The notes beneath the pieces were generated by a model. That model was not told the DNA's origin, searched no databases, and saw nothing but the letters and a program-made list of their open reading frames with translations. A program made the position numbers and the translations under genes. From an uncultured Candidatus Saccharibacteria bacterium (GTDB lineage: Bacteria > Patescibacteriota > 4484-211 > JAGQKX01): a stretch of DNA of 64,000 bases. This document shows, one piece after another, positions 1 through 64,000 of the stretch. Location of the stretch: contig CAYMOT010000002.1 in assembly GCA_964392315.1 (NCBI GenBank), positions 41,234 through 105,233 of the forward strand. Direction: 5' to 3'. Position 1 is the first letter of the stretch. Each line of letters begins with the position of its first letter.

Positions 1-46
1 TATTAATGAGCAATGCTACATATTTGGCCTCATTTTCTTCGAAAAT

Positions 47-934
47 TTATGATGAAGTGCCAGGATTACTATTGGCCGAATATCGAATGATTAGTTGTTC
101 TGTAGGGTGGTGTTTACTAGTAACTCCAAATAAACTTAATGCTGTATTATCTTTTGGGTTGAGACAACCAGATCCAAAAGCGCCAGTTCCAACTGATGTC
201 TCACCACAGTCCTCGTTCCAAACGTTGGCATAAAGAGGACGGACTATGTCAGATCCTTCTTCCATACTTATATTTAAAAGAAAATGCAGATTATAACCAC
301 CTTGTCTATGTATATTGGTAAAAACGGCGTCTATTTGATGGCTGGCAATTGTATTTGATGGAAAATAGTCAGGCGTTTTGAGTGTTACTGCTTGCTCTTC
401 TCCGTTCACGAGGGTTAAGGATATGCCTTGGATAGAGTCAGTATTGAAGATAATCTTTGCGTTATTTTGAATTGCTTCTAGGTAGCCCCAATCAGCAAGA
501 CACGTACCCTGACTAATCTCCGTACATGGGTTTGTGTTGAAGATAGTTATCTCCCATCCATTCTCAACAAGCCTTTGTTTATATTGGGTGGTAAGGTCAA
601 TATCGTTCTTATTAGAAGGGATGTCATCATACTCTAGGATGGTTAAATTTTGTCCATATTTATTAATTCCAATGTATTTACTCTTTGGCTCCATTCCATC
701 CAGGAGGGGGATTGAAGGATCAATAGTTATCTCGTCGTAGGTTTTATATTCATATTCCGAGATAATGATGGGCGGTGGAGTAGGTGAGGGTGAGAGAGGA
801 GTGATTTCTGTAGCAGTCTGACTATTTGCAGAGTAAAACCAAACTCCAACTACCACTACCAGTGCAATGACTGCGACCAGTGCTATTTCAATCATGCCGT
901 TCTGTATTTTAAATCGGGCAGACTTGTGCGGCAT
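47..934 (-). CDS. hypothetical membrane-anchored extracytoplasmic protein
   Basis: 295-aa ORF. N-terminal hydrophobic helix (IEIALVAVIALVVVVGVWFY), then a PSPTPPP linker and a Cys-containing domain. No recognisable family. An alternative ATG start lies at 895. Confidence 0.45.
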   Translation of the reverse strand: MPHKSARFKIQNGMIEIALVAVIALVVVVGVWFYSANSQTATEITPLSPSPTPPPIIISEYEYKTYDEITIDPSIPLLDGMEPKSKYIGINKYGQNLTILEYDDIPSNKNDIDLTTQYKQRLVENGWEITIFNTNPCTEISQGTCLADWGYLEAIQNNAKIIFNTDSIQGISLTLVNGEEQAVTLKTPDYFPSNTIASHQIDAVFTNIHRQGGYNLHFLLNISMEEGSDIVRPLYANVWNEDCGETSVGTGAFGSGCLNPKDNTALSLFGVTSKHHPTEQLIIRYSANSNPGTSS

Positions 935-967
935 ATATGTTTATATATATGAAAGGGGCAGGTTGTG

Positions 968-1270
968 TCAACGGGTGATTTGGGGCACCGGGGTTGGGGA
1001 AGTTCCAGTTTCCTCTAAGTCTAGTATTGGTTGGCAGGGATGCGGGGTAGGGGTTATGAGAATAAGGCGCCCATTCTCAATAATAGGTTGGGGGCCGTTA
1101 TAAAGAGTAGGGCATACTGTTGGGGTAGGCGATGCAAATAAAGACGAAGCTACGTTTGAAGAAGGTAGAGGTCGCAGCTGTTGAAAATTAAACATATAAG
1201 CAATTATGCCTATTATAAGAAGTAATACCACAATGCCTCCACGGGTGAAGATGTTTTTTCTCGTTGCCAT
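968..1270 (-). CDS. hypothetical small membrane-anchored protein
   Basis: ORF starting MATRKNIF with one TM helix (GIVVLLLIIGIIAYMF) and a Pro/Thr-rich tail. No family recognised. Confidence 0.35.
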   Translation of the reverse strand: MATRKNIFTRGGIVVLLLIIGIIAYMFNFQQLRPLPSSNVASSLFASPTPTVCPTLYNGPQPIIENGRLILITPTPHPCQPILDLEETGTSPTPVPQITR

Positions 1271-1327
1271 AACCACATTGTATCGCATAGCGTATGATAC
1301 TATAAATAAGAACGAGAGCTTACTGCT

Positions 1328-2356
1328 ATGAGAACTTCAAGGAAACAACCTACGCAGACAATGCAGGATTCATTTAAAAAAAAACAGAGAACTGCCAGTG
1401 TAAAACGATGGGGTATACGCATCTTTGGCTTTTGCGTATTGGCTATTGCACTCTATGCCGTTTTTAGTATTGCACAGGTTTTTCGCCATATTAGTGCGCC
1501 TATACGAGAGTTTCCTCACTTTGACCAACCCTTAGATACAAGAATAGATATGTCGCGTCAGGTATACATTGGAATCTGGTACGAGGCGGAATCATCACCA
1601 GTGAAGCAGAATGCAGTCGCTGTTTTATCTCCTGACAACGCAACGATAAGTGTGCATGTTTTGCCAAGTGACATCTCTACGCTGAATCCGACGGAACTCA
1701 TGCAGCAGACTTCTCTTCCCTTGGAGCGGTATGTGGTTATATCCCGGCATATGTCAAAAGGTCAGGATATTAAAGAATTTGTGTCTAACGCGGCAGATCA
1801 ATGGTATTCGACATTCGTGGGTATAGGCGGATACCGTGCACTGATGCATGGCATTTCTGAGGTGAAAAATGTGATGTATACGAACCTGTCTCCTCGCGAA
1901 CTATTCGATATTGCACAATTTACGAGGATTGTCTCACAGGAGGATATAACGGTCCATGGGTGGTCGCAGACGTCGGGAGACGCAGAGAAACAGCGGCTTG
2001 CGTATTTTGTAGATCCCACCATACATAAAGAAGGCAAACGAATTTGGGTGAGAAATAATACCCAAATTCCTGGTCTTGCTAATGCTGCGGCACTTCTTCT
2101 TAAAAATATCGGCTTTGAGATCGTTCGTATTGACACATTTGACTGCCCAGCACCCGGTACGAATTATTGTGACAGCACGCGAACGCATATACTAACCGGA
2201 GAAACACACGCAAATTCATATGCCATACGTCGTATGACTGAGGTTTTGGGTGGCGAGATGGAATTTTTACAAATCGAAGACTTAAGTCGTGCAGATAGTA
2301 TTGTCGTAGTAGGAGAAAATCTTGCCTATCTCGTAGAGGAAGTTGAAACTCCTTAG
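1328..2356 (+). CDS. membrane-anchored protein with C-terminal LytR_C-like (cell-envelope-related) domain
   Basis: 342-aa ORF with an N-terminal TM helix. The C-terminal segment GKRIWVRNNTQIPGLANAAALLLKNIGFEIVRIDTFD resembles the LytR C-terminal domain pattern. The central LCP motifs are not clear. Confidence 0.4.
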   Translation: MRTSRKQPTQTMQDSFKKKQRTASVKRWGIRIFGFCVLAIALYAVFSIAQVFRHISAPIREFPHFDQPLDTRIDMSRQVYIGIWYEAESSPVKQNAVAVLSPDNATISVHVLPSDISTLNPTELMQQTSLPLERYVVISRHMSKGQDIKEFVSNAADQWYSTFVGIGGYRALMHGISEVKNVMYTNLSPRELFDIAQFTRIVSQEDITVHGWSQTSGDAEKQRLAYFVDPTIHKEGKRIWVRNNTQIPGLANAAALLLKNIGFEIVRIDTFDCPAPGTNYCDSTRTHILTGETHANSYAIRRMTEVLGGEMEFLQIEDLSRADSIVVVGENLAYLVEEVETP

Positions 2357-2380
2357 ATTCAATGAAGATCTCCCACCTAA

Positions 2381-2410
2381 AGGAAATCCCCGCTTTCGCG
2401 GGGATTTCCT
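2381..2410. terminator. strong hairpin (perfect 13-bp inverted repeat AGGAAATCCCCGC-TTTC-GCGGGGATTTCCT) between convergent/consecutive genes
   Basis: Perfect inverted repeat seen directly. No long U-tract follows, so the terminator role is inferred. Confidence 0.55.
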
Positions 2411-2556
2411 TTAGGTGACCCCTTATATCTTTCGATACAGGGGAAACCATGTTTGTGGAGAGAGACAACTAAGGCAATTATAGACGATGGTTTCGCTATT
2501 TGTCAATGATCTGTCACCACGTTACAATATTTGTAGAAAGGCTGAATTCCTCACCT

Positions 2557-5109
2557 ATGTCGAGTATAACCCTAAACATTATTCTCATTATAAGCACAAT
2601 TGTCGTTATTTCTTTTGCGCTTGCACTCCGTGCCTTAAGAAGACGCCTGCAAGATACGCAAATATCACCGGGTATCAGCGATGGGATGCTCTTAGAAATT
2701 AAGGTGCCGAAGTTTAACGAACAGGGACCTGTTGCGGCAGGAATAATGTTCTCTGCACTCCACGGACTTATCGAAAAGGAAGATGAGCAGTCACATGTCT
2801 CTTTCGAAATCGCCGCGGACAAGACGGGCATTAAGTTTTATACGTATGTGCCTCGTTATTTTGAAAAATTCGTCAAATCTCAAATATATGCGCAGTATCC
2901 CGAGGCAGAGATTTTTGAAGTCGAAGACTATACCCGAACTATCGATGAGGCGAAAGGTGCCATCGCTGCAGCTAATCTTACGCTTTCTAAACCGTATTAC
3001 TTTCCTATAAAGACGTTTCCTGACTTTGAGGTTGACCCATTAGCGGCGATAACGTCGGCAGTTGATGAGCGAGCAGGGGATCAACGGGCATGGTTTCAGG
3101 TTCTGATAAACCCTATTGATGATACCTGGCAAAAGGTAGGGTATGAATACATTGCAGCTGTAAAAAATAGAGAAGATTTTGGCCCAGGAGAAAATGAAAT
3201 AGTAGTTGTCTTACGGGGGATATTTAAAGAGTTCTTTGAAGTATTTATGGACCTGGTGACAAACATTTTTACCGGATCAATAAACGGTGCAACTTCTGAT
3301 GAGAAGAAGAAAGAAGGGGAGAAGCAAAAAGCTCTAACCGCGGGTGAAGAGACTGCGATTGCCTATATAGAGAAAAAAATGTCTCGGCTTGGATTCAAAG
3401 CATCTCTGCGGGTAGTAGGGTATGGTGCGAATCCTGAGGAAGCCTCACGTCAAGTTGGTGCGCTCACTTCCGCGTTGAAGCAGTTTTCCGCAGCAAATCT
3501 CAACAGTTTTGTTACAAACATGCAAGAAGATCCGACTAAGTCTTTGCAAGATTTTAGAGAACGCATACTAGATCCAGGTAATGCAAGCAACCCGTTGATT
3601 TTTGATACCGAGGAGCTTGCCTCCATCTTCCATTTGCCGAATACATCGGTGGCGACCCCAAATATAGCATGGACAAAAGCAAAAAGAATTGAGTATCCAC
3701 TGGAATTACCGGTTGGGATAGAGCCGGTATTGGGGGTTACCTCTTTTAGAGCAGAGGAGATTGAGTTTGGAATAAAAAGAGACGATCGCCGCCGTCACAT
3801 GTACTTGGTAGGAAAAACCGGTACTGGTAAGTCTACGTTGCTCCAACGCATGGCCATTAGTGATATACAGAACGGAGAAGGCATTGCGTTTATTGACCCG
3901 CACGGTGACTCTATCGACCTCATTCTAAACTATATTCCTGATAATCGTGTGGATGACGTAATCCTTTTTGATCCAGCAGACATTTATCATCCCATTGCAA
4001 TGAACATGCTAGAACTTTTTGACCCTGAGCAAAAGAGTCTTGTTGCGAGCGCTTTAATAGAAGTATTCAAGCAGCGATTTGAGTTTAGTTGGGGTCCTCG
4101 TATGGAACACATTTTGCGAAATTGTATCCTGTCTCTTTTGGAAGTGCCTGGAAGTACGCTTCTTGGTATTTCACGCATATTAACTGATCGAACCTACAGA
4201 AGATATATCGTACATTTGTTAGAAGATCCAGTTATGATCGACTTTTGGAACAGTGAATTTCCTCAACTCGAGGAGTCTCGTCAGGGTGCTGAGGCAATCG
4301 CACCTATTCAGAACCGCCTTGGGCAATTCTTATCGAGCCCGACTGTTCGTAATATGGTGAGCAATGCACGTTCGACGGTTCGCCTTGATGAAGTAATGGA
4401 CCAAGGAAAGATTCTTCTAGCAAATCTCTCAAAAGGGAAAATAGGGGATGACAACTCGAATATTTTGGGTACGCTGCTCGTAACTCGACTGCAGTTTGCT
4501 GCGTTATCTCGAGTTAAGATTCCGGAGCAGGACCGAAAAGACTTCTTCCTTTATGTAGATGAGTTTCAAAACTTTGTCACATCATCATTTGCGACGATAT
4601 TGTCTGAGGCACGGAAATATCGGCTTGCACTGATTATCACTCATCAATACCTTGGCCAGCTTGAACAAGCAGGGCTTGCGAACCCGAAAGAAGTGCGGGA
4701 TGCTGTTTTTGGCAACGTAGGAACCATTGCTTCATATACGGTAGGGCAGGAAGATGGTGAAATCCTGTCGAAAGAATTCTCAGAAGTTTTTGACGTGAGT
4801 GACTTTGTGTCTCTTGAGCGCTTCCACTATTACATTAAGCTGATGATTGATCTGACACAAAGCAGACCGTTTAGTGCGAAAGGGTTACCAATCAATACCA
4901 ACTTAAAAACTGATAATGTGCAAAAAGTGATAGAATCATCACGAAAACAGTTTAGCGTGCCACGTGAACTTGTCGAAAAGCGTATTGATATGTGGAATAA
5001 GAAAGTATTTGCGCCGGGAATGGATGACGATAAGGTACACAAGATTAGGGAAGAGATGCGGCTTCGTGCTGATTTGTCACGGGTGCAAAAACTTGAAGAA
5101 CATGTCTAA
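2557..5109 (+). CDS. TraG/TraD/VirD4-like type IV coupling protein (T4CP, DUF87-like AAA ATPase) with N-terminal TM anchor
   Basis: Walker A YLVGKTGTGKST, Walker B FFLYVDEFQNF, and the T4CP-typical downstream RKYRLALIITHQYLGQL. Hydrophobic N-terminus. The ORF begins at 2500; I chose the internal ATG at 2557, just before the TM segment. Confidence 0.6.
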   Translation: MSSITLNIILIISTIVVISFALALRALRRRLQDTQISPGISDGMLLEIKVPKFNEQGPVAAGIMFSALHGLIEKEDEQSHVSFEIAADKTGIKFYTYVPRYFEKFVKSQIYAQYPEAEIFEVEDYTRTIDEAKGAIAAANLTLSKPYYFPIKTFPDFEVDPLAAITSAVDERAGDQRAWFQVLINPIDDTWQKVGYEYIAAVKNREDFGPGENEIVVVLRGIFKEFFEVFMDLVTNIFTGSINGATSDEKKKEGEKQKALTAGEETAIAYIEKKMSRLGFKASLRVVGYGANPEEASRQVGALTSALKQFSAANLNSFVTNMQEDPTKSLQDFRERILDPGNASNPLIFDTEELASIFHLPNTSVATPNIAWTKAKRIEYPLELPVGIEPVLGVTSFRAEEIEFGIKRDDRRRHMYLVGKTGTGKSTLLQRMAISDIQNGEGIAFIDPHGDSIDLILNYIPDNRVDDVILFDPADIYHPIAMNMLELFDPEQKSLVASALIEVFKQRFEFSWGPRMEHILRNCILSLLEVPGSTLLGISRILTDRTYRRYIVHLLEDPVMIDFWNSEFPQLEESRQGAEAIAPIQNRLGQFLSSPTVRNMVSNARSTVRLDEVMDQGKILLANLSKGKIGDDNSNILGTLLVTRLQFAALSRVKIPEQDRKDFFLYVDEFQNFVTSSFATILSEARKYRLALIITHQYLGQLEQAGLANPKEVRDAVFGNVGTIASYTVGQEDGEILSKEFSEVFDVSDFVSLERFHYYIKLMIDLTQSRPFSAKGLPINTNLKTDNVQKVIESSRKQFSVPRELVEKRIDMWNKKVFAPGMDDDKVHKIREEMRLRADLSRVQKLEEHV

Positions 5110-6007
5110 CGAAGAACTACAAAAACTCCAACAAACTTTGTCGCGTTTGCAAGATGAGGTAACACAGGCGCAACAACAGTTGAATACGCTTCTTGCTGTC
5201 GGTGATGACACCCAGCAACCAGCCGAGCCTGCAGAAACTGCCGTAGAGGCCCAGCCTGCTCCGGTTATCGAAGTACTTCCCGAAGAGGAGCGCATACCAA
5301 TCGTAGGTAGAACAGGTATGTTTGATGGGGTGTTTATGATCACGGATGATCAAAAAAAGTTTCAAGTTTCGCCAAACTATATTAGTAAGTCACAACTTGT
5401 AGTGGGGGATAGACTTGAAATTATTGACGTTGATGAAACAGGTTCCAAATATTCATTCAAACAAACAAAAAAGATACAACGTAAAGAGCTGCAGGGGATC
5501 TTGACGAAGAAAGATAATCAGTGGGCTGTGCATACAGACGCGGGAGTGTTCTTTGTGGTAGCGGCTGCGGTGCGTTTTAATAAAGCTGATGTAGGGGATA
5601 CCATAGCGATCGATATTCCAGCAGAGGATGTCGGGGTGCCGGTCGAATGGGCAGCGTTCAAGAAGATACAAAAACAAGGATTACGCGAAACCTATGAACC
5701 AAAGCCGAAGCCATATATGCAGCAAAAAGAGCAAAACGATCAAGCTCCCGGTGAAGAGCAGGAAGTCCCACACGAACAAAAAGATACTGCCGCTGGAACA
5801 GAAATAGTTAAGTCGCGTTTAACCCAACCACAAATCCCAGCTCCAGAGGTTCAACAGCCAGTACCGTCTCAAGACGACACCTTGCCGCAAAAGAAAAGTA
5901 CTGATATGGAGGCTTTGGCAGGTGAGGTCACCGTTGATACCGATAATAGTAAGCAACAGTCAGGGGAGATATCATTACAAGAAGAAGACTTGTGGGAATT
6001 AAGATAA
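5102..6007 (+). CDS. hypothetical coiled-coil protein with Q/E/P-rich acidic C-terminus
   Basis: Start MSNEELQKLQQTLSRLQDEV overlaps the upstream stop (ATGTCTAA), suggesting translational coupling to the T4CP gene. No family recognised. Confidence 0.5.
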   Translation: MSNEELQKLQQTLSRLQDEVTQAQQQLNTLLAVGDDTQQPAEPAETAVEAQPAPVIEVLPEEERIPIVGRTGMFDGVFMITDDQKKFQVSPNYISKSQLVVGDRLEIIDVDETGSKYSFKQTKKIQRKELQGILTKKDNQWAVHTDAGVFFVVAAAVRFNKADVGDTIAIDIPAEDVGVPVEWAAFKKIQKQGLRETYEPKPKPYMQQKEQNDQAPGEEQEVPHEQKDTAAGTEIVKSRLTQPQIPAPEVQQPVPSQDDTLPQKKSTDMEALAGEVTVDTDNSKQQSGEISLQEEDLWELR

Positions 6008-6029
6008 AGGTAGATCTGTATTAAATCAG

Positions 6030-6842
6030 ATGTCACGTCGTAGTCAATTCTTCCTCAGTTCTATTTTGATCATCTTGTGTTTTCCCGTAATAGGGCAGGT
6101 AGTTGGACGTCTTGGGGATATGCCTGTTGCGCTCAGTATTGGTATCTGGGCAGTAGCGAGTCTTGTATTATTTCTATATGTACTCGAGAAAAAGTATACA
6201 TTTCCTGAGCAACTCATTTTTGCCATTATTCCGTTTTTATGCGTCATGCTGGTTGCTACGCTTGGGCTCCAATTTAACATGTTCGCGGTATATCCCATTT
6301 CAGCACTGTGGGTTCTGTATTATGCAATAAGTGTAATCAGTATGTATTTTTTGTTTCTCGCACTCAATATTGTCAATGCTGCGACTGTGCGGACTGTTCC
6401 ATTGTTAAAGGCAGCCCAGACATCAATCTTGGCTATCAGTCTTCTTCTTGCGGTCGCATGGGCATTGTATGTGCAGTATGTGTTGCGTTCGCCAATCATC
6501 GCTGCATGGAGCTGGTTTATTTTTTCATACCTTCTTAGCTTAGCAGTCATTTATTTGGGACAAATTGAGGTAGTACGTGAGTTTACCGCAGTGGTAAAAG
6601 TCCCTCTGATAGAGTCGGGGATAATAGCACTTCTACAAGCATATACCGTTTTTATTACCGCAAGTTGGCAAATGAGCGTATCGATTCGTGTCATATATTG
6701 GGTGTCGTCCCTCGCCACATTCACGATGATTGTACGGGCAAGAAGGCAACGAAGTTTAACACGTAAGTTTGTGCGGGATTTTATGTTGCTACAATGGATT
6801 ATTTTTGCCGCGGTGCTTATTATTGGCCTGCGTGCCATATAA
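6030..6842 (+). CDS. hypothetical polytopic membrane protein (about 8 TM helices)
   Basis: 270-aa ORF that is almost entirely hydrophobic helices. It sits immediately downstream of the T4CP/coiled-coil pair. Confidence 0.5.
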   Translation: MSRRSQFFLSSILIILCFPVIGQVVGRLGDMPVALSIGIWAVASLVLFLYVLEKKYTFPEQLIFAIIPFLCVMLVATLGLQFNMFAVYPISALWVLYYAISVISMYFLFLALNIVNAATVRTVPLLKAAQTSILAISLLLAVAWALYVQYVLRSPIIAAWSWFIFSYLLSLAVIYLGQIEVVREFTAVVKVPLIESGIIALLQAYTVFITASWQMSVSIRVIYWVSSLATFTMIVRARRQRSLTRKFVRDFMLLQWIIFAAVLIIGLRAI

Positions 6843-7457
6843 AGAGCAGGGAAGAGGGGAGAAGGACCCTATAAAACTCGGATAGTGTATAGCGGTGTAT
6901 ATTGAAAAGTAAGCATAAGTTATAAAACTATAGGTTATTAATAATTATAGGGTAATTGTCGTCATGTGGATAACTCAACTGCTAATAGGGGGTTAGTGGA
7001 GACGTTCTGAGAGGGGGTCCTTCCCTCGGTCCGAGAGGGGCTTTTTAGGCCGTTTTATACCAATAAAATGGAGCACTACACGAAATATTACAAAAAATAA
7101 AAACCTATTATTCCCGACTTGTGGGTGCCTGGCAAAAATTCATTGAAAAGCGGGAAATCGACATATAACGTCGCTAATCATACAATTCACGACGTTGTGA
7201 ACATTGCTTTTCTTCTACTCCCCCTCGCACGTGTCAACGAATAAATATGTATATATCCAAATAAACTAATAAGCTTATTAGTTTTTATTCCTCATTTGTG
7301 TATTGGTTTATTATAAATTTGAAATTTGTCATTTTTCCCCTCTCCCCCTCCCCTACCTCAAATAATAAACAAATCCGCCAGCTGGCGGAACAAATAAACT
7401 AATAAGCAAATTTATAAGAACATTTGCTTATTTGTAGTATTTGCTTATTATCTATAT

Positions 7458-8453
7458 ATGGCTCAAGGTCTGTCAGAGGCGTTCATTGACTTCATCGAAT
7501 ATTGTGAACTTGAGAGAGGTTTATCCCATCGTACCGCGGAAAAGTACCACTATCGTTTAATGCGGTTTTTGGATTGGCTTATGCAGGTGAATGGGATACA
7601 AACCCCGTCAATAAAGGATATTACGGAAGAAACAATTAAGGAATTCCGGCTGTATTTACATAGATTCGAAAGCGAACAAACCAAAAAGCAGTTAGCAGCA
7701 TCTACACAGCAACATTATCTGGTAGCACTTCGGGCATTTCTTAAATATCTCAAACGCAAGAAAGGCTTTGACCGTTTGTCTGCTGAGGATATTTTGCTGC
7801 CCAAGGCGCAGGGCAAGACGGTCACGTTTCTCAATGTTGAGCACCTTCAAAGCTTGTTTGCACAACCTGATACGCATGAATTGGCAGGAATGCGAGATCG
7901 CGCGATGCTTGAATTATTATTCAGCACCGGGTTGCGTGTCCAAGAATTGATTAATTTAAATAAAGAAGATATTCCTGAAAAAAGCTCCCAATTCACGGTT
8001 TTAGGCAAAGGTAACCGTTACCGTGTGGTATTTTTGAGTGACGTTGCACGCGATTGGGTGCAATTATACCTTTCACGCCGTATAGATGCATGGCTGCCTC
8101 TTTTTGTTAATACTCATGGTCTAAACCCGACGCGTTCTAAGGGGTCTAAAACCGACGAAAATAAATCAGACGTCCTAGATGACCCGGATGGTGAGAGATT
8201 TCGACTTACGGTTCGTTCTGTACAACGCATTATAAAAAAATATGCAAAAATGGCAGGGTTGAGTCAGGAAGTGACGCCGCATGTAATGCGTCATAGTTTT
8301 GCTACCGATTTGTTAACGCGTGGTGCGGATCTTCGATCTGTGCAGGAGCTTCTGGGGCATAAAAATGTCGCGACCACCCAAATCTACACGCATGTTACCA
8401 ATACACGGCTGCAGGAGGTACACAAAAAGTTTCATAGTACAATAGAGGAATAA
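7458..8453 (+). CDS. xerC: tyrosine site-specific recombinase, XerC/XerD family
   Basis: N-terminal SAM-like domain plus a catalytic domain with RVQEL, HVMRHSFATDLL and GHKNVATTQIYTHV (catalytic Tyr). Contains an atypical ~45-aa insertion (NTHGLNPTRSKGSKTDENKSDVLDDPDGERFRL). Confidence 0.8.
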   Translation: MAQGLSEAFIDFIEYCELERGLSHRTAEKYHYRLMRFLDWLMQVNGIQTPSIKDITEETIKEFRLYLHRFESEQTKKQLAASTQQHYLVALRAFLKYLKRKKGFDRLSAEDILLPKAQGKTVTFLNVEHLQSLFAQPDTHELAGMRDRAMLELLFSTGLRVQELINLNKEDIPEKSSQFTVLGKGNRYRVVFLSDVARDWVQLYLSRRIDAWLPLFVNTHGLNPTRSKGSKTDENKSDVLDDPDGERFRLTVRSVQRIIKKYAKMAGLSQEVTPHVMRHSFATDLLTRGADLRSVQELLGHKNVATTQIYTHVTNTRLQEVHKKFHSTIEE

Positions 8454-8467
8454 TAAATCAGTAACTT

Positions 8468-10795
8468 ATGAACTTTGTAACGAAGCTCGTACGCTATCCC
8501 ATTTGGTTTTATAAAGATGGGTTCCAGTTTTGGATCCGATTTTTTCCCAGGACAATAACGCTGATTGCGGACATGATGGGTATAAAACCTATTTTTAAGC
8601 ATTTTCTGTCGCCTTTCCGCAAAGATACATCACCCGTTGGGTATGGCATTGGAATTTTTATACGGCTTGTGTACGGTGGAGCGGGTATTATTGCCGTTGT
8701 TGTGGCCTTTTTTGGACTTATTGGTGCAATGTTGTTTTATTTCTCCATTCCACTCTTTGGGTTTTTGTTGATCATATCGATATCTGATTACACCTGGCCG
8801 AATATCTTAGGGGTGGTGATTTTGATAGCACCACTCGTGTTCTATATCTTTTTTGTAGCGTTAAGAAATCCCAGACTTACCAAAGACGGTTATCGAGTAG
8901 ACTGGGAGCGGGATGTGATGAAGCGGCTGCAGCTCAATCCTGAGGGTGCAATTGCCGCAAAAGAGCATGGTGATTTTGAGCAATTTTTAAAAGAGCGCGG
9001 ATTAACATTAGTTGATTATGAAATTGTTCGGCAGTGGGTTGCACATCAACGCTGGCTTCGTGAAAACTGGAAATACTGGCAGGATGGGCATTATAAGCGG
9101 TTTGTGGGTACAAACCTTGGGTGGGTTTCTGGGTTTATGCGTGAAGCGAAGTATTTTACAAAAAATTTGACGCAGGATCTTCCCCGCCGAAAAGTATACG
9201 AATGGCAAGGTTTGGATCAAATAATCGAGCGCATTTTGGCTGTTCTGGTGCGGGATACGCACAACAACGTGCTTCTGGTTGGTGATTCTGGGGTAGGGAA
9301 GACCTCGGTGGTATACCAAATCGCAAAAGTCATGAATGAGCGTGGTGGTTATCAAGTGATTGACCTAAATATCGCAGGTATGCTTGCGGGCAGTGGGCAT
9401 GAGGGTGAGTTTGAACGACGATTTATAAAAGCGATGCAGGAATTTCGCAATGCCGAGATTATTTTAGTAATTGAAGACATAGAAAGGCTGGTTTCTGGTG
9501 GAGTTGCACAATATTTTTACCCAGTTTTGGACGAGGCGGACTTCCCTATTATTGCTACAACAACTCCTAAAAGTTTGCGGGACGTGCTTGACCGTGAAAC
9601 GAAATTTTTAAATGCGTTTGAGAAAATTCCTGTAGAGGAACCAGATATTCCTGATGTCCTTTTTATATTGCAGGAGAAAGTCAAGGAATTTGAACGACGG
9701 TACGGTGTCTTTATCACGCATCAAGCACTCAAAGCGACCGTAGAAATCGCGGACAGATATATTGTTGATAAAGCATTCCCTTCTAAAGCCATTGATTTGC
9801 TCGATGAGGCGTGTGCATCAGTGGCAAACGGCAGATTTGAATCAGATAAGCAAAAAACAATTCAGGCAACACACATTGAACAAATGGTGAGCGAGATGAC
9901 CGGTGTCTCATTGGGTGAGGTGACCGAAAATGAGCAAGATAAGCTATTACAACTTGAGCAACTGTTGCATGGATTTATTATTGGCCAGGATGATGCAGTA
10001 CAGGAAATTGCTGCCGCGATGCGGCGTGCGCGTTCTGGACTCAAGTCCGACGAGCGCCCGATCGGGTCTTTCTTGTTTGTCGGTCCGACTGGTGTAGGTA
10101 AGACGCTTACTGCAAAGGTATTTGCTCAGGTATATTTTGGAGATCGCGAGAAAATGGTGCGGTTTGATATGAGTGAGTACTCAGAATTTGGGATGACGGA
10201 ACGATTTTTAGATCGAATTAGCGATCAAGTGCGTTCTACTCCTTTTACGGTACTACTTCTTGATGAGTTTGAAAAAGCGGACCAAAAGATTCATAACCTC
10301 TTTTTGCAGATATTGGAAGATGGCCGTGCTACTGACACACAAGGCAATGTCGTTGATTTCAAAAACACCGTTATTATCGCAACAAGCAATGCTCAAAATG
10401 TTGAGCAAGCTTTTAGTCCAGAATTGCGCAATCGCTTCGATGGGATCGTGACATATAAGCCGCTTAATCCCGATCAGATACTTGAGGTTGTCCGGCTTGA
10501 ATTAGGAGAATTGGGTAATAAGCTGTACGAGAAGGAAATTTCGGTTACCTTCTCCCCTACCCTCATTCAGGCGGTAGCGCAACTTGGATACGACCCCAAA
10601 ATGGGCGGACGACCTATACGCAGAGCTATTCAAGATAATATAGAGAATCCTCTTGCAGATGCACTGATCAAAGAAGACATTCACGCAGGTGATTCAATTT
10701 ATCTGGATTGGGAAAATGACCACCTGGTGATAAAAAATGAGGTTCCCGTCTCCCCTGCCCCTGACCAGCCAGCGGAGGGTGAGGTGCAGGTATAA
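8468..10795 (+). CDS. Clp/Hsp100-family double AAA+ ATPase (ClpB/ClpC-like) with an N-terminal multi-TM domain in place of the Clp N domain
   Basis: D1 Walker A LLVGDSGVGKTS. The D2 signature GQDDAVQEIAAAMRRARSGLKSDERPIGSFLFVGPTGVGKT...LLLDEFEKA...VIIATSN matches ClpB/ClpC D2. The first ~130 aa form 3-4 hydrophobic helices. Confidence 0.75.
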   Translation: MNFVTKLVRYPIWFYKDGFQFWIRFFPRTITLIADMMGIKPIFKHFLSPFRKDTSPVGYGIGIFIRLVYGGAGIIAVVVAFFGLIGAMLFYFSIPLFGFLLIISISDYTWPNILGVVILIAPLVFYIFFVALRNPRLTKDGYRVDWERDVMKRLQLNPEGAIAAKEHGDFEQFLKERGLTLVDYEIVRQWVAHQRWLRENWKYWQDGHYKRFVGTNLGWVSGFMREAKYFTKNLTQDLPRRKVYEWQGLDQIIERILAVLVRDTHNNVLLVGDSGVGKTSVVYQIAKVMNERGGYQVIDLNIAGMLAGSGHEGEFERRFIKAMQEFRNAEIILVIEDIERLVSGGVAQYFYPVLDEADFPIIATTTPKSLRDVLDRETKFLNAFEKIPVEEPDIPDVLFILQEKVKEFERRYGVFITHQALKATVEIADRYIVDKAFPSKAIDLLDEACASVANGRFESDKQKTIQATHIEQMVSEMTGVSLGEVTENEQDKLLQLEQLLHGFIIGQDDAVQEIAAAMRRARSGLKSDERPIGSFLFVGPTGVGKTLTAKVFAQVYFGDREKMVRFDMSEYSEFGMTERFLDRISDQVRSTPFTVLLLDEFEKADQKIHNLFLQILEDGRATDTQGNVVDFKNTVIIATSNAQNVEQAFSPELRNRFDGIVTYKPLNPDQILEVVRLELGELGNKLYEKEISVTFSPTLIQAVAQLGYDPKMGGRPIRRAIQDNIENPLADALIKEDIHAGDSIYLDWENDHLVIKNEVPVSPAPDQPAEGEVQV

Positions 10796-11027
10796 ACATA
10801 TGAATGAAAAAGGAGGGTATCCATTTCCAACAGACATTAAGGATAAGCAAGATGTAACTGAAGGAGCTTTTGCAATTGTTAAAGAGTTTTCTCATCATCC
10901 TGAATGGATTGTTGGTGGAGAAATGGCAAGTTTGAAGAAATGCCGCAGCTGTAGAGTATTATCTCGATGGGAGACTGAATCTTATTTTTGATAGTAGTTG
11001 AGATAAGAGTGAAAAATGGAAGTGAAA

Positions 11028-11190
11028 AGAAAAAGGCCGAAGGGTTCGACCTTCCGGCCTTGCGCGCGTATAGAAGTGGCAGCCAAATGGTGCGCCTGGG
11101 GCGAATGGGCTGGTCTCGCTGACCGCCTTGCGTCTGGCCCCGGCAGCTGTTGCCGCCACTCCTGGGGGTGTGAATCCCCCGTTACAGTTT
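11028..11190. ncRNA. candidate structured RNA (unclassified; SRP RNA, tmRNA fragment or other)
   Basis: A ~160-nt island of ~60% GC in an AT-rich genome. It has several hairpins (GGCCGAAGGGTTCGACCTTCCGGCC; GGGGGTGTGAATCCCCC, which looks like a T-arm). The six-frame ORFs across it are low-complexity Ala/Arg artefacts. Confidence 0.3.
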
Positions 11191-11402
11191 GTCAAATTTT
11201 TTCTTCACAGTCCTCCATGAAGAGGGTAAACATACTAGGTTTGAAATTTGATCTCCACTTGTGGCCAGCAAGTTTCAATTGATCTAGTACCCCTAATAAA
11301 CAACTGCACATACTATAAGACATTAGGTGTCAATGGTAATTTTCTGGAGTGTTTTTGTATGTTGACTAAACAGCTAACGGTGGTTTGTGTCAGTAAATTG
11401 TG

Positions 11403-14018
11403 TTATTCAGAGGTCTCTTCCTTCTCAATCGCAGCGGCTGAGGCGACGGTGTCATCTTTATCAAGCTTAATGATATGCACGCCCTGTGTATGGCGCCCAA
11501 GTACTGGTACCGTATTAAACGGCAAGCGGATAATTTGGCCTTGTGAAGAGACAATGAGAACGTCCTCTACACGCTCGGGGTGCAGTACGGAGGCAATTTG
11601 GAGCTTGCCTGTCTTTTCGGTAACCTTTGCGGTGAAAACTCCCTGGCCTCCCCTACCCTGTTGTTGGTATTCTGTCAGTGGTGTCGTCTTGCCATACCCT
11701 TTTTCACTTAATGTGAAGAGTACGTGTGTATGTGTGGGATGATTTCTTAGAACAGACATCTGGATAGTTTCATCACCTGCTTTTGTTCTAATTCCGATAA
11801 CACCTCGGGTAGCGCGGCCTGTTTCGCGGACATCCTCCTCTGAGAACCTAATGCATTTACCGTTTTGAGTTATGATGATGAGATCATCATTGCCTGTTGT
11901 GGGTTGTACTGAGAGGAGTTCGTCATCATCTGATAGAACAATTGCGATGAGCCCTGATTTTCTAATATTTTGATACTCTGGCAGTGCGGTGCGTTTAATA
12001 AACCCGTGTTTAGTGCCAAAGGCCAAATACTTATACTCATCCTTCGTATGATCGAGTCGTACAATACTGGTGACTTTTTCATTGCTCTCAAGTTGCAGAA
12101 GGTTAACTATTGCAGTTCCCCGTGCGGTGCGACTAGCCTCCGGGATTTCATACACTCGCGTCGTAAACACCCTACCCGTATTTGTAAAATACATCATAGT
12201 ATCAAGCGTTGAGGCAGTGATCATTTCTTGAACTACGTCCTCTTCCTTGAGATTTGACATTTTTACGCCTTTCCCTCCCCTACCCTGTGTTCTAAAACTC
12301 AATGGACTGACGCGCTTGATATAGCCGCTCTTCGAAAGCATCACGATGGTATCTTCGTTTTTGACTAGGTCATCATCGGTGAGTTCGCCAGGTGCGCGTT
12401 TAAAAATTTTGGTACGGCGCTCGTCCGCGTAGTTGTCACGCAATGCTATAAGCTCATCCTTGACAGTATTTAATATGTTCTGAGGAGAGGTAAGAGTTTG
12501 TTCAATTTTGCTGATAATGGCCATTATTTCAGCGAGTTCGTCAAGTATTTTTTGCCGTTCAAGGGCAGAGAGCTTTTTAAGTTGCATGTCCAAAATTGCG
12601 TTCGCCTGGATCTCACTAAGTCCAAATCGTTCCATCAACTGCGTGCGTGCCTCAGCGGTATCTTTACTTTTCCGGATTAACTCAATTATCTCGTCGAGAT
12701 TATCCAATGCGATCTTTAAGCCCTCTAAGATGTGTCCGCGATATTTGGCCTCGAGTAATTCGTTGGTTAGACGCCGTATCGTTACTATTTGACGGTGCTT
12801 GAGATATTCTATGAGCAGTGATTTCAATGGTAATGTTTTTGGTTCATCGTCTACGAGCGCGACCATGTTTGCATTAAATGCTCGTTGCATGCCTGAGTAT
12901 TTATACAGTTGATTGAGGGTTTTTTGAGGATTTGCTGATGATTTCAGATCTATCACAATCCGCATACCATCGCGGTCAGATTCATCACGTAAGTCAGAAA
13001 CATCGTCGATTTTGCCGTCTTTGTGAAGTTGTGCAATCTGCGCAACAAGCAATGCCTTGTTTTGCTGGAATGGGATTTCCGTAATGATAATGTGAAACTT
13101 ACCGTTTTTACCTTCTTCAATTTCTGCCTTCGCGCGCATCAGGATGCGACCGCGGCCTGTCGCATATGCCTGGATAATATCTTTTTGGTTATAAATGCTT
13201 CCACCGGTAGGAAAGTCTGGGCCAGGAATATGAGTTATAAGATCTTCAACGGTGAGTGGTGAGGAAATATCAAATTCATGAATCAATACCTTCGCCTGTT
13301 CCAGATTGAAGACGGGGTTATCTTGCAATAGAGCGGCAAATGCCGGAGTGAGGTATGGGACGTGGGTTGCTTCATCAGCATCTTTCGGCAAGATTTCCAT
13401 ACTATCTATCATCGCGACGAGTGCATTAACCGTTTCACCAAGGTTGTGTGGAGGAATTTTTGTGGCCATTCCAACCGCGATACCGTCCGTTCCGTTTACC
13501 ACAAGATTTGGTAGCGCAGCAGGTAAATACGTTGGTTCTTGTCGCGTTGCATCGAAGTTGTCGATGTAGTGGACGGTTGCTTTGTTTAGGTCTCGAAGCA
13601 TCTCCTCTGCAAACTTAGTAAGCCGCGCTTCGGTATATCGCATCGCTGCAGGTGGGTCTCCGTCAATGCTTCCAAAATTCCCTTGCCCGTCTACCAGCGT
13701 GTATCGCATGCCCCAGTCTTGCGCCATATTGACCAGTGTTGGGTAGACGATACTTTCTCCGTGTGGGTGATAATTGCCTGAGGTATCACCGGCGATTTTT
13801 GCACATTTTCTATATCCGCCGGTCGATGACAGGTTGAGGTCGTTCATTGCAACGAGTATGCGTCTTTGTGATGGTTTGAGCCCATCGCGCACGTCAGGTA
13901 ATGCACGGCCGACAATAACGCTCATCGCGTAGTCTTGGTAGTTGTCTTTCATTTCGGCGGTGATGGGTCGGTTCATCACCATTCCGTAGTCAGTTTTTAG
14001 AATTGTTTCATCGTTCAT
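11403..14018 (-). CDS. gyrA: DNA gyrase subunit A
   Basis: AMSVIVGRALPDVRDGLKPSQRRIL and YHPHGESIVY motifs. 871 aa with C-terminal beta-pinwheel repeats. Lies directly downstream of gyrB. Confidence 0.95.
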   Translation of the reverse strand: MNDETILKTDYGMVMNRPITAEMKDNYQDYAMSVIVGRALPDVRDGLKPSQRRILVAMNDLNLSSTGGYRKCAKIAGDTSGNYHPHGESIVYPTLVNMAQDWGMRYTLVDGQGNFGSIDGDPPAAMRYTEARLTKFAEEMLRDLNKATVHYIDNFDATRQEPTYLPAALPNLVVNGTDGIAVGMATKIPPHNLGETVNALVAMIDSMEILPKDADEATHVPYLTPAFAALLQDNPVFNLEQAKVLIHEFDISSPLTVEDLITHIPGPDFPTGGSIYNQKDIIQAYATGRGRILMRAKAEIEEGKNGKFHIIITEIPFQQNKALLVAQIAQLHKDGKIDDVSDLRDESDRDGMRIVIDLKSSANPQKTLNQLYKYSGMQRAFNANMVALVDDEPKTLPLKSLLIEYLKHRQIVTIRRLTNELLEAKYRGHILEGLKIALDNLDEIIELIRKSKDTAEARTQLMERFGLSEIQANAILDMQLKKLSALERQKILDELAEIMAIISKIEQTLTSPQNILNTVKDELIALRDNYADERRTKIFKRAPGELTDDDLVKNEDTIVMLSKSGYIKRVSPLSFRTQGRGGKGVKMSNLKEEDVVQEMITASTLDTMMYFTNTGRVFTTRVYEIPEASRTARGTAIVNLLQLESNEKVTSIVRLDHTKDEYKYLAFGTKHGFIKRTALPEYQNIRKSGLIAIVLSDDDELLSVQPTTGNDDLIIITQNGKCIRFSEEDVRETGRATRGVIGIRTKAGDETIQMSVLRNHPTHTHVLFTLSEKGYGKTTPLTEYQQQGRGGQGVFTAKVTEKTGKLQIASVLHPERVEDVLIVSSQGQIIRLPFNTVPVLGRHTQGVHIIKLDKDDTVASAAAIEKEETSE

Positions 14019-14120
14019 AAATGTGTCATGTCGCGCTTTTCCCCTCCGCGCGTCACCTATTCATCCACTCTAGGTATCCTTCAACATTTTTGCATAATAT
14101 TCACCTAAACTTTTAATCCT

Positions 14121-16070
14121 TTACACATCTAAATCTGCCTTTTTGGCATTTGCTTGAATAAAACGTTTCCTTGGTGCAACTTCTTCACCCATAAGCATAC
14201 TAAATATTTGGTCGGCCTCGCTTGCGTCATCAACGGTGATTTTTTTCAGGATACGGCGCTCAGGGTCCATAGTGGTCTCCCATAGTTGGTCTGCATTCAT
14301 TTCTCCAAGTCCTTTGAAACGGGTAATAATGAAATTCCGTCCTTGACCAGTAAGTTCTGCAATTTTTTCATCACGTTCTTCAATGGAATACACATAGGTA
14401 ATATCTTTACCCGATTTTATCTTAAATAGTGGTGGTTGAGCCACATACACATATCCGTTCTCAAGCAATGGGCGCATAAAACGAAACAAAAAAGTTAAGA
14501 CCAAAGCAGTGATGTGCTTGCCATCTACATCAGCATCATTCATGAGAATGAGGCGATGATAGCGAAGTTTATCCAAATTAAGATCCTCCCCTACCCCTGC
14601 CCCAAGGGCTATCAAGAGGTTTCGGAAGTTTTCATGATCAAGGATTTTCTCGAGACGCGACTTCTCTGCATTTAATGACTTTCCACGAAGCGGAAGTATG
14701 GCTTGGAATTTGCGGTCCCTCCCCTGTTTTGCTGGTCCGCCTGCAGAGTCTCCCTCAACAACAAATATTTCAGCTTGTGCAGGGTCCCTGCTTTGACAAT
14801 CAGCTAGTTTACCGGGCAAGGACGAGCTTTCTAGGGCGCTTTTACGTTGTACGGTTTCTTTTGCTTTCTGTGCAGCAAGGCGTGCCTCTTGCGCTATAAG
14901 GTTTTTTTGGATTATCGCGCTTGCTTCTGCTGGGTGTTCTTCAAGGTAGGTAGCAAGTGCATTACCGACAACGGTTTCGACTATCGGTCGAACCTCTTGA
15001 TTTCCTAGTTTTGTTTTTGTTTGTCCTTCGAATTGTAACCGTTCAGAGGACATCTTGATTGATACGATCGCTGTAAGTCCTTCCCGAATATCTTCACCGG
15101 ACAGCGTCGCGTCACCTTTGAGTAGTTCGTTCTTCTTGGCGTAATCATTGAGCACGCGTGTCAGGGCCGCCTTGAAGCCTGTCTCGTGAAACCCACCTTC
15201 TTTGGTCTCAATGTTATTGGTGAAAGAGAGGATATCGGTGTGATAGTCGTTGTGATATTGTAAGGCAACCTCAACAAAAACATCGTCTTTTTCCCCTTCC
15301 ACGCTAAATGGTGGTTGATGGAGAGGTGCGTGTGACTTGTTTAGGTACGTGACAAAAGATCGTATTCCTCCTTCAAAGTGAAATCCATATTTTTCAGGAA
15401 GTGGTTGAGTTCGATCGTCGGTAATAAGAAAGGTTAGACCTGGTGTGAGAAAAGCATAATTTCTGAGTAACTTCTTTATCCGGTCACTATCAAAAGTCAT
15501 ATCTTTGAAAATTTCGGTATCAGGCTTAAAAGTGAACGCAGTCCCACTATTGAACTCGGATAGTATCGCGGCAACCCCGTCTTTTGTCAGGTCTGTTTTA
15601 GAGAGTTCTTGTAAAGAAGTTGTTACTGTACCGCGTGAATATGATTGGCGATAGAATTTGCCTTCTTTTTTAACGGTCACCGTTGTGTCTTCAGAAAGTG
15701 CGTTAACAATGGATATACCGACTCCATGCAACCCTCCGGACACTTTGTAAGCCTTACCTTCAAACTTTCCTCCCGAATGAAGGGTAGTCATCATCACTTC
15801 AAGTGCGCTTTTTTTGTATTTCGGCATCTCGTCAACCGGAATGCCACGTCCATTGTCTATGACAGTCACAGCGCCATTGGGGTGAAATGTAACGAGTGTA
15901 GTGTTCGCATACCCAGCAAGTGCCTCATCAACGGCATTATTGATAATTTCTCTGAGCAAGTGGTGAAACCCATACTCCCCGGTATCGCCAATGTACATCC
16001 CCGGGCGCTTTCTGACGGGGTCCAAACCTTCTAAAACTTGTATTGAGCTTGCATCGTATCGATCAGGCAT
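14121..16070 (-). CDS. gyrB: DNA gyrase subunit B
   Basis: GHKL ATPase motifs (LHHLLREIINNAVDEALAGY; GLHGVGISIVNALS), TOPRIM EGDSAGG, 649 aa. Confidence 0.95.
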   Translation of the reverse strand: MPDRYDASSIQVLEGLDPVRKRPGMYIGDTGEYGFHHLLREIINNAVDEALAGYANTTLVTFHPNGAVTVIDNGRGIPVDEMPKYKKSALEVMMTTLHSGGKFEGKAYKVSGGLHGVGISIVNALSEDTTVTVKKEGKFYRQSYSRGTVTTSLQELSKTDLTKDGVAAILSEFNSGTAFTFKPDTEIFKDMTFDSDRIKKLLRNYAFLTPGLTFLITDDRTQPLPEKYGFHFEGGIRSFVTYLNKSHAPLHQPPFSVEGEKDDVFVEVALQYHNDYHTDILSFTNNIETKEGGFHETGFKAALTRVLNDYAKKNELLKGDATLSGEDIREGLTAIVSIKMSSERLQFEGQTKTKLGNQEVRPIVETVVGNALATYLEEHPAEASAIIQKNLIAQEARLAAQKAKETVQRKSALESSSLPGKLADCQSRDPAQAEIFVVEGDSAGGPAKQGRDRKFQAILPLRGKSLNAEKSRLEKILDHENFRNLLIALGAGVGEDLNLDKLRYHRLILMNDADVDGKHITALVLTFLFRFMRPLLENGYVYVAQPPLFKIKSGKDITYVYSIEERDEKIAELTGQGRNFIITRFKGLGEMNADQLWETTMDPERRILKKITVDDASEADQIFSMLMGEEVAPRKRFIQANAKKADLDV

Positions 16071-16232
16071 ACAGAAAAAATAAGCAAATAACCAAATAAA
16101 ACAGAAGTCATTTGCATATCTGCATATTGGATTATTTGCTTATTTTACAAACAAAATGACAACATTGCCATTGTACATTCGAAGACCATTGTAACACTTG
16201 GGTATGATCCGGGCAAAGAGAGCAGTGTTCCG

Positions 16233-16886
16233 CTAGGTAACGGTCAGTAATGCATTATCTAGTGCCATTCGTATATTTACATTTTGCATAAGAAGCTCCT
16301 TTGTCGAAAGGAGTAGTGAAAGGATTTGCGCTTTGCGTTTTGACTTAAGGCTTGAATCCTCATGAATCCGCACTATAAGTGCGTCTATTCGGTTAAGTAC
16401 CTCTGTGCGTTCGAGTTTTGATATGCGTTCTGTACCTGTAAACAGCTCTTTAAAGCTTGGGTTACTCGTAAAAAGGGTATATAGATCATCATCTTGGTGG
16501 GAGGATTCCGAGGAAGAATCGGACCACTGTATGAAGGGTTCGTTTCCCTGAATTTCGTCAATATGATGAATGATTTCGCACCTACTGACAATGGTTTGCA
16601 ATACATTTTGTGGATCGTTGACATGGATCAAAAAGTGCGTTGCGGTCGGTGGCTCTTCTAAGAGTTTGAGTATAGCGTTCTGTGCTTCGTGGGTAGCGGT
16701 GTGGAAATTCGCCAGGAGCGCGTATTTCGACTGCTTATTAAATGGTTTGAGGTATGCCCAATCTTTCAATTGACGGATTTCTGTAATACCGATAGATCCT
16801 TGATTGCTCGGGTTCAGTACATAGTGATCAGGGTGGCTTGGTAAGCTAGGGACTTTGTTGCGTGAAATGAGGAGCTTAGTGGACAT
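16233..16886 (-). CDS. holB: DNA polymerase III delta-prime-like clamp-loader subunit (no Walker A P-loop visible)
   Basis: Sensor motifs AQNAILKLLEEPP and TIVSRC are typical of delta-prime/tau. The ORF is only ~217 aa and lacks a GxxGxGK P-loop. Confidence 0.6.
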   Translation of the reverse strand: MSTKLLISRNKVPSLPSHPDHYVLNPSNQGSIGITEIRQLKDWAYLKPFNKQSKYALLANFHTATHEAQNAILKLLEEPPTATHFLIHVNDPQNVLQTIVSRCEIIHHIDEIQGNEPFIQWSDSSSESSHQDDDLYTLFTSNPSFKELFTGTERISKLERTEVLNRIDALIVRIHEDSSLKSKRKAQILSLLLSTKELLMQNVNIRMALDNALLTVT

Positions 16887-17090
16887 GATAGGAAATAAAC
16901 AAATACAACAGATGCACATTAGTATTATTTGCGTATTGGTTGTTTACGTTACATTGACTCTCCTACGCCGAAAGTATAGCATGATTAAATAGACGAATAT
17001 GCAAATACTACCAATAAACAAATAAGCAAAATAAGTAGTACTTTGCATATTTATCATTTGCTTATTGGCTTATTTGTATATTAATTCCCA

Positions 17091-18809
17091 ATGGCTGAAC
17101 GAACTGATCTTGTAGATATACTGCTCCAAAATAACGTTATAAGTGAAGACCAGGCGTCGCAGGTACGGCTTGAACATATCAATACCGGCAAGACGCTCAA
17201 AGAAATTGTCCTCGAACGTAAACTTGCTGATACAAAGCAAATCGTGCAAGCCGAGGCACGAATTCTTAATGTCGAATATATTGACCTCGCCCAGAACGCG
17301 ATTTCTCCTGAAATTCTTACCAAAATTCCCGAGTCTGTAGCGCGCCACTATACGCTTATACCGGTTGAGATGCGCGATGGAAAGCTCGCAGTCGCGATGA
17401 AAGACCCGATGGATCTACAGATTATAGAATTCTTGGAGACAAAGACTGGGGATGAAATTCATCCCATGATGGCGGATGAAGATAGCATCAATAATGCCAT
17501 CTCAGAAATGTACTCGGTGGGTATTGAGCGGGAAGTGCGGGCTGCCCTAAAAGAAAGCGAAAAGGATGCAGCACGTGTCACCCAAAATATTGAGACGGTT
17601 GACGATCTGCGAAAAGCGGTAGAAAGCGCTCCAGTCGCGCGGATTGTCTCCACAATTTTTGAATATGCAATCAAGGTCGGTGCATCGGACGTACATATTG
17701 AACCGGGACCAAGCCACACCCGTATCAGGTATCGAATAGATGGCATTCTGCGTGAGCGGTTGGCACTCCCCCGCCGAGTACACGATTCGGTTGTTTCCCG
17801 TATTAAGATACTCTCGAGTATGAAAATAGATGAGCGCCGGATTCCGCTAGATGGACGGTTCACTTATTCGTTAGAAGATCAGGTTGTGGATATGCGTGTG
17901 TCTACCCTTCCGACTATGCACGGCGAAAAAGTGGTCGCACGACTACTCCGAAAATCAACGAAAGTTCCTACATTAGAAGAACTTGGGCTTCGCGGTCTCG
18001 CGCTCAAACAGTTCAAAGAGGTCATACGTAAGCCAAATGGTATCGTATTAGTCACTGGTCCTACCGGGAGTGGAAAAACTACCACACTTCGTACTGCTGT
18101 AAGTATGGTTAATTCTACCGACGTCAATATTGTGACTTTAGAAGACCCGGTTGAGTATGAAATTCCAGGAATAAATCAAGTACAAACAAATGAGCAAGCT
18201 GGTCTCACTTTTGCTTCTGGACTTCGAAGTTTCTTGCGACAGGACCCAGATATTATTTTGGTCGGTGAAATACGTGATAGCGAAACGATGCAGCTTGCGA
18301 TTCAGGCGTCCCTTACGGGGCATTTAGTCTTCTCTACCCTACACACCAATTCGGCTTCAGGGACGTTGCCTCGATTGATGGATATGGGAGCTGAACCATT
18401 TCTTCTCGCGTCTACGATGGAGCTTGTTCTTGCACAACGTCTTGTGCGTATTCTCTGCCCGGATTGTAGAAAAGAACATAAAGCAACCCCCGAAGAATTA
18501 GAGAAAATTCGGGAGATGCTCTCTGATTTAGCAGATAAATACGCTCCTGCGGAAAAGGAAATTTCCATATATCAGGCACAAGGATGTTCTAAATGTAACG
18601 ATACCGGATACATTGGTCGAATGGGCGTCTTTGAAGTATTGGTGGTCTCAGAGAAGATTGGAAGATTAATTTTAGAGCGCGAAACTGCGGATACTATTGA
18701 AAAGGCGGCTATAGAATCTGGTATGATAAGAATGTTGCAAGATGGTATATTAAAAGTGTTGGACGGGACCACTACGTTAGCTGAGATATTGAGAGTAGCG
18801 AAAGAGTAA
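17091..18809 (+). CDS. pilB: type IV pilus assembly ATPase PilB (GspE family)
   Basis: N-terminal GSPII domain, Walker A LVTGPTGSGKTTT, the tetracysteine motif CPDC...CSKC, 572 aa. Confidence 0.9.
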   Translation: MAERTDLVDILLQNNVISEDQASQVRLEHINTGKTLKEIVLERKLADTKQIVQAEARILNVEYIDLAQNAISPEILTKIPESVARHYTLIPVEMRDGKLAVAMKDPMDLQIIEFLETKTGDEIHPMMADEDSINNAISEMYSVGIEREVRAALKESEKDAARVTQNIETVDDLRKAVESAPVARIVSTIFEYAIKVGASDVHIEPGPSHTRIRYRIDGILRERLALPRRVHDSVVSRIKILSSMKIDERRIPLDGRFTYSLEDQVVDMRVSTLPTMHGEKVVARLLRKSTKVPTLEELGLRGLALKQFKEVIRKPNGIVLVTGPTGSGKTTTLRTAVSMVNSTDVNIVTLEDPVEYEIPGINQVQTNEQAGLTFASGLRSFLRQDPDIILVGEIRDSETMQLAIQASLTGHLVFSTLHTNSASGTLPRLMDMGAEPFLLASTMELVLAQRLVRILCPDCRKEHKATPEELEKIREMLSDLADKYAPAEKEISIYQAQGCSKCNDTGYIGRMGVFEVLVVSEKIGRLILERETADTIEKAAIESGMIRMLQDGILKVLDGTTTLAEILRVAKE

Positions 18810-18829
18810 CTGTTTTCGCTGTACTGCCC

Positions 18830-19885
18830 ATGACTATACAAACACTTCTTGAAGAGGTTGTAAAAAGAGACGCATCAGATTTGCACTTAAGTGTTGGTGC
18901 ATTGCCGACACTTCGAATTGATGGCACGCTCGTGTTCATAGAAGGTACGCACCCCCTTGCAAAAGAGGAGGTCGAAGAATTGGTTCTCACCGTGCTTACC
19001 GACGAACAGCGTGAATTGCTTTTTGCAAACAAAGAAGTTGACCTCTCGTTTGCGCTTGGTGAAATTGCCCGATTTCGTGTAAATGTCTATCACCAGAAAG
19101 GATATCTTGGTGCAGCGTTCCGTCATATTCCCCAAAAAATACGTTCAGTAGAAGAGCTAAATTTACCCGGTATTATTTCCAATTTCACCAAACTGCCACA
19201 AGGGTTTGTCTTGGTAACAGGACCAACAGGCCATGGAAAGTCAACGAGCCTTGCCGCGCTTATCGACAAGATCAACCAAGAACAATCAAAACATATCGTG
19301 ACTATAGAAGATCCAATAGAGTATGTATTTCCCCATAGGCAAAGCTTGATCACCCAACGTGAAATGCACACAGATACCCATTCATGGAAGGTTGCACTGC
19401 GTAGTGTATTGCGTGAAGACCCTGATGTGGTGATGGTTGGAGAAATGCGTGACTACGAAACAACCGAAGCCGCATTACTTGTGGCCGAAACTGGGCACTT
19501 AGTCTTCTCTACCCTACACACAAATTCTGCCGCACAAACTATTAACCGTATTATTGACCAATTTCCTGAGCATCAGCAACAACAAGTTCGTACTCAATTA
19601 TCTTCTGTGCTCGTTGCCGTAATATCGCAACGTCTTATCCCGGCAATTGGTGGTGGACGCTACCCGGCCACAGAAATTCTTGTAGCGACACCTGCGATTA
19701 AAAACATGATTCGTGAGAACAAAGTACATCAGATTGATAACCTTATTCTAACCAGCGAAGAAGCAGGAATGATCAGCTTAGAAGCGTCGCTTGCGAGCCT
19801 CGTACGAGCGGGTAAGATTAATATGGAGCAAGCACGTGAGCATACTTTACGGCCGGAAGTACTCAAGAGGATGCTTAATAAGTAA
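18830..19885 (+). CDS. pilT: type IV pilus retraction ATPase PilT
   Basis: LVTGPTGHGKSTSLAALID Walker A, GEMRD and AETGHLVFSTLHT motifs, 351 aa. Confidence 0.9.
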   Translation: MTIQTLLEEVVKRDASDLHLSVGALPTLRIDGTLVFIEGTHPLAKEEVEELVLTVLTDEQRELLFANKEVDLSFALGEIARFRVNVYHQKGYLGAAFRHIPQKIRSVEELNLPGIISNFTKLPQGFVLVTGPTGHGKSTSLAALIDKINQEQSKHIVTIEDPIEYVFPHRQSLITQREMHTDTHSWKVALRSVLREDPDVVMVGEMRDYETTEAALLVAETGHLVFSTLHTNSAAQTINRIIDQFPEHQQQQVRTQLSSVLVAVISQRLIPAIGGGRYPATEILVATPAIKNMIRENKVHQIDNLILTSEEAGMISLEASLASLVRAGKINMEQAREHTLRPEVLKRMLNK

Positions 19886-19974
19886 TTAATAAACAAATAT
19901 GCATATAAACAAATATGCAAATAGGATGACATCTGCTTATTTGTAGAATTTGACTATTTGTTTATTTTCCCTTC

Positions 19975-21180
19975 ATGCAAACATACGTTTACACCGCAGT
20001 TACAAAAGAAGGCGACCGACGAAAAGGTGAACTTGAGGGTATTGACGAACGGCAAGTTGCCGAAATTCTCAGAGATCAAGATCTCATTGTTACGGGTATT
20101 GAACCGAAGCCAGAATATGATTTGCTCAAGCGTCTCAAAAGTGCACGTGGCGTGCCTGGTACGGATTTGGCAATTTTTACCCAGCAACTTGCTACCATGA
20201 TCAATTCGGGGCTTCCGATTACCCAAGGCCTTTCGATTCTGGAAAAACAAACTTCGAATGCAGTACTCAAAGAAGCAATTACCAAAATTTCCCAAGGACT
20301 CGATGCTGGGCAGAACATGCACCATATGTTGGGAGAATACCCGAACATATTCAATCGACTCTATATTTCACTCGTCCGTGCAGGAGAAGCATCCGGTAAG
20401 TTAGGAGAGATTTTGGAGGAAATGGGAGATGTGCTTGAGCGTGAGAATGAGTTTCGGGCACGGGTGAAAGGCGCGATGATTTACCCAATCATTGTGTTGA
20501 TCGTAATGCTTATTGTGATGCTGGTAATGATGATCTTTGTGATCCCCCAGTTGACCGAGCTCTATGAGGATCTCGATGTAGAGTTGCCACTTCCCACGAA
20601 GATATTTATTAGTATGAGTGATTTCTTTGTTGCAAATTGGTATTTGATCCCCATTGTTACGATAGGCGGCATATTAGGATATCGATGGTATTCCAGTACC
20701 TTGCAAGGCAGGTACCTCATTGATGAAATAAAGATGAAGATGCCAGTATTTGGGAAACTGCTTCTTCACGCACAATTGACGTCTTTTGCACGGACACTTT
20801 CTCTTTTGTTAACTGCGGGTATTCCTATGTTAGAAGCGATTGATATTTCAGGGGAGACGCTTACGAATATTCACCTGCGTGAAGCTGCTGCCCAATCAGG
20901 CAAAATGATCGAAAAGGGACGTTCTCTCTCCGAAACGTTTCGATCAAGTGAAAAGTTTCCTCCGTTGGTGGCGGAGATGGTCGCAGTCGGTGAACAAACG
21001 GGTAAGGTAGATGAGGTCTTGGTAAAGATTGCGGGCTATTTTGAAAACCTGGCAACGAAAGCTACAGAGAATCTTTCTGCCGCACTCGAGCCAATTATTA
21101 TTGTTATTCTTGCAATTGGTGTTGGTACGCTAGTCATCAGTTTTATTTTGCCTATCTACTCGTTGACAAGCTCATTTTAG
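19975..21180 (+). CDS. pilC: type IV pilus platform protein PilC (GspF family)
   Basis: Two GspF repeats with 3 TM segments, 401 aa. Adjacent to pilB and pilT. Confidence 0.88.
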   Translation: MQTYVYTAVTKEGDRRKGELEGIDERQVAEILRDQDLIVTGIEPKPEYDLLKRLKSARGVPGTDLAIFTQQLATMINSGLPITQGLSILEKQTSNAVLKEAITKISQGLDAGQNMHHMLGEYPNIFNRLYISLVRAGEASGKLGEILEEMGDVLERENEFRARVKGAMIYPIIVLIVMLIVMLVMMIFVIPQLTELYEDLDVELPLPTKIFISMSDFFVANWYLIPIVTIGGILGYRWYSSTLQGRYLIDEIKMKMPVFGKLLLHAQLTSFARTLSLLLTAGIPMLEAIDISGETLTNIHLREAAAQSGKMIEKGRSLSETFRSSEKFPPLVAEMVAVGEQTGKVDEVLVKIAGYFENLATKATENLSAALEPIIIVILAIGVGTLVISFILPIYSLTSSF

Positions 21181-21225
21181 CGATGTTACGGTTAGATATA
21201 GTAGAAGGGGGGTGAATTCGAGCAT

Positions 21226-21687
21226 ATGAAAAAAGCATTTAACAGAGGTTTTACGCTTATCGAGCTTTTGGTTGTTATCGCAGTATTGGGAATTTTGGCA
21301 GCCGTTGTATTGGTAGCGATTAACCCTCAAGCTCGTATTCAGGACGCCCGGAATTCCGGCGTAAGAGCCGACATTGGACAGATTGCGACTGCACTCGAAG
21401 CTTCCTTTACTGATAATGAAGGTGTATATCCAGCAGCTCTCACCGACCTACAAACTGAAGATCAACTGAAAAACATACCAGTTCCTCCAACAGGACGTAC
21501 CGGTTGTGATGAAACAGCAGCTTACGGATATCTAACCGCAGGAGGAGAAGCTGCAGTATGGGCTGATCTTGAGCCGTGCGATTCCGCAACAGAAACTAAC
21601 TACGTGTACTGGACAATTTGTGGTAAAGCAATGGAATCAAACGTACAGCCAGTAGCAAGTGAAATTACGGATACAAGTAACTGTTAG
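21226..21687 (+). CDS. pilA: type IV major pilin (prepilin with class III signal peptide)
   Basis: MKKAFNRG|FTLIELLVVIAVLGILAAVVLVAI: the canonical G/FTLIE prepilin cleavage and methylation motif. 153 aa with C-terminal cysteines. Confidence 0.85.
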   Translation: MKKAFNRGFTLIELLVVIAVLGILAAVVLVAINPQARIQDARNSGVRADIGQIATALEASFTDNEGVYPAALTDLQTEDQLKNIPVPPTGRTGCDETAAYGYLTAGGEAAVWADLEPCDSATETNYVYWTICGKAMESNVQPVASEITDTSNC

Positions 21688-21730
21688 TCGTTCGCTTTAG
21701 CTGTACAGTACTAGTACTGTAGTTATACAT

Positions 21731-21770
21731 AACAAGCGCGTGGAAACACGCGCTTTGTTATATTTCTACG
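21731..21770 (+). terminator. rho-independent terminator after the pilin gene
   Basis: AACAAGCGCGTG-GAAA-CACGCGCTTTGTT hairpin with a GAAA tetraloop, followed by TATATTTCT. It is preceded by a second perfect palindrome, TACAGTACTAGTACTGTA (21705-21722). Confidence 0.65.
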
Positions 21771-21808
21771 AAATATTCAGAAAGTTGTGGCTTGTTATAA
21801 TGTATGTC

Positions 21809-23821
21809 ATGAATCGTATCGCGGTTTTAATCCGATCGAACTTGCTCGAGTTACTCGTATTCTCGTTATCTCTCCTTCTTTATACTTATACTGCTCCACC
21901 GCACATTTTTTCAGGCGATAGTGCTGAACTCACAACGGCTGCAGCAACAGGAGGGTATGCCCACCCTCCAGGATATCCACTCTATTCACTTCTGGGGTCG
22001 ATCTGGATTAAGGTCTTTGCATTAGGGACGATTGGGTGGCGGATGAATATGTTTTCGGTGATCTGGGCTGCTTTATGTGTGGTGGTTATTTTTAAGCTTG
22101 TGTTTGCACTAACCAAGCATCGTATTGCTGCGGTGATAAGTGCGTGTACCGTGGTTGTAGCGAATTCATATTGGCTCTATGGGATCGTAGCCGAAGTGTT
22201 TTCGTTGCATGCTTTTTTGAATATGCTTCTATTGTATGCGGTTGTGCAGTTTTATTTGACAAAAAAATTGTACTACACCTACGTAGCAGCGATTGCTTTT
22301 TCATTGGAGATCGCACATCAACACCTTGTTATTTTGTCTGTTCCTGGAATCCTCGTGGTACTTCTAACAATGCGCTTTTGGAAGCACATATCAGCTAAGC
22401 ATCTTGTGGCACTTTTTGTTATTAGTGTATCTGGATTACTGTGGTATTTGTATCTTCCCCTATCAAAAGCACTCAGCGGCATATACTACTGGGGTTCCCC
22501 AGATACACTTTCTGGGGTTATCGACCTATTTTTACGCAGACAGTATGGCACATTTGATATTACCCACGGTGGGTCATCTTTAACTTTATTGCAAAGGCTC
22601 GAATATGTTAAAGCATTTCTCATGTTGTATGCTTTTAATTATGGAATACCGGGTTTATTGCTGACTTGTATAGGGATTGTGTACTTTTTGAAAAAGCGGA
22701 CTACCCTTGCAATTTCTTTTTTCCTTATCTTTATCGTGACGAGTATCATATTCCTTGTATATGCAGGTCTTGAGACAGTAAACATATTTCGATTGGGCAT
22801 GGTTGAAAAGTTTAGTGTTTTTCCTATCGCCGTTGGGGGAATTTTTATTGGCTATGGAGTATTGTGGGTGTCCCAGAACAAGTTTATACAGAGATATTCT
22901 GCTCTTTTAAAAAATAGGTCAATACCTTTTGTGATAGCGGGTCTTATGTTTGTATTACCCTTATATTTATTGGTGAATCATTGGGATACACTCAATCTTC
23001 GTAATTATTGGGAAGGGTGGTATTTGGGTGTTGATACCTTGATGTATGTCCCTGACTATTCTTTTGTAGGTGTCTCAGGGGATACGATGTCATTTAATAC
23101 GCGTTACATCAATGAAGTAGAGCGTCCACGTCGAAATATTATAATTACTAACTCCCCTCGTGAACCGGTCATTATACAAACTCGACGGTTGCTTGGTGAC
23201 TTGCAACTAGAACCGTCCGTGCCCATTGAAAATGAGCAATTTATCAATGAAATGATCAAGAAGTATCCTAAGGAGTTATCGTATTTCGTTCGCAGTCAGG
23301 TAACCGTTCCAAGTGGGTATGAGCTTGTTCCGGTTGGAGCATTGAACCAGGTGTTGCTTACAGATACCCTGCCCCCTAGAGAAGAGACGCTTGGGCAGCT
23401 GCGACATTTTCTGAATAATTCGTTTATGTTAAATCAATCGGGACTTGATACTTCTCTTCCTCCTCTAGCAGATAGCATTCGTGATGACTACGGTTTGATT
23501 TTGAACAATATTGGATGGTACTTGATACATGAACGAGAATATGAGGTTGCACGGGAAGTCTTCAAAAAAGGTAGTAGTATTGATCCGGGAAGACTCGAGC
23601 ATACACTTGGGTTTTATGCAATAGAGCGAGAAAAAGGTAATTGTCAAGCTGCTGGTGCTATCCTTGATGCATACGACGCAGACAGTGCTATCAAGCGCTT
23701 CACGATACTTCGTGAAAAAGCGGTTCTTTATCGGGTGTGCTACAAAGATGAGGAGAAGGTAACTGAATTGTTAAAAGAACTGGAATCAATACAATTACCT
23801 AGTGGCGCCTCTGGGACATAG
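21809..23821 (+). CDS. GT-C fold membrane glycosyltransferase (DUF2723 / PMT-like) with C-terminal TPR-like repeats
   Basis: FSGDSAELTTAAATGGYAHPPGYPLYSLLG matches the N-terminal catalytic-loop signature of DUF2723/PMT_2 (ArnT/PMT-like). More than 10 TM helices, then a soluble C-terminal repeat region. The ORF begins at 21740 inside the terminator, so I chose the ATG at 21809. Confidence 0.55.
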   Translation: MNRIAVLIRSNLLELLVFSLSLLLYTYTAPPHIFSGDSAELTTAAATGGYAHPPGYPLYSLLGSIWIKVFALGTIGWRMNMFSVIWAALCVVVIFKLVFALTKHRIAAVISACTVVVANSYWLYGIVAEVFSLHAFLNMLLLYAVVQFYLTKKLYYTYVAAIAFSLEIAHQHLVILSVPGILVVLLTMRFWKHISAKHLVALFVISVSGLLWYLYLPLSKALSGIYYWGSPDTLSGVIDLFLRRQYGTFDITHGGSSLTLLQRLEYVKAFLMLYAFNYGIPGLLLTCIGIVYFLKKRTTLAISFFLIFIVTSIIFLVYAGLETVNIFRLGMVEKFSVFPIAVGGIFIGYGVLWVSQNKFIQRYSALLKNRSIPFVIAGLMFVLPLYLLVNHWDTLNLRNYWEGWYLGVDTLMYVPDYSFVGVSGDTMSFNTRYINEVERPRRNIIITNSPREPVIIQTRRLLGDLQLEPSVPIENEQFINEMIKKYPKELSYFVRSQVTVPSGYELVPVGALNQVLLTDTLPPREETLGQLRHFLNNSFMLNQSGLDTSLPPLADSIRDDYGLILNNIGWYLIHEREYEVAREVFKKGSSIDPGRLEHTLGFYAIEREKGNCQAAGAILDAYDADSAIKRFTILREKAVLYRVCYKDEEKVTELLKELESIQLPSGASGT

Positions 23822-24023
23822 TGCGGTACTTTATAAAAAGGTACTAGAAGCTATTTCAAAACCCAACGATACGCTCGTAGAGATAGCAAAAAATGTTCGT
23901 CATCAAGGCGCACCAACAGATCATGATACGTTTCGGACATCGACGTTGATGCCAGCACATTTTTTGTATCTCACTTGCGTTGGTTGGTCAGGTTTTGGAA
24001 TAGCTTCTAGTATCGAAAACGCT

Positions 24024-24824
24024 ATGTTTATTATTTATTTAACTCTTATTGCACTCCTTGTTGGCTCATTTCTCAACATGCTCATAGATCGGTTACATAC
24101 CAAAGAGCAAATAATTGGCCTGTCACGCTCTCATTGTGATACGTGCGGACATATATTGGGAGTACGTGACCTTGTTCCGATAGTTTCGTGGCTTATGTTA
24201 AGAGGCAAATGTCGGTATTGTGGAGCACCTATTCCGGCACGAAATGCGTTAGTCGAGCTAGTCACTGCTGCCTTGGTTGTGTTGACCTATGTGGAATTAT
24301 TTGAGAGCAACTTATTGAGTATTGAGGAGATACCAGTCTTTGTTTTGGTTACCATCATTCTTTGTGCGCTTCTTGTGTTGCTGGTTTTTGACGTGTATCA
24401 CCAAATTCTCCCAGACAGTGTTATGGTTGTGGCATTACTTGCGACGATAGGGCTCCATGGTTTCTTTTTTGTGGAAAACGGCATCCTATTCGGAAATATC
24501 AGTTTCATGAATAGTATGCTTAGTGCGTTTGGGTCTGCACTCCCCTACTTCATACTTATTCTCATGACCAAAGGTGCCGGAATGGGTGGTGGGGATCTAA
24601 AATTAGCGTTTGTAATGGGGCTGTTGTTAGGGTATCCAAAGATATTTGTCGCACAGTACATTGCCTTTATTTTGGGAGGGATTGTCGCGATTGTCTTACT
24701 TATGGGGGGCAAAAAACGTTTCGGTCAGACAATGGCATTTGGTCCGTTTATGATCATAGGAACATGTTCTGTGTTGTTTTGGGGCGACGAAATTATTAAG
24801 AGATTCGCATATTGGATTCCTTAA
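24024..24824 (+). CDS. pilD: prepilin peptidase PilD (A24 family)
   Basis: LLVGSFLNMLIDRL, then the zinc-binding CDTCGH...CRYCG, GGGDLKL and polytopic TM helices. The ORF extends upstream to 23802; the start may instead be at 23949. Confidence 0.8.
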   Translation: MFIIYLTLIALLVGSFLNMLIDRLHTKEQIIGLSRSHCDTCGHILGVRDLVPIVSWLMLRGKCRYCGAPIPARNALVELVTAALVVLTYVELFESNLLSIEEIPVFVLVTIILCALLVLLVFDVYHQILPDSVMVVALLATIGLHGFFFVENGILFGNISFMNSMLSAFGSALPYFILILMTKGAGMGGGDLKLAFVMGLLLGYPKIFVAQYIAFILGGIVAIVLLMGGKKRFGQTMAFGPFMIIGTCSVLFWGDEIIKRFAYWIP

Positions 24825-24902
24825 CGAAAGGTATTGGTGGGCTTTAAGATGCCAGTAGAACGCTGCTTTTAACACGTCTTGCGTTATGATACGCTGTATC
24901 TA

Positions 24903-25433
24903 ATGAAAATATTTGGCTTGAATGATAAAGGTGTCACGATTATCGAACTCATTATTGTGACAGTTTTGATTGCTATCCTTGCAGCGTTTGCATTGCCGCA
25001 GTTTCAAAAGGTTGCTCTCCGGCAAGAATTTATTTCACAAGTGGATGCGGTAATGGATGATCTTCGGGTAGCACAAAGTTCGGCACGTAATTCTATTGAG
25101 GATAAGCAGGTAGATCCACTATTACCTCCTGTTCCGGTCGTCGCATATCAGTTTATCCCAATATTAGATGGTGAAGGGTATGAAATCAGGCAATTACTTG
25201 AAAATGGAAATACCCCGGTGATTGCAACAAACAACCTCGCCTTAAAAAGAATAGCTATAACAATGCCCGCTGAGGCATCAGGTGGATTCCAATTTAATGT
25301 GCCAAGCGGCAGAACGGCAGACCTCACTGGGGACCCATATTTAAATGTAAAATTTGACCTACAATTTCTGCATGCTGGACTTCAAGAAACGATTAGTGTT
25401 AGTATAGATCCAAGCGGAACTATATCTCGATGA
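24903..25433 (+). CDS. minor pilin / pseudopilin (prepilin-type N-terminus)
   Basis: MKIFGLNDKG|VTIIELIIVTVLIAILAAFALP: class III signal peptide with E at +5. Confidence 0.7.
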   Translation: MKIFGLNDKGVTIIELIIVTVLIAILAAFALPQFQKVALRQEFISQVDAVMDDLRVAQSSARNSIEDKQVDPLLPPVPVVAYQFIPILDGEGYEIRQLLENGNTPVIATNNLALKRIAITMPAEASGGFQFNVPSGRTADLTGDPYLNVKFDLQFLHAGLQETISVSIDPSGTISR

Positions 25434-25900
25434 AAAACCGTATTGCATCACTGCCACAACTTTTTAAGTCACAAGACGGACTCTCCCTAATTGAAATCCT
25501 CGTTTCTATTGTCTTGGTTGTCATTATTGGTACGGTTGCGGTAACCGTTGGTAGTGGTACGTTGCTTGATGCCCAAGCAAATCAAGACCGCGCTCGTGCG
25601 CTCTCTTACACCCTAGAAGCACTCGAGCAGGTTCGTTCGATTCGTGATACCGATCCTGACTCCTTGTTTGCTCTCCCAGATGGAACGTATGTATTGACAG
25701 AAACAGCCCTTAATCCCGTATCTGCATTTAACGAAGCTTCTCCCGAACCACATCTTATTCCAGATACCACTCGATATTACCGAGTTGTTGAGATATCGGG
25801 GGATTCGGAACGTAAAGAAGTGCATGTGGTGACCTATTTTAAAGAAAAGTCGGTATTCCGTTCTGTAGAAACCACGGCCTATCTCACTGATTGGCAATAA
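25430..25900 (+). CDS. minor pilin / pseudopilin
   Basis: G|LSLIEILVSIVLVVIIGTVAV N-terminal methylation motif. Overlaps the previous gene by 4 nt. Confidence 0.7.
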   Translation: MKNRIASLPQLFKSQDGLSLIEILVSIVLVVIIGTVAVTVGSGTLLDAQANQDRARALSYTLEALEQVRSIRDTDPDSLFALPDGTYVLTETALNPVSAFNEASPEPHLIPDTTRYYRVVEISGDSERKEVHVVTYFKEKSVFRSVETTAYLTDWQ

Positions 25901-25903
25901 GGT

Positions 25904-26518
25904 ATGCATTATGACACCCAAAAGTTTTTTAAAACAATTAGATCGCAGCAAGGGCTTACACTTGTTGAAATATTAGTAAGTACGGTCATTGTTTCGGCAG
26001 TGACTGTTGCACTTGTCACAATTTACCTAACTGCGTACAAAGGATACGATCGAAGCAACGCCATAAACCTCATGCAAGAAGAAGGTAATAGAATTATTTC
26101 CGTCATGACGCGAAGTATCCATGCAAGCACACTCGCAGAAAATACTGGCGCTAACTTGGTATTGACGCTTGATCCAGATAGTATTGAGTACAAGGAAAAT
26201 GGAGAATGTAAGACGGTGACATTCGTATTTGTACCTGGAGATGCAGTGAGCGATGGAACTATTAGGCAAGTATTTACCGGGTGCGCGGATCCAACACTGC
26301 TGGGAGGTTACGAAAATACATTGAGTAACCAAGGTAATACCACAGGTATTCATGTGGTGAATTTTTCTACATCAGTACGCGGAGGGGCACTTGATCGGAC
26401 ACAATTAGTAAGTATAGATTTTGTTCTTGCGCAGTCACGGAGCAGAAACGATCGAGGGAATTACGATGTTGAAGTTCCGTTTCAGACAAAAATCAGTACG
26501 AGAGGGTATGCAAGCTAA
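25904..26518 (+). CDS. minor pilin / pseudopilin (PilV/PilW-like)
   Basis: QQG|LTLVEILVSTVIVSAVTVALV prepilin motif. Confidence 0.7.
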   Translation: MHYDTQKFFKTIRSQQGLTLVEILVSTVIVSAVTVALVTIYLTAYKGYDRSNAINLMQEEGNRIISVMTRSIHASTLAENTGANLVLTLDPDSIEYKENGECKTVTFVFVPGDAVSDGTIRQVFTGCADPTLLGGYENTLSNQGNTTGIHVVNFSTSVRGGALDRTQLVSIDFVLAQSRSRNDRGNYDVEVPFQTKISTRGYAS

Positions 26519-26536
26519 AGGGCAGATCAAACTCTT

Positions 26537-27961
26537 GTGGTAATGTTAAAAAGTTCATACTATACGATAAGTAATATGTATAAAAATAAAAACATCTTTC
26601 TAAATCAGCAAGGTCAGGTACTTCTTCTTACCATACTTATTTCAGTCATTGTCATGACAATTGCTATTGCAGCCTCACGGAGAACAACGGTGGATGTAAA
26701 GCAACTCAATGCATCTACGGAATCTAATAGAGCACTATCAGCGGCAGAGGCAGGTGTGGAAGAGGCGCTACTTGCGTTAAAAAATGGTGTTACGCTTGCG
26801 AATTGTCATGATGAAGCAAGTTGTGGCATTGACTTGGGCACCGGTAAGGTCAAATCAATTGAAGTAGTAGAACAATCAATGCTATCGATGGCAAATGTTC
26901 CAACTGAGCAAACAATTCAAGTGCTCCTTCACGATTCAGCTGTTGACTTTAACGGTGTTGTTACGCTTCGGTGGGATGCGGGTACTTCGGTTGTCGTGAG
27001 TGTACTCTTACGAGATAGCAGTAACCCGCCTCGGTATGCGTTATATCGTGAAGCATACAATTGTGGGAACGGTACAGTGAATAATGGTTTTCAGGACATT
27101 TCTCCAACAAACGGCCAGTGTGAAATATCAGTAGACATCAATGACATTGAAACAAACCTGTATCCTGGCTATACTGCAATACTGATGCGTATCAGGATGA
27201 TGTACGATAGCTCAAGTATTTTTGTACAAGGCAATGTAGATTTACCAACACAAGCATTTAGTATCGATTCTACGGGAGATTCGGGCGACGCAGAACGAAC
27301 TATCCAGGCAACACGCACAAATGCTTCTTTGCCGAGTATCTTTGACTTTGCGCTCTTTAACGGCTCTTCAAACACGTTGCAAAATATACCAGGCGGAACG
27401 TCATGGTTTCAGTTTATGAATGGTGACGTTCACTCGTCAGGTAACGGTGGTATTAATGTTGACATTCCGGGTGGTTCTGTACTTTGTACGGGAGACATGG
27501 GATGTGTTGTTACTTCTGAGGATGGGATTGATACCGGTGGTGGTTCGATAAGTGATGAAAACTGGTTTGATAATGATTATGACGAGGACTTCAATATTGA
27601 GCGGTTTTCATATGATGCATTATTAACTCGACTATCGCCGGATATTCCCAACACCCATATAGGTAATAACTTAGCGAATGTGCAAGGGGTTTTACATCAG
27701 CCTTCGATAGTTCGTATCAAAGGTACGGGTGGAGTAGTGTCGCTCAATCAAGGAGAATTTGATAAATTGACCGATGAGCCCACCGTAGTGTTTGTGGGGA
27801 ATGAAGCAGGACAGGCCGATGTAAATTTGGAAATTACGGTGCCTGAATTTATCAATAAAAATGTTGTATTTATTGTCAGTGGTGACGTTGTGGTGTCGCC
27901 AGTAGTAAAGAAGCTAGAGGCTGCAGTTATCTTTGATGGGCTTATGACGGTTAAGAACTAG
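26537..27961 (+). CDS. large PilX-N-like minor pilin / putative pilus-associated adhesin
   Basis: N-terminal GQVLLLTILISVIVMTIAIAASRRT resembles the PilX N domain (no Glu at +5). It is followed by a 420-aa Gly/Asp/Thr/Asn-rich, likely beta-rich extracellular domain. Confidence 0.45.
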   Translation: MVMLKSSYYTISNMYKNKNIFLNQQGQVLLLTILISVIVMTIAIAASRRTTVDVKQLNASTESNRALSAAEAGVEEALLALKNGVTLANCHDEASCGIDLGTGKVKSIEVVEQSMLSMANVPTEQTIQVLLHDSAVDFNGVVTLRWDAGTSVVVSVLLRDSSNPPRYALYREAYNCGNGTVNNGFQDISPTNGQCEISVDINDIETNLYPGYTAILMRIRMMYDSSSIFVQGNVDLPTQAFSIDSTGDSGDAERTIQATRTNASLPSIFDFALFNGSSNTLQNIPGGTSWFQFMNGDVHSSGNGGINVDIPGGSVLCTGDMGCVVTSEDGIDTGGGSISDENWFDNDYDEDFNIERFSYDALLTRLSPDIPNTHIGNNLANVQGVLHQPSIVRIKGTGGVVSLNQGEFDKLTDEPTVVFVGNEAGQADVNLEITVPEFINKNVVFIVSGDVVVSPVVKKLEAAVIFDGLMTVKN

Positions 27962-27987
27962 GCAAAAAAACGTTCTTTTCTCCTGTC

Positions 27988-28016
27988 TTGACACCCCTAG
28001 CGCTATCCCCCATACT
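27988..28016 (+). promoter_or_regulatory. sigma70-like promoter for pilM (TTGACA-N17-CATACT) placed for a leaderless transcript
   Basis: TTGACA at 27988-27993, a 17-nt spacer, CATACT at 28011-28016. The pilM ATG at 28023 is 7 nt downstream with no SD. Confidence 0.45.
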
Positions 28017-28022
28017 GTATAT

Positions 28023-29075
28023 ATGGTTGAATTTTTTGGCTTAGATATAGGCACATATTCACTAAAACTCGTCGAGCTTGACGCTACTAATAATGGTAAA
28101 CGGTTATCCGCTATTGGATTAGTTACACCACCTCCAAATCTCATTTTTTCTGACTCAGAAGTAGATAAACAGACACTTGCTGATCATATTAAAAAGTTGG
28201 TAAAGGAGTCTGGAGCACATACCCGCAATGTTGTTGCGGCATTTCCCGAAAGCATGACCTTTACCCGAGTCATTGAGATGCCAAAAATTTCCGATCAAGA
28301 ACTCGCGAGTGCGATTGAATGGAGCGCTGAACAGTATATTCCAATGCCTTTGTCCGAAGTAAAGCTGTCATGGATGGTATTGGGTACAGAAGATGACAAA
28401 TCAAAACCAGGAGCAAAAATTGCCCGGATTCTCTTAGTAGCTGCACCGACATCCCTTATTGAACGGTATATGAGTATATTAGAGGCGGCCGATCTTGAAC
28501 CATACGCGTTCGAAACGGAGGTTATTGCAATATCACGTGCACTCATGACAACCGATCAATCAGGTCCGACAACTTTGAATGTATCTATTGGTGCCTCTAC
28601 AACCGACCTCTCAATAGTAGACGCACAAAATATCCAATTTACTCGCAGTATTGGTACCGGAGGCAATGCGTTAACACGGGCGATTAGTCAAGAACTTGGG
28701 TTTGAGCAAGGTCAATCAGAGGAATACAAACGCTCATACGGATTATTAGAAGATCAGCTTGAAGGGAAAATTATGAATATTCTCAAGCCGGTAGTTGATG
28801 TCATAATCAGCGAAGTTGAGCGTGCGGTACTCTCCTACCAGACCAAACACCCAGTAAACCCGGTTAAACGCGTTGTGATAACTGGAGGTTCAGCGCAATT
28901 GCCGGGACTTGTGGTGTATATGGCGAGTAGTTTGGGTATAGAAGTGCAAATCGGTAATCCTTGGCAGAATATCGAAATTCCTGAAAAGCTCAAATTCTCC
29001 ACGGAGGATACGCAGAACCAAGTGAGCTACACGGTAGCGCTCGGGTTGGCAAAACGAGATGTCGAAAACAATTAA
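28023..29075 (+). CDS. pilM: type IV pilus assembly protein PilM (actin-like ATPase fold)
   Basis: MVEFFGLDIGTYSLKLVELD N-terminus and the ITGGSAQLPGL C-terminal actin-like motif, 350 aa. Confidence 0.85.
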   Translation: MVEFFGLDIGTYSLKLVELDATNNGKRLSAIGLVTPPPNLIFSDSEVDKQTLADHIKKLVKESGAHTRNVVAAFPESMTFTRVIEMPKISDQELASAIEWSAEQYIPMPLSEVKLSWMVLGTEDDKSKPGAKIARILLVAAPTSLIERYMSILEAADLEPYAFETEVIAISRALMTTDQSGPTTLNVSIGASTTDLSIVDAQNIQFTRSIGTGGNALTRAISQELGFEQGQSEEYKRSYGLLEDQLEGKIMNILKPVVDVIISEVERAVLSYQTKHPVNPVKRVVITGGSAQLPGLVVYMASSLGIEVQIGNPWQNIEIPEKLKFSTEDTQNQVSYTVALGLAKRDVENN

Positions 29076-29598
29076 CCTTCTGCCCGATCCAGTTATTGAA
29101 ACCCAACGGCAGGCAACTACCGTATATCAAGGGACTGTTGTCAGCATTATTGGGTTTATTATTTTTGTTCTTCTGAACCTCATCTTCCTTTTTTTCGTTG
29201 TACGGACAAATGGCCAGTATGATCAAGTAGTTAAAGAAGCAGAACGCATAGAGCAGGAAATCAGGACATATGCGGATATCAGTACTGATTTGCGTTCTTT
29301 GCGTGGTTTGATACAACGGCATGTCCGTATGCAACGAGGACACATGAGGGTTGGCGAAGTTATTGAGTCAGTCACGACCGATGGTGATTCACTGGTTGTA
29401 TTTAACGAAATTGAATTGAAAGACGGTGAGCTTGTTCTGACAAATAGCACAAGCTCCTTAGAAGACGCGGTGACGTTTTTGCGAAGCGTGCGTACCAACA
29501 GTCTCTTTTCTGACATAGTAGTGAATGACATTGGATATAAAGGACTTACTCAGGATATTATCTTTAAAACCACGGTAACGCTCGCAAACGTCTTATGA
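29059..29598 (+). CDS. pilN: PilN-like pilus assembly protein
   Basis: INLLP motif at residues 5-9 and a single TM helix, 179 aa. Overlaps pilM by 17 nt. Confidence 0.65.
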   Translation: MSKTINLLPDPVIETQRQATTVYQGTVVSIIGFIIFVLLNLIFLFFVVRTNGQYDQVVKEAERIEQEIRTYADISTDLRSLRGLIQRHVRMQRGHMRVGEVIESVTTDGDSLVVFNEIELKDGELVLTNSTSSLEDAVTFLRSVRTNSLFSDIVVNDIGYKGLTQDIIFKTTVTLANVL

Positions 29599-30296
29599 AA
29601 CAACAGATAAACAGCATACTCATTCCACTAGCCACTTTGGGAATCATAATAGCGATAGGTGTGTTCTGGACTATCCCAACAGTGAAAAATTACTTGCGGG
29701 TCAAAAGCGATATCGTGCTTGAACAAAAAGAACTCAATGAGTCGCTTATCCCACAGCGGGATATTCTCGCAAATGCAGAATCTGGAGAAATAGAAGCCGG
29801 GCAAGAGGTTTTGGGCAAAGCAATTCTTGCAGAGCCTGATCCTGGTTTACTCCTTGCGATTGTAGAAGATATTGCCAATACAACCGGGGTGACAGTAACA
29901 AATCAACAGTATATTGGAAAAGAGATTAAACAGCAGACGATTCAATGCAGCTTTCGGGTCTTTGGGCCGGTGAGTCGGGTTCGAGACTTTTTGGTACAGT
30001 TAGAAGCGGTTAACCCCACCATATATGTACAGGAAATTGCTAGCGTGCTTGCGGGCGTTGGAGAAGATGATTCTATCTATCCTGGTCTTACCATTATGAA
30101 TACATTTGTAACTGCTGAGGCACCATATGGCACGCAACCGGCAGCAATTGAAGGTTATGCTGCGCTTGTAGTCTCTGAAGAAGATAAACAACTTATACAA
30201 GACATTGAACTGAGGCATAATTACCTTGATACTCCACTCTACTACCAAACACATGGACCATTCCCTGCAGGGAAGCAAGATCCATTTACCGAATGA
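29595..30296 (+). CDS. pilO: PilO-like pilus assembly protein
   Basis: Single N-terminal TM, then a coiled segment and a periplasmic-type domain. Sits in the canonical pilMNO order. 233 aa. Confidence 0.5.
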   Translation: MKQQINSILIPLATLGIIIAIGVFWTIPTVKNYLRVKSDIVLEQKELNESLIPQRDILANAESGEIEAGQEVLGKAILAEPDPGLLLAIVEDIANTTGVTVTNQQYIGKEIKQQTIQCSFRVFGPVSRVRDFLVQLEAVNPTIYVQEIASVLAGVGEDDSIYPGLTIMNTFVTAEAPYGTQPAAIEGYAALVVSEEDKQLIQDIELRHNYLDTPLYYQTHGPFPAGKQDPFTE

Positions 30297-30311
30297 GAAA
30301 GGCAGTTAACC

Positions 30312-30839
30312 ATGGCGTTACAAGATATAAACCTCTTACCCGAACAAGCGATTGAGGCATTGCAGCATGATAAGCTGCGCAAACAGAAACTCTATTACCT
30401 CATTGCTATTGTAGTTTCTCTTCTTGTAGTGACGATCCTTAGTGTTTTTGTGTATCACGCGTATGTACAAACGGTAGAAGCAGAGCAAGAATTACTTGCA
30501 GAACAAGAAGCACGTTTAGAGAACCTTAACCCGCTATGGAACGAAATCATACAACTCAATACAGGTGTACAAATGATACCTCCTGCGAGAGCACAAATTA
30601 CTCAATTACGAAAAACACTCGAAGTGGTGACAACCGGTCTTGAAGGCCTTACTCTTTTACAATTTAACTATCCAGGTGAGGGAATATATGAATTGGATAT
30701 ACAAGCGCTCAACAAAGAAGAATCTAAGAGATATGTACAATACCTGCAAGAATCACTGCCTACAGCGCGAGTGGCACAGGTTGAATCAATACGAGAGCTC
30801 AATGAAATAATATATTTCACAGTTCGTATCGAATATTAA
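30312..30839 (+). CDS. second PilN-like protein (INLLP motif)
   Basis: MALQDINLLPEQ, then a TM helix LYYLIAIVVSLLVVTILSVFVY, 175 aa. Confidence 0.5.
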   Translation: MALQDINLLPEQAIEALQHDKLRKQKLYYLIAIVVSLLVVTILSVFVYHAYVQTVEAEQELLAEQEARLENLNPLWNEIIQLNTGVQMIPPARAQITQLRKTLEVVTTGLEGLTLLQFNYPGEGIYELDIQALNKEESKRYVQYLQESLPTARVAQVESIRELNEIIYFTVRIEY

Positions 30840-30871
30840 GTCTGTATTACGATAGGCTTAGTTTTTACACT

Positions 30872-31744
30872 ATGAAAGAACAACAAAAAGAACAAATACA
30901 TTCACCAACTCTACGGCAAGAACCTCCTCCTTCGTTGCCACCGCAGGATCCACCACAGTCTATGCTTGATACGATCTCGGGACAAGCAGTGGTAGAACAA
31001 GAACAAGAAACCGTGCAGAAAAAGAAGCGATTTTCTTTGCCTCGAATAACCCCTGAAATGTTTTTTGAGCACAGTCGTTTGAAGCGAAAGGTCAAATTTG
31101 TCATAGCCGGATATATAGTCTTAGTGGTAGTGCCGCTTATATATGGTTTCTATACACAGTGGCAAAAAAATAATGACTTAGAGGCCCAACGGGAACTCAG
31201 GGAACAACAATTCATTTTTCCGCTTACTACCCTTGATAATGCTGAGTACATCGCCACTCGGCAATTGTTGTACACGACGATGCAGGTAGAGCGTGATCCG
31301 GTGTATGCATTATATGCACTTGAACAGCTTGCAAGCCGTGCAGAGGTGAGGCTTATCAATCCGACATACAACATAGATACTTCAAAAACAGACAAACCGA
31401 TTGGCGTTCATGTCACTACCATTGTCAAGGGAACACACAGTGCACTGCTTACGTATCTCAAAGAGCTCGAGCAATTTCGGTATGTAATCACTATTGACCA
31501 GTTTGTAGTACGGGTTACTGATACGGGAGAATCGGAAGCGGATCTGGTATTGGAGTATGTATTTGCACCAAAGATTACAGAAGAACAAACAGAAATGAGT
31601 CAGAAACTGGCACAAGGTCTGCGGGTAGACTATCCAATAGCGGGTGCCGACACACTGATCGAACAGCTACAATCCTTTACAGAAATAATTATGGATAAAC
31701 TAGGAACATACGTGGTTGGGAAGGGAGATTTGTTCGCGTCGTAA
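30872..31744 (+). CDS. PilO/PilP-like single-TM pilus assembly protein with low-complexity Pro/Gln-rich N-terminus
   Basis: 290 aa with a TM helix near residue 95. Its position after pilMNO suggests a PilP/PilO-type component. No diagnostic motif. Confidence 0.35.
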   Translation: MKEQQKEQIHSPTLRQEPPPSLPPQDPPQSMLDTISGQAVVEQEQETVQKKKRFSLPRITPEMFFEHSRLKRKVKFVIAGYIVLVVVPLIYGFYTQWQKNNDLEAQRELREQQFIFPLTTLDNAEYIATRQLLYTTMQVERDPVYALYALEQLASRAEVRLINPTYNIDTSKTDKPIGVHVTTIVKGTHSALLTYLKELEQFRYVITIDQFVVRVTDTGESEADLVLEYVFAPKITEEQTEMSQKLAQGLRVDYPIAGADTLIEQLQSFTEIIMDKLGTYVVGKGDLFAS

Positions 31745-31754
31745 AGAAGAATCA

Positions 31755-32042
31755 CTATGCTTCGTCTTCGGGTAATTCGGTTGCTAGGGCATCACCTGAC
31801 CGATCGGGTTTCTCATTGGTGAGATCTAAATAGACACGTTTGCCTTCCTTTATAGCTTGTATCTTGATTAAATTTCGTATTGCGTTGATTACCTTTCCCT
31901 CTTTTCCGATGACAAGACCAGCATCGTTCGGGTCTACTGTGATATGAAATCGTACTGCCCCTTCCTCTTCTTCTTGTGTTATTGAAACATTTTCAGGATT
32001 CTCTACTATCTTCTTTACAATATACTCAAGGAAATCGTGCAT
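31755..32042 (-). CDS. khpA: KH-domain RNA-binding protein (KhpA/YlqC family)
   Basis: VIGKEGKVINAIRNLI KH core, 95 aa. Conserved position downstream of rpsP. Confidence 0.8.
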   Translation of the reverse strand: MHDFLEYIVKKIVENPENVSITQEEEEGAVRFHITVDPNDAGLVIGKEGKVINAIRNLIKIQAIKEGKRVYLDLTNEKPDRSGDALATELPEDEA

Positions 32043-32045
32043 AAT

Positions 32046-32282
32046 TTATGAGGTGTACTTCTTTATCAGGTCACGCACCGTATCTGTTGGTTGTGCTCCT
32101 TGTAAAAGCCACTTGTCGTATTGTTCTTTATTTACTTCAAAAACTTTCGGATCTACGAGTGGATCATAGTAGCCGAGGTACGCTATAGCTTTGCCGCCGC
32201 GTTTGCTTTTGGCATTCATTGCCGCAATTCGGTAGGAGGGTCTATGTTTTCTTCCAGTTCTGATGAGTTTTATCTTAACCAT
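32046..32282 (-). CDS. rpsP: 30S ribosomal protein S16
   Basis: MVKIKLIRTGRKHRPSYRIAAMNAKSKRGGKAIAYLGYYDP: the canonical S16 N-terminus. Confidence 0.95.
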   Translation of the reverse strand: MVKIKLIRTGRKHRPSYRIAAMNAKSKRGGKAIAYLGYYDPLVDPKVFEVNKEQYDKWLLQGAQPTDTVRDLIKKYTS

Positions 32283-32300
32283 ATCGTCGAGATTGTAACA

Positions 32301-32987
32301 TTAAGTTTCCCAGTCCTCAAGCGCAGTTTGGGCGGCTTCTATCTCTGCCTTTTGCTTACTCGATCCCTCCCCTGCCCCAACCTGTTTTTTGCCCAAAAAG
32401 ACGCCAACTTTGAAAGTTTTTTGATGATCAGGTCCCCACTCTTCCAAGACTTCGTAATGCGGTGTTACATTTAACACTTCTTGCGAAAGCTCCTGCAATT
32501 TGCTTTTCGCATCTTTATAGAGCTTGTTTTGGATTATGTGCTCAAGTTTTATGGTTACGTAGTTATGTACGACCTCCGTTACCTTTTGATAGCCGAATTC
32601 TAGATATATTGCACCAAGGAGTGCTTCAAACGTGTTGGCAAGCAGATATTCAGAATTTCTGCCATTGCTTGCTGCCTCTCCCCTACTCAGTAATAAATAT
32701 GCTCCCAAATCAAGCTGTCTGGCGCAATCGGCAAGGGATTGAGTATTTACAATAGCCGACCGATAGTTTGTGAGATCTCCTTCGGGGTTCTCGGGATACG
32801 TACGAAATAAGTGTTCAGACACGGCAAGTTCAAGGCAAGCATCCCCTAAAAATTCCAAGCGTTCATTAGATTGCAAGTGAAACCGAGGATTCTCGTTAAG
32901 ATATGAACGATGAATGAATGCGTTTAGCAGCAGGTCTTTATTTTGAAAATTGATGCCTAATTTTTCTTCTAAACTTTCAAGAGACAT
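32301..32987 (-). CDS. rnc: ribonuclease III
   Basis: ERLEFLGDACLELAVSEHLF catalytic signature plus a C-terminal dsRBD, 228 aa. Confidence 0.93.
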   Translation of the reverse strand: MSLESLEEKLGINFQNKDLLLNAFIHRSYLNENPRFHLQSNERLEFLGDACLELAVSEHLFRTYPENPEGDLTNYRSAIVNTQSLADCARQLDLGAYLLLSRGEAASNGRNSEYLLANTFEALLGAIYLEFGYQKVTEVVHNYVTIKLEHIIQNKLYKDAKSKLQELSQEVLNVTPHYEVLEEWGPDHQKTFKVGVFLGKKQVGAGEGSSKQKAEIEAAQTALEDWET

Positions 32988-33046
32988 AGGTAGGAATAAT
33001 ATACAAATAAGAAAATATGCAAATAGAATTCTGAATTAAATAGTTA

Positions 33047-33508
33047 CTAGTTCCCTTGGTTACTATTTTCTACGTGTTCTTTTACGACGGTGCCGAGAAC
33101 GCCATTAACAAACTTGCTGCTCGCGTCGCTCCCAAATTCTTTCGCGAGTTCTACCGCCTCGTCTATTGTAACTTTTACTGGTGCCTCTTTGCGATACAGC
33201 AATTCATAAATTGCTATACGAAGGATATTTGCATCAATACGCGAGATCTGATCTACCGGCCATTCAGGCGCACACTTTCCAATAATACTGTCAATTGACT
33301 CCTTATTGCCGATAGCGCCCCGTATGAGATCTTCTGCCATGTCGTATTTAACATTTTTTTCGGCATATACCTCCTCCATGCTTTGAAATGTCTTTTGGAT
33401 GAGATCATCAATTGTAGGTTCGGAGTCATCTTTTCTGATGCTTAATTGGTATAGCGTTTGAAGTGCAACTTTGCGGGCGAGGTGTCGTGGGTCTTTATTG
33501 GTTTTCAT
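33047..33508 (-). CDS. nusB: transcription antitermination factor NusB
   Basis: [13 protein letters not shown]... NusB helical-fold signature, 153 aa. Confidence 0.85.
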
Positions 33509-33729
33509 TATTGCTTTTTTGCACTATCGACTTTAGTCACTTTTGTGTCTGTTTCTAAAACTTGGATGCCGTTGTACATGCCACAATTTTTACAGACACG
33601 GTGGGGCAATTTGAGTGAACCACACTCGGTACATGGTTGTAGTGCGGGTAAGGAAAATTTATTTTGCCAGGCTGTGTGACGATGTCTGCGTCTTGTTAAA
33701 CTTGGTTTCTTTTTTGGTACTGCTGCCAT
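33508..33729 (-). CDS. rpmF: 50S ribosomal protein L32
   Basis: [23 protein letters not shown]-terminus and the zinc-ribbon [18 protein letters not shown]. The ORF is longer; I chose the ATG at 33729. Confidence 0.9.
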
Positions 33730-33832
33730 GGATAAAAATAGACAAATATGCCTGCCTGCGCAGGCAGGCAAATAAGCAAATTTGCAAATAATATCGGTGT
33801 TATTATAGCGAAATTACATAAAAAATCCAGCA

Positions 33833-34405
33833 CTAAACAGATATTGTGTAAAAACAGACTCCAGTTGTGCCGTACTTTCGGGGCTCTGAACGAACCCATA
33901 TGTTTCCTCGAATATCTCTAATCTGTGGTTGAGGAGTGTAGTGAGCATCATGTAGAAACACTAATGTCCCTTGTGGTTTCAGTATCTGTACAATGTCAGC
34001 TAATGTAAGAGTATCTGCCAATTTGTATGGTGGGTCTAAAAAAATGACATCGTATAGAACTGGGAATTCGCGTTGGACAAATGTATTTGCATTTGCTTGG
34101 ACTATCCTCGATTTCGTGTCAAAGCCTGTTTTTTGTAAATTCTCAGCAAGAATTTGTATGTGTGCTTTGTCTTTTTCGACAAAATCGACGTGGTGCGCAC
34201 CACGAGAGAGTGCTTCAATGCCGAGCGCGCCAGTTCCTGCGAACAGGTCAGCAACAAGCATGTTTTGATAGCCGACCTCGGACAAGTAGTTGCTTTCGAG
34301 CATGCTAAAAATTGCCAGCCGTACTTGGTTCTGGCTTGGACGGAGTGAGCGCTCTGCAGGGGCTTTGAGTTTGAATCCGCGGACCGATCCGCCTGTCACT
34401 TGCAT
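33833..34405 (-). CDS. rsmD: 16S rRNA (guanine966-N2)-methyltransferase RsmD
   Basis: DLFAGTGALGIEALSRGA SAM motif and the VIFLDPPY motif, 190 aa. Confidence 0.88.
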   Translation of the reverse strand: MQVTGGSVRGFKLKAPAERSLRPSQNQVRLAIFSMLESNYLSEVGYQNMLVADLFAGTGALGIEALSRGAHHVDFVEKDKAHIQILAENLQKTGFDTKSRIVQANANTFVQREFPVLYDVIFLDPPYKLADTLTLADIVQILKPQGTLVFLHDAHYTPQPQIRDIRGNIWVRSEPRKYGTTGVCFYTISV

Positions 34406-34450
34406 ACTTTTACAATAGTACTATTATATATATAGTCACCACTGCTTTCT

Positions 34451-35566
34451 ATGCAACGCTTTTTTAGTACAAAGCCTCCGCGTATTGCCCGTATTTTAGC
34501 GGGTACATTACTCCTTCTTGCTGCAATAGGAGTATCCATAACCGCCAAAAGCATAGATCCAGACCATTTGCGTGCGACTACGGCGTCTTTGTTGAATGGA
34601 GGAATTATTATTTCTGATGATCCAGGTGTTGGCATTATTGGAGATAGTAACAGTGATGAGTATAGAGGCGATGAAAACTTAGGTGGTGCTTTTAAAAAAG
34701 ATACACTCAACTGGGTTGAGCAACTTGCACAGAGTCGCTTGGTCAATTTTGGAAGCTGGACTGATAGTGCACGACCTGAACCCCGAAGAAAAGGATTCGA
34801 ATTCAACTGGGCTCGGTATGGGGCGAGAACGGCGGACTTGATAAATCAAGGGCAGCACACAGCAATAGCGGAACAAATAAAACAGGGTAAAATAAAGTTG
34901 GTCATTGTTCATATTGGTGCTAATGATTACGCACCGTACTATCCGGATGGCTATAATCCCATTTACTCTGGAACTTTAAGCGATACACAGATTTCCCAAA
35001 AAGTTAACGCAATTATCACAAACTTAGACACTGCCCTACGCACTGTTTCTCAGGCAGGTAATGGCCAAATAGGAATTATCGTTACTAATATCATGGATTG
35101 GAATCTGCACCCGCTCGTAAAGAGCAATTACCCTGACCAAGTTGGACGAGCGAGAGTAACCAGAGCAATAAATGAAACCAACGCTCGGATGGAAGCACTC
35201 GCCGCGAATTATAACGCCGTGTATAACGATCTTAATGCATTTGCGCATACCATTGTATCTAGACTTGATAAAAAGGGGCGGTATGTTGTTGGGGGAGAGT
35301 ATATTCGTGTACTGGCCATTGGAGATGAGCCACATAGAGGGTTTCTTGGTGATCAGATACATGCGGGGACTGTGTTAGAAGGGCTTTTTGCGAATGAATA
35401 TATCAAGCTATTTAATACAACGTATGGTTCGATAATTGGTTACACCATTCCACCATTGACAGAATTAGAGATTTTACAAAACGCTGGAATAGTATATCAA
35501 CCGCTTGAGTGTTTAAGGAAAGTCCGTTATTCTGTTCGTCTAGCGTGCCTGAAGAATCAACTATAG
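34451..35566 (+). CDS. secreted SGNH/GDSL-family hydrolase
   Basis: Signal/TM N-terminus, GDSNSDEY block I (catalytic Ser), IVHIGANDY block III, and DQIH near the C-terminus (catalytic His). 371 aa. Confidence 0.7.
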   Translation: MQRFFSTKPPRIARILAGTLLLLAAIGVSITAKSIDPDHLRATTASLLNGGIIISDDPGVGIIGDSNSDEYRGDENLGGAFKKDTLNWVEQLAQSRLVNFGSWTDSARPEPRRKGFEFNWARYGARTADLINQGQHTAIAEQIKQGKIKLVIVHIGANDYAPYYPDGYNPIYSGTLSDTQISQKVNAIITNLDTALRTVSQAGNGQIGIIVTNIMDWNLHPLVKSNYPDQVGRARVTRAINETNARMEALAANYNAVYNDLNAFAHTIVSRLDKKGRYVVGGEYIRVLAIGDEPHRGFLGDQIHAGTVLEGLFANEYIKLFNTTYGSIIGYTIPPLTELEILQNAGIVYQPLECLRKVRYSVRLACLKNQL

Positions 35567-35588
35567 TTCATCTGCATATAGCTTGTTA

Positions 35589-37553
35589 TTACTTATAAGT
35601 TGCAATTTCCAGTGCCTTCCGTGTATCCTCGATTAATTTGATATTGGTGATTTCTGCAAACCGTAACTCCCCTACCCCGTGCTGCTTAGTTCCAAATAAT
35701 TGGCCGGGTCCACGTAATTTTAAGTCAATCTCTGCGAGTTCTAATCCATTATGGTGGGTTTCCATTGCTTTGAGCCGTGTAAGTGCCAAGTCGTCATCTG
35801 TAGCAGTGAAAAGAAAACAATACCCTTGTTGTCCGCGTCTTCCCACCCTACCCCGTAATTGGTGGAGGGTAGATAAGCCAAAGCGTTCGGCATTTTCAAT
35901 GACAATTATTGACGCACCAGGTGCATCAATACCGACTTCCACTACCGATGTCGTGACAAGGATATCAATGTTCCCACTGCGAAATTGATCGATGATCTGA
36001 TTTTTTTGCTTTGCCGGTAGTCGACCATGAATAAGCGCAAGTCTTAGACTTCCAAATTCCTTTTGTAACCTCTCAAATTCAGATGTCGCTGCCTTAACGT
36101 CGGTGAGGGTTTCATGTTCTGATTCGTTGATAAGTGGATAGACAATAATTGCTTGAGGTGATCCGTTCATGTGCGAGATTTGTTCATGGATCCAGTTGTA
36201 TGAATCCTGTCTCTTTATTTGTGGTACCACCCATGTTTTCACCGGGAGCCTCCCGGGTGGCAACTCGTCAATAACTGATAAATCTTGGTCTCCATACAAC
36301 GTAAGTGCAATACTTCTTGGGATAGGTGTTGCGGTCATTGCGAGGACATGTGGCGTTATTTTCTGCCCTGTGACAAGTTGTGCACGTTGTTCTACCCCAA
36401 ATTTGTGTTGTTCATCTACGATGAGGAGCCCTAATCGCTCAATGGTGTCTTTCTGATTAAACAATGCGTGGGTACCGACAATGATGTCTGCAGCATGAAA
36501 CTCGTCTGTTTTAGTGCTTCCCGTCACGATAGCTATTGTCAGCGCATGTTCTTTGAACAGTTCTTGGAGTGTTGAAGCGTGCTGTTGGGCCAACACTTCT
36601 GTAGGTGCGAGTATGACGGTTTTATATCCATGTAGATGTGCAATATATGCACCAATTGCTGCGATGACTGTCTTTCCCGATCCGACATCTCCTTGTAGTA
36701 GCCTATTCATAGGCTGATTTTTTGATAAGTCTGTAAGGAGGTGTTTTGCCACACGATGTTGTGCATCGGTTAAGGTGAAGGGCAATTTGGCAATAAAATT
36801 AATTATCCCGTCGTTATGCTTAGCCATGTCAACAAGAAACGGTGCAGGTTGTTTATTCCATTGCATGCGACGCTTTTGGGATTCCTTTTGAATACTGAAC
36901 ACCTCTTCAAAAGCGAGCCGGTAACGCGCTTGTTCTGTCTTCGTCAGGTCTGTGGGAAAGTGCAGGATTTCGAGTGTTTCCACCAGCGTTGGTAAATTGA
37001 AGTCTTGCAAAATGGATTCGTGGAGCGTTTCGACCAGGAGGTGTTTATTTTTTTGCCACGCGCTTTTTACAATTTTAGCGAGCCAGCTGCTTTGTACACC
37101 TTCTGTCTCGGGGTAAATGGGCAGTACGTCGCCTATTGCAGGTTCGCCTTCATCAATCTTCTTCCATACTGGGGCGATGATTGCTCTCTTGCGGTCCCAC
37201 CATGAAACTTTACCAGAAGCACGAATCCGGTCACCTGCATATAATACCTTTGTCAAAAATACCTGGTTGAACCAAACAAGCTGTATTGAGCCCGTTTCAT
37301 CCTGTACCGTCGCGGTAGTAATTTTTTTGTGGCGGCGGGTATATGTATTCTTGATTTCAGTAATTGTGCCGGTTATCGTATACGTTTCGTCGATTTGTAT
37401 ATTTTTTATTTGTGCAACTTTACTAAAATCGAGATAACGATGGGGTATATGAAAAATGAGGTCGTATACCGTGAATATTCCCAACTTCTCAAGTCTTTTT
37501 GCGTACTTCTCCCCTACCCCAGATAGTGTAGTAACGGGATTAGTTAGTGACAT
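35589..37553 (-). CDS. recG: ATP-dependent DNA helicase RecG
   Basis: N-terminal wedge/OB domain, helicase motifs LLQGDVGSGKT, DEQHKFG and TATP, 654 aa. Confidence 0.92.
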   Translation of the reverse strand: MSLTNPVTTLSGVGEKYAKRLEKLGIFTVYDLIFHIPHRYLDFSKVAQIKNIQIDETYTITGTITEIKNTYTRRHKKITTATVQDETGSIQLVWFNQVFLTKVLYAGDRIRASGKVSWWDRKRAIIAPVWKKIDEGEPAIGDVLPIYPETEGVQSSWLAKIVKSAWQKNKHLLVETLHESILQDFNLPTLVETLEILHFPTDLTKTEQARYRLAFEEVFSIQKESQKRRMQWNKQPAPFLVDMAKHNDGIINFIAKLPFTLTDAQHRVAKHLLTDLSKNQPMNRLLQGDVGSGKTVIAAIGAYIAHLHGYKTVILAPTEVLAQQHASTLQELFKEHALTIAIVTGSTKTDEFHAADIIVGTHALFNQKDTIERLGLLIVDEQHKFGVEQRAQLVTGQKITPHVLAMTATPIPRSIALTLYGDQDLSVIDELPPGRLPVKTWVVPQIKRQDSYNWIHEQISHMNGSPQAIIVYPLINESEHETLTDVKAATSEFERLQKEFGSLRLALIHGRLPAKQKNQIIDQFRSGNIDILVTTSVVEVGIDAPGASIIVIENAERFGLSTLHQLRGRVGRRGQQGYCFLFTATDDDLALTRLKAMETHHNGLELAEIDLKLRGPGQLFGTKQHGVGELRFAEITNIKLIEDTRKALEIATYK

Positions 37554-37807
37554 ATGTGAGATTGTACCAAGCAGGCTTGATACGCTGTGTAGGGATGTTA
37601 CGTCGTGTACTTAAATGTAGAGAAGTACAGATAAAATAGGCATGAGAACCATGCTAATTGAAATAATTATAGCGAGTACGAGGAATATTTTGTGATGTCT
37701 TCTGAAAAACTTGAGCATACTCAAATTGTAATCAACAAATAATCAAATAGGCAAATATACAAATGAACGAAAAAACCGGTCTGCCGACAAACAAGCAATA
37801 ACCTAAT

Positions 37808-38995
37808 TTACTCAGAAATTATCTTGAAAAACGTTCCTTTACCTATTTTAACTATCGATTCTGTAGGTTGCACCATGTATTGCATATCTTGTACCTTTTC
37901 ACCATCTATGCTGACTCCGCCCTGTTCTATCAATCTCCGCGCCTCTGATTTGCTCGTAATTTGTGCATGCATGACCAGAAAATCGACCAAATCGAGTTGT
38001 TGATTAAGAGAAATAGTCGCAATATCTGTAGGTACCTCGTCACTTTGTACAACGCGTGAGAATTTATTGCCCGCATCATTTGCTTGATTTTCATCATATA
38101 ACCACGCAACTATTTTAAATGCTAGGTCTTTCTTAGCCTGCAATGGGTTTGTTTGCACGAGATGGGTCAATTCTTCCGTTTGCTCAGCGAAAATCATGTC
38201 GTAATAATGTGAAATAAGATCATCGTGTATGGACATGACTTTACGATACATTTCAAATGGTTCGTCACGAAGGCTGATAAAATTGTTTTTGCTTTTACTC
38301 ATTTTTTTCCCATCAAGTCCCATCAAAAACGGACACGTTATGACAAACTTGTCTTTGTCCTTTAACTTCTTAAGCAAATCTCTTCCAGCCAACATATTAA
38401 ACGTTTGGTCAGTGCCACCAACTTCCACATCAACATTCATCATTACACTGTCGTATCCTTGCATAAGTGGATAGAAGAATTCATGCATATAAATAGGCTT
38501 GTTCTCTTTGATGCGTTCTTGGAACATATCTCTCTCAATCATTTGCTGAAGAGTAAAATGTGAGGAAAGCTCGATTAGGTCTGTGAATGTCAACGGTGCG
38601 AGCCACTGGCTATTAAACTTCATTTCCGCAGGATTGTTTGGATCATCAAACTGGAGCACTTTGGAGATTTGCTCTTTATACAATGCAGCGTTTTTTTGTA
38701 CCTGCTCCTCGGTCATTTTTACCCGTTCTGACAATTGATCAGTGGGGTCTCCGATTCGTGCCGTGAAATCGCCCAACAAGAATATGACCTTGTGTCCGAG
38801 TAGCCGGAACTGTTCGAGTTTCTTGTATACTACCGCGTGGCCCAAATGGACATCAGGTATTGTAGGATCGATGCCAAGGTAAAAGGTGAGCACTTCTCCG
38901 CTGGCGAGCCTTTTTGCAAGTGCCTCCTTAGATGGGTAAATTTCTGCTATATTATGAGTGAGAAGTGAGTTTATTTTTTCGAGATCGGTAGACAT
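37808..38995 (-). CDS. tyrS: tyrosyl-tRNA synthetase
   Basis: HLGH-type motif (DVHLGHAV), KMSKS, and a C-terminal S4 domain. The ORF starts at 39058; I chose the ATG at 38995 (MSTDLEKINSLL). Confidence 0.92.
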   Translation of the reverse strand: MSTDLEKINSLLTHNIAEIYPSKEALAKRLASGEVLTFYLGIDPTIPDVHLGHAVVYKKLEQFRLLGHKVIFLLGDFTARIGDPTDQLSERVKMTEEQVQKNAALYKEQISKVLQFDDPNNPAEMKFNSQWLAPLTFTDLIELSSHFTLQQMIERDMFQERIKENKPIYMHEFFYPLMQGYDSVMMNVDVEVGGTDQTFNMLAGRDLLKKLKDKDKFVITCPFLMGLDGKKMSKSKNNFISLRDEPFEMYRKVMSIHDDLISHYYDMIFAEQTEELTHLVQTNPLQAKKDLAFKIVAWLYDENQANDAGNKFSRVVQSDEVPTDIATISLNQQLDLVDFLVMHAQITSKSEARRLIEQGGVSIDGEKVQDMQYMVQPTESIVKIGKGTFFKIISE

Positions 38996-39127
38996 GCAGT
39001 TATTGTAACATGGGAGAAATAAACCAATATACCAATACGCAAATAAGCAAATATGCAAATATGCAAATGAAAAACGATTTGCTTATTTTCACATTTACTT
39101 GTTTTATTGGTAAAATTACACAATAGT

Positions 39128-41785
39128 ATGGCAGGTCCTTCATTTCCCCGAAAATCTAAGGGTCATAGTGACCAATCCTACTGGGCGTCCCGTGCGAAGC
39201 GCTCTATTCGTCGTGCAAAACATACACGAAAGATGCGCGTGATGTCTATTGCGGCAACCGTAGTGATAGCGGGAGTATTACTGGCAACTGCCACAGGGGT
39301 GGGGGCAGTGGTTTACTTTAGTAAGGATCTCCCCTCTCCTGACAGGTTGACAGAACGTGAAATTGCCCAAACAACCAAGATTTACAGTAGGCAAGGTGAT
39401 TTGCTCTATGAAATATTTGATGAAGAGAAGCGCACATTAATTACTCTTGATCAGATACCTGAACATCTCAAACAAGCTACACTCTCAGCAGAAGATGCCG
39501 ACTTTTATAAACACTCGGGTTTTGATGTCATGGGAATTTTGCGTTCCGCATATTACATGATCTCGTCAGGTCAGATTCAGGGAGGCGGTTCAACCATTAC
39601 ACAGCAATTGGTCAAGAACGTCTTTTTGTCACCTGAGCGTACATTCACCCGAAAACTCAAAGAAGTCATTTTGGCAATGCAGCTTGAAGCAAAGTTCAGT
39701 AAGGATGAAATACTTCAAATGTACTTTAATGAAGTAGGATACGGAGGTAACTACTATGGTGTAGGTGCAGCATCAGAAGGGTATTTCGGTAAAGCAGTTG
39801 CTGACTTAACGCTTGAGGAGGCAGCATTTCTGGCGGGATTACCACAATCCCCCAGTCTATATAGTCCTCGAAGCGGAGATCCGGAGTTAGCGCTAGCACG
39901 GTATGAGTTGGTGCTTGATTTGATGAATAGGTTTGGGTACTTGACTGAGGAGCAAGCTAATACTGCAAAAGGAGTAGATGTACTCGCTGCCGTAAAGCCA
40001 CTTGATGCAAATATCCGCGCACCGCATTTTGTGTTTTACGTTCGGCAGGAACTCATGAAGCAATTTGGAGAAAAAACTGTCGAACAAGGAGGCTTAAAGG
40101 TGACTACAACCTTAGATATGGGTAAGCAAATCATCGCGGAGGAAGAAGTTCGGTTTCAGCTCGATCGACTTGCACAGCGAAAAGCAAATGTGAACAATCA
40201 AGCTCTGGTTTCAGTAAACCCCAAAACAGGTGAGGTGTTATCGATGGTAGGCTCTGCCGACTATTTTAACGAAGAAATTGACGGAGAGGTAAATGTGACG
40301 TTGGCTAGGCGTCAACCAGGTTCAGCTATCAAACCGATTGTGTATATCAGAGGATTACAGATGGGATATACAGCGGCCTCGTTTTTGCCTGACATTTCTG
40401 CGTGTTTCGGAATTGGTGGAGATGGTAAAGAATACTGTCCAGGCAACTCTGACGGACGGTTTTGGGGGCCGTTATCCATGCGGGAAGCACTTGCTAACTC
40501 CAGGAACACGCCTGCAGTGCGTATGGGACAGTTAATCGGGGTACACAATATCATTGAACAAGCACAGGAACTAGGAATTACCACACTTGATCAACCGGAA
40601 CGCTATGGACTTTCACTATCTTTGGGATCAGGCGAAGTAAAACCAATAGAATTGGCAAATGCATATGCAGCGTTTGCAAATAGTGGGCAACAATACGATC
40701 TCATCTCGATTCTAAAAGTTGAGGACAGTAGTGGTAAGGTGATTTTTGAGAATAAGCTTGATGAGCGAAAAGCCAAACAAGTTGTCCCCGCAGAGCACGC
40801 ATATGTTCTTACACATATCTTGTCAGATAATGAAGCACGTAAACGGTTATTTGGTGCGAATAACATGCTGGAGATAGGCCGCCCTGCAGGTGTAAAAACC
40901 GGTACTACTAACGACAACAAAGACGCCTGGACCTGCGGGTATGTTCCTCAGCTTGCGACCTGTGTATGGACGGGAAACACGGACAATACCCCCATGGCAC
41001 AAAATATCCAGGGATCAACTGGTGCTACTCCAACATTTCACCATTACATGCGTCGAGCACTAGAAGGGGTACCAGTTGAGGATTTTGTACGCCCTGCGGG
41101 TATCGTAGAAGCTACCGTAGATCGGCTTTCTGGAAAGTTACCGAGAGAAGGTGCATCCTATCCAACTAAGGTTGATGTATTTGTGCGAGGTACAGTACCG
41201 ACCGAGATTGACGATTTCCACCAAACCGTTGAAATCTGTACAAGTAAAGGACTCCTTGCCACGGATTACCATCGCCTTATCGGTGACGTTGAAAAGAAAA
41301 CGTATACCTATATCATCGAACCAAATCCATCTTTACAGAAATATTCGGATGAATGGATGTCAAAAACAGAAGGATATGGCAAACCACCAACAGAGACCTG
41401 TCCGATTATAGACGATCAAGGCAATCGGCTTGAAGGACCGTATGTACAGATCATCGCTCCTGCAGATGATACAGAACTTTCGGATACAACATTTCAAGTA
41501 ACGGCAGAAGCTTACAGTGAGGAGCGTATCCTGAAACTTGAATTTTATTGGGATGACACACTCGTAAAAACAGTGACATCAGCGCCGTATACGGTTGAGT
41601 TTTCGGTATCGCAGGACACCTCTGGTTCTCATTCGGTCAAGGTAGTTGCATTTGACGGTGCTGGTGACCAATCGGAAGATAGTGTGACGGTCAATTTTCC
41701 GGACGAAGATGAGGTGACTCCTACTCCAACACCGGAAGATGATGACGGCGGCCCTGGTATTTTCCCCTCAGGAATTTTTCAGTAA
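39128..41785 (+). CDS. class A penicillin-binding protein (PBP1A-type bifunctional glycosyltransferase/transpeptidase) with C-terminal Ig-like extension
   Basis: GT51 motifs EDADFYKHSGFD and GGSTITQQLVKN. Transpeptidase motifs SAIKP, SRN and KTGTT. N-terminal TM. C-terminal ~120 aa beta-rich domain. The ORF begins at 39107; the start is uncertain between 39107 and 39128. Confidence 0.85.
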   Translation: MAGPSFPRKSKGHSDQSYWASRAKRSIRRAKHTRKMRVMSIAATVVIAGVLLATATGVGAVVYFSKDLPSPDRLTEREIAQTTKIYSRQGDLLYEIFDEEKRTLITLDQIPEHLKQATLSAEDADFYKHSGFDVMGILRSAYYMISSGQIQGGGSTITQQLVKNVFLSPERTFTRKLKEVILAMQLEAKFSKDEILQMYFNEVGYGGNYYGVGAASEGYFGKAVADLTLEEAAFLAGLPQSPSLYSPRSGDPELALARYELVLDLMNRFGYLTEEQANTAKGVDVLAAVKPLDANIRAPHFVFYVRQELMKQFGEKTVEQGGLKVTTTLDMGKQIIAEEEVRFQLDRLAQRKANVNNQALVSVNPKTGEVLSMVGSADYFNEEIDGEVNVTLARRQPGSAIKPIVYIRGLQMGYTAASFLPDISACFGIGGDGKEYCPGNSDGRFWGPLSMREALANSRNTPAVRMGQLIGVHNIIEQAQELGITTLDQPERYGLSLSLGSGEVKPIELANAYAAFANSGQQYDLISILKVEDSSGKVIFENKLDERKAKQVVPAEHAYVLTHILSDNEARKRLFGANNMLEIGRPAGVKTGTTNDNKDAWTCGYVPQLATCVWTGNTDNTPMAQNIQGSTGATPTFHHYMRRALEGVPVEDFVRPAGIVEATVDRLSGKLPREGASYPTKVDVFVRGTVPTEIDDFHQTVEICTSKGLLATDYHRLIGDVEKKTYTYIIEPNPSLQKYSDEWMSKTEGYGKPPTETCPIIDDQGNRLEGPYVQIIAPADDTELSDTTFQVTAEAYSEERILKLEFYWDDTLVKTVTSAPYTVEFSVSQDTSGSHSVKVVAFDGAGDQSEDSVTVNFPDEDEVTPTPTPEDDDGGPGIFPSGIFQ

Positions 41786-41828
41786 TTTCAGTCAGGTAAT
41801 GAGTTTCAGTGAGGAATTTAGAGATTTG

Positions 41829-44228
41829 CTATTGGACCCTGCAGTCAAACTTGTTTTGTAATTCCTGGATTATTGCTTGTACATTATCTGCTATCTCTAC
41901 TTTGCTCAGGGACCGATCTGGAGCCTGATACGTTAAACGCATCGTAATTGCCTTTTGCTCCGCACCGAATTTTTCTGGATATTTTTGCACATGGTATATA
42001 GCAGCGTCTTGTAAGAACTCGGAACCACTTTTCTTTGCTATCTCTAGCAATGAGTCGAGTGAAATATCTTCATGAACTATACATGAAATATCAATTGCAA
42101 TAGAGGGGTGAGGTGAAACTGGTTTGTATCGCATACCCGTATCCGTTAATTCAAAAACTACATCTGCATTAAGTTCTGCCACGCCTACCGTTTGTGAGAG
42201 TCCAAAAGCAATTTGCACTTCAGGGTGTATTTCACCGATGTAACCAAGCAATTCCTCCTCCGCAAACACAGCGGCGGCACGTTGTTCGTCAAGTAATTGT
42301 AGAAAGGGATCGTGTGTTTTGGGTTGTTCATATCGTACGCCAGGAATATGCAAAGTTGCCAACAGCTGGTCAACGATACCTTTGATATGTGTGTAGCCAC
42401 CTTCTTTTTGGTAGAGGGCCATTGCAAGCGTATCTTCTTCACGCGGTAAATCAAATCCGTCTCTTTTAATTCTCCGTTCCAACTCAAATAACCGCACGGA
42501 ATTAAATGTGTTTTTATTGTGTGCGATATTTTCTAAAAGCTGTGGTACAAGAGATGGCCGAATATATTCTGCCTCAGGTGCGACAGGATTTGCCAATTTT
42601 ATTTCTAATGACTCCCCTACCCGACACTTATCGTAGAGTGCCTTACCCACAAAGCTATAATTATATGTTTCAGTGAACCCAAGACGCACAGCGAGCTGCT
42701 TAATTCGACGTTGCCACAATATGTGCTTATTTGCTGTAGCAGGTGATATATCACGGTATGGCAGTGTCGGGGTAATATTGTCATAACCGATAATGCGTGC
42801 AATCTCTTCAACAATATCTTCTGGAATAGTGAGGTCAGGTCTAAAGGTGGGCGGTACAGCTCCAAGATGTTTACCATGTTCTACTACTTCTATACCCAAA
42901 TGCGTAAGGGTCTTTTTGATTTCACTTTCATGTATCAGTTTTGTTCCACCAATCTTTTGGTTAATGTAGTCTGCGGAAAAAGGTATGATCCTCTCTTCGC
43001 GGCCGACGTAGGTCTGATCAGAGGTAAAATCTGCATCAAGTGAAGAGGTAGTAACGTCTCCATACTCTTTCAGTAACTCAAGTGCTTTTAATAATGCTGG
43101 TTCGGTCGTAGAAGGATCCTGATTTTTGGAAAACCTGATAACTGCCTCAGTCTGGAGTCCGAGCTGCCGAGAGGTTTTGCGAATAGTGAAATGTTCAAAA
43201 TTTGCTGATTCGAGTATGATACTGTTAGTAGTATCGGTTACTTCAGTATCAATGCCCCCCATGATGCCCGCGAGTGCTATTGGTTTTTCCTCATCAGCAA
43301 TTACGAGCATCTCCTGGGTTAATTCTCGCGTTTGTCCATCGAGTGTGGTGATTTGCTCGTGTGGAGTTGCAGTACGCACAATGATCGTATCAGATGCGAG
43401 TGTATTCCGATCGAACGCATGCAGTGGCTGCCCCATGTCATACATAATGTAATTGGTGATGTCTACAATATTATTAACTGGCCGTGTGCCTATTCTTCTA
43501 AGGCGTTGCTGCAACCAAAGTGGTGAAGGCTTTATAGTCACGTTTGGTATGATGATGCCAGTGTACCGGCGGCAAAGTTGTGCGTTTTGAATAGCAAGAT
43601 CCAACTCAATGTCCATGTCAAGAGATAGCGGGATTTTATCCGGCAATTTTTCGCTGAAAGAAGACCCAAACATCGTTGCTAACTCCCGTGCGATACCACG
43701 ATGTGAAAATGTATCAGGCCGGTGCGTCAGCGCCTTATTTTCGATCTCAATAATCACGTCTTTTGTTTCAAAGAGTGAGTCGAATCGTTCCCCTACTTTG
43801 ATACCCGGTTCTGCATTGAGTAGCATAATACCCGAGTGATCATTTGAAATTCCAAGTTCGCGGGGTGAACAAAGCATGCCGTGTGACACTTCCCCGCGTA
43901 CCTCACGTGCTTCAATTCGCAGGTCAGTATTAGGGAGCGTATTACCGACCAAGATCACTGGTACATAATCTCCCACTGCGATGTTTGGTGCGCCGCAGAC
44001 AATAGAAAGGGTTTCTTTTCCAACATCTACTTTAGTAAGCTGCAGTTTGTCTGCATTGGGGTGTTTTGCGATATCTACAATCTTGCCAATTACTACGCCG
44101 TCAAACGTGTCCACTATCTCGTGGATATCCTCAACTTCTGCCAGCGAAGCAGAAATCCTATTAGCGAGAACCGCGGGAGTTTCGGTGACGTGGGTATATT
44201 CGTTTAACCAATTAAGAGAAAGTTTCAT
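41829..44228 (-). CDS. pheT: phenylalanyl-tRNA synthetase beta subunit
   Basis: MKLSLNWLNEYTHV canonical N-terminus with tRNA-binding, B3/B4, B5 and FDX-ACB domains in order, 799 aa. Confidence 0.95.
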   Translation of the reverse strand: MKLSLNWLNEYTHVTETPAVLANRISASLAEVEDIHEIVDTFDGVVIGKIVDIAKHPNADKLQLTKVDVGKETLSIVCGAPNIAVGDYVPVILVGNTLPNTDLRIEAREVRGEVSHGMLCSPRELGISNDHSGIMLLNAEPGIKVGERFDSLFETKDVIIEIENKALTHRPDTFSHRGIARELATMFGSSFSEKLPDKIPLSLDMDIELDLAIQNAQLCRRYTGIIIPNVTIKPSPLWLQQRLRRIGTRPVNNIVDITNYIMYDMGQPLHAFDRNTLASDTIIVRTATPHEQITTLDGQTRELTQEMLVIADEEKPIALAGIMGGIDTEVTDTTNSIILESANFEHFTIRKTSRQLGLQTEAVIRFSKNQDPSTTEPALLKALELLKEYGDVTTSSLDADFTSDQTYVGREERIIPFSADYINQKIGGTKLIHESEIKKTLTHLGIEVVEHGKHLGAVPPTFRPDLTIPEDIVEEIARIIGYDNITPTLPYRDISPATANKHILWQRRIKQLAVRLGFTETYNYSFVGKALYDKCRVGESLEIKLANPVAPEAEYIRPSLVPQLLENIAHNKNTFNSVRLFELERRIKRDGFDLPREEDTLAMALYQKEGGYTHIKGIVDQLLATLHIPGVRYEQPKTHDPFLQLLDEQRAAAVFAEEELLGYIGEIHPEVQIAFGLSQTVGVAELNADVVFELTDTGMRYKPVSPHPSIAIDISCIVHEDISLDSLLEIAKKSGSEFLQDAAIYHVQKYPEKFGAEQKAITMRLTYQAPDRSLSKVEIADNVQAIIQELQNKFDCRVQ

Positions 44229-44229
44229 G

Positions 44230-45267
44230 TTAGAATTGTTCCAAAAACCTCAGGTCTCCTGAGTGAAATAACCGGATATCCTCGATGCCGTATTTGATCA
44301 TAACAAGCCTATCAAGGCCCATGCCCCACGCAAATCCACTATATTCTTCGTGATCGAGTCCCGCCATCTCTAATACATTTGGATGTATTGGTCCGGCCGG
44401 TACGAGTTCGATCCAGCGTTTGTTGCGACATGTTGAACAAGGAATATTTTCTTGATGACAGATAACACAACCAATCATAATTTCAAGCCCTGGCTCAACA
44501 AAGGGAAAATAGCTTGGCTGGATTTTTAACACAACATCCTGCCCATAAAATGTAGACAAAAATGCTTTGAGTGTACCGATAAGGTCACCCAAGGTAATTC
44601 CTTTGTCTACGTAGACACCTTCGATTTGGTAAAAGGTGTGTCCGTGCGTCGCGTCGGTTGCCTCATGGCGAAAGCACCGTCCAGGAACGATAGCGCGGAT
44701 AGGTGGTTGTGTTTCTTTGATTATTCTATGCTGCATTGCAGAAGTATGAGTAATAGGGATGTGGCCGTCTTCCGTCCAAAATGTATCCCACATGTCTCGG
44801 GCGGGGTGTCCAGTAGGGATATTCAGTGCTTCAAACACATGGTAGTCGTTGTCTATGGTTCGTGGTTCAATTATTTCAAAACCCATTCTCATAAAGATAT
44901 CCTCAGCGTATTCCCGTAGTTGTGTGATCGGATGCAGGTGTCCAACTGAAATAGTCTCTCCGGGTGCTGATATGTCTATCCAGGATTTATCTTTAAGCTC
45001 ATGTATCTGCTGTTGGCGAAGTTCGGCTTCACGTTTTTGGTATTCACCAGCAAGTGCCGCTAAAACTCGATTAATCTCTTTTCCAAGTTCTTTTCGTTCA
45101 TTTGTATCGCTAATATTCGGTAATTGGTCTTTAATATCCTTTAGAGGTCCTTTCTTTGCCAAATAGTTAACTTTGGTGGATTCGAGGGAGTCGAGAGATT
45201 GAGAGGATGCTATTTCGTGAAGTATAGTTTGTTCAAGTTGTGTAAGCTCTGTGATAAGTTGAGACAT
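44230..45267 (-). CDS. pheS: phenylalanyl-tRNA synthetase alpha subunit
   Basis: Class II aaRS motifs FRHEATDATHGHTFYQIEG and FPFVEPGLEI, N-terminal coiled coil. I chose the ATG at 45267. Confidence 0.95.
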   Translation of the reverse strand: MSQLITELTQLEQTILHEIASSQSLDSLESTKVNYLAKKGPLKDIKDQLPNISDTNERKELGKEINRVLAALAGEYQKREAELRQQQIHELKDKSWIDISAPGETISVGHLHPITQLREYAEDIFMRMGFEIIEPRTIDNDYHVFEALNIPTGHPARDMWDTFWTEDGHIPITHTSAMQHRIIKETQPPIRAIVPGRCFRHEATDATHGHTFYQIEGVYVDKGITLGDLIGTLKAFLSTFYGQDVVLKIQPSYFPFVEPGLEIMIGCVICHQENIPCSTCRNKRWIELVPAGPIHPNVLEMAGLDHEEYSGFAWGMGLDRLVMIKYGIEDIRLFHSGDLRFLEQF

Positions 45268-45375
45268 AGATGATGATGATGGTAATGCAAATATATACAA
45301 ATATGCAAATGTAAATTTGCTTATATGCCTGCCTGCGCAGACAGGTAATGTTTGATCATTTGCTTATTCCGTTTT

Positions 45376-45582
45376 TTACGAAAACAACGCAGCCATTCCG
45401 CGTAGAATGAGATTGAGTATTGTGAAGATTACGGTAATGACAATTGAAGGTACGAGGTACTTGGGTTTAATCAATTCTCCGAGTGCGTAAAAAAAGTCTT
45501 TACGATATTGAAACGTAATAAATGCGAATAGAACCTGAAGAAGTCCAAAAACTAGTAGACCTTGTTTAAGAATGGAGCCCAT
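45376..45582 (-). CDS. hypothetical small two-TM membrane protein
   Basis: 68-aa ORF that is strongly hydrophobic. Lies between rplT and pheS. Confidence 0.4.
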   Translation of the reverse strand: MGSILKQGLLVFGLLQVLFAFITFQYRKDFFYALGELIKPKYLVPSIVITVIFTILNLILRGMAALFS

Positions 45583-45636
45583 ATGATGTAAAGGAATAAA
45601 GGCAAAACGTTAAGAGATTAATGCTCGGCACTTCTC

Positions 45637-45999
45637 TTACTTACCAGCACTGTTTTGTACCTTTTCAATTATCTTACCAAATGTCATTGGGTCTTGTACA
45701 GCAATCTCACTGAGTACATGTCGATCAACCTGTACCGAGGATTGTGTCAGGGCATTCATGAATTTGCTATATGACAAACCATGCTCGCGGAGTCCTGCAT
45801 TAATGCGGGTTATCCACAATTGGCGCATCGTACGTTTCTTGCGTTTTCTGTCAACATAGGAATGCTTTAAAGCTTTTATAAGACCTTCTCGTGCACCCCT
45901 AAACGTGCGTCCATGATGTCCACTGAACCCTCGTTTTGTCGCTTCTTTGCGTATTTTGTTGTGTTTTCTTCGGCGTACTACGCCAGTTCGTATTCGCAT
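45637..45999 (-). CDS. rplT: 50S ribosomal protein L20
   Basis: MRIRTGVVRRRKHNKIRKEATKRGFSG...RQLWITRINAGLRE canonical L20. Confidence 0.95.
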   Translation of the reverse strand: MRIRTGVVRRRKHNKIRKEATKRGFSGHHGRTFRGAREGLIKALKHSYVDRKRKKRTMRQLWITRINAGLREHGLSYSKFMNALTQSSVQVDRHVLSEIAVQDPMTFGKIIEKVQNSAGK

Positions 46000-46004
46000 A
46001 TCGT

Positions 46005-46217
46005 TTAATGCTTAACTCCGTACGGCAAAAAGTTCTTGATATGTTTGAGAAATCCCTTTGGGACATCCACCATCTTTGTCTTTGCCCGGATAGATTTTCT
46101 GCGTAAGCCGGTTCGGCCATGGCGTACACCGATTTGTAACCCCATAAGCTTACCGCTTCCTCCCTTGGTAGCATGAAATCTCTTTAAAACTGATTTGTTT
46201 GTTTTCATCTTTGGCAT
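46005..46217 (-). CDS. rpmI: 50S ribosomal protein L35
   Basis: MPKMKTNKSVLKRFHATKGGSGKL canonical L35, 70 aa. Confidence 0.93.
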   Translation of the reverse strand: MPKMKTNKSVLKRFHATKGGSGKLMGLQIGVRHGRTGLRRKSIRAKTKMVDVPKGFLKHIKNFLPYGVKH

Positions 46218-46340
46218 AAGCGTAAGAATATTAAAATTTATATAAATAATAGAAATACTATAAATGATGAAATTAGGTTAATTCTACAAACATTTATATT
46301 ATTGCTATCATTTTCTTATTTCTATTATTGCCCTTTCTTC

Positions 46341-46847
46341 CTACTTCGGTCGTACGATGAGCATCATATTTCGCCCTTCGACCCAGATGTCCTTCTCAAC
46401 GGTAATAGTTTCCCCGAGTTGTGCAATAATACGCTCGAGTTTTTGCCGGCCTACATCCTTATTAGCGATCATGCGGCCTTTGAATTGTACGATAAACTTG
46501 ACTTTATCGCCATCTTCCAAAAATTCCTGTGCTCGTCGGATCCGTACCTCCAGATCGTGATCTCCGATATTTGGTCCGAGTCGCAATTGCTTCAGATCTT
46601 GTCTGCTTTTTCGCTGTGCTCTTCGCTCTTCTTCTTGCTGTTGGCGAAGGAAATGCTTAAAGTCAAGTATTTTTGCGACGGGTGGCTTGGCTTGTGTGCT
46701 TACCACTACCAAATCTAGCCCTGCTTCTTGTGCGAGGGCAAATGCTGCTTCGGTTGTCATGACCCCACGATTTTCTCCGCCATTATCGATAACTCGTAGT
46801 TCAGGATCTTTTATTTTGTCGTTGATCGGATAATACTTTTTTACCAC
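46341..46847 (-). CDS. infC: translation initiation factor IF-3
   Basis: INDKIKDPELRVIDNGGENRGVMTTEAAFALAQEAGLDLVVVS N-domain and a C-domain signature. The ORF-track start is GTG; the true start may be the non-canonical AUU/AUA typical of infC. Confidence 0.9.
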   Translation of the reverse strand: MVKKYYPINDKIKDPELRVIDNGGENRGVMTTEAAFALAQEAGLDLVVVSTQAKPPVAKILDFKHFLRQQQEEERRAQRKSRQDLKQLRLGPNIGDHDLEVRIRRAQEFLEDGDKVKFIVQFKGRMIANKDVGRQKLERIIAQLGETITVEKDIWVEGRNMMLIVRPK

Positions 46848-46949
46848 AATACCTTTGCGTTATTTTACCAAATTAACACGTGGGATAATAGCATACCTAG
46901 ATGTATTTCGGAAGAAGTAATGGTTTCAGCTTATTAACCTTCAGATAAC

Positions 46950-48707
46950 TTATAAATCTAAATCTTTAGAAATGATTTTATGGTTAATCCTCTCAATGAC
47001 TTCATCGACTGGCAGTGCACCGAGATCTTCGCCGGTTCTTAGTCGTACACTCACGGTTCCGTCTTCCATTTCACGTTTGCCGACGATGAGCATATAGGGA
47101 ACTTTTTGTAATTGTGCATCCCGAATACGCGCGTTTAAGCTTTCGCTTCGTGCGTCTTCTGCTGCGCGTATTTCAGCCGCTAGGAGTTTTTGATGCACCT
47201 CATGTGCGTATTGATACTGGTCCATGCCAATCGGTAAAATCTTGGTTTGCACTGGATGTAACCACACCGGAAACGCACCAGCAAAGTGCTCAATGAGGAC
47301 AGATAGGAATCGTTCGATTGCGCCCATGATTGCCGCGTGAATCATGACAATTCTCTCTTTCTCCCCTTCTTCATTGATGCAGAATAGATCAAATCGTTCT
47401 GGCATATTTCGATCCACCTGAATAGTAGCAACCTGCCACTCTCTCCCGAGCGAGTCGTAGCTCATAAAGTCAATTTTGGGACCATAAAACGCCGCTTCGC
47501 CTTGAGCTTCATAGTAATTAGCATGTCTTTGCTTGAGTAATTCTCGTAGTTGATCTTCTGCATGTTCCCATACCTCCCGGGTACCCAAATATTTTTCAAA
47601 ATGCTCTGGATCATGCAGGGAAAGTCGAATTTTTAAATCACCAAAGCCTGTTCCTTTATAGAACGCTTCAATGATGTCCCAGATTGCGTATGCTTCTTCC
47701 TGCACTTGTGATTCCCGACAGAAAACATGGGCATCGTCCTGGGTTATGCTACGTACGCGTGACAGACCGGTCAACTCGCCTGACTGCTCGTCACGATAAA
47801 CCATCGTGGTATTCGCATATCGCTGAGGCATCTCGCGATAACTATGCGGCTTACGGTCGAATATCTGCGTATGGAATGGGCAATTCATCGGCTTCATTGC
47901 AAACATATGGCCTTCACGTGTTTCAATTTTGAAAAGCTCATCAGAGAACTTATCCCAGTGTCCGCTTGTTTCGAATAGGTCTTTTTTGGTGATATGAGGG
48001 ATCTCTACTTTTTCATAGCCTTTTTCTTTACGCAATTCCCATACAAATCCGTCCAAAAGATTTCGTAACAATGTGCCGTTGGGTGTCCAGAGTGGAAGCC
48101 CGCCCCCGACTTTTTCAGAAAAGGTGAATAAGTCTAATTCCCTACCGATGACTTTATGATCCCTCTTTTTTACCTCCTCCAAAAACGTGAGGTGGTTCTC
48201 TAGTTCCTGCGCCGTCTCAAAAGCGGTGCCATAGATACGAGTAAGCATCTTGTTGCGTTCATCACCGCGCCAGTATGCACCAGCAACTGATAAAAGTTTA
48301 AAATGTTTCAGCGCCTCAAATGGATTTTCTACATGTCCGCCGCGGCACAGGTCACGAAAGCTGCCTGATTGGTAAATAGAAAGGTCTTGGCCATCTTGGG
48401 CGAATTCATTAATAAGCTCTTTTTTGTACTCGTTGTCGCTAAATTCAGCTAGGGCGTCTTCTTTTGACGCCTCATGCCGTTCAAACATTTTCCAATCAGC
48501 AACTATCTCGTGCATTTTCTCTTCAATCTTAGTCAGATCGTCTTCCGACACTTTGATATCTCCAAAATCAAAGTCATAATAGAAACCATTCTCAATTGAA
48601 GGTCCTATTGTTCGTTTGGCGTGTGGCCATAAATCTGTAACCGCCGCAGCCAAAAGATGTGCCGCTGAATGCCGTAAATTGTGCAGTCTATCGTTTTTGT
48701 TCGACAT
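46950..48707 (-). CDS. thrS: threonyl-tRNA synthetase
   Basis: Editing-domain HRDL-type motifs, a class II core, and a C-terminal anticodon-binding domain. I chose the start MSNKNDRLHNLRHSAAHLL at 48707. Confidence 0.92.
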   Translation of the reverse strand: MSNKNDRLHNLRHSAAHLLAAAVTDLWPHAKRTIGPSIENGFYYDFDFGDIKVSEDDLTKIEEKMHEIVADWKMFERHEASKEDALAEFSDNEYKKELINEFAQDGQDLSIYQSGSFRDLCRGGHVENPFEALKHFKLLSVAGAYWRGDERNKMLTRIYGTAFETAQELENHLTFLEEVKKRDHKVIGRELDLFTFSEKVGGGLPLWTPNGTLLRNLLDGFVWELRKEKGYEKVEIPHITKKDLFETSGHWDKFSDELFKIETREGHMFAMKPMNCPFHTQIFDRKPHSYREMPQRYANTTMVYRDEQSGELTGLSRVRSITQDDAHVFCRESQVQEEAYAIWDIIEAFYKGTGFGDLKIRLSLHDPEHFEKYLGTREVWEHAEDQLRELLKQRHANYYEAQGEAAFYGPKIDFMSYDSLGREWQVATIQVDRNMPERFDLFCINEEGEKERIVMIHAAIMGAIERFLSVLIEHFAGAFPVWLHPVQTKILPIGMDQYQYAHEVHQKLLAAEIRAAEDARSESLNARIRDAQLQKVPYMLIVGKREMEDGTVSVRLRTGEDLGALPVDEVIERINHKIISKDLDL

Positions 48708-48860
48708 AAAAATAAAAACCACCTTTGTGTATCGGAGCCCTCGCGGTTCCATCCGATTAGGTGGCTTACTTGTCCCGTTTCGCACGGTGCGTGCAGCTTT
48801 GAGGTTGGTGAGGTCTCATGCAAATGCTGCAATTAACTTAGGCTAAGTATAGAGTAATTA
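48708..48860 (-). promoter_or_regulatory. structured 5' leader of thrS with T-box-like motif and intrinsic terminator/attenuator
   Basis: Minus-strand reading: AUCGGA-UGGAACCGCG-AGGGC-UCCGAU nested in CCACCU...AGGUGG, then UUUUUAUUUUU immediately before the AUG. UGGAACCGCG matches the T-box core (GGGUGGNACCGCG). Confidence 0.35.
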
Positions 48861-48988
48861 ACCAAATATGCAAATAAGCAAATAAATATTGTGTGATATG
48901 CTGTCTTTTGTAATTCAACAGTTATAACTTCAGAGATCGCATTTGCATTGATTGAAAACCGATCCCCTACCCTGTACAATTTCTGTAC

Positions 48989-50380
48989 ATGCTAAGTCCT
49001 CATATATTTCGTTCGTATGATATTCGTGGAGTAGTTGGAGAAGATTTCCCTCCGGGTAGCGTTTCCGATATTGGCCGCGCGTACGGGACGTTTTTGATCC
49101 GCAAGGGTACGTATGATGCGCTGGTTGGCCATGATACTCGAGAATCATCCCCAGAATTTGCAGAGTCTTTTATAAAAGGTCTTCTTTCAACGGGCGTGAG
49201 TGTTCATTATATTGGCCATTGCCTTACGCAGGGCTTGTATTATGCGCGGCATCATTATGACATTGATGGTGGAGCGATGATTACCGCATCACACAACCCC
49301 TCTCAGTATAACGGATTCAAGCTCTGCCATGGTCTCAAGGCATTATCGGAAGAAGAACTCAAGTCATTGCATACGCTTGTGGAAAACGGAGATTTTGAGC
49401 GTGGAGAAGGAAAATTCCATTTAACAAAAACAGCAATGGATGAATATATGCGGGCGGTGAAGCACCGTATAACGCTTAAGCGTCCTCTGAAAGTAGTAGT
49501 AGATTTAGGAAATGGCACCGGAGGACTTTTCGTACCGCGTTTACTACGTATGCTTGGATGCGAGGTGCATACATTGTTTGCAGACGTTGATCCCACCTTC
49601 CCTAATCACATTCCAGACCCGGTCAAGTTAGATAACCATACTGCTATTATTGATGAAGTCAAAAGGCTTAACGCAGATATTGGCATCATGATTGATGGCG
49701 ATGGCGATCGGGTCGGAACAGTCGATGACAAAGGCAATGTATGGCTCGGGGATATGGTGTTAATTGCGCTGATGCGGAAAATGCTGCCCGATAATCCCGG
49801 TCGCAAGGTAATCGTTGAAGTAAAAAATACCGAAGCAGTCATAGAAGAATGTGAACGGCTTGGTGGTGTTCCGGTATTCTGGAAAACAGGCCATGCGCTC
49901 ATTGACCCCAAAGTAGCAGAAGAAGATGCGATCTTGGCAGCTGAAATGAGCTGCCATTACTGGGTAACGCCCAATTGGTATGTATTTGACGATGGACTTT
50001 TTGCCATTTGCACTTTACTTCAATTATTATCAGAACAAGATAAGTCGTATTCACAAATAATGGCAGACATTCCACAATATCCGGTAACACCTGAATATCG
50101 GGTGTCATGCCCAGAAGATCGGAAAACCGCTATAGTAGAAAGCGCAAAAAAGTATTTTATGGAAAAATGCACCAAAGTTATCGATGTAGACGGTATACGG
50201 GGTTACTACGACGATGGATGGTTTCTTATTCGACAATCTAACACTCAACCGGTGATTGCTGTTCGCGTTGAGGCAAAAACTCCCGATGGTCTTGAGCGCG
50301 TGAAGTCATTTGTTCAGGAGCACCTCAACAGCTACCCTGAAATAAATCTAGACTGGGAGCGGCAGTACGACGCGGAGTAA
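48989..50380 (+). CDS. phosphohexomutase (phosphoglucomutase/phosphomannomutase or GlmM-like)
   Basis: Active-site loop ITASHNPSQYNGFK, the metal-binding MIDGDGDRVGTVD, and a sugar-binding GEMSCHY. 463 aa. Confidence 0.85.
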   Translation: MLSPHIFRSYDIRGVVGEDFPPGSVSDIGRAYGTFLIRKGTYDALVGHDTRESSPEFAESFIKGLLSTGVSVHYIGHCLTQGLYYARHHYDIDGGAMITASHNPSQYNGFKLCHGLKALSEEELKSLHTLVENGDFERGEGKFHLTKTAMDEYMRAVKHRITLKRPLKVVVDLGNGTGGLFVPRLLRMLGCEVHTLFADVDPTFPNHIPDPVKLDNHTAIIDEVKRLNADIGIMIDGDGDRVGTVDDKGNVWLGDMVLIALMRKMLPDNPGRKVIVEVKNTEAVIEECERLGGVPVFWKTGHALIDPKVAEEDAILAAEMSCHYWVTPNWYVFDDGLFAICTLLQLLSEQDKSYSQIMADIPQYPVTPEYRVSCPEDRKTAIVESAKKYFMEKCTKVIDVDGIRGYYDDGWFLIRQSNTQPVIAVRVEAKTPDGLERVKSFVQEHLNSYPEINLDWERQYDAE

Positions 50381-50469
50381 ATTATAAGCGAATAATCTAA
50401 TAAACAAATATTCGAATAGACTAATGTCATCAATTTGTTAATTCGTGTATTAAATTATTTGTATAGTTG

Positions 50470-50796
50470 TTATTTAATTATCTGCCACGCAATCAGAGCT
50501 TCCAAGATCCACGGAATGATACCAAGGAGCAGTAAAACCATTCCCAGAAACCGACGCTTGTCAGCTTCTTTATATTTTTTCTTCTGAAGTGGATCAAAGG
50601 CTGGATTGTATGGTCCGATTTCTTTGGCGTTAATTTTTGGAGGCTTGTGACGGAGGGTCAATATTATTGCTATGATAATCAGCACACTGCCAATGACCAA
50701 ATACGCAGGTCGTATCAGGATATATACCTCAGTAATAACTGCGAGTGTTCGGGTTATTGCCTGTGCTGCAGCATCAGCAGGAGCGTTGAGAAACAT
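50470..50796 (-). CDS. hypothetical small membrane protein (2 TM)
   Basis: 108 aa with two hydrophobic helices flanking a Lys-rich loop. No family recognised. Confidence 0.4.
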   Translation of the reverse strand: MFLNAPADAAAQAITRTLAVITEVYILIRPAYLVIGSVLIIIAIILTLRHKPPKINAKEIGPYNPAFDPLQKKKYKEADKRRFLGMVLLLLGIIPWILEALIAWQIIK

Positions 50797-50854
50797 ATCA
50801 TTATTATACCCTCATGAGATACAGACAGGAGTGTGATATAACCTGTGTATACGT

Positions 50855-51364
50855 ATGATTAATGAATCGCGTACTGGTATAACTCGGCTTCAAATTATTC
50901 TTGTAGTACTTCTCACGATTTTTTATTTTTGCTACATGCTTATTCCCAATCCGGACCAGATGACCGAGGTACGTGGTGTGTATTACGGGTCGTATGTTTG
51001 GCCTGTTGGAATTTTTTTGTTTCGATTGCTGGGTAGTTTCGGTTGGGTACTCTTTGGAACAGGTATGGCAATCTGGTTTTGGTATTCGCTGCCTATTTAT
51101 ATTTTGTTGCAAGAAATTCTTAATATACAAATTCCCTTCACCGCCTCCCCTACCCTCAATGGTGAATACCCTCTGGCTTGGTGGGGCTGGTTATTGATGG
51201 GCTTTTTAGTTGTTCTGTACAATTTTTTATTGACATTAGCGATACCACACCTCAAGTCTGTCTTTCGTTTTTTCTTTAAAAGTGCCGAACATATGAGCTT
51301 AAAACAGTCTGATGATGTGCTTGGTTCAAAAGATATGAAACAACGTGGATTTCAAGAGAGCTAA
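50855..51364 (+). CDS. hypothetical polytopic membrane protein (4 TM, Trp-rich)
   Basis: 169-aa ORF transcribed divergently from the previous gene. No family recognised. Confidence 0.45.
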   Translation: MINESRTGITRLQIILVVLLTIFYFCYMLIPNPDQMTEVRGVYYGSYVWPVGIFLFRLLGSFGWVLFGTGMAIWFWYSLPIYILLQEILNIQIPFTASPTLNGEYPLAWWGWLLMGFLVVLYNFLLTLAIPHLKSVFRFFFKSAEHMSLKQSDDVLGSKDMKQRGFQES

Positions 51365-51370
51365 TACGTT

Positions 51371-51775
51371 ATGGATATTCCGGTATACATTGATAATTCA
51401 GAAACATTACAGATTCGTGGTGTACACGCTTCTCGACGAATACACAAAGGTGAGCTTATAGAAAGTTGTCCGATTATTCCGTTGCGGGAAGAGGACACAG
51501 CTCATATCGACGAAACAGTACTAACGAAGTACTACTTTGGGTGGAAAGATGAAACAAATTGTATTGTCTTGGGGTATGGGAGTTTATACAACCATTCAGA
51601 TAATCCGAATGCAGAGTACCGGAGAAATTTCGCTGACCATGTTCTAGAATTTTATGCACTTCGTGATATCCGGGAGGAAGAGGAAATCACGATCAAGTAC
51701 AATCAGGGCGATAGAGAATTACTACCCAAAGATGACGAACATTTGGATTTTAATAGCGATATTAACGTAGATTAG
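51371..51775 (+). CDS. SET-domain protein (putative protein-lysine methyltransferase)
   Basis: GYGSLYNHSDNPNAEY (NHSxxPN motif) and EEITIKY (ELxFDY-like post-SET Tyr), in a 134-aa minimal SET fold. Confidence 0.65.
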   Translation: MDIPVYIDNSETLQIRGVHASRRIHKGELIESCPIIPLREEDTAHIDETVLTKYYFGWKDETNCIVLGYGSLYNHSDNPNAEYRRNFADHVLEFYALRDIREEEEITIKYNQGDRELLPKDDEHLDFNSDINVD

Positions 51776-53067
51776 GATTCTTGAATTTCGGCGCCCAACA
51801 TTCTTAAATTCCCCAGAAAATTCGGATGAGCCCTGTAGATGCTATCTATGTTCTTGAGTTTTGAAGTACCATTAGCTGCCATTGCGGCCATCATAAGAGC
51901 AACCGTTGCTCGTATGATGGGAGGACACTGAATAGTCGCTCCTTTTAGTTCGGTAGGGCCAAGAACAATGATTCTGTGTGGGTCGGCCATCTCAATTTTT
52001 GCATTCATTTTTACTAATTCGCTAATCCAAAAGAGTGCAGCCTCGTAGACTTTATTCCAAAACCGTATGGGACCGTTCGTTTTGAGTGAAAGAGCAACCA
52101 TAAGCGGCAAGATGTCTGCAGGAAAATATGGCCATGGAGCAGCCTCTATGCGTGGAATGTAGTTTGTCGTAAATGGTTTTTCTGGCTCGAAGCTCTGATT
52201 TTTACGAACAATCGCAGTGTCACCCTCATATTCAATATTGACGCCTAGTTTTTTAAATTCATGCACAATTAGCGGAAAATGATGAGGAATTGCATTGGTC
52301 ACTCGAATTTCTCCATGTGTCATTGCACCTAGTGCAAGAAATGTTGCAATCTCCTGATGGTCTGATGAAACAGTACCTTCTCCCCCAGTGAGCTTTTCAA
52401 CACCTTCAATGACGAGCTTAGAAGAACCAATTCCTTCGATCTTTGCACCAACTGAATTGAGAAACACACAGAGATCTTGCACATGGGGCTCAGCAGCTGC
52501 GTTCATTAAGGTGGTTGTTCCCTTTGCTAAAACAGCAGCCATAATAACATTTTCAGTACCCGTGACACTCGCATAGTTAGGCCATAAGTCAGTTCCACGC
52601 ATACCGTTAGTTGCATCAAATATGATTTTGCCGTCATCCTCCTGTATATCTGCAGCCATGCTGCGTAGCATCGGAACGTGTGGATCAAGTTCTCGTATTC
52701 CAAGCGCACATCCCCCGACATTATTATTGATAACCACTTTTCCAAATCGGTGCATCATTGGCGCAAATAACAAAATGCTTGCGCGCATATCGATAGGTAT
52801 ACCAGTCTTCTCAAAACTTTCGAGGCTGAGGTTTTTATTAGAGATAGAGAGTGTTTTTTGTTTTTTGCTCCACGATACGGAGCCACCCAATGACCGTATC
52901 AAGCTTACGATCTTTTTTACGTCTTCAATTTCGGGGACATTATTGATTTTGACTGGTTCGTCGATCATGATCGTTGAACACAGCATTGGTAAAATCGCGT
53001 TCTTATTGCCAGAGGGGGTTATAGTTCCGTTGAGTTGTGCACCACCAGTGATGAGAAGGTCAGACAT
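51772..53067 (-). CDS. murA: UDP-N-acetylglucosamine 1-carboxyvinyltransferase
   Basis: MSDLLITGGAQLNGTITPSGNKNAILPML N-terminus of the EPT family, 431 aa. Overlaps the SET gene by 4 nt, convergently. Confidence 0.92.
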   Translation of the reverse strand: MSDLLITGGAQLNGTITPSGNKNAILPMLCSTIMIDEPVKINNVPEIEDVKKIVSLIRSLGGSVSWSKKQKTLSISNKNLSLESFEKTGIPIDMRASILLFAPMMHRFGKVVINNNVGGCALGIRELDPHVPMLRSMAADIQEDDGKIIFDATNGMRGTDLWPNYASVTGTENVIMAAVLAKGTTTLMNAAAEPHVQDLCVFLNSVGAKIEGIGSSKLVIEGVEKLTGGEGTVSSDHQEIATFLALGAMTHGEIRVTNAIPHHFPLIVHEFKKLGVNIEYEGDTAIVRKNQSFEPEKPFTTNYIPRIEAAPWPYFPADILPLMVALSLKTNGPIRFWNKVYEAALFWISELVKMNAKIEMADPHRIIVLGPTELKGATIQCPPIIRATVALMMAAMAANGTSKLKNIDSIYRAHPNFLGNLRMLGAEIQES

Positions 53068-53150
53068 AAAGATTAATTAATAAATAATATAAATATTCAA
53101 ATAAACAAATATGCAAAGTGTTAGCTCTGATTGTAGTCCATATTTGGCTA

Positions 53151-53945
53151 TTAATTCAACTTGATGGGTTCGGCGATATTCCAAAGGAGTTCAAAAATCG
53201 ACTTTTGTGTTTTTACAAATTCCGCGTTATCAATCTCTACTCCCACAATTTCTCCCTTTTTCCAATACAAGACTGCGAACGTGTCATTATAAATTGCGGT
53301 ATCGCCCGACACATAAAGTTTACTCATGGGGAGTGTTCGGATATTAACATCAGTGATATGGTGCCATTTTGGCATGATATATTTTTCGATTGTTGCGAGT
53401 ATGTCTTTAGTAGGGTTGGTAATAACTCTATCAACTAACCCCAAATTTCGAAATTCTTCGGCATATCTCTTTTCAAACTGCATGCCGACGATTTCTACGC
53501 GTCCAAATACCGAATAACCTACGACGTCTTTTTCAGCCTTGAGTGAGTTCCACATCATTTGCTGCATACCTTCCTTGCTGCGATAGTAGCGGACTTCTGT
53601 GGCACCTACTACACCAGCAAACTTCGTAATATTTTTTTCGATCGTTTTGAATGATGACTCTAATAACTCCAGCTCACTCTTTTTTCGGTCAAGAATAAGC
53701 TTGAGCATTTCGATGGGGTACGCTTTTATTTTCTGGCTTTTAAAAGTAACTACTTTTTCTAATAATCCTTTTTCAATGAGTCGCTGCGCGTTGTCATAAA
53801 TTGACGTGCGGGGAATTGCCAATTGCCTCGAAAGATCGAGCATTGTTTGTGGTGGATTATTTAAAAGATGTAGGTAGATTTTTGTTTCGACTTCGTTAAG
53901 TCCGAATGCAGTGAGTTCTTTGGAAAGATCAAATGAGCCAGGCAT
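53151..53945 (-). CDS. TrmB-family transcriptional regulator (wHTH plus C-terminal TrmB-type domain)
   Basis: LNEVETKIYLHLLNNPPQTMLDLSRQLAIPRTSIYDNAQRLIEKGLLEKV winged-helix region. I chose the ATG at 53945. Confidence 0.6.
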   Translation of the reverse strand: MPGSFDLSKELTAFGLNEVETKIYLHLLNNPPQTMLDLSRQLAIPRTSIYDNAQRLIEKGLLEKVVTFKSQKIKAYPIEMLKLILDRKKSELELLESSFKTIEKNITKFAGVVGATEVRYYRSKEGMQQMMWNSLKAEKDVVGYSVFGRVEIVGMQFEKRYAEEFRNLGLVDRVITNPTKDILATIEKYIMPKWHHITDVNIRTLPMSKLYVSGDTAIYNDTFAVLYWKKGEIVGVEIDNAEFVKTQKSIFELLWNIAEPIKLN

Positions 53946-54030
53946 GATAGTAGTTATTTTACAATTCCTAGATGTCGGACACAACCGACGACAAGTATGC
54001 TACTATAGGTTACTTAGATAAAATGCATTT

Positions 54031-54930
54031 ATGTTCAGTACTCATACTATACGAAAAGGTGGGATATATCTCATTTTATCGGCGTTATGTTACAGCATAA
54101 TGCCGCTTCTTATTCGCACCCTTAATGATGCGGTTCCGCCATTTACGCAAGTTTTTCTTCGGTTAATGGTGGCTTTTTTCGTAGCATGTTTCTATCACAA
54201 AGCATTTTCGAAAAAGAAAATTAAAGCGAAAAAAAGCCTAAGAGAAGTGATCTCAGTGGGTCTCCTCGGAGTTATAGGATATGCGGGGTCAAGCATACTT
54301 TTTACGTATGCGGTGCTTAATGCATCGGTGAGTACCGTATTGTTCACGTTTTATACCTTTCCGTTCATTGTGCCGTTATTGGAATTTCTCGTGGCACGGT
54401 CACCAGTAAAAACAAGAGACATCTTTAGCCTTGCACTTGCCGGGGTCGGACTCTTGTGTATTTTATACCCGACGAGCGGTAATGGCTGGCAGTTAGGAAT
54501 AGTATTTGCGTTGGGTGCTGCGGTAACACAGGCATATTACCTTATTGGACGACGTGCGGTTCTTTCGTATACATCATCTGAACTCATGGTGGTTAACACT
54601 TTTTTGGGGTGGTTAAGTGCAGGCCTAGTGGCACTTATAACTGAACGCAATTTTTACCACGTACACGCACTTGCTCATCTTACCCTGCAGACGTATGTTG
54701 TAATAATTGTATTCGGCATCATTAACTTCCTGGGTTGGTTTCTTCTGAACAAAGGGTTCGAAAACATATCAGCGACACAAGGAGCGGTTATCTTGCTATC
54801 AGAACTAGTATTTGGTGTGATTATTGCACTGGTGTTTTTAAATGAAATTCCATCAGTACTTACTGTAGTAGGTGGTGTAAGTATTCTTTGCGCAAATGTA
54901 TATATTCTTCGGGATAAGACGGGCGGTTAG
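54031..54930 (+). CDS. EamA/DMT-superfamily transporter (10 TM)
   Basis: Two EamA-like 5-TM repeats, 299 aa. Confidence 0.65.
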   Translation: MFSTHTIRKGGIYLILSALCYSIMPLLIRTLNDAVPPFTQVFLRLMVAFFVACFYHKAFSKKKIKAKKSLREVISVGLLGVIGYAGSSILFTYAVLNASVSTVLFTFYTFPFIVPLLEFLVARSPVKTRDIFSLALAGVGLLCILYPTSGNGWQLGIVFALGAAVTQAYYLIGRRAVLSYTSSELMVVNTFLGWLSAGLVALITERNFYHVHALAHLTLQTYVVIIVFGIINFLGWFLLNKGFENISATQGAVILLSELVFGVIIALVFLNEIPSVLTVVGGVSILCANVYILRDKTGG

Positions 54931-55343
54931 TGTGCCGTTTTTCTTCGGAGATACTGCTCCAAGCTGGGTAATACATTGTAGTGGGCCAGTTCAGCGAGTG
55001 TGACCCATTTGTATTGGGTATGCTTTGGGTCCAGTTTGAGTGATGTTTCGGTTGTAGTTGCTTCATAGATGACGATTGTCTCACTGTGTCCGTCGGGTAA
55101 GGTGATAGTGAACTCGCCTGCGTTTTTCTCAATGTGCAGAGGTATCTTATATTGGGCCGAAATAACACCCTCTATCTCTTCAAATGTAGGTGTCCCCTCT
55201 CCTTCATCAGCAAGAGCCGTTGGTATTCCCCAGAAATGTGGAAAATACGCGTTGAGGTCTGAACGCTGTAAAATTAAAACTTGCCCATCATTCTGTAAGA
55301 GCACCTTGTGTAGTCGTTTTGGGGGTGTTATCTTTTGCTCCAT
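54927..55343 (-). CDS. Nudix-like hydrolase (degenerate Nudix box)
   Basis: VLLQNDGQVLILQRSD...WGIPTALADEGEGTPTFEEIEGV resembles the Nudix fold, but the REx2EE box is degenerate. 138 aa. Confidence 0.4.
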   Translation of the reverse strand: MEQKITPPKRLHKVLLQNDGQVLILQRSDLNAYFPHFWGIPTALADEGEGTPTFEEIEGVISAQYKIPLHIEKNAGEFTITLPDGHSETIVIYEATTTETSLKLDPKHTQYKWVTLAELAHYNVLPSLEQYLRRKTAH

Positions 55344-55490
55344 AGGCTTTATTATAGCACTAAACTTAGCACTGTTGGGTCATTTCTCGTGGTGGATTCG
55401 ACTATTTGTATAAAAAGCCATTCTTTCTTACGTAAAAACTGCATATAAATCTCGTTATGAATAAAAGAAATATAAGGACTTTCATATTTC

Positions 55491-55568
55491 TGGTGGGTGA
55501 TACAAGATTCGAACTTGTGACCTCCACCGTGTCGAGGTGGCGCTCTAACCAACTGAGCTAATCACCCA
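55491..55568 (-). tRNA. tRNA-Val (anticodon GAC) with encoded CCA
   Basis: The reverse complement folds as a cloverleaf: acceptor GGGTGAT/ATCACCC, D-arm GCTC-AGTTGGTTA-GAGC, anticodon arm CCACC-TCGACAC-GGTGG (GAC in the centre; position 33 is C, which is unusual), T-arm ACAAG-TTCGAAT-CTTGT, then ACCA. Confidence 0.8.
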
Positions 55569-55619
55569 GGAAGAATAAGCAAATACTACAAATAAACTTG
55601 CCTACCTACGCAGGCAGGT

Positions 55620-56732
55620 CTATTTGCTTATTTCATTCTTGGGCATGTTCCATTCTACCAATTGCCTGATTACCTTGTCACGGCGCATCAGGTATCGCAA
55701 GTGTTCTTTTCGGTCGGGGTCATTGAACAGCTGTTTTGCATTTGGTTCCTTGCTTGCATCAATTTCAGCTTTTACTTCTTCATCAGAAACGCTTATATTT
55801 TCAAGTTCTGCAATCTTTGCCGTTATAAACTCTATAGTATATTCGTGTTCCAGGTCATCTTTCCATTGCTTTTTTAATTCCTCCACTGTAGTTTGCTGTT
55901 TCTTTGAGTAACCTTCTAGGTCTAATCCCATTTTTTCTAGCTCTTCAGTCTTATGTTTCTCCTGGTGCTCTAAATCGTGTTGAATGAGCTTTTTTGGAAG
56001 TGATAAATTAGTCTTTTCTTTCAGTGCATTTAAAACTTCTTGGGTAAATTTATTACCGGATATATAAAAACGCTCGAGGGTTAAATTAGCTTGTAATCGT
56101 TGTGTAAGATCATCGAGATTTTCAGCCCCTAGTGTAATTGCCCATTCGTCATCTGGCTTGTCTTTAGTGTTTGCTAGAGGGGCTTGTTTTTTATGACTGG
56201 TGGCTTTGTCGTTTGCTTCTTCCAAAGTCGTTGCAGTCTCGATTTTCGTGCCTTCTTCCTTAGTGCGCTCTTTCCACGTAGCAAAAAGCTCATCTAATGC
56301 TTTTTGTGTATCTTCGGGCGTGATTGTGGGCTCTTCGTATGTAACGCCGAGGCTTTTATAATCAGGAAGTTCAGGCTCTGGTCGCACTGTTACCACAAAG
56401 ACGAATTCAGGATTTCCCTCCCCTTTCATGAGTGCTTCTTCATTATTAATTTTTATCTGAGGCTGTATAAGAGGAAATATTTTCTCGTCTTGCAATATCT
56501 TCCGGTATGCACCCTCCACTAATTGCTCCAAAGTCTCCTGAAATAATCGGTACTCCCCTACTCTTTTTCTGATTTCATTCACCGGTGCCTTGCCTGGCCG
56601 AAATCCGGGTATATTGATATCACGACCAAGGAGTTCTAACGCAAGGGTTTGAGCAATTTTCGTATCACTTGCGTCGGTCGTTACCGTGAATTCTATCTCG
56701 CAATCAGGTAAGTCTTTTCTGGTGATGTTCAT
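55620..56732 (-). CDS. tig: trigger factor (ribosome-binding and chaperone domains; short)
   Basis: N-terminal ribosome-binding domain with the GFRPGKAP signature loop. 370 aa, which is short, so the PPIase domain may be reduced. Confidence 0.85.
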   Translation of the reverse strand: MNITRKDLPDCEIEFTVTTDASDTKIAQTLALELLGRDINIPGFRPGKAPVNEIRKRVGEYRLFQETLEQLVEGAYRKILQDEKIFPLIQPQIKINNEEALMKGEGNPEFVFVVTVRPEPELPDYKSLGVTYEEPTITPEDTQKALDELFATWKERTKEEGTKIETATTLEEANDKATSHKKQAPLANTKDKPDDEWAITLGAENLDDLTQRLQANLTLERFYISGNKFTQEVLNALKEKTNLSLPKKLIQHDLEHQEKHKTEELEKMGLDLEGYSKKQQTTVEELKKQWKDDLEHEYTIEFITAKIAELENISVSDEEVKAEIDASKEPNAKQLFNDPDRKEHLRYLMRRDKVIRQLVEWNMPKNEISK

Positions 56733-57304
56733 ACAGGCCTCATTATAAGTGCATTTTGCAAATCCGCCAACTAGCGGAGCATATAAAGAAATATCTAAAA
56801 ATGCTATAGGTGTTGTGCAATTGTGATTAGTAAAAAATGACGTTATAATCCGTCAAAATAATGCTGCACATTAAAAGTGGAGGCAGTTTGGGACTTGAAG
56901 GGTGGGTATAAGAAGTCTCTTTTCGGACTTTTTGTATCCCCCCTTCGTTTTTTAACCCCAAATTCCTCCGAAAACTGTTCCCAACAGATCGACAAATCCT
57001 ACAAACTCACGCTGTCCCCCGAGTTTAATGGATACAAGTCCTTACCGTTTCCTCTTTGGTCAAATTCCAATCATTCCCCTTTTAAATACATTGTGCCATC
57101 ACACAATGTATTTCCTCGCTTTATTCCCCTCCCAGGCTTGAGGAAGCCTCCCCATGGTAAGGCATATATTCAAGCTCCTCCTCCCCGGAGGAGTGAAGCA
57201 CACAGCTGATGCGGCTGTGTGTACCTAGAATGTGCTCAAAAGACGAAAGCCCTAAGAGAGCATGTTCTGTTTATTGGCTAGGGCACTATGTAAGAAGGAG
57301 ATTG

Positions 57305-57814
57305 ATGATTCCCCTAGAGCAAAGGGTACGTAATCCCGTAAAGATCGATGTCCCCGGTCTTTGTGTACGCACGCTTGTGGATGAGGTGTTTTGCAGGCGT
57401 GGTGTTTTCGTAGTCCCCTTTCGACGAGGGGATTTCATTCCAGAGAGAGGGGATCTCGTTGCAGAGATTTTGATTATCAATGACCAGAGTGTTCCGATTC
57501 CTTTGGTCTGCCTTCGGGTAAAAAGAGAAGGCAATAGGTACTGGTTCGGGCGGATCTTTCGATTGGTCGATTTTTCCGAAAAGGTTCGTCGAGAAGATGA
57601 GCAAGTTCGGTTGGTCGATGAACAAGGTCGAGAGATTCCTAACACTCCAGAAGATCGGCTCGCTCACATTCTGCGAATGCGTGTCCTTCCTCGGAATGAC
57701 GCACAAAAGAAGCAGTGGGCGTATTGGGGTGATGAATATTGGGTAGCTGCTATCTTCAGCGAACTTCGTCGCCTTAAGGTGCAGGCTGTTCGTGCGGTAG
57801 CCTCGAGGAGGTAG
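57305..57814 (+). CDS. hypothetical protein (Arg-rich), GC-rich region
   Basis: RBS AAGGAG 4 nt before the ATG. 169 aa. No family recognised. Confidence 0.45.
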   Translation: MIPLEQRVRNPVKIDVPGLCVRTLVDEVFCRRGVFVVPFRRGDFIPERGDLVAEILIINDQSVPIPLVCLRVKREGNRYWFGRIFRLVDFSEKVRREDEQVRLVDEQGREIPNTPEDRLAHILRMRVLPRNDAQKKQWAYWGDEYWVAAIFSELRRLKVQAVRAVASRR

Positions 57815-57816
57815 CC

Positions 57817-57912
57817 ATGAGTGCGTTTGGCCGGCTTCTATTGGTCTACTTTGCCTTAATGTGCTTGCTTATGGCGGGGATATTTATGCTCGCCAACATC
57901 CTTGGAGGATGA
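57817..57912 (+). CDS. 31-aa hydrophobic micro-protein (MSAFGRLLLVYFALMCLLMAGIFMLANILGG)
   Basis: GGAGG RBS 5 nt upstream. Its stop overlaps the RBS of the next gene. Not in the ORF track because it is under 60 aa. Confidence 0.35.
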   Translation: MSAFGRLLLVYFALMCLLMAGIFMLANILGG

Positions 57913-57913
57913 C

Positions 57914-58453
57914 ATGACGCATCAAGTGGTGTACGCCCCGTATGGGGCGCGGATTGAGATGGAGTTGGATAGCATACCGTTTCGCGTAGAAATGGGCATG
58001 CACGTGCAGGCGGACACGAAGAGTCTGCTAGGACGGCAGGCGGTTCGCTCGTTGCAGGAATGCAAGTTGCAGCCGCAGCTCTTCGTGACCCTCGATTCTC
58101 GCGGGCTTCCCATCGAGCCAGTGCTGCTTTCGCAGCGGCACGAGGTCTACGGTGTCGAGCTTGCGCTCGCGTGGACCACGCAGGCGTCCAGCTTCGTCGG
58201 CTGGGGGCCGCTGATGGCTCCCTGGATCTACGATCCCAGCTTCGACTGGGAACTGCGCGTCAAAGCTTTGGCGCAAGCGATTGCGGTCAAGCTGTTTCCG
58301 ACGGCGAAGTGCGAGTCAGTGTTCACATTTGCGGGCGGCATCATGATCGCCTATGACACAGACTTGCTGCGTTTGACCAATCGTTCGGCGCAGTTTGAAA
58401 TCCAGATGCCTATGCCCGCAGTGGGTGCTTCGGCCGTCGCTGTGACGGCATAG
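57914..58453 (+). CDS. hypothetical protein
   Basis: GGAGGA RBS 4 nt upstream of the ATG (MTHQVVYAPYG...). 179 aa, Ala/Leu-rich, high-GC third positions. Followed by a terminator. Confidence 0.5.
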   Translation: MTHQVVYAPYGARIEMELDSIPFRVEMGMHVQADTKSLLGRQAVRSLQECKLQPQLFVTLDSRGLPIEPVLLSQRHEVYGVELALAWTTQASSFVGWGPLMAPWIYDPSFDWELRVKALAQAIAVKLFPTAKCESVFTFAGGIMIAYDTDLLRLTNRSAQFEIQMPMPAVGASAVAVTA

Positions 58454-58472
58454 AGAGATAGCTGAATGGCAA

Positions 58473-58508
58473 GGCCGACCCGTCTGACGGGCCGGCCTTT
58501 TGTTTTTT
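58473..58508 (+). terminator. rho-independent terminator
   Basis: GGCCGACCCG-TCTGA-CGGGCCGGCC hairpin followed by TTTTGTTTTTT. Confidence 0.75.
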
Positions 58509-58587
58509 ACTCACATTTTCTCAACAAATTCAGATAACCAGCCTGTAAAAGTATCAATGAGCTCTCATTACAAAAAGGCTTATAGTA

Positions 58588-58617
58588 TTGACATGAGGGT
58601 GTAATTTTTGCTATAAT
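58588..58617 (+). promoter_or_regulatory. near-consensus sigma70 promoter (TTGACA-N18-TATAAT)
   Basis: TTGACA at 58588-58593 and TATAAT at 58612-58617, in an AT-rich spacer upstream of the lipoprotein gene. Confidence 0.55.
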
Positions 58618-58687
58618 GCCGCCAGTTTTCGCACCTCCAGTCCCGAGCGGGTCTGGAAGAATTCACAAGCAGAAGATGGAGGTTTCG

Positions 58688-59362
58688 ATGAAAAAGTTCG
58701 GTTTGTTGTTTGTTTTGTTGCTGGCTCTGGCCCTGGCCGCGTGCGGCGGCAACCCGGCGGCCGATACGACCGGCGGCGCGGCCGCGCCGACGGTGGCCCC
58801 CACAGTCACCCCTGCGGAGACGCCGGAGGGGCAGGATCCCCTACTGGCGGCCCCGGTCGGCAACTCTGGGTACGACAACTGCCTCGATCCGTGGGATCTG
58901 GGGCGGGTGCGCGAGGCCTACAAGTCGAAGATAAGTCCGACAGGTTACGCAGGGACGGTCGTCCTGCTCACCTGGACTCGGGAGGCTGGGCCCCAGAACT
59001 TCGATGAGTGCTACACGAACCGGCATGGCCAATTCGTGTTTACCAAGCACGATGTACCCATCACTGAAGAGCTTTACGAGCGTCTGACCGGCGGCCGGAA
59101 CGACCTGACGGTCCTGGCGCCCGTCCACGCTACGCAGGTACCCTCGGGGTGGGAAGCTTCGATGTGGGTGCATGACTATGTTAATGGTTTCATGACCTAC
59201 GAAGAAGTCAACTCCTACACCCTCTGGGCCTTCCAGAACGACGCAGAAGGCTACCAGATGGTCGCCGGCATGGTGGCGGCCGGCCTCATCGGTGCCTTGC
59301 TCGTTCCCGCGTTGCTCGGGGGCCCGATGGTCCCTGACTGCGGCATGAACAGCTGCGGCTAG
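58688..59362 (+). CDS. lipoprotein (lipobox LAAC) with Ala/Pro/Thr linker and a hydrophobic Cys-rich C-terminus
   Basis: MKKFGLLFVLLLALALAAC|GG signal peptide with a GGAGG RBS. The C-terminal MVAGMVAAGLIGALLVPALLGG TM-like segment ends in DCGMNSCG. The ORF track starts at 58616. Confidence 0.6.
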   Translation: MKKFGLLFVLLLALALAACGGNPAADTTGGAAAPTVAPTVTPAETPEGQDPLLAAPVGNSGYDNCLDPWDLGRVREAYKSKISPTGYAGTVVLLTWTREAGPQNFDECYTNRHGQFVFTKHDVPITEELYERLTGGRNDLTVLAPVHATQVPSGWEASMWVHDYVNGFMTYEEVNSYTLWAFQNDAEGYQMVAGMVAAGLIGALLVPALLGGPMVPDCGMNSCG

Positions 59363-59389
59363 AACGGCCGCAAGGAGAGTAACAATATA

Positions 59390-59428
59390 AAAAGACCCCG
59401 CCCTACTGTAGGACGGGGTCTTTCACGT
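59390..59428. terminator. bidirectional terminator between convergent genes
   Basis: AAAGACCCCGCCCTAC-TG-TAGGACGGGGTCTTT, a near-perfect 15-bp palindrome flanked by A/T runs. Confidence 0.7.
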
Positions 59429-59449
59429 TTATGGGTGTAAATAAAAGCG

Positions 59450-59980
59450 TCAAATACTCACAGATAGTTTCTGATATCCAAGTCTTTCCAAATCTGAGGC
59501 AATGTCATTATAAGACTTCCCTGCTAATCTCCCACCTGCGATAAAGTCTTCTTGGGTGACGTCAGCCAAGCAAAAATCCGGTACCACAAAGTTCTCCTTT
59601 TCTTCTTCAGATGAGAACTCAAAATCTACAAGCACTAAGCCTTCCAAAGCATCCGCGAATACATCCACCTCAGCAGCATGCCCGTTGTAATCAAATGAAT
59701 ATCGAAATTTTCGCAATTTCCTAGCAGGAATATTTCTAAATGCAGCGAATTCGTGCTCTTCCAAATCAATAGTATGCTCTTCATGTTGCGATGCGTCTCC
59801 TCTTTCAATAGGAATCTTTTTGACAAAGGTGTATTTGTCGCCACTTTTTCGAATACGAATTCGAGGATGTGTGGCATCTATGGGTAGATACATATCAATA
59901 ATTTCTTTTTTTGTTGCGTGATGAATGTCGGCGGGGATATATTTTGCCAGAAATGTTAATTCAAGTTCTAATTCAGTCAT
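59450..59980 (-). CDS. CYTH-domain protein (CyaB/thiamine-triphosphatase-like triphosphate tunnel metalloenzyme)
   Basis: RIRIRKSGDKYTFVKK, RKFRYSFDYNGHAAEVDVFADALEGLVLVDFEFSSEEE and FVVPDF match CYTH core strands. AT-rich codon usage like the first part of the window. Confidence 0.6.
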   Translation of the reverse strand: MTELELELTFLAKYIPADIHHATKKEIIDMYLPIDATHPRIRIRKSGDKYTFVKKIPIERGDASQHEEHTIDLEEHEFAAFRNIPARKLRKFRYSFDYNGHAAEVDVFADALEGLVLVDFEFSSEEEKENFVVPDFCLADVTQEDFIAGGRLAGKSYNDIASDLERLGYQKLSVSI

Positions 59981-59994
59981 ACTGCCAAGTGTAG

Positions 59995-60024
59995 CACAAA
60001 AAAAGGGACACCCGGCGGGTGTCC
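59995..60024 (-). terminator. rho-independent terminator (minus strand)
   Basis: GGGACACCCGCCGGGTGTCCC hairpin followed by TTTTTTT on the minus strand, between gene 60061-60414 and the CYTH start. Confidence 0.7.
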
Positions 60025-60060
60025 CAGTGGAGCTACTGCTCCTTTGCGTTGTCTCTCAAA

Positions 60061-60414
60061 CTACTGCCGCCGGCGCGCTCCGTGACGGATCTCGTCTAAC
60101 GCATCAGCGCCATCAACGTCATCGGTGGCGATTTCGGTCTTTCCCGTGTGTTGCTCGAGGCCTTCAATGAAGAAGGCGAAGAGCACCAAGTTCGGTTCTG
60201 CGGTTACGATCTGCAGGCTGTAGCCTCCTTCGAAGAAGAAAGGATACACGCCGATATGGTCGAGGAATCGCTCAAGACTCTCAGGGGTGACGATCTTGTC
60301 GTCAGGCCTGAACACGTAGATGAGCCTGTCGCCGACCAGAATTCCCCAGTTATCCGTACCGAAGAAGTTCGTGAGGAGCCTCTGGACGACTTTCAGAATC
60401 TTCGTTTTGCTCAT
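60061..60414 (-). CDS. hypothetical protein
   Basis: 117-aa ORF with high-GC codon usage. No family recognised. Confidence 0.45.
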   Translation of the reverse strand: MSKTKILKVVQRLLTNFFGTDNWGILVGDRLIYVFRPDDKIVTPESLERFLDHIGVYPFFFEGGYSLQIVTAEPNLVLFAFFIEGLEQHTGKTEIATDDVDGADALDEIRHGARRRQ

Positions 60415-60424
60415 AGAACCCTCC

Positions 60425-60787
60425 TTACGGACGATTTATCCAGAATGTCGTGAGGGTGGCGAATAGTGTAAACACCAACCAAATGGTCTGCCACCTCATC
60501 GACTTTCGGTACATTGCGATGATCATCGCCACGTAGGGCACGATGATCAACAGCGCTATTGGCATACCGATCGAATCCACGCTCACGGCGATTATGCCCA
60601 TACTCAGGGCAGTGGCGACCGATACACGAGAATCAAAGTATGCCATACCGATTGCAGAGGACAGCACGAGAAATGCAGCAATGTATGCACCTTGTTCGCT
60701 TCCGGAGAATACATACCCCATCAGAAAAACGAAAAGTGCAAACTTGCAGATGTCTCGATACCCATTACTTTTGTATGTGTTGTCCAT
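60425..60787 (-). CDS. hypothetical membrane protein (3-4 TM)
   Basis: 120 aa with hydrophobic helices. Confidence 0.5.
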   Translation of the reverse strand: MDNTYKSNGYRDICKFALFVFLMGYVFSGSEQGAYIAAFLVLSSAIGMAYFDSRVSVATALSMGIIAVSVDSIGMPIALLIIVPYVAMIIAMYRKSMRWQTIWLVFTLFATLTTFWINRP

Positions 60788-60796
60788 GGGGCACCT

Positions 60797-61105
60797 CTAA
60801 GCAGCTTCCCTCTCTTCTTCGTCCGGGAAGACGAGGAAGGCAAAGATGGTGATTGTCAGCTCACCGATTGCCAGGACGACTGTCTTGCCTGTGGCGAAGG
60901 GAAGGCGTTCGAAGCCCCCATACTCCATAACCGACTCGATCTGCGCTTCGGTCATGGTCCCTTGGACAATGACCATACAGACGTTGCCATCGATGAAGAA
61001 GTGGAAGTCCACTTCATTTTCGATTGCAAAGTCAAAGGCGTAAGGAAGGGTGTCTCTGACGTACTCTTCCTTTTCGTATCTCGTTCCTACGTATCTCCTT
61101 GTCAT
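60797..61105 (-). CDS. hypothetical protein
   Basis: AAGGAG RBS 5 nt before the ATG (MTRRYVGTRYEKEEY...). 102 aa. Preceded on its strand by a hairpin plus T-tract at 61127-61160. Confidence 0.5.
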   Translation of the reverse strand: MTRRYVGTRYEKEEYVRDTLPYAFDFAIENEVDFHFFIDGNVCMVIVQGTMTEAQIESVMEYGGFERLPFATGKTVVLAIGELTITIFAFLVFPDEEEREAA

Positions 61106-61180
61106 TGTTCTCCTTCTTGCATGAAAAAAGGGTGCCGCCACCTGCGCGGCGCGCACCCTCTTGCTAGTTCAGTTGCGACT

Positions 61181-61354
61181 TCACTCGAGATCGTCGATGG
61201 TGAAGAGGTAGAAATCCTCTTCTCTCCACCAATCGCTGAAGTCTTCCACAGCCTGGCCATCAAATGGCAGGCCAAGGAAATCAGCGACTGCATCGATCAG
61301 GTCACGGATGTTCGGAATCCGTGCCTTCGTACCAGTAGTGCATAAACGCAACAT
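61181..61354 (-). CDS. hypothetical small acidic protein (57 aa)
   Basis: ATG preceded by GAGAGAGGAAATAA. Protein MLRLCTTGTKARIPNIRDLIDAVADFLGLPFDGQAVEDFSDWWREEDFYLFTIDDLE. Under the 60-aa ORF-track cut-off. Confidence 0.35.
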   Translation of the reverse strand: MLRLCTTGTKARIPNIRDLIDAVADFLGLPFDGQAVEDFSDWWREEDFYLFTIDDLE

Positions 61355-61450
61355 TTATTTCCTCTCTCAGTTGGTGAGCCCGCAAAGGCTCAGTTGTTTG
61401 AAATTGGTGCCGCCCATAGGCGGCGGCACCATACAGCTTACTTCAGACTG

Positions 61451-61687
61451 CTACTCGGGCATGCCATCGAAAGGCAAGTCCCAATCGCCACCCATCCAGA
61501 TATTCGGATAATCTGATGTGGGGCACTGGGCAGCCTTCACGGCGGTGGTACCAGCATTCTCGGTCCCGACGATCTCGATGGTAACGTTGTCAGGGGAAAC
61601 GCCCAGCAGCTGCGCAACTTGCTGCAACAGCCTGCCAGTATCGCCCCAGTACACTATCCTATCTGCCCGAATTACGATATCTGTCAC
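61451..61687 (-). CDS. hypothetical 78-aa protein (GTG start)
   Basis: GAGGAGG RBS 5 nt before the GTG. VTDIVIRADRIVYWGDTGRLLQQVAQLLGVSPDNVTIEIVG... The longer ATG-initiated ORF to 61810 has no RBS. Confidence 0.4.
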   Translation of the reverse strand: MTDIVIRADRIVYWGDTGRLLQQVAQLLGVSPDNVTIEIVGTENAGTTAVKAAQCPTSDYPNIWMGGDWDLPFDGMPE

Positions 61688-61755
61688 AGTGTCCTCCTCA
61701 AACTGGTGTGTCCTCCGTGCCCGGAGGACACGGAGGACATGCGCATGTTCGACGC

Positions 61756-62067
61756 CTACAGTGCCGCCGGGTTGGCGAGCATCGGGTAGTTGGCCCGATG
61801 CAGACCGCACCGCTGCGGGTGGAGCCCATGACGGCGAGTCGTCCTACTGCAGCCGGGGATGGTGCACAGCCGCCGCGGGGCGACGCTGTGGTCCCGGGTG
61901 GAGGCCACTTCATAGTGGCCGCTGCAGTTATCGCCACCCTGGTAATCGGGCGTCTGATGGGCAGCATTGATCCTGACGAGGTCATTCGGCGTCATGTTGA
62001 TGAGACGCCGCTTGCGACCGCAGGTCTTGCATTCGACCCTCGTAATAACGCTTTGCCTATTTTTCAA
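61756..62067 (-). CDS. hypothetical Cys-rich (zinc-ribbon-like) basic protein
   Basis: VECKTCGRKRRL...DNCSGH...LCTIPGC Cys pairs. AAGGAG RBS 5 nt before the TTG at 62067 (the ORF extends to an ATG at 62115). Third-position GC favours this strand over the antisense plus-strand ORF. Confidence 0.4.
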   Translation of the reverse strand: MKNRQSVITRVECKTCGRKRRLINMTPNDLVRINAAHQTPDYQGGDNCSGHYEVASTRDHSVAPRRLCTIPGCSRTTRRHGLHPQRCGLHRANYPMLANPAAL

Positions 62068-62120
62068 CTTTGCTCCTTTTTGGGTGTGACCTCGCCGGCT
62101 ATCCGGCGAGGCCACCTAGG

Positions 62121-62537
62121 TTAGTTCAGACTAATTGGAAAGGTCTGGCCGACGAAAGCCGGCATTTCCTGCCGGCCGACTGGAACGACGATCTGAACTC
62201 TCCCTTCGTAGTCGTCGATCCAAATGCCAGCAACTTTGAACCCATGCTTCTGCAGCTCATCCATAGTGTGAGTCAGGAGATCTTGAGGATCTCCATTCAC
62301 TACCTCACAGCTACGATGCGCCGCCAGAACGACCAGGTCAGCGTCGCGGTGCTCCACGAGAATTTGGTCAACCGCATTCTCAGAAGCACCTCCGCCGTCC
62401 ATCTGGAGGTATTCGATATAGGCAATTCCTTCGGTATCGTCAGTGGACATCACTTGCGTAATCGCCACAGGAAGGATATCGCTGAATATCGCAGCATCTG
62501 GGTTGCACGCCACGAACAAGACACGTGCCGTTCTCAT
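62121..62537 (-). CDS. hypothetical alpha/beta protein (138 aa)
   Basis: MRTARVLFVACNPDAAIFSD...DLVVLAAHRSCEVVNGD: alternating buried beta-strand-like segments suggest a Rossmann/flavodoxin-like fold. Its ATG overlaps the upstream stop (ATGA). Confidence 0.45.
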   Translation of the reverse strand: MRTARVLFVACNPDAAIFSDILPVAITQVMSTDDTEGIAYIEYLQMDGGGASENAVDQILVEHRDADLVVLAAHRSCEVVNGDPQDLLTHTMDELQKHGFKVAGIWIDDYEGRVQIVVPVGRQEMPAFVGQTFPISLN

Positions 62538-62683
62538 CGCCCGCGTTCCTCCCAGAGCCTGTCCTGACGCATCTTCCACAGAAGGATGATGGTCAGGATG
62601 ACCATGGATTGTGGCACGAAGATGGCGGTGATGGCCAGCTTGGCCAGGTCGAGTTTGGCCTGGAGGGTGAGTTTAGGCTTCAT
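62534..62683 (-). CDS. 49-aa single-TM micro-protein
   Basis: GGGAGGTGGTGAG RBS. MKPKLTLQAKLDLAKLAITAIFVPQSMVILTIILLWKMRQDRLWEERGR. One-nt gap to the upstream stop and ATGA overlap with the downstream start. Confidence 0.45.
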   Translation of the reverse strand: MKPKLTLQAKLDLAKLAITAIFVPQSMVILTIILLWKMRQDRLWEERGR

Positions 62684-62684
62684 C

Positions 62685-63119
62685 TCACCACCTCCCATAC
62701 TCGACATACACACGTTCGGCCTCGGGGTGCGGGTCCCCATCGAACCAGGCCTGCACTTCCTTCAGGACGTCCCCGGCGCATATCAATTCGCCATTGCCTT
62801 TGATGAAGTGAATGCCGTCGCCGTAGTTCGTGAGCCATCCCAAGCACGGGACTTCCACGAGCCACGAGCCGTCGATATTCGGTGGGACCATGACGTAGGT
62901 GAGACGGCGGGCCGGGGTTTTGCCCCAGAACAGGGGGAAGTACCCTCCCGCTATCACGCTGAAGATCGCGATGCCCGACAAGGCCGCGGCTGTACTGGAC
63001 ATGCCAACATACTGCGATGCCAGCAGTAGGCCCAGGAGCACGAATACCGACCCGAACAACATGGCGACCCAGATTCGGAACAATACCGGGTCGTACTCCT
63101 TCTTCGAATTACTCAACAT
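62685..63119 (-). CDS. membrane protein with two N-terminal TM helices and a C-terminal bacterial PH-like (bPH_2/DUF304-type) domain
   Basis: AAGGAGGT RBS 6 nt before the ATG (MLSNSKKEYDPVLFRIW...). Two TM helices plus a ~75-aa soluble domain matches the YdbS/YdbT architecture. The assignment is by architecture only. Confidence 0.45.
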   Translation of the reverse strand: MLSNSKKEYDPVLFRIWVAMLFGSVFVLLGLLLASQYVGMSSTAAALSGIAIFSVIAGGYFPLFWGKTPARRLTYVMVPPNIDGSWLVEVPCLGWLTNYGDGIHFIKGNGELICAGDVLKEVQAWFDGDPHPEAERVYVEYGRW

Positions 63120-63135
63120 GATCGACCTCCTTACC

Positions 63136-63399
63136 TTAGCCGTGACTAAACTCTGAGAGCACGACGCGCAGCCTATCAAGCGCGCGCACAACGCTCCAAC
63201 CCTTTTCCGTAAGGTGAATCTCGCAGCAGGTGTACTTTCCGGAGAGTTCCACCCAGCCGCGTTCTTCCATCTTCTTGATGATCTCGTCGACCTTCGCGAC
63301 CCCGAGCCGCTGAATTGGTTTGTACCATTCGCACGACATTACGGCGTCGAGGATTGAGATGTAGATCATCAGTTGCTGAGCATGCTTCTGAAATTCCAC
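63136..63399 (-). CDS. small winged-helix DNA-binding protein (putative transcriptional regulator)
   Basis: AAGGAGG 6 nt before the GTG. YKPIQRLGVAKVDEIIKKMEERGWVELSGK is a wHTH recognition helix-wing pattern. 87 aa. Confidence 0.5.
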   Translation of the reverse strand: MEFQKHAQQLMIYISILDAVMSCEWYKPIQRLGVAKVDEIIKKMEERGWVELSGKYTCCEIHLTEKGWSVVRALDRLRVVLSEFSHG

Positions 63400-63449
63400 G
63401 GCAAGCCTCCTTGGGGAGGGGCGTCGTCGGACGACACCCCTCAGTAGAT

Positions 63450-63761
63450 TTAGCCCGGACCCAAGGTCACGGGCAGGACCCAATCGGATAGGTCCTGGTT
63501 GCGGCGGCGTTGCCGTTTCTTGTTGGCGTAGCGGACCTTCTTCGCAGCCGGCCGCTCCTTGCCATCCTGAGACCGGTGCGACCCGATCTCAAAGGTGACC
63601 TTTGCCCCGAACTTCAACTTCTTCTCGTCTCCGTCCCGCGGGATGACCGCGCTGACGTGGACGAAAATCCGCTGATCGCGGCCAGCGTCATCGGTGTATT
63701 TGATCTCACCGTAACGCCGGCTGCTGTGAACCCGAATCATGTAGCCGGACAGACTGTTCAC
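63450..63761 (-). CDS. cold-shock-domain (CSD/OB-fold) nucleic-acid-binding protein with basic C-terminal tail
   Basis: YGEIKY (FGFI-like RNP1), IFVHVSAV (RNP2), GAKVTFEIG and RPAAKKV match the CspA-family pattern. C-terminal KKRQRRRNQ tail. GTG start with a GGGAGG RBS and GTGA overlap with the upstream gene. Confidence 0.55.
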   Translation of the reverse strand: MNSLSGYMIRVHSSRRYGEIKYTDDAGRDQRIFVHVSAVIPRDGDEKKLKFGAKVTFEIGSHRSQDGKERPAAKKVRYANKKRQRRRNQDLSDWVLPVTLGPG

Positions 63762-63982
63762 GATGTAAGTGCCTCCCTGAAGCCCTTGATGAGGGCATCG
63801 GTGTTCCCGCTGAACGGGCCGAGGATCGAAGCGAGCTTCGTGTCGTCGACGAATGTAAGCTCAATTGGCCGCACTTGATGCTCAAGGAGCACGTCGATCA
63901 GATAGGCGCCATTTCTTGCCATCATACCGTCGAACCCGCAAGCGGCCCAAAACCGTCGAGTCGCCTCGCGTACAGTTATCAC
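63758..63982 (-). CDS. hypothetical protein (may extend beyond the window end)
   Basis: GTG start with GAAGG 4 nt upstream. 74 aa. No upstream in-frame stop occurs before the window edge. Confidence 0.35.
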   Translation of the reverse strand: MITVREATRRFWAACGFDGMMARNGAYLIDVLLEHQVRPIELTFVDDTKLASILGPFSGNTDALIKGFREALTS

Positions 63983-64000
63983 TTCGCCTTCGACCCCAGT

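Follow-up and report, generated by a model that had tools for sequence, protein, structure and literature searches.

Results

A conserved four-gene unit

Genes A, B and C of this uncultured Candidatus Saccharibacteria bacterium form, together with the winged-helix (wHTH) gene that precedes them, a conserved four-gene unit that closes a hairpin-delimited sub-operon of a larger gene array. The soluble product of gene C has, as modelled, a reduced form of the beta-carbonic-anhydrase fold, in which the zinc-ligand positions are kept and the Asp-Arg dyad is gone. Positions refer to the window, i.e., the whole 64,000-nt stretch of DNA that was analysed (Table 1).

Table 1. Positions in the window of the genes and other features discussed in the text
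Feature	Positions	Strand	Basis
GC-rich (~50-63%) mosaic island holding the module	57200..64000		Composition, identity profile
Gene D, 103-aa Cys/His-rich protein, TTG start	61756..62067	-	AAGGAG ribosome-binding site and conserved protein
13-bp GC-rich hairpin, arms 62086-62098 and 62103-62115, one mismatch on DNA	62086..62115	-	Folding, conservation
Gene C, 138-aa soluble alpha/beta protein, predicted beta-carbonic-anhydrase-like (resolvase-like) fold	62121..62537	-	Model, alignment
Gene B, 49-aa single-pass membrane peptide	62534..62683	-	ORF, hydropathy, substitution rates
Gene A, 144-aa membrane protein	62685..63119	-	ORF, translation, hydropathy
Winged-helix (wHTH) gene, 87 aa	63136..63399	-	Weak profile matches, gene order
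Cold-shock-domain (CSD) gene, 103 aa	63450..63761	-	Pfam CSD 1.1e-6

The three genes lie consecutively on the minus strand and are as tightly coupled as the initial annotation had described: a single nucleotide separates the stop codon of A from the ATG of B (...TGG TGA G ATG...), and the start codon of C shares nucleotides with the stop codon of B (CG ATG A, an ATGA overlap). Each gene is preceded by a Shine-Dalgarno sequence, AAGGAGG 6 nt upstream of A and GGAGG 8 and 11 nt upstream of B and C, respectively. In all four of the other lineages examined, the spacing of A and B stays between -4 and +4 nt and the ATGA overlap is kept. Pairwise comparison with relatives yielded dN/dS ratios of 0.17-0.5 for A, B and C, including the 49-codon B, which indicates that all three are under purifying selection; they are genuine, translationally coupled genes. 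Searches of Pfam, PHROGs, PADLOC and NCBIfam with the module and about 25 neighbouring proteins returned no family match for A, B or C (PADLOC-DB 2.0, no match at E <= 1), in keeping with the initial annotation, which could not assign the module to a described system. Stoichiometric co-expression had also been read off the gene coupling; it may occur. Recombination breakpoints at both internal junctions of the module, A/B and B/C, weaken the case for a strictly co-evolving stoichiometric complex.

The wHTH gene ends 16 nt before A, and its profile matches are weak (Pfam, E 0.04-0.2; a PHROG transcriptional regulator, 9e-4). Further upstream, the CSD gene overlaps a preceding gene of 168 aa by 4 nt. 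The module stands as a coupled and co-conserved set of three genes, but not as an autonomous one: the wHTH gene is attached in all lineages, and the whole belongs to a mosaic island, within a run of at least 13 genes that share one direction. Elsewhere in this array many genes are set apart by hairpins, and none occurs inside wHTH-A-B-C. The apparent promoter and, downstream of it, a long structured leader (~500 nt) precede the unit, the promoter by more than 1.5 kb; Rfam MIR matches in the leader were set aside as artefacts of a long inverted repeat. A 176-aa gene (59450-59980) that appeared CYTH-like by eye has no Pfam or NCBIfam match, and that assignment was dropped.

The membrane proteins A and B

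Hydropathy agrees with the initial description of A as a protein with two transmembrane (TM) segments (~13-36 and ~43-65) and of B as a TM peptide. In A, a short N-terminus and the two-TM hairpin are followed by a beta-rich C-terminal domain of ~75 aa, predicted to be cytoplasmic; because the loop between the TM segments is uncharged and only six residues long, and Lys and Arg follow the second segment, the positive-inside rule points to an N-in/C-in topology. The start codon of A is placed at the ATG because four homologues align from it and an AAGGAGG Shine-Dalgarno sequence precedes it; a 168-aa ORF with a TTG start is not supported as a longer form of A, since the homologue alignment begins at the ATG. 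The dN/dS of A is 0.21-0.42, and its C-terminal domain is less conserved than its TM half. A evolves very fast and is exchanged as an allele.

The suggestion that A is bPH-like found no profile support: none of five A homologues matched the bPH profile (PF03703) even at E <= 10. Three of the five did match Pfam Holin-X (PF07332) below threshold (E 0.087-6.9), with the window protein scoring 7.2 bits against a cut-off of 28.4 bits, and these matches are probably driven by TM composition. Sequence and profile searches of the PDB with A gave only noise, and a hit to the DNMT3B PWWP domain (E 0.03) was treated as chance. Proteins of the bPH (YdbS-YdbT) type and Cap15-type 2TM beta-barrel effectors combine a two-TM hairpin with a small cytoplasmic domain. 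A shares this layout, an N-in/C-in hairpin ahead of a small domain in the cytoplasm, with these proteins and with class II holins, but it has no profile match to bPH, to PADLOC effectors or, above threshold, to holins, and no cyclase, endolysin or other partner typical of such systems is present here.

B has one TM segment (~13-38); in all five lineages its position is taken by an ORF that has 37-49 codons and likewise encodes a TM segment. Compared with the two nearest relatives, B shows a pN of 0.08-0.12 and a pS of 0.36-0.40 (dN/dS 0.17-0.22). Its C-terminal ERG[RL] is conserved, and the codons of this motif overlap the Shine-Dalgarno sequence and start of C.

Gene C and the beta-carbonic-anhydrase fold

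Hydropathy analysis found no TM segment in C. The NCBI call for this protein (P0002, 109 aa) misses a conserved N-terminus that holds strand 1 and Cys11, and the gene model, judged by this conservation, is corrected from 109 to 138 aa. An AF2 model built from a six-sequence alignment reached a pLDDT of 82.5 (a single-sequence model, only 50) and supports the earlier description of C as a cytoplasmic alpha/beta protein. Fold searches ruled out SLOG, TIR, nucleoside 2-deoxyribosyltransferase and macro domains, the identities proposed for C initially, and favoured beta-carbonic anhydrases, which were the top matches of the model in three structure libraries. In the model the order of elements is beta1, helix, beta2, helix, beta3, helix, beta4 and an antiparallel beta5.

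This core fold and strand order are common to C and the beta-carbonic anhydrases (PF00484 Pro_CA; Cab, 1g5c; E. coli Can and CynT; and the related CS2 and COS hydrolases), as are a Cys that ends beta1 and a His-x-x-Cys that ends beta3. The three residues of C concerned, Cys11, His74 and Cys77, are invariant across the six sequences and were aligned by hhalign with the Can zinc ligands C42, H98 and C101 (P 5e-4). By eye, C also shares the GG loop before the helix that precedes beta3, and I-W-I-D..E-G in its beta4 resembles G-W-x-Y-D..G of Can and CynT. The differences are as plain: sequence identity is ~15%; members of the C family have 135-138 aa, whereas those of the beta-carbonic anhydrase family have at least 165; and C is without the N-terminal arm and the C-terminal helical subdomain. 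Where beta-carbonic anhydrases have CxDxR, the C family has C-[N/D/E]-P-[D/R/S]-[A/D], with an invariant Pro at the Asp position and no conserved Arg. As the catalytic Asp-Arg dyad is missing, carbonic anhydrase activity of C is unlikely.

None of the six family members matches a Pfam family above the gathering score; one matches Pro_CA weakly (E 0.19), and the C of the window does not. Searches of the PDB with C, as a single sequence and as a profile, gave only noise, as did searches of the same database with D. Scans of JGI metagenomes with C patterns found no match, and no relatives of C were present in phage records, plasmid records or IMG/VR contigs.

The hairpin and gene D

The initial annotation had also reported a perfect hairpin after the module. 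The hairpin is real, but longer than stated and with one mismatch in its 13 bp, and it does not end the array: gene D follows on the same strand, with the hairpin lying between the stop codon of C and the ribosome-binding site of D. Folded as sense-strand RNA it has a stability of -28.6 kcal/mol (z = -5.0), which none of 200 shuffled sequences equalled. Hairpin and flanks are present in 20 of the 25 fetched loci, and the four distinct sequences include one compensatory change (C-G to A-U); G.U pairs point to the sense-strand RNA as the form that folds. We rejected two identities for this element: (i) an intrinsic (Rho-independent) terminator, given that the 3' sense flank (GUCACACCCAAAAAGGAG) contains no U run and a terminator scan made no call, and (ii) an integron attC site, given a length of 30 nt against at least 57 nt and flanks that are unlike the R''/R' cores (RYYYAAC ... 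GTTRRRY) in four lineages. No integrase domain, such as the IntI that heads an integron array, was detected in ~17 kb of the island. Neither the hairpin nor the upstream leader matched an Rfam family, and a JGI metagenome scan with the RNA 30-mer found no match. The ribosome-binding site, start and protein of D are conserved in the window, L001, L005, L020 and L021, and by this evidence D accounts for the region better than the convergent ORFs of 98 or 137 aa called in L011 and L001.

Conservation within a mosaic island

Relatives of C fall into six protein clusters, five of which have fetched context, and the homologues with sufficient flank comprise P0001, P0005, P0014, P0015 and the window type. 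A, B and C occur together at each C homologue with context, and the order wHTH-A-B-C is kept in all relatives found. The outcome that would have undone the module, a routine enzyme at C and genes that are not kept together, was not observed. L012, L020 and L024 carry extra genes upstream of the wHTH gene, L012 also downstream of C, and there are no insertions inside the unit. The flanking genes themselves vary (for example, a 146/125-aa gene precedes the wHTH gene, and in L012 C is followed by one of 61 aa), and further upstream UPF0182 and Band_7 genes replace each other between lineages. Gene order persists even though, between lineages, the module proteins are 24-36% identical, compared with 72% for the trigger factors. 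As all these relatives belong to a single narrow clade and share the one syntenic island, common descent contributes to the co-conservation and cannot be separated from it; the synteny covers the whole stretch of ~17 kb, well beyond A-B-C.

The trigger factor gene (tig) and tRNA-Val flank the island on its left, the chromosome having a GC content of 40-46%, and the island adjoins tig in every lineage with a visible flank. It runs at least 9 kb past the end of the window, as seen in L011, which is the same locus extended. Nucleotide identity along this fast-evolving, recombining island shifts between 50% and 100% in neighbouring blocks. Against L001, the amino-acid identity of the window proteins is 43% for A, 84% for B and 87% for C; A has been swapped between these two, and for L001 and L020 it is C that was exchanged, B still being 86% identical. 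Recombination breakpoints lie at the A/B and at the B/C boundary.

Mosaic early or accessory regions of temperate phages and integrative elements resemble the island in having a co-directional array of small ORFans with wHTH and CSD genes, blocks of 100% identity abutting blocks of 50-60%, and atypical composition. Unlike such elements, the island has no recognised integrase, structural, replication or lysis genes in ~17 kb and always sits at the same tig site where the flank is visible. A prophage or plasmid origin was rejected, in view of the lack of any recognised integrase or structural gene in ~17 kb and of the want of C relatives in phage, plasmid and IMG/VR collections. A literature search for a GC-rich island or prophage in Saccharibacteria found nothing relevant.

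Discussion

Our preferred, still tentative explanation, to which we assign a probability of about 0.35, is that wHTH-A-B-C is a coupled unit encoding a membrane-anchored zinc-protein complex, carried as an accessory or conflict cassette of the island. A and B would assemble into a small membrane complex; C, predicted to bind zinc, would dock on it at the cytoplasmic face and act as a zinc-dependent sensor, adaptor or enzyme other than a carbonic anhydrase; and the wHTH protein would regulate the unit. The cassette would serve an accessory function of the island, for which conflict, exclusion or host-bacterium interaction seems most plausible because A evolves fast and alleles are exchanged freely. 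Three observations temper this explanation: a tightly co-evolved complex is not obviously tolerant of breakpoints inside the module; tight spacing and 4-nt overlaps recur elsewhere in the array (168-aa/CSD), so the coupling may partly reflect general compaction; and the co-conservation was seen within a single clade and island.

The first two observations would be expected if A, B and C were mere neighbours, unrelated in function, in a compact phage- or plasmid-like array, an alternative we take seriously while thinking it probably wrong. Array-wide packing, the mosaic breakpoints at A/B and B/C and a synteny of ~17 kb that is not confined to three genes all fit it, but it leaves unexplained why wHTH-A-B-C is unbroken in five lineages despite insertions and replacements on both sides, why the B/C overlap is invariant and the A/B spacing held within a few nucleotides, and why the hairpins between so many array genes never fall within the unit. 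The constant linkage of the wHTH gene, 16 nt upstream of A, could instead reflect a membrane-anchored signalling unit, in which A and B sense a membrane or envelope cue and the wHTH protein, and with it island expression, is modulated by C in the role of a zinc or thiol sensor. The Cys-His-Cys site could serve as a redox or metal switch, and two further proteins of the array, CSD and the Cys/His-rich D, bind nucleic acids; this proposal is nevertheless doubtful, as searches of Pfam, PADLOC and NCBIfam revealed no known sensor or anti-repressor domain, no operator-like repeat was identified, and the apparent promoter lies far upstream, beyond the structured leader.

We regard as unlikely that A, with B, permeabilises the membrane under the control of C, as a holin-like or abortive-infection/exclusion effector. 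The topology of A is that of a class-II-like holin (N-in/C-in, two TM), the sub-threshold Holin-X matches occur in three of five homologues (best E 0.087), and fast evolution with allele exchange is what conflict genes would show; yet those matches are far under the Pfam threshold and probably reflect TM composition, no endolysin or other lysis gene was recognised nearby, PADLOC gives no match, and the phage, plasmid and viral-contig collections contain no relative. The carbonic-anhydrase-like fold and zinc triad of C, encoded next to two membrane proteins, also recall the vectorial carbonic anhydrases of the DAB and cyanobacterial Cup types, in which CO2 hydration is made directional by coupling a cytosolic beta-carbonic-anhydrase-like subunit to membrane subunits. 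In DAB1 the cytosolic beta-carbonic-anhydrase-like DabA forms a heterotrimer with two membrane subunits, DabB and DabC (bioRxiv 10.64898/2026.05.01.722082), and residues on which DabA relies are Cys, Asp, His and Cys (bioRxiv 10.1101/476713). In DAB the subunits are assembled and one membrane subunit is a non-catalytic structural partner. The likeness is architectural only, and we give a miniature version of such a system very little credence: DabA has ~800 aa (PF10070) and keeps the Asp that it requires, whereas C has 138 aa, an invariant Pro in its place and no conserved Arg; DabB is a NuoL-like proton translocator with 12-13 TM helices, to which A (two TM) and B (one TM), with three helices in all, have no detectable relation; no PF10070 or PF00361 match was found; and a carbon-concentrating pump would be of no evident use to an episymbiont.

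Returning to the membrane-anchored zinc-protein complex, its boldest form is one that we consider improbable as a whole: wHTH-A-B-C would be an undescribed membrane machine of a CPR episymbiont clade, in which a carbonic-anhydrase-derived zinc protein without CO2 chemistry was recruited, with A and B, to a new membrane-coupled activity (conflict or exclusion, or host-contact sensing), in an operon headed by a new, highly structured leader RNA of ~500 nt.

What has been gained is a pair of corrected gene models (C and D), a fold assignment for C and a defined four-gene unit. Saccharibacteria are obligate epibionts whose accessory genes are mostly uncharacterised, and membrane cassettes that evolve fast are a natural place to look for functions in host interaction or defence. 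If our reading of C holds, it would represent a minimal branch of the beta-carbonic-anhydrase superfamily, with a metal site but without the catalytic dyad and always beside two small membrane partners, and would offer a compact model for the re-use of this fold beyond CO2 hydration.

A coupled module within a conserved four-gene unit

The three module genes, A (two-helix membrane protein), B (membrane peptide) and C (soluble protein), are genuinely coupled. Their junctions read TGG-TGA-G-ATG (A/B) and CG-ATG-A (B/C), exactly as in the initial annotation, which had placed the A stop 1 nt before the B ATG and the B stop across the C ATG, and each gene has a Shine-Dalgarno sequence (AAGGAGG for A, GGAGG for B and for C). 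Homologues of A and B were collected from contigs bearing C relatives and aligned; homologue alignment set the start of A at the ATG at 63119, ruling out an upstream TTG, and that of C at the ATG overlapping the B stop. Because pairwise Nei-Gojobori dN/dS was 0.17-0.52 for all three genes, A, B and C are protein coding; B, with 49 codons, gave 0.17-0.22 against its two nearest relatives (pN 0.08-0.12, pS 0.36-0.40). The NCBI product for C (P0002, 109 aa) begins at Met30 and therefore lacks conserved strand 1 and Cys11. This missing N-terminus (conserved residues V6, L7, V9, A10, C11 and P13) forms strand 1 of the fold, and conservation, the ATGA overlap and the fold support the 138-aa form as the correct one.

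Features of the array and adjoining regions (array genes in order; window coordinates unless a related locus is named)
Feature	Location	Strand	Description
168-aa gene		minus	start of array, cut by window end
CSD		minus	cold-shock-domain gene
wHTH	63136..63399	minus	winged-helix gene, 87 aa
A	63119..62685	minus	ATG start, 144 aa
B	62683..62534	minus	49 aa
C	62537..62121	minus	138 aa
Hairpin after C	62086-62098 / 62103-62115	minus	arms of 13-bp stem
D	61756-62067	minus	conserved RBS and start; conserved 103-aa Cys/His-rich protein
Genes past D		minus	78, 57, 102, 120, 117, 176 aa
Convergent ORF	about 61828-62124	plus	98 or 137 aa, overlaps C stop, called in some assemblies
Other GC-rich intergenic hairpins	61405-61431; 60005-60025; 61708-61739; 59391-59423
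176-aa gene	59450-59980	minus	host-like GC (39-42%) within GC-rich island
Lipoprotein gene	58688-59362	plus	224 aa, predicted
Island	57200-64000 and L011:1-15800		GC 47-63%
613-617-aa island protein, C-terminal part	L011:2-772; L012:1-933		outside window
Rest of 1.1-kb ORF-free conserved region	L011:7742-8330	plus	outside window
Promoter	L011:7864-7892		conserved, sigma70-like, TTGTCT-17-TATACT
Terminator-like hairpin and U-run	L011:7949-7974		conserved, after promoter
Inverted repeat	L011 about 8011-8179		roughly 170 nt, purine/pyrimidine, AT-rich centre; partly deleted in L012
Structured RNA candidate	L011:8330-8860	plus	equivalent to window minus strand, some 260-790 nt past right end
Further RNA copies	L001:7689-8219; L003:4288-4818; L005:831-1361; L012:7319-7849

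Up to about 57 kb the window has a GC content of 40-46% and carries ordinary chromosomal genes (GlmM-like, MurA/EPSP-family, EamA, NUDIX, tRNA-Val and trigger factor). Between about 57.2 kb and the window end GC is 50-63%, and in L011, this locus in another assembly, the GC-rich stretch runs at least 9 kb further. All C homologues sit in this one syntenic island, which adjoins trigger factor wherever the flank is visible (L011, L012, L013 and L015). Its position beside trigger factor and tRNA-Val is constant in at least three lineages, nearly all of its genes are without a family match, and the accessible stretch of roughly 17 kb showed no integrase.

The neighbourhood comparison proposed in the initial annotation showed that wHTH-A-B-C is never broken around C homologues, while genes on both sides are inserted or replaced: a 125- or 146-aa gene precedes wHTH in L020, L012 and L024, a 61-aa TM gene follows C in L012, and further upstream a UPF0182 gene (1026 aa in L011 and L001) is swapped for a Band_7/SPFH gene (385 aa in L012), both outside the window. 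Many array genes are separated by hairpins, and none lies inside wHTH-A-B-C. Because the order is unbroken and free of internal hairpins, it is more fitting to regard the functional unit as four genes, with the hairpin as its end; the A-B-C order of the proposed three-gene module is kept in relatives, but wHTH also belongs.

The UPF0182 or Band_7/SPFH gene lies downstream of a 613-617-aa island protein, weakly HATPase_c-like in precomputed tables and carrying a CarboxypepD_reg/prealbumin-like domain (E 2.8e-5 to 2e-4). The strong hairpin at 59391-59423, on which three plus-strand genes converge, lies between convergent genes and resembles a bidirectional terminator. The 224-aa predicted lipoprotein has a signal peptide, a lipobox-like AACGG, a Thr/Pro-rich linker and a hydrophobic C-terminus, its matches being weak lipoprotein-signal ones only. 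The 176-aa gene at 59450-59980 yielded no Pfam or NCBIfam match, is about 100% identical in nucleotides among the window, L001 and L020, and is unrelated to the similarly placed 176-aa gene of L012.

The hairpin that the initial annotation had reported after the module is real, with a longer stem than first described; as sense-strand RNA it has a predicted energy of -28.6 kcal/mol (z = -5). From the last C codons, across the hairpin and up to the following RBS, the sequence is nearly invariant, even where the C proteins are 36% identical. Four distinct sequences show one compensatory C-G to A-U change, a G.U pair in all four and a U.G pair in three, which favours a hairpin acting as RNA on the sense strand. 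No U-tract lies 3' of it; instead an AAGGAG RBS and gene D follow 19 nt downstream. The hairpin is not where the transcription unit ends, and it may be an intercistronic element involved in stability, processing or partial termination. Given its conserved RBS, start and protein on the module strand, D is preferred over the convergent ORFs, which are probably spurious; its only Pfam match is weak and zinc-finger-like (E 0.009).

Gene C and its relatives

C was searched against 5.8 billion proteins with a word index and against 1.84 billion representatives in a full HMMER pass, which yielded six protein clusters, including the window's own sequence; the remaining matches, long repetitive proteins, were left out. 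Identity to C was 87% for P0001, about 35% for P0005 and P0013, 33-34% for P0014 and 27-28% for P0015, and the family occurs in only a few closely placed lineages.

A single-sequence model of C was unusable; AlphaFold2 with a 6-sequence alignment gave pLDDT 82.5 and pTM 0.82, and the core order beta1, helix, beta2, helix, beta3, helix, beta4, beta5. Three structure libraries agreed on a beta-carbonic anhydrase (beta-CA) fold: top Foldseek matches in the PDB and a viral library were carbonic anhydrases, with weak E values near 1e-3, and one library's list included CS2 hydrolase, COS hydrolase and many more beta-CAs. Independently of these searches, aligning the family profile to E. coli Can and CynT with hhalign (P 5e-4) paired invariant C11, H74 and C77 with zinc ligands C42, H98 and C101. 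One family member matched Pfam Pro_CA (E 0.19). The structure searches lent no support to the SLOG, TIR, deoxyribosyltransferase and macro assignments suggested earlier. C is likely to belong to the beta-CA structural superfamily as a minimal and divergent member, the modelled fold carrying the ligand triad, and it probably binds zinc. The CxDxR Asp-Arg dyad is missing from the family, the Asp position being an invariant Pro, and CO2 hydration by C is unlikely.

Membrane genes A and B

Hydropathy gave two TM segments for A, one for B and none for C, in agreement with the membrane and cytoplasmic placements predicted earlier. Since the A helices are joined by an uncharged six-residue loop and TM2 is followed by K/R residues, both termini of A should be cytoplasmic. 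In A the TM half shows stronger conservation than the cytoplasmic domain of roughly 75 residues, which in L001 carries a 23-residue insertion. In every lineage B retains its TM helix and the C-terminal ERG[RL], these final codons overlapping the SD and start of C. Neither protein matched any profile library searched, and both are without detectable relatives in described families; the suggested bPH-like nature of A found no signal in the profile searches.

Mosaic evolution

The identities of A, B and C differ sharply inside single lineage pairs.

Amino-acid identity between loci
Pair	A	B	C
Window vs L001	43%	84%	87%
Window vs L020	45%	78%	34%
L001 vs L020	66%	86%	34%
L012 vs L024	79%	42%	59%

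In a sliding-window comparison with L001, nucleotide identity was 53-63% for CSD and the 168-aa gene, 81-88% for wHTH, 50-64% for A, 82-93% for B-C and about 100% for 61400-59470. The hosts of L011 and L012 have trigger factors 72% identical and module proteins 24-36% identical. These uneven identities, the block pattern and the trigger factor comparison show that the island evolves fast and that recombination swaps its alleles. Breakpoints are found within the module and close to the intergenic hairpins at 62086-62115, 61405-61431 and 60005-60025. Across the island, blocks of 100% nucleotide identity abut blocks of 50-60% between relatives, and the hairpins at 61405-61431 and 60005-60025 mark jumps to about 100%.

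A structured RNA candidate upstream of the operon

The most striking thing seen lies outside the window: a candidate structured RNA of roughly 500 nt that directly precedes the first gene of the module operon. Five distinct variants have 150 predicted pairs in 24 helices (97.5% of cells paired), with compensatory double changes at 19 pairs against 0-2 in slid controls; none of 500 shuffles equalled this. G.U pairs fix its strand as operon sense, and it is 80-93% identical between lineages in which neighbouring proteins share 24-36%. It had no Rfam match, and a 30-mer of its most conserved hairpin was absent from viral and JGI metagenome contigs. The adjoining L011:7742-8330 region may serve as an attenuator or leader, or else as an origin-like element.

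Interpretation

The mosaic pattern fits conflict-type or mobile-element genes and argues against a rigidly co-evolving complex; it is possible, if rather unlikely, that A, B and C are unrelated neighbours within a compact array, albeit ones with coupled junctions and a constant order. The constancy of wHTH beside them also bears on a signalling unit serving this regulator, which we regard as slightly less probable still. We are more doubtful of a holin-like or abortive-infection membrane effector: A gave sub-threshold matches to the actinobacterial Holin-X family (best E 0.087), and these are probably driven by TM composition. The nearest architectural analogue is DAB1, in which a cytosolic beta-CA-like subunit forms a heterotrimer with two membrane subunits (bioRxiv 10.64898/2026.05.01.722082). 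The active-site Asp of DAB is required (bioRxiv 10.1101/476713), and the module differs from DAB in every membership feature tested; a miniature DAB-like vectorial carbonic anhydrase is very improbable.

We tentatively favour, at a joint probability of roughly 0.35, a small membrane complex of A and B on which C would dock as a zinc protein, the unit being regulated by the wHTH protein. C itself is probably a new, very divergent and non-catalytic variant inside a known fold superfamily. ORFan cassettes are common in CPR genomes, and this one matches no described system; under the favoured reading its role would be an accessory one, whether in conflict, in exclusion or in host interaction.
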